Part shown: one piece after another, positions 1 to 10,873 of the stretch
How positions within the stretch are numbered: position 1 is the stretch's first letter
How the letters are laid out: every line of letters begins with the position of its first letter
Source: an uncultured Candidatus Bathyarchaeia archaeon
GTDB lineage: Archaea > Thermoproteota > Bathyarchaeia > Bathyarchaeales > Bathycorpusculaceae
NCBI GenBank assembly: GCA_964450845.1
Contig: CAYVGZ010000051.1
Span: forward strand, 1-10,873
Direction: 5' to 3'
Length of the DNA stretch: 10,873 bases
Translations under genes and position numbers: made by a program
The notes under the pieces: model-generated
Told to the model about the DNA's origin: nothing
The model's database searches: none
What the model saw: the letters and a program-made list of their open reading frames with translations, nothing else

Positions 1-2
1 TA

Positions 3-1124
3 TGCATCATAGGCATTGCCCTCGCAACAACTTTTGTTATAGCAGTAGGTGCCACCACAATGCGATACACAAGCGTAATCAAAGAAATGAACGTGCTCTT
101 CAGCGGACAAGTCATGGTTGTCAGCAAAGACACTATAGTAATCCAAGCGATTCCAATAACCCGCGGCGCCTTCCCACAAAGCTTAGCTGAGGAAATAAAA
201 GGAAATATTAAGGAAGCAGAAAAGGCTGTTCCAGTATTATTCATAACTTCTATAAATTTTGAAGGAATAATTCAGCCTGTTCCGCCGAATTTCACCATCG
301 GAATACCCGTTGAAGATTGGGGGTTAATACTTGGATTAACCCCATTAAAAGGGAATGTGGGGCATTATCCAACAAACGAATCAAGCAATGAAGTCCTTGT
401 GGGAGCATCGCTGGCAGACCAATATAATTGGACTGTAAATAAAGAAATAACAGTGAACGGGCATAAGCTAAATGTTACTGGCATATTAGACACGAAATTG
501 GCCATATTCAATCGCAGCATAATCATGCCGCTTAAACTAGCACAGAGAATCTACACCTATCCAGAAAGTGCCAACATAATCACGGTAAAACCCATTGAAG
601 GATATTCGCAAAAAGATTTAGCAGATACCATAGAGCAACAGGTATCGTATGTTCAAGCTTTAACGGAAACTGAAAGAAACGATATGATTCAGCCTATTCT
701 AGTTCAAGTTGAGACATGGAACATTGGCATACAAACAGTGATTTTCCTCATGAGCCTAATACTTGTGATGACCGTAACCATTATGAGCGTTTCAGAAAGG
801 CGTAGGGACTTCGCAACCCTAGACGCCATGGGTGCACCATTAAGCTACGTATTCCGCGTTGTCATATTCGAAACGTCATTAATTGGAGTCTTAGGCGGCG
901 TCTTAGGCATAGTCTTCGGCTCTTTAGCGGCTTTCATTTTGGCAAGCCTTTACACAAACATTCCACTTGCCATGTTTTTCCCAACCTTCTACGAAATAAT
1001 TCCACCCTTCTACATGCTTGAAACATTCTTAGCAGTTGTTTTTGTTTGCTGTTTAGGCGGAATAATTCCAGCCATAAACGCGACTAGAATGCGCATAGCT
1101 GAAGTTTTGAGGGCTGAATATTAA
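3..1124 (+). CDS. ABC transporter permease, MacB/FtsX family (5'-truncated by the window edge)
   Basis: The frame is open from nt 3 (CIIGIALATTFVIAVGATT, a hydrophobic first TM segment) before the Met at 60, so the real start is upstream of the window. There is a large extracytoplasmic region, then the FtsX-like C-terminal TM block with SVSERRRDFATLDAMGA. The stop overlaps the next start (TAATG at 1122-1126). Confidence 0.88.
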   Translation, partial: CIIGIALATTFVIAVGATTMRYTSVIKEMNVLFSGQVMVVSKDTIVIQAIPITRGAFPQSLAEEIKGNIKEAEKAVPVLFITSINFEGIIQPVPPNFTIGIPVEDWGLILGLTPLKGNVGHYPTNESSNEVLVGASLADQYNWTVNKEITVNGHKLNVTGILDTKLAIFNRSIIMPLKLAQRIYTYPESANIITVKPIEGYSQKDLADTIEQQVSYVQALTETERNDMIQPILVQVETWNIGIQTVIFLMSLILVMTVTIMSVSERRRDFATLDAMGAPLSYVFRVVIFETSLIGVLGGVLGIVFGSLAAFILASLYTNIPLAMFFPTFYEIIPPFYMLETFLAVVFVCCLGGIIPAINATRMRIAEVLRAEY

Positions 1125-1798
1125 TGCATATTAAGACGGTAGATTTGACAAAAACATACACCATAGGATCATCGACGATAGCTGCTGTTGACAAAGTCAA
1201 TTTTGAAGTTAACGAAGCAAGATTCATAGCCATAGTTGGACCTTCAGGCTCAGGAAAATCGACGCTGCTGAACCTCATTGGGCTAAATGATTATCCGACC
1301 TCGGGCAAAATTTTTGCTGATGATGCAGATACTTCACTTCTGTCAAGCAGTCAACGTAGAAAAATCCGGCTTTTCCGCATGGGGTTTGTCTTCCAAACTT
1401 TCAATTTGTTGCCGACGCTTACGGCTTTGGAAAATGTAGAATTGCCCATGTCCTTAGCTAATAAGCCTCAAAAAGAGCAAAGAGAAAAAGCATTAAGGCT
1501 TCTTGAAACTGTTGGTTTAGGCAAAAGAGTTTTCCACAGACCTAAAGAGTTGAGCATGGGTGAAATGCAGCGCGTAGCCATAGCAAGGGCGCTTGCCAAC
1601 GATCCTGAAATAATAATTGCTGATGAACCCACTGGCGAGCTTGATTCAAAAACTGCAAAAGAAATAATCGCGTTGCTTTTTGATATACACAGAAAAGAAA
1701 AGACAGCGGTTATTGTGGCGACACATGATGAAAAAATAGTTGAAGTGGCAGATACTATTTACACGATTCAAGATGGCAGACTAAGGCTTGAAGGTTAA
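1124..1798 (+). CDS. ABC transporter ATP-binding protein, LolD/MacB-ATPase family
   Basis: Walker A GPSGSGKST, Q-loop GFVFQTFNL, signature-like LSMGEMQRVAIARAL, Walker B/D-loop IIIADEPTG, H-loop ATHD. Translationally coupled to the permease. Confidence 0.93.
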   Translation: MHIKTVDLTKTYTIGSSTIAAVDKVNFEVNEARFIAIVGPSGSGKSTLLNLIGLNDYPTSGKIFADDADTSLLSSSQRRKIRLFRMGFVFQTFNLLPTLTALENVELPMSLANKPQKEQREKALRLLETVGLGKRVFHRPKELSMGEMQRVAIARALANDPEIIIADEPTGELDSKTAKEIIALLFDIHRKEKTAVIVATHDEKIVEVADTIYTIQDGRLRLEG

Positions 1799-1808
1799 CG
1801 CTAATCTC

Positions 1809-2036
1809 CTATAGCAACGAAAAGTCCGTATATGTAATTCTCCCTTTGCCGTCTACAACAACCTCGAATTTTTCGGCCCATGGATGTCCTTCCAAGTCTA
1901 TGGGACATGTGCCCCTGATGATCCAAACCCCATTCTTTTGCTCAACTGTGGAAATGTCAATTTTCTCGGTGTTCTTCCTTTTCTTAAGATAATCAACAGC
2001 AATTTTCTGAACGGCATCCGTCGAAATATTCTGCAT
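1809..2036 (-). CDS. Small conserved-looking hypothetical protein (~75 aa), possibly PepSY-like alpha/beta fold
   Basis: The ORF track starts at TTG 2054, but ATG at 2036 has a GGAGG Shine-Dalgarno (2045-2049, minus strand) 8 nt upstream. The gene converges on the ABC ATPase with a 10-nt gap. The fold call comes only from the helix + beta-hairpin pattern (AVQKIAVDYL ... VWIIRG ... FEVVVDGKG). Confidence 0.7.
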   Translation of the reverse strand: MQNISTDAVQKIAVDYLKKRKNTEKIDISTVEQKNGVWIIRGTCPIDLEGHPWAEKFEVVVDGKGRITYTDFSLL

Positions 2037-2218
2037 TGTATGTTCCTCCAACAATTGCCTTACTATCTAGATAAAGACGGCATTAAGGGTTATGAACGGA
2101 AAATCGTTAGCGAAATTAAACATATGCCGAATTGTGTACGCGTGCTTTTTTGCGATAGGTTCAAATCGGCAGACATATCAGTTTTTACCTTGAAATAGCG
2201 TGTTAGAAAAGGAAGATC

Positions 2219-2377
2219 ATGAGTGAGAAAAAACGCATAATATTCCACGTGGACATGGACCATTTCTTCACTGCTGTTGAGGAAAGGGAACATCCCGAAT
2301 ATAAGGGCAAACCAGTAATTGTCGGGGCAGACCCGAAAGAAGGAAAGGGCAGAGGAGTCGTAAGCACATACATGTGA
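2219..2377 (+). pseudogene. dinB: Truncated dinB 5' fragment (52 aa: [52 protein letters not shown])
   Basis: Hand-translated and absent from the ORF track. Carries the Y-family HVDMDxFF motif. Homology to the downstream dinB ends after codon 50 (ACA, nt 2368), and TGA follows at 2375-2377. A purine-rich AAGGAAG lies just upstream of the ATG. Confidence 0.93.
2237..2368 (+). repeat. Diverged 132-bp direct repeat, copy 1 (copy 2 at 3373-3504)
   Basis: Ungapped hand alignment of 44 codons: 97/132 nt identical, 35/44 aa identical, and 19 of the 35 conserved residues use a different synonymous codon. Confidence 0.92.
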
Positions 2378-2378
2378 T

Positions 2379-2386
2379 TTTAAATA
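2379..2386 (+). promoter_or_regulatory. Archaeal TATA box (TTTAAATA) for a probably leaderless homing endonuclease transcript
   Basis: Matches the archaeal TATA consensus and ends 24 nt before ATG 2411. No Shine-Dalgarno before that ATG. Confidence 0.55.
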
Positions 2387-2410
2387 ACTAGGAAATTAAT
2401 AATAAGACTT

Positions 2411-3388
2411 ATGAAATGGACGAATAATGAAATAGAAATGCTAAAAGAACATTACTCCAAAACTGCCAAGCGTGATTTGGTTGAAATATTTAGAAGAATA
2501 GGTAGAAACAGAACATGGTTATCTATTTTTAAGAAAGCCAATAAATTAGGTTTAAAGAAAATTACACATAAAGAAGCGATTGATAAAATTCTCAGAGAAA
2601 AGTATAGTAATACTGCTCTTGAAGTTTTAATAAAAGAGGTTCAAAAGTATCTACCATATATAACAAAAAAAGCTCTTATAAGGAGAGCCAATCGTTTGGG
2701 GCTTAACAGAAGAAAATACGCTGCAAAAGTGCAACAAAAGAAAATAAAAATTCCTCAACCATCAAAGGAATTAGCTTGGTTTCTTGGCGTATTAGCAGGT
2801 GATGGATACGTTAGTTCTCTTAGAGATAAGTCCAAGACTTACAAGGCATCGCTAACGGTTGTATCTGAAGAGTTTGTGAATCAATTTTCGAAAATTGGAA
2901 AAGTACTATTTGGAATACAACCCCGCCTAAGAAAGTATAATAAATATAAACTAAAGGGAATTTGGAGAAAATATTACGAATGTACTTTTATCAGTAAGGC
3001 AATGGTTAATTTTCTGGGAGACTGGAGAGAAAATGCTTGGTTCGAAACTCTTACCAATAGATTCAATTGGATCTGGGATGATAAAAGTAACATTTCCGCC
3101 TTCTTAGGCGGATTTTTCGATTCGGATGGATCAATAATTTACAACAAAGAAAAGTACGTGAGAAGGGTTAGTTTTGCAATTTTAAACAAAAATGCTCAGA
3201 CCACCATTAAAAAGATGTTAGAAGAGTTAGGAATAAAATGCCATGTCTACTGGAAAGGTATTCAGATTGATGGTAAAGAAAACGTGAAAAAATTTGCTAT
3301 GCACATTGAAAGCCGCATCTCAGGAAAGAAGAGGTTACTAAACTTAGTAAGGCTGGAATCATGGAAAACAAAATCATCATGCATGTAG
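2411..3388 (+). CDS. Free-standing two-motif LAGLIDADG homing endonuclease with two N-terminal HTH/Myb-like repeats
   Basis: LAGLIDADG helix 1 is LAWFLGVLAGDG (aa 121-132) and helix 2 is SAFLGGFFDSDG (aa 229-240), with both catalytic acidic positions intact. There is no intein N-terminal Cys/Ser block and no terminal His-Asn. Confidence 0.9.
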   Translation: MKWTNNEIEMLKEHYSKTAKRDLVEIFRRIGRNRTWLSIFKKANKLGLKKITHKEAIDKILREKYSNTALEVLIKEVQKYLPYITKKALIRRANRLGLNRRKYAAKVQQKKIKIPQPSKELAWFLGVLAGDGYVSSLRDKSKTYKASLTVVSEEFVNQFSKIGKVLFGIQPRLRKYNKYKLKGIWRKYYECTFISKAMVNFLGDWRENAWFETLTNRFNWIWDDKSNISAFLGGFFDSDGSIIYNKEKYVRRVSFAILNKNAQTTIKKMLEELGIKCHVYWKGIQIDGKENVKKFAMHIESRISGKKRLLNLVRLESWKTKSSCM

Positions 3389-4428
3389 ATATGGACGCCT
3401 TCTTTGCCGCGGTGGAGGAAAGGGAACATCCTGAGTTTAAGGGAATGCCGATAGTTGTTGGGGCTGATCCTAAAGAAGGAAGAGGCAGGGGAGTAGTTAG
3501 CAGCGCTTCTTATGAGGCTAGAAGGCTCGGTGTTAGGTCTGGCATGCCCATCTCAAAGGCTTGGAAACTCTGTTCAGAAGCCATTTACTTGCCAGTTAAC
3601 TACGAACTTTATGAAAAAGTTTCCAACGAAATCATGGAAATACTGCGAAAACATGCAGACAAATTTGAGCAATGGGGCATAGATGAGGCTTTCTTAGACG
3701 TAACTTCAAAAGTGAAGAATTATTTGGAAGCCGAAGCCCTAGGACGACAGGTAAAAAGAGAAATTTACGAGAAGGAAAAGCTCACATGTTCTATAGGCAT
3801 AGGTCCAAACAAGCTTATCGCCAAAATAGCCAGTGACTTCCAAAAACCAGACGGTTTAACAACGGTTAAAGAAGGCGAAACGGAAAAGTTTCTTGCTCCG
3901 CTGCCAGTGCGTAGGCTTCTCTGGGTTGGACGGAAGACTGAACAGAAATTGAAGGTTATGGGAATTGCGACCATAGGCGATTTGGCTCGCCACGACCCTG
4001 CGGTGCTGGCAGAAACCTTCGGTGTTATGGGCACGCAGATTTATTTGATGGCGCATGGAATCGACAGAAGCGAGGTTGAAGAAAGAGGTGAAATCAAGTC
4101 CATCAGCCGCGAAACAACATTTGAAGAAGACACATCAAATATTGATTTAATCCTTAATACCTTGGATAGGCTTTCAGAAGAAGCGCATAAGGATGTTTCG
4201 AGGCAAAACCTTTACTTCAAAACAGTTACCGTTAAAGTGCGCTACGAAAATTTTGAAACGCACACTCACAGCAAAACATTACCATTAATCACAAATCGTT
4301 TGCAAGACATAAAGAAAGCAGACAGGGAACTGTTGCAAGTCTACCTTAGACCAGACAGAAAAATAAGGCTTATAGGCGTCAGACTTTCAAACTTTGTATC
4401 AGCAGAAAAACAAAAAACATTAACTTAA
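3361..4428 (+). CDS. dinB: DNA polymerase IV (Y-family, DinB/Dpo4-like)
   Basis: Motifs HVDMDAFF, SYEAR, GIDEAFLD, the HhH thumb (LLWVGRKT) and the little-finger domain (KSISRETTFEED ... IRLIGVRL). C-terminal QKTL may be a clamp-binding motif. The first 28 nt overlap the endonuclease ORF. Confidence 0.96.
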   Translation: MENKIIMHVDMDAFFAAVEEREHPEFKGMPIVVGADPKEGRGRGVVSSASYEARRLGVRSGMPISKAWKLCSEAIYLPVNYELYEKVSNEIMEILRKHADKFEQWGIDEAFLDVTSKVKNYLEAEALGRQVKREIYEKEKLTCSIGIGPNKLIAKIASDFQKPDGLTTVKEGETEKFLAPLPVRRLLWVGRKTEQKLKVMGIATIGDLARHDPAVLAETFGVMGTQIYLMAHGIDRSEVEERGEIKSISRETTFEEDTSNIDLILNTLDRLSEEAHKDVSRQNLYFKTVTVKVRYENFETHTHSKTLPLITNRLQDIKKADRELLQVYLRPDRKIRLIGVRLSNFVSAEKQKTLT

Positions 4429-4438
4429 GAGGTTTGTG

Positions 4439-4738
4439 TCATTTCGTTTTTATGTTTGGGTACTTTTCTCTTATTTTTGCATCTGCGATTTTGGCAATCA
4501 TCGCATTGGAGATTAACACGCACTTGACTCCTGTGAGTTCTGCAAGCTCTGCTGGTTTCTGATCTTGCGTAACAAGCAACAAGTTGTTATTCTTAGCGTA
4601 CTCTACGATGTCCTTGTCTTTTGCTCCTTTCAATCCCGCATCTTGAACGGTTAACACTTCCCATCCTAAAGTTTCAAAATACTCTTTTAAACCCGCATAC
4701 ATCTCATCAAGCAAAATCTTCAACAGTGTAAACCCCAT
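4439..4738 (-). CDS. PIN-like domain protein (DUF5615 / Mut7-C N-terminal type), putative RNase
   Basis: The pattern ILLDEM...LGWEV..V.DAGL.GA.D..I...A....LLLVTQD is typical of DUF5615/Mut7-C PIN folds. It has no C-terminal zinc ribbon. Confidence 0.78.
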   Translation of the reverse strand: MGFTLLKILLDEMYAGLKEYFETLGWEVLTVQDAGLKGAKDKDIVEYAKNNNLLLVTQDQKPAELAELTGVKCVLISNAMIAKIADAKIREKYPNIKTK

Positions 4739-4987
4739 TTAAATCTAAAATCATCGACATGCACCTATTTAGGCTATTCCACCAAAAACTCCAATACAAA
4801 ACTGACATGCTCGGAAATATTTAAGACTATATGCAGAAACCTAGAAGTGGAATAGCTAGCGAAAAAGCTCCGGCACAAAACTGCAGCCTTGTTATTCCAG
4901 TTTTTGCACTAGCCATGTATGAGTGCTTTAAATAATGCGATTTTCATTAATTTAAATGACAGCTTATCATAGGACCAACAACAATTG

Positions 4988-4995
4988 TTTAATAC
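4988..4995 (+). promoter_or_regulatory. Possible TATA box (TTTAATAC) for the radical SAM gene
   Basis: AT-rich TATA-like octamer 44 nt before ATG 5040, with a purine-rich AAGGGAAG before the start. Confidence 0.3.
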
Positions 4996-5039
4996 GTCTG
5001 CAAAGAAATCTTTCGGTAGCATATTAAAGGGAAGCAAAG

Positions 5040-6602
5040 ATGGCAGGAAATCCAGGCGCAAAAGTGGTGCTAACGGCTTCAGCTACTGAGATGAGTGAAT
5101 TTTACAATAGCCCCTTTGTCGCATTCGTGGCTGGATTCGCTAAGGGTCCTTTACCTTTGTGGTTTGTCAGAAAGAAACTATATCCACGAGTAGAACAAGG
5201 CAATGACGGAAGGGCAAAATATGCGCCCTACGGTTTGAGAAAAGTGGAAGCAGTTTTATTGGAAAACGGTTTCGACGAGTCTGAGGTGGCAGTGGTTCAC
5301 CCGTTCGACCTTGACGCATTCGTAGGTCCCAACACGAAGGCAGTGGGTATATCGTCTATGGATCCAACGGGAATGGGATTCGTCAGCAAAACATATTCTT
5401 CGATTGTTGGCGGAGGCGAATCCATGAACGCCATCGAGTTCAAGGAGCTGGTAAAACATCCAAGCATTCGGAAATATGGGCCTAAAGTGATTGTAGGCGG
5501 TTTTGGCGCATGGCAACTTGAACGCAAGAAAGTAGCAGAAAGTTACGGTGTAGACTGCGTGGTCATCGGCGAAGCAGAAGACACTGTCGCCAAGATTTTT
5601 GAGAAGGCAGTTAACGGAGAGCACCTTCCACCAGTGATTCGTATCGAGAACAGCCCAGAGAACGAACAGATTCCAACCATTAGGCACGCAGCCATTCATG
5701 GATGTGTGGAGATTTCTAGAGGTTGTGGCCGAAACTGCCAGTTTTGCACGCCTACCATGCAAAAAAAACGTGACATGCCCTTGGAAAGAATCATGAAAGA
5801 AGTGGAGACAACAACACGAGAGGGCAGTGATCATATTACTCTGGTTACGGAAGACATCTTTCTGTACGGCGCAAAAAGCAAACGGTTCATTCCAGATAAG
5901 GAAGCAGTTTTGAAACTTGTAAAAAGCGTAGCAACACATCCTAGAGTTAAGGCTATACAACCTTCGCATATGTCTCTAGCGCCTGTTGTATGTGATAGTG
6001 GCATGGTTAAAGAACTCGCTGAAATCCTGATAGAGCGTAGCTGGTATAGTCACGCGAAAAAGCGTATCGTAACTTCTGAAACGGGTGTAGAAACTGGAAG
6101 TGTTAGGCTGATGCGGAAGTACATGGCTGGAAAAATGCTTCCTTTTAAGCCTGAACAGTGGAAAGAGATTGTTAGTCAATCCTTCGGAATATTGAACGAC
6201 AATGATTGGTATCCGCTTGCCACGTTTATAGTTGGACTTCCAGACGAAAGGGAAGAAGATGTAATCGAAACGCTTGAATTAATGGATGACTTGAAAGATT
6301 ATCAAGCCTTCTACGTTCCATTACTTTTCGTTCCGCTGGAAAACTGTTTGCTAATGAACAAGCGCGGGGCAGAGGCTAATTCTCTGACAAAAGCACGTTG
6401 GCTGTTCATCACTCGCTGTTGGGAATACAATGTCAGAATTTGGCGGGACACCTTTCTAGAACAGAGAATCAATAACCCATTGCTTTACAAGCTTGTCAAG
6501 CAAATGGCGCTTCCGCTTGTAGCCAAAGTGGCGGGAATCTATTATGGAAAGAAGCATGGTCAAGAAATGGAAGACGCCATCTGGAAAATGGTAAACGCCT
6601 AA
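5040..6602 (+). CDS. Cobalamin-binding radical SAM protein, GrsA/GrsB (GDGT ring synthase)/Gmm-like family
   Basis: CxxxCxxC motif GCGRNCQFC and an N-terminal B12-binding-type region (VIVGGFGAWQL ... VVIGEAE). KVVLTA, GLRKVE, MDPTGM, GVETGS and WYPLATFIVGLPDE resemble my recollection of archaeal Grs-family sequences. The exact activity cannot be assigned by eye. Confidence 0.75.
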   Translation: MAGNPGAKVVLTASATEMSEFYNSPFVAFVAGFAKGPLPLWFVRKKLYPRVEQGNDGRAKYAPYGLRKVEAVLLENGFDESEVAVVHPFDLDAFVGPNTKAVGISSMDPTGMGFVSKTYSSIVGGGESMNAIEFKELVKHPSIRKYGPKVIVGGFGAWQLERKKVAESYGVDCVVIGEAEDTVAKIFEKAVNGEHLPPVIRIENSPENEQIPTIRHAAIHGCVEISRGCGRNCQFCTPTMQKKRDMPLERIMKEVETTTREGSDHITLVTEDIFLYGAKSKRFIPDKEAVLKLVKSVATHPRVKAIQPSHMSLAPVVCDSGMVKELAEILIERSWYSHAKKRIVTSETGVETGSVRLMRKYMAGKMLPFKPEQWKEIVSQSFGILNDNDWYPLATFIVGLPDEREEDVIETLELMDDLKDYQAFYVPLLFVPLENCLLMNKRGAEANSLTKARWLFITRCWEYNVRIWRDTFLEQRINNPLLYKLVKQMALPLVAKVAGIYYGKKHGQEMEDAIWKMVNA

Positions 6603-6682
6603 CACATAAACAGCTGTCAAAGGCGATTTGTGGCTTTTTGTTCGTTGCAATTATCGTTTTATGAATAATTTTAAGGTAATCG

Positions 6683-6690
6683 TTATAAAT
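6683..6690 (+). promoter_or_regulatory. TATA box (TTATAAAT) for the CxxC-x17-CxxC gene
   Basis: Consensus-like TATA. It predicts a start near 6713-6716 and a ~50-nt leader containing a hairpin and a GGAG Shine-Dalgarno at 6750-6753. Confidence 0.5.
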
Positions 6691-6714
6691 GACTATGCAG
6701 TGAATACATACACC

Positions 6715-6736
6715 GTGCAAGAAGCAATTTTTGCAC
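6715..6736 (+). promoter_or_regulatory. 9-bp hairpin with GCAA (GNRA) tetraloop in the predicted 5' UTR
   Basis: GTGCAAGAA-GCAA-TTTTTGCAC: 8 Watson-Crick pairs plus 1 G-U pair, closed by a GNRA loop. Confidence 0.5.
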
Positions 6737-6765
6737 AATAAATAGTATAGGAGTTGAAATAGCAG

Positions 6766-6906
6766 ATGGCAGAGAAAGAGATGCACAAGGCAGTTTGTGC
6801 TGATTGCGGTAAGGAATGTGAAGTTCCCTTCAAACCTGACCCAAGTAGGCCTGTTTACTGCCGAGAGTGCTGGGCAAAAAGAAGAAATCAAAGGCGAAGA
6901 TTTTAG
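6766..6906 (+). CDS. CxxC-x17-CxxC zinc-finger domain protein (46 aa)
   Basis: Hand-translated as MAEKEMHKAVCADCGKECEVPFKPDPSRPVYCRECWAKRRNQRRRF*. The spacing CADC-x17-CREC is exact, there is a basic Arg-rich tail and a GGAG SD. It is below the ORF-track length cutoff. Confidence 0.92.
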   Translation: MAEKEMHKAVCADCGKECEVPFKPDPSRPVYCRECWAKRRNQRRRF

Positions 6907-6948
6907 GTTAAGCTAACAGCTTTAATCCCAATAATCGCTTTTCCAACA

Positions 6949-6980
6949 TTTTTTTCATATAATAGTGTAAACTTTTTTTT
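6949..6980 (+). terminator. Oligo-T archaeal terminator candidates (T7 at 6949-6955, T8 at 6973-6980)
   Basis: Two long T tracts 43-74 nt downstream of the CxxC gene stop. Confidence 0.45.
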
Positions 6981-7112
6981 CAAGTTTCGCAGAGTTTGAA
7001 TTCCTATCTGCGCCTTAAATCTTTAGGATGCTCGTCTGGCTGATAGATTAGACCGTTTACTTCTGCTTTTGGGTTAAGGGTTTGAAGTTTTCAAATAGTC
7101 ACAAAGCGCTTT

Positions 7113-7120
7113 TTTATATA
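7113..7120 (+). promoter_or_regulatory. TATA box (TTTATATA) upstream of the uppP region
   Basis: Strong consensus match, predicting a start near 7142-7145. Confidence 0.55.
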
Positions 7121-7263
7121 GGTATTTTTCGTTAACATTTCATGGTTTTCAACGCTTCTAAGCGGATGTTCACCCGTATGGACTAACATGATAGTTTTAG
7201 CAATTTGCATAATTAGTCTTTTAAGTCTGACCCAGAAATAGAAAAGGAAAGCAGTGATGATGT

Positions 7264-8061
7264 TTGGATTTGACAAACCTGCTGAGAACTATAATTCTCG
7301 GCGCAATTCAAGGCTTAACAGAGTGGCTTCCGATATCGAGCACTGGACACCTCAGAATAGCTGAACATTTTCTAGGCTTAGAAGTTCCAATACTTTTTGA
7401 TGTTATCCTGCACATTGGAACGTTAATTGTTATTTTTGTTTTCTTTAGAAGAGACATTAAGAATATTTTTTCTGCGCTTGTGCGATTTGATTTTAAAACA
7501 GAATACGGGAGATTTATTCCTCTGATAATTGTTGGAACAGTACCAACGGCGTTAATAGGTTTAGTCTTCGGTGAATCTATAGAAAATACCTTTCAAAGCG
7601 TTTTGCCCATTGCAACAGCGTTTGTCCTCTGTGGAATAGTTCTTTACTTTACGAAGGCTGGAAAAGAAAAAACCGATAACATAGGCTATTTGGCTGCTGT
7701 GATAGTTGGTGTAGCGCAAGGAATAGCTATAATTCCGGGAATCTCCAGAAGCGGAGCAACAATTGCAGCGGCACTTATGCTTGGGATAAAGCGTGAAAAA
7801 GCCTTCAAATTCTCTTTTCTAATTTCGATTCCAGCTATAATTGGGGCTTTAGGCTTAACTCTTTATACACAATTCGATGAATTGACAACTGTGGGGTTGG
7901 GTTGGCAAGTTCTGGCAGGAATGGTTGTTGCAACGTTGGTTGGTTATTTTGCTTTGAAACTCTTATGGAAAATCCTAGCCAAGAAGAAGTTTCACTTTTT
8001 TGCGCTTTACTGTTGGTTGCTAGGCGCAGTGTTAATAGTGCTGGGTTTAAGAGGGTTCTAA
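7264..8061 (+). CDS. uppP: Undecaprenyl/polyprenyl-diphosphate phosphatase (BacA/UppP)
   Basis: Signature motifs QGLTEWLPISSTGH and PGISRSG in a multi-TM hydrophobic protein. TTG start with a GTGAT SD at 7254-7258. The 3' end overlaps cca by 15 nt. Confidence 0.93.
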   Translation: MDLTNLLRTIILGAIQGLTEWLPISSTGHLRIAEHFLGLEVPILFDVILHIGTLIVIFVFFRRDIKNIFSALVRFDFKTEYGRFIPLIIVGTVPTALIGLVFGESIENTFQSVLPIATAFVLCGIVLYFTKAGKEKTDNIGYLAAVIVGVAQGIAIIPGISRSGATIAAALMLGIKREKAFKFSFLISIPAIIGALGLTLYTQFDELTTVGLGWQVLAGMVVATLVGYFALKLLWKILAKKKFHFFALYCWLLGAVLIVLGLRGF

Positions 8062-9477
8062 CCATTTGGGCTTGCCAGAGAGAAAATCTGTCAGAAACTT
8101 TGCAAACTCGCTATTTTTCTTATAAACCTCTACTATTTCGTTATTAACAAATATTCCAAATCCTTTGCATAGTGTCTGCGAAATTTGCTCTGCAACACCT
8201 GTTCTTCTTCCTCCATCCCTTAACTTATCGCTGAGCAATACAACTGCATCAGTATATCTTCTTCGAATCTCCACGACCCATTTTCCATCTTCAATGTAAG
8301 GTCCAGAAATCGTTCCCAGATTACCCAGATGCTTCAAAAAGAATTTTTCACATTCATGCTCCTTTTCTAGAGGCGGTCCAAAATGCTTCTTAATCGGCGG
8401 AAGAATGCGTTGTTCAAGTTCAAATATGAACATGCTTAGAATTTTTTCGTCGCTCCATGGAATATTTCTTAAAATGTTGAAATCGTTTAGCTGGACAAGT
8501 TTGCTTAAGGAGCGTTGAGACTTGTACAGTTGCCCCCATAAAACGTCTGGAACTGCGTCAACTTTTCCAAAAGTTAAAAAGATGATTGTGGAGCCTCGTT
8601 TCTCTAATTTTTGTTTCAGTTCTTTCACAGTTAGGGCTGTTGTTTCTGGCGGATAAAAGAACTTTAAATTTGAGTTTTCTAGGAAGGCTCTTGCAGCGGC
8701 TACGAAGGTATAGAGTTTATGCAGTCGCACCGCAGAAGCTACGTTTCTTCCCTTATCCACTGGATCAACAACTACAAGTGGTTCTTTGAACAGAAGCTGT
8801 AATTCGTCCTCTCTTCCTCTGTAATAGTTTTCGATGTCTATGACTATTCTTTGTTTATATTGGGCAAATGTCTTGAGCGTTTTTACGAAGGATTTGCAAT
8901 GTAATATTAGAAGTTCGCATAGGTAGCCGCTGAAACCGCCAATTTTTATTTCTGCGCCATAAACATTCGTCCCCTTCATGAATTTTTTTAATAAGCGCAC
9001 TTCGCTCCGCATCTGTTCACTCAAACGCTTTTTAACGTAGTCCGTGTGATACGGTGTTCGGTCTGTGGCACTTAACCACACTCCCCGCTTAACGTCATAG
9101 CAAGGCACAATATTCACTCTAACACCGTCAACTATTGCCTCAAGGTAGGGATGCTCAGCAAACCTTTCAATCTGTTCTGAGCCTTCTGTTGCTTTTCTGG
9201 CTATTTTTAGGCAAACCTTTCCTAGAGATTTGCGGGGTATCTTTGCTGAAACACGCATGAAAACGTCAATGTCTGGCTCTCCGCTGAGCCACGTGTCCTT
9301 CGCAACAGAGCCTTCTATGCGCACTTCGGCTTCGACGCCTAACTCTTTTGATGCGGAAACAACTTTCTTCTTTAGTTCTTTTGCTAAAGCCTCAATTTTG
9401 GACCGTTCTCGTTTTTTCGGTGTAACCCGTTCTAAAACGGTTGTGCAAACTTTCTCAATTTTTCCTTGCATAAACAT
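8047..9477 (-). CDS. cca: Archaeal class I CCA-adding enzyme (tRNA nucleotidyltransferase)
   Basis: Nucleotidyltransferase motif GSVAKDTWLSGEPDIDVF, plus AEHPY, DRTPYH, YGAEIKIGGFSGYLCEL and DPVDKGRNVASA. Confidence 0.96.
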   Translation of the reverse strand: MFMQGKIEKVCTTVLERVTPKKRERSKIEALAKELKKKVVSASKELGVEAEVRIEGSVAKDTWLSGEPDIDVFMRVSAKIPRKSLGKVCLKIARKATEGSEQIERFAEHPYLEAIVDGVRVNIVPCYDVKRGVWLSATDRTPYHTDYVKKRLSEQMRSEVRLLKKFMKGTNVYGAEIKIGGFSGYLCELLILHCKSFVKTLKTFAQYKQRIVIDIENYYRGREDELQLLFKEPLVVVDPVDKGRNVASAVRLHKLYTFVAAARAFLENSNLKFFYPPETTALTVKELKQKLEKRGSTIIFLTFGKVDAVPDVLWGQLYKSQRSLSKLVQLNDFNILRNIPWSDEKILSMFIFELEQRILPPIKKHFGPPLEKEHECEKFFLKHLGNLGTISGPYIEDGKWVVEIRRRYTDAVVLLSDKLRDGGRRTGVAEQISQTLCKGFGIFVNNEIVEVYKKNSEFAKFLTDFLSGKPKWLEPS

Positions 9478-9487
9478 GTCCTTTTCT

Positions 9488-10057
9488 TTATTCTTGTGGG
9501 CAAAACTCTTTAAGGGTTGAGTAGATGGGACCTTTCGGTGTTAAATCACTTCTTTTAAGTCTCAAACACTGAGCTCTAACGATTCCAAATTCATAATTGG
9601 CGTTTTCGGTGACACATTTGCCAAGTTCAGCCTTGTTTCTTCCAGATTTTACCCTAGCAATTGTCAGGTGAGGGCTAAAGCCTTTGGAGTCAGGTGCAAA
9701 CCCTAAACTGCGCAGACTGGGCTCTAGCTGATTGAAAATGCTTCGCAGTTGGTCGGCGCCTTGGGTTATTCCAGCCCATAATACCCGTGGATAGTGCAGA
9801 TTTGGGAAGGCGCCAACTCCATGAATTTTGACGTCAAAGATTGTAAACTTGACCTTCTTCATTTCTTCATGGATTTTTTCAACCATAGGCGAGTTGATGT
9901 TTCCGAGAAATCGCAAGGTAATGTGGATGTTTTTTGGTTCGACAAGTTTCAAGTCTGCCTCAGTCTTAGCTAGGAGATTTTGCACGTCTGCTATTCTCTT
10001 TAGAATTGATTCGCTGTCTATGTCAAAGGCTATGAAACTTCTTATTGCTTCCGACAT
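9488..10057 (-). CDS. thpR: RNA 2',3'-cyclic phosphodiesterase (2H phosphoesterase, LigT/ThpR)
   Basis: Two HxT motifs (HITL, HLTI), RSFIA at the N-terminus, GAFP...PRVLWAG and GPIY. It lies directly upstream of cca. Confidence 0.94.
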   Translation of the reverse strand: MSEAIRSFIAFDIDSESILKRIADVQNLLAKTEADLKLVEPKNIHITLRFLGNINSPMVEKIHEEMKKVKFTIFDVKIHGVGAFPNLHYPRVLWAGITQGADQLRSIFNQLEPSLRSLGFAPDSKGFSPHLTIARVKSGRNKAELGKCVTENANYEFGIVRAQCLRLKRSDLTPKGPIYSTLKEFCPQE

Positions 10058-10158
10058 AGTTATTCCTTTGCATATTTTTTGCTTCTATTCCTCATAAATG
10101 CTTTTAATGTAAAAAACTATCTCTTAATAGCCAGATACACCATCAAAAAGGGTGCAAA

Positions 10159-10725
10159 ATGACTGCTGATAAAGTTGTTGTAGGTTTGGCTGGAATGCCT
10201 GGAGCCGGGAAATCAGTAGTTGTCGCTATTGCAAAAGGAAGCGGTTACGGAGTTGTGGTGATGGGTGATGTTGTTAGAGAAGAAGCAAAGAGAAGACATC
10301 TTGAGCTTAGTCCAGAAGACCTTGGAAAAATAATGCTCGAGCTGAGAAAAAAAGAAGGAAACAATGTTATAGCAAAAAGATGTATCCAAAAAATAGAAAA
10401 TTCGAAAGAAAACAAAATCATCGTAGATGGCATAAGAAGCCTAAACGAAGTTGAAGAATTTAAAAAGAACTTTCCAAAATTCACCCTCATAGCCATTCAA
10501 GCCTCTCCAGAAACAAGATTCAAACGGCTTTACCGGCGCAAAAGAAGCGACGACCCAAAAAATTGTCAAATCTTCAAAGAGAGGGACCAGCGAGAATTAA
10601 GCGTGGGGTTAGGAGAAGCTATAACAATGGCAGAATACAAAATAGTAAACGAAGAAGAAAAGGCAGCCGCAAAAGAAAAAATCAAAGAAATCCTGAAGAA
10701 GGTTGAAGAAAAGTGGATGAAATAA
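10159..10725 (+). CDS. UPF0200-type P-loop nucleotide kinase-like protein (dephospho-CoA-kinase-like fold)
   Basis: P-loop GLAGMPGAGKS, MGDVVREE, VDGIRS and the lid RLYRRKRSDD. It is paired with UPF0201, as is common in archaea. Confidence 0.85.
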   Translation: MTADKVVVGLAGMPGAGKSVVVAIAKGSGYGVVVMGDVVREEAKRRHLELSPEDLGKIMLELRKKEGNNVIAKRCIQKIENSKENKIIVDGIRSLNEVEEFKKNFPKFTLIAIQASPETRFKRLYRRKRSDDPKNCQIFKERDQRELSVGLGEAITMAEYKIVNEEEKAAAKEKIKEILKKVEEKWMK

Positions 10726-10873
10726 CGATTTATATCGAAGCTGAAATTAACCCAACAGAATCCGAAACCAAAGTAAAACAAGCAGTCGAAAACATTTTCG
10801 GCAACGTTGAAACCAAAGTTCAACCTATATATAAGGGGGCTATACTAACCGCACAAGCAAAAGGAATCGAAAC
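10713..10873 (+). CDS. UPF0201/DUF54 putative RNA-binding protein (3'-truncated by the window edge)
   Basis: GTG start overlapping the kinase by 13 nt. Translates as MDEITIYIEAEINPTESETKVKQAVENIFG..., matching the family's N-terminal x-PTE-xx-KV-xx-A-xx-N-x-F pattern. Open to the end of the window. Confidence 0.8.
   Translation, partial: MDEITIYIEAEINPTESETKVKQAVENIFGNVETKVQPIYKGAILTAQAKGIE

Follow-up and report, generated by a model that had tools for sequence, protein, structure and literature searches.

Anatomy of the dinB locus

The plus strand of the analysed DNA carries, in this order, a stranded start of dinB, two stop codons, a TATA-like box, an open reading frame (ORF) for a LAGLIDADG protein and a full-length dinB. 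This arrangement had been proposed in a first-pass annotation, and ORF prediction, Pfam searches and an alignment of the repeated segments recovered every element where it had been placed. The window, by which we mean the whole stretch of 10,873 nucleotides, is a 10.9 kb contig from a metagenome-assembled genome (MAG) of 120 contigs.

The displaced native 5′ end of dinB, here termed F (2219–2377), was recognised from its match to Pfam IMS and its alignment to a congener. Its ORF of 52 amino acids consists of 50 native codons (MSEKK...GRGVVST) followed by YM and a stop, and it matches positions 1–36 of IMS (E-value of 4.6 × 10−8). F is 74% identical to residues 2–48 of the full DinB (BLASTP E-value of 3 × 10−25), and at the DNA level the two starts form a repeat of 130 nt (2237–2366 and 3373–3502, 75% identity, spacing 1136). 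The break lies directly after ...GRGVVST (residue 50 of F, residue 48 of the full gene) and right before a conserved (C/A/S)(N/S)YEAR motif, as the first-pass annotation had also read it. Two in-frame stops, TGA at 2375–2377 and TAA at 2381–2383, close F. They lie in an AT-rich spacer (2369–2410), the left end of the cassette described below, which also holds the TATA-like sequence TTTAAATA at 2379–2386. This box ends 25 nt and begins 32 nt before the ATG of the following ORF (2411), and is likely the promoter of a near-leaderless mRNA.

That ORF (2411–3388, 325 amino acids) is a free-standing homing endonuclease gene (HEG) of the monomeric LAGLIDADG type, present as a single copy in the genome. 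The GC content of spacer and HEG is 32.8%, compared with 41% in the host. The end of the HEG overlaps by 28 nt with the start of the full-length dinB (3361–4428, 355 amino acids). This gene is a hybrid: codons 1 to about 53 (3361–3519), here termed R, were brought in by the cassette, as judged from the identity profile, the tree and the AU test given below, and codons about 54–355 are resident. Comparison of empty and R alleles places an altered version of the presumed target site within R, at 3496–3522. All four Y-family domains (IMS, IMS_HHH, IMS_HHH_1 and IMS_C) were found in the hybrid DinB (PF00817, E-value of 1.9 × 10−52; PF11798; PF21999; PF11799, E-value of 1.4 × 10−24). With palm/fingers, thumb (HhH) and little-finger domains and the catalytic DMD motif, kept in R as HVDMD, the hybrid is predicted to be a functional gene for a Y-family DNA polymerase IV (DinB/Dpo4).

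The HEG product matches LAGLIDADG_3 (E-value of 2.1 × 10−15) and Hom_end, with scores above the Pfam cut-offs (PF14528, 57.2 bits against 22.5; PF05204, 24.5 against 21.1). Two LAGLIDADG motifs, at residues 121–134 (2771–2812) and 228–242 (3092–3136), each carry an acidic residue before the final Gly (D131-G132 and D239-G240). Both motifs and their acidic residues are kept in 19 homologues, the most distant at 33% identity, with no variation at position 131 and either D or E at position 239. An AF2 model (pLDDT 89.3) shows the pseudo-dimeric αββαββα fold, for which the best Foldseek matches were intein HE domains, I-SceI, I-DmoI and bI3 maturase (probability 1.00). Motifs, family profile and fold together are those of a monomeric double-motif LAGLIDADG enzyme. 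The gene is under purifying selection (dN/dS 0.22–0.45). Residues 1–115 form an additional helical domain of two repeats that probably binds DNA. This domain gave only sub-threshold Pfam matches (GcrA, E-value of 0.007), and in an Atlas feature search it was linked only weakly (scores 0.77–0.83) to phage LAGLIDADG proteins in which HTH domains of the Myb or sigma-70 region 4 type occur. In one distant relative (P0023), the repeats are found at the C-terminus instead. The distant relative L064 (34% identity), whose repeats are C-terminal, was set aside: dinB is not adjacent, and the ORFs checked include no duplicated gene end.

Origin and spread of the two dinB starts

F is native to its host. 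Positions 731–2367 of the window align without a break to the upstream flank and dinB start of the congener G002 (90.8% identity), and homology to uninterrupted relatives stops at 2367/2368. Against the uninterrupted dinB of this congener, F has 90% nucleotide and 96% amino acid identity, with 11 synonymous and 2 non-synonymous changes (omega 0.04), and the tree places both in the same starred set. The first-pass annotation had predicted that 2219–2368 would side with the host. Since F is under such strong constraint and is as close to the congener as the rest of the gene, it must have been working coding sequence until recently. We also found DinBs of 357 amino acids that share the first 50 residues of F exactly and continue with CNYEAR; their bodies are 75–86% identical to that of the window. 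A search of longer proteins with the F peptide found no empty allele from the same species, the nearest uninterrupted alleles being 75–86% identical in the 3′ part (protein) or about 91% in the flanks (DNA).

R, conversely, is foreign. Its identity to G002 is about 69% at the nucleotide and 73% at the amino acid level, whereas the rest of dinB has 87% nucleotide identity, with about 90% from codon ~58 on. Sliding identity rises from ~0.68–0.72 to ~0.9 at nt ~160, a sharp breakpoint within codons ~53–58. R is about 72% identical to F and carries the signature DMDAFF / MPIVVG / VVSSASY. The proposal of a carried, recoded dinB start was thus right as to the carried 5′ piece but not as to purely synonymous recoding, since R is a homologue that has diverged from F in protein sequence too (dN 0.15). 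Its right edge is near codon 53. Across distant cassettes, the omega of R is 0.05–0.17, evidence of purifying selection and hence probably of translation.

The two kinds of start differ consistently where the fragments end. All F fragments terminate within codons 48–51. At codons 48–50, R reads AGC GCT TCT (S-A-S) and empty alleles read ACA TGC AAT (T-C-N), and seven of these nine bases are consistently different between 27 empty alleles and 11 R ends. In the distant relative L039, the S-T-C-N-Y protein sequence is kept and the difference is only synonymous.

The order F-HEG-R-dinB, with the same junction sequence, recurs in more than 20 independent metagenome or MAG contigs (ENA, JGI, NCBI and Logan), some of them 40–75 kb long. 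Each homologue of the HEG (44–97% amino acid identity) is immediately followed by a full dinB, and these loci represent at least seven different neighbourhoods; F-HEG-R is present at all loci where HEG identity is at least 65%. Between hosts that share only 74–91% identity in their flanks and dinB 3′ parts, the cassette (spacer, HEG and R) is 95–99% identical. Within it, R is 98–99% identical to the R of cassettes from other hosts, and the spacer, which is not found in empty alleles, is 90–100% identical among close cassettes in different hosts. Compared piece by piece with the window, identity in L046 is 75% upstream, 83% in F, 90% in the spacer, 95% in the HEG, 98% in R and 82/77% in the dinB 3′ part; in L045, the corresponding values are 74%, 81%, 95%, 96%, 99% and 76%. 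Synonymous divergence is 0.03–0.14 in the HEG and 0.03–0.07 in R, compared with 0.26–1.7 in host dinB, that is, 5–15 times lower in the cassette.

Separate trees of the 5′ and 3′ parts of dinB, a test named beforehand by the first-pass annotation, gave conflicting histories. In the 5′ tree, R falls in a starred clade (98/97) of replacement ends only, and forcing it in with host 5′ ends was rejected (AU test, p = 1.2 × 10−4). Segment 3361–3510 was therefore found, as anticipated, with the replacement ends of other endonuclease-carrying loci and nothing else. In the 3′ tree, the same six loci are spread over at least three host clades, their monophyly was rejected (AU test, p = 1.2 × 10−4), and the HEG-bearing state requires at least four changes among them. 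The cassette is polymorphic for presence at a single site and incongruent with its hosts, and has moved horizontally between genera. The clade containing R joins fragments of a second host group only weakly (78/62), so no donor lineage can be named. R ends in this second group have certain residues in common with the F of the same locus, and some gene conversion or co-divergence between F and R thus blurs the simple picture.

Three stages of the allele were seen: empty, occupied and decayed. The HEG was not found in 60 genomes of relatives, 39 of them with dinB. Among the family-type dinB copies listed in relatives' genomes, 31 of 32 are uninterrupted; G001 has a 1-base frameshift. R-type starts (at least 89% identity over 56 amino acids) occur in at least 20 distinct DinB clusters, with bodies 65–86% identical to that of the window. 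HEG and F have decayed after insertion at several loci. In L065–L068, F contains stops and HEG residues 64–292 are deleted; in these loci and in L046, F is frameshifted or stop-bearing, and the dinB that starts with R is intact. More distant members (L038, L039–41 and L044, 44–54% identity) have HEG and dinB with no detectable fragment, and may represent an older free-standing form or have lost F.

A proposed homing cycle and its alternatives

We consider it very probable that positions 2369 to ~3519 form a mobile homing cassette specific for Bathyarchaeia dinB, presumably moving by a cycle of cleavage and repair. In this cassette, the start of R overlaps or adjoins the end of the HEG. The endonuclease is predicted to be site-specific for uninterrupted dinB, which it would cut within codons ~46–53 (...GTC GTA AGC ACA TGC AAT TAT GAA...). 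The right broken end would then pair with donor dinB downstream of R and the left one with the stranded F of the donor, and repair synthesis would copy spacer, HEG and R into the break. This would strand the first 48 codons of the recipient upstream as a dead fragment, and full-length polymerase would be encoded by the fusion of R with the resident 3′ part, which probably shares its transcript with the HEG. R should resist cleavage because S-A-S has replaced T-C-N at codons 48–50 and there are many further third-position differences. The identity of only ~72% between R and F should in turn hinder loss of the cassette through its repeats.

A broader reading, plausible but somewhat short of an even chance, is that F and the resident 3′ part serve as the arms of a self-contained homing unit, in which the carried 5′ end at once rescues the gene, removes the cleavage site and blocks repeat-mediated excision. 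Such a unit possibly arose by one-sided repair from free-standing upstream HEGs like those of L038, L039 and L044, and might exemplify a general, undescribed route into archaeal chromosomal protein genes without introns or inteins. With both homology arms inside the target gene, conserved gene order would not be needed, and the borders of genera and families could be crossed.

In an alternative view, the HEG no longer drives any movement. A single old illegitimate event would have made F-HEG-R, and ordinary homologous recombination following uptake of DNA would since have carried the block from one Bathyarchaeia genome to another, with the HEG as a passenger or in another role such as WhiA-like regulation. 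One relative does carry the source label 'WhiA', degenerate copies exist, and the constraint on the HEG is only moderate. We nevertheless judge this improbable. The catalytic residues and both motifs persist in even the most divergent of the 19 homologues, the HEG is strictly bound to one site of one gene across unrelated neighbourhoods, its cassette has far lower synonymous divergence than the host gene, and the consistent recoding coincides with the end point of all fragments. Active homing would be expected to leave such marks.

Very unlikely, too, is an ancient vertical arrangement in which a tandem duplication of the dinB start and an upstream HEG arose once and were lost repeatedly, with no horizontal movement. 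The position of distant family members, likewise upstream of dinB, and the places in which second-group R ends resemble their own F would agree with such a history; the closeness of F to the congener at an omega of 0.04, the near-identity of cassettes between divergent hosts, the rejection of congruence by the AU tests and the repeated changes of the HEG-bearing state among six loci do not.

Still more doubtful is a splicing element, be it an intein, a group I or II intron or an archaeal bulge-helix-bulge (BHB) intron, in which long-range pairing (2348–3408) would excise the insert and so connect F with the 3′ part. The HEG start is in frame with F and the stops, and in the window the end of F and the spacer do pair with the start of R (−34.5 kcal/mol, against −18.9 ± 3.2 for shuffled sequences). 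Real as it is in the window, this pairing is not conserved: of eight other cassettes tested, seven gave no significant pairing and L036 a weaker one (0.02); L046, with a cassette 95% identical, lacks it. An intein was rejected on the stops at 2375 and 2381, the lack of any Intein_splicing or Hint match in Pfam and the duplication of host 5′ codons; we know of no intein that duplicates these. No Rfam intron family was matched, a scan of 1800–4600 giving nothing at E ≤ 1 except a chance lncRNA match. R moreover begins with a start codon of its own and is constrained by purifying selection, and R-dinB is intact at the loci with a frameshifted or stop-bearing F. The first-pass annotation was hence correct in reading the element as neither intein nor intron. 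An assembly chimera of two dinB alleles in the metagenome bin, a danger it had flagged and one that a short contig from a fragmented MAG might invite, is scarcely credible, as the three-part order and its junction recur across independent samples and assemblers.

Relation to known homing systems

Homing endonucleases are thought to persist in essential or conserved genes inside self-splicing introns or inteins. The sole accepted splicing-free alternative, to our knowledge, is an element that carries the 3′ end of its host gene (mORF), known from fungal mitochondria. The dinB locus and its more than 20 relatives are a mirror-image solution in archaeal chromosomes, in which the element carries the gene start. 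Environmental Bathyarchaeia display every stage of the homing cycle, and the cassette is a record of recent gene flow among genera of uncultured archaea. It also accounts for stray 'DNA polymerase IV' fragments of 50 codons and for DinB proteins with chimeric N-termini, which could lead annotation and gene trees astray. As a new LAGLIDADG family with a well-constrained candidate target of 20–25 bp and a natural, putatively resistant variant, these enzymes have a directly testable specificity and may be useful for meganuclease engineering. The literature searched, which covered few subscription journals, reported neither a homing endonuclease in the dinB of archaea nor an element that carries a 5′ end.

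The closest known systems are the mORF 'gene hybrids' of Allomyces macrogynus atp6, Glomus atp6, atp9, cox2 and nad3, Rhizopus atp9 and Mortierella cox2, along with partial atp6 and cob duplications in Endoconidiophora (PMC3630166, PMC6279837). As in the dinB cassette, an endonuclease gene (LAGLIDADG, or GIY-YIG in fungi) sits inside a protein gene with no intron or intein and travels with a duplicated, diverged copy of one end of that gene, by which the frame is restored. The native end is displaced and left unexpressed or decaying, and by phylogeny the carried piece is foreign and the displaced piece groups with the host. The orientation differs. In mORFs, the carried piece is C-terminal and precedes the endonuclease ORF, with which it is often in phase, and the native 3′ end has been displaced to the downstream side. 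The dinB cassette carries a 5′ end downstream of the HEG and leaves the native 5′ end, which retains its start codon and probably also the promoter, upstream behind stops. The host compartment is an organelle in the former and an archaeal chromosome in the latter. Carried 3′ ends are the only kind described in the fungal literature we found (PMC3630166, PMC6279837), in agreement with the first-pass annotation, and the word 'N-terminal' is absent from the text of PMC3630166.

Intronless homing by the free-standing T-even phage endonucleases SegF, SegG, SegB and MobE (PMC2988022, PMC2790892, PMC2330249) is similar in that no intron or intein encloses the HEG, which is believed to cleave the HEG-less allele in a neighbouring conserved gene and is co-inherited with resistant donor sequence. 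These GIY-YIG or HNH genes, however, lie between genes, have no duplicated gene fragment and need synteny on both sides, while both homology arms of the dinB cassette (F and the 3′ part) are inside the target gene.

As a protein, the HEG product shares its double-motif single-chain LAGLIDADG fold with the archaeal rRNA intron-encoded I-DmoI and I-Tsp061I and the intein-borne PI-PfuI and TliVMA (Foldseek E-values of 10−8 to 10−5), and it has a profile match to an I-DmoI/I-CreI chimera (E-value of 10−4). It differs from these four in its identity of only 15–21%, in its extra N-terminal domain of 115 residues and in having no intron or intein around it.

A further comparison is offered by the 'genes in pieces' of phage Aeh1, in which mobE splits nrdA, and by fractured genes that carry split inteins (PMC2677866). 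As in dinB, a free-standing endonuclease gene lies within a conserved DNA-metabolism gene in Aeh1. Such genes stay split, and their products reassemble or trans-splice; dinB is instead made whole at the DNA level by the duplicate that the cassette carries.

Organisation of the dinB locus

The window is one entire contig (C51; 10,873 bp) of a 1.64-Mb, 120-contig, 93%-complete archaeal MAG, with ordinary chromosomal neighbour genes: an ABC transporter, undecaprenyl-diphosphatase (BacA), an archaeal CCA-adding enzyme, LigT and a radical-SAM enzyme. The first-pass annotation had described a dinB start fragment, a stop, a TATA box, a LAGLIDADG ORF and a complete dinB with a duplicated start, and ORF, Pfam, BLAST and repeat analyses confirmed this arrangement as written. 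On the forward strand, a 52-aa ORF (2219-2377, hereafter F) covers the start of the Pfam IMS (Y-family polymerase) domain. It is followed by a 325-aa ORF (2411-3388, HEG) for a LAGLIDADG_3/Hom_end protein (Pfam) and a 355-aa ORF (3361-4428) for a complete DinB with palm/fingers, thumb and little-finger domains (Pfam), the start of which we call R. The F product is 74% identical to residues 2-48 of the full DinB (E-value 3e-25), and the underlying DNA repeat covers 130 nt at 75% identity with a spacing of 1136 nt. F ends in ...GRGVVST, then Y-M-stop, then a second in-frame stop. The HEG ATG follows a TATA-like box (TTTAAATA, 2379-2386, forward strand) at a distance of 25 nt from the end of the box and 32 nt from its start. 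The dinB start overlaps the HEG stop by 28 nt in the window and by 4 nt in locus L037, which suggests a single transcript with coupled translation.

F, the stop codons and the HEG ATG share one frame in most lineages checked (window 2219-2413, L036, L037, L049, L054, L057), though not in L048, L052 and L051. The spacers between F and HEG differ in length by multiples of three, and L037 has a single stop only. The shared frame may date from an earlier in-frame fusion such as those of fungal mobile endonuclease ORFs (mORFs), or reflect a translational-coupling constraint. Between dinB and the radical-SAM gene, window positions 4429-4973 are largely not alignable with G002, a congener, though both flanks are collinear. 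This stretch contains a DUF5615/PIN_10-like gene (4439-4738, reverse strand) and is a small variable spot, possibly toxin-antitoxin-like.

Native and incoming parts of dinB

We drew dinB loci from 60 related genomes, 39 of which contained the gene; no close HEG homologue was found among the 60. Uninterrupted dinB (the empty allele) accounted for 31 of the 32 family-type copies listed in these genomes, the remaining one, from the same-genus genome G001, having a 1-base frameshift. F is 90% identical to G002 in nucleotides and 96% in amino acids, whereas the same codons in the full gene, R, reach only 69% and 73%; the rest of the full dinB is 87% identical in nucleotides. Sliding identity to G002 is about 0.68-0.72 up to gene nt ~130 and about 0.9 from nt ~160 on. 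Window positions 731-2367, comprising the upstream flank and F, align unbroken to the G002 flank and dinB start (90.8%), and this collinearity ends exactly at the last codon of the fragment. Of the differences between F and G002, 11 are synonymous and 2 non-synonymous (omega, dN/dS, 0.04), which implies that F was a working coding sequence until recently, for almost the whole period after the two species diverged. Uninterrupted DinBs of 357 aa are known that match F in all of their first 50 residues and continue with CNYEAR. Taken together, the resident gene comprises F and codons ~54-355, and the incomer HEG and codons 1 to ~53.

In the uninterrupted dinB of G001 (L019:1380-1600), one base is deleted (GGGCA-AGGAG) about 15 nt upstream from the cassette insertion point, and the 5' end also has a T48A change. 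The resulting frameshift may reflect an error in the MAG consensus or a scar left when a break was repaired imprecisely.

Recurrence and mosaic spread of the cassette

A protein search identified 20 HEG homologues (31-97% identity), and context look-ups and collection scans retrieved about 30 HEG loci. HEG was immediately upstream of a full dinB in all of them except L064, a 34% relative, and the dinB-linked loci represent at least seven unrelated neighbourhoods. The order F-spacer-HEG-R-dinB is complete at all loci with HEG identity of at least 65%. F ends within codons 48-51 in every case, and every R has the signature DMDAFF, MPIVVG, VVSSASY. Segment identities to the window form a mosaic. 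For upstream flank, F, spacer, HEG, R and dinB 3' part, respectively, they are 75, 83, 90, 95, 98 and 82/77% in L046, 74, 81, 95, 96, 99 and 76% in L045, and 91, 88, 95, 96, 99 and 90/81% in L048. In five close cassettes, the near-identical tract stops at about dinB nt 160 (codon ~53), past which each locus tracks its own host lineage. Synonymous divergence is 0.03-0.14 for HEG and 0.03-0.07 for R, versus 0.26-1.7 for dinB codons 58-202 of the same loci.

It had been predicted beforehand that the upstream fragment would group with host empty alleles and the dinB start with other replacement ends, and both groupings were seen in the trees and AU tests. In the 5' tree (135-nt alignment, codons 4-48), the window R falls inside a starred clade (98/97) of six R ends, and the window F in a starred set with empty alleles, G002 included. 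Forcing R to join host 5' ends cost 89.5 log-likelihood units (AU p 1.2e-4). In the 3'-part trees, the same six loci are spread over at least three host clades (with G001/G002, L008/L016 and L029/L032); monophyly of their 3' parts was rejected (AU p 1.2e-4), and the starred branches require the HEG+ label to have changed at least four times.

More distant HEG relatives (44-54% identity; L038, L039-L041, L044/L047, L058, L061-L062) are also directly upstream of dinB, with an upstream spacer of only ~90-290 nt and no detectable 5' dinB fragment at these loci. This arrangement could be the free-standing ancestral state or the outcome of losing F. The dinB of L039 keeps the protein sequence S-T-C-N-Y with synonymous differences in almost all codons of the presumed site. 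Genes adjoining dinB, eRF1 and a pyridine-nucleotide disulfide oxidoreductase, contain LAGLIDADG inteins (L038:1-1782, L039:6081-8255); homing elements of several kinds reside in these archaeal genomes.

Endonuclease, likely target site and homing cycle

In 19 homologues, the two LAGLIDADG motifs are conserved together with the acidic residues D131 and D/E239, and HEG omega is 0.22-0.45. The AlphaFold model is confident (pLDDT 89.3), with intein endonuclease domains, I-SceI, I-DmoI, I-Tsp061I and bI3 maturase as best structural matches. Residues 1-115 form two helical repeats without family assignment, for which the weak leads are HTH modules like those attached to phage LAGLIDADG proteins. 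Spacer and HEG have a GC content of 32.8%, versus ~41% in the host. In P0023 (L064:2995-3861), a 31-34% identical relative whose gene does not adjoin dinB, both repeats are C-terminal, not N-terminal; they appear to behave as a movable putative DNA-binding module.

The likely target lies where, across 27 empty alleles, codons 44-54 read GGA GTC GTA AGC ACA TGC AAT TAT GAA GCT AGA; their first and second positions hardly vary. R codons 47-50 are AGC/T AGC/T GCT TCT/C in all close and middle-distance cassettes, so that 7 of the 9 bases of codons 48-50 are changed and T-C-N becomes S-A-S, which would make R immune to the enzyme. The polymerase should tolerate this change, since alanine and serine occupy these positions in other Y-family members, such as Pol eta with S-Y-E-A-R.

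The left junction sequence is common to cassettes in different hosts, while host-specific bases persist in F to within a few nt of it, which fits a cut here with the left end invading the donor's F. The enzyme would cut uninterrupted dinB around codons 48-51, and the right end would pair with donor dinB past R. Repair synthesis would then run through R, HEG and spacer, and the left end would anneal to the donor F (80-90% identical) rather than to R (~70% identical). Such repair would place the cassette between the recipient's own F and its 3' part, exactly the observed mosaic. F and R are direct repeats flanking HEG; as their identity is low (longest exact block 17 nt), HEG loss by repeat recombination should be slowed.

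Among alternatives to homing, a bulge-helix-bulge intron formed by long-range pairing draws on the predicted RNA pairing of window positions 2347-2404 with 3333-3409 (-34.5 versus -18.9 +/- 3.2 kcal/mol when shuffled). However, only the window shows strong pairing: among eight further cassettes tested, L036 has a weaker version and the remaining seven fall short of significance. The complementarity of the F end and spacer with the HEG end and R start is probably lineage-specific chance, and could affect translation of the dinB start here. For a ribozyme intron, no Rfam match was found at the locus. Passive spread of an inactive endonuclease fits poorly with HEG conservation and the site pattern. 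A vertically inherited ancient duplication is contradicted by the asymmetry between cassette and host divergence and by the AU tests. Recurrence across independent assemblies excludes an assembly chimera, and in-frame stops, duplicated codons and the lack of Hint domains exclude an intein.

At least 20 distinct DinB clusters have an R-type start (at least 89% identity over 56 residues) on bodies 65-86% identical to that of the window. Four long contigs (L065-L068, about 2560-3030) represent a decayed stage: F has stops and frameshifts, HEG residues 64-292 are gone via a ~685-nt deletion and R-dinB is intact. F is also frameshifted in L046 and truncated in L056. Together with an R omega of 0.05-0.17 between distant cassettes, this decay beside an intact R-dinB identifies R-dinB as the gene under selection, while F is dispensable and HEG decays once fixed. 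The empty, occupied and decayed alleles match the three stages classically recognised for homing elements. The whole homing cycle is documented, and its candidate target is directly testable. The DUF5615/PIN-like gene downstream in L065-L068 is the same as that of the window. A DinB at L069:1420-2484 has the S-S-A-S-Y-E-A-R signature and a DAFFP-type start, and the ~600 nt upstream hold neither endonuclease gene nor fragment. It represents either a resistant allele cleared of all other cassette remains or a lineage resembling the source of R.

The dinB cassette is well supported as a real mobile element, and HEG is a member of a new dinB-specific LAGLIDADG family. The literature searched, which covered few subscription journals, contained no homing endonuclease in archaeal dinB, no LAGLIDADG genes in Bathyarchaeota and no 5'-end-carrying version. 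Phage intronless homing (Seg and Mob enzymes) is similar in its free-standing gene and resistant donor flank, but leaves no duplicated fragment and is synteny-dependent. The closest described systems are fungal mitochondrial mORFs, which form gene hybrids in Allomyces atp6, in Glomus atp6, atp9, cox2 and nad3, in Rhizopus atp9 and in Mortierella cox2, with partial C-terminal duplications of atp6 and cob in Endoconidiophora (PMC3630166, PMC6279837). In all of these, the piece carried is C-terminal and precedes the endonuclease ORF (PMC3630166, PMC6279837), whereas the dinB cassette is the mirror image, a 5'-end-carrying gene hybrid of the mitochondrial type in archaeal chromosomes.
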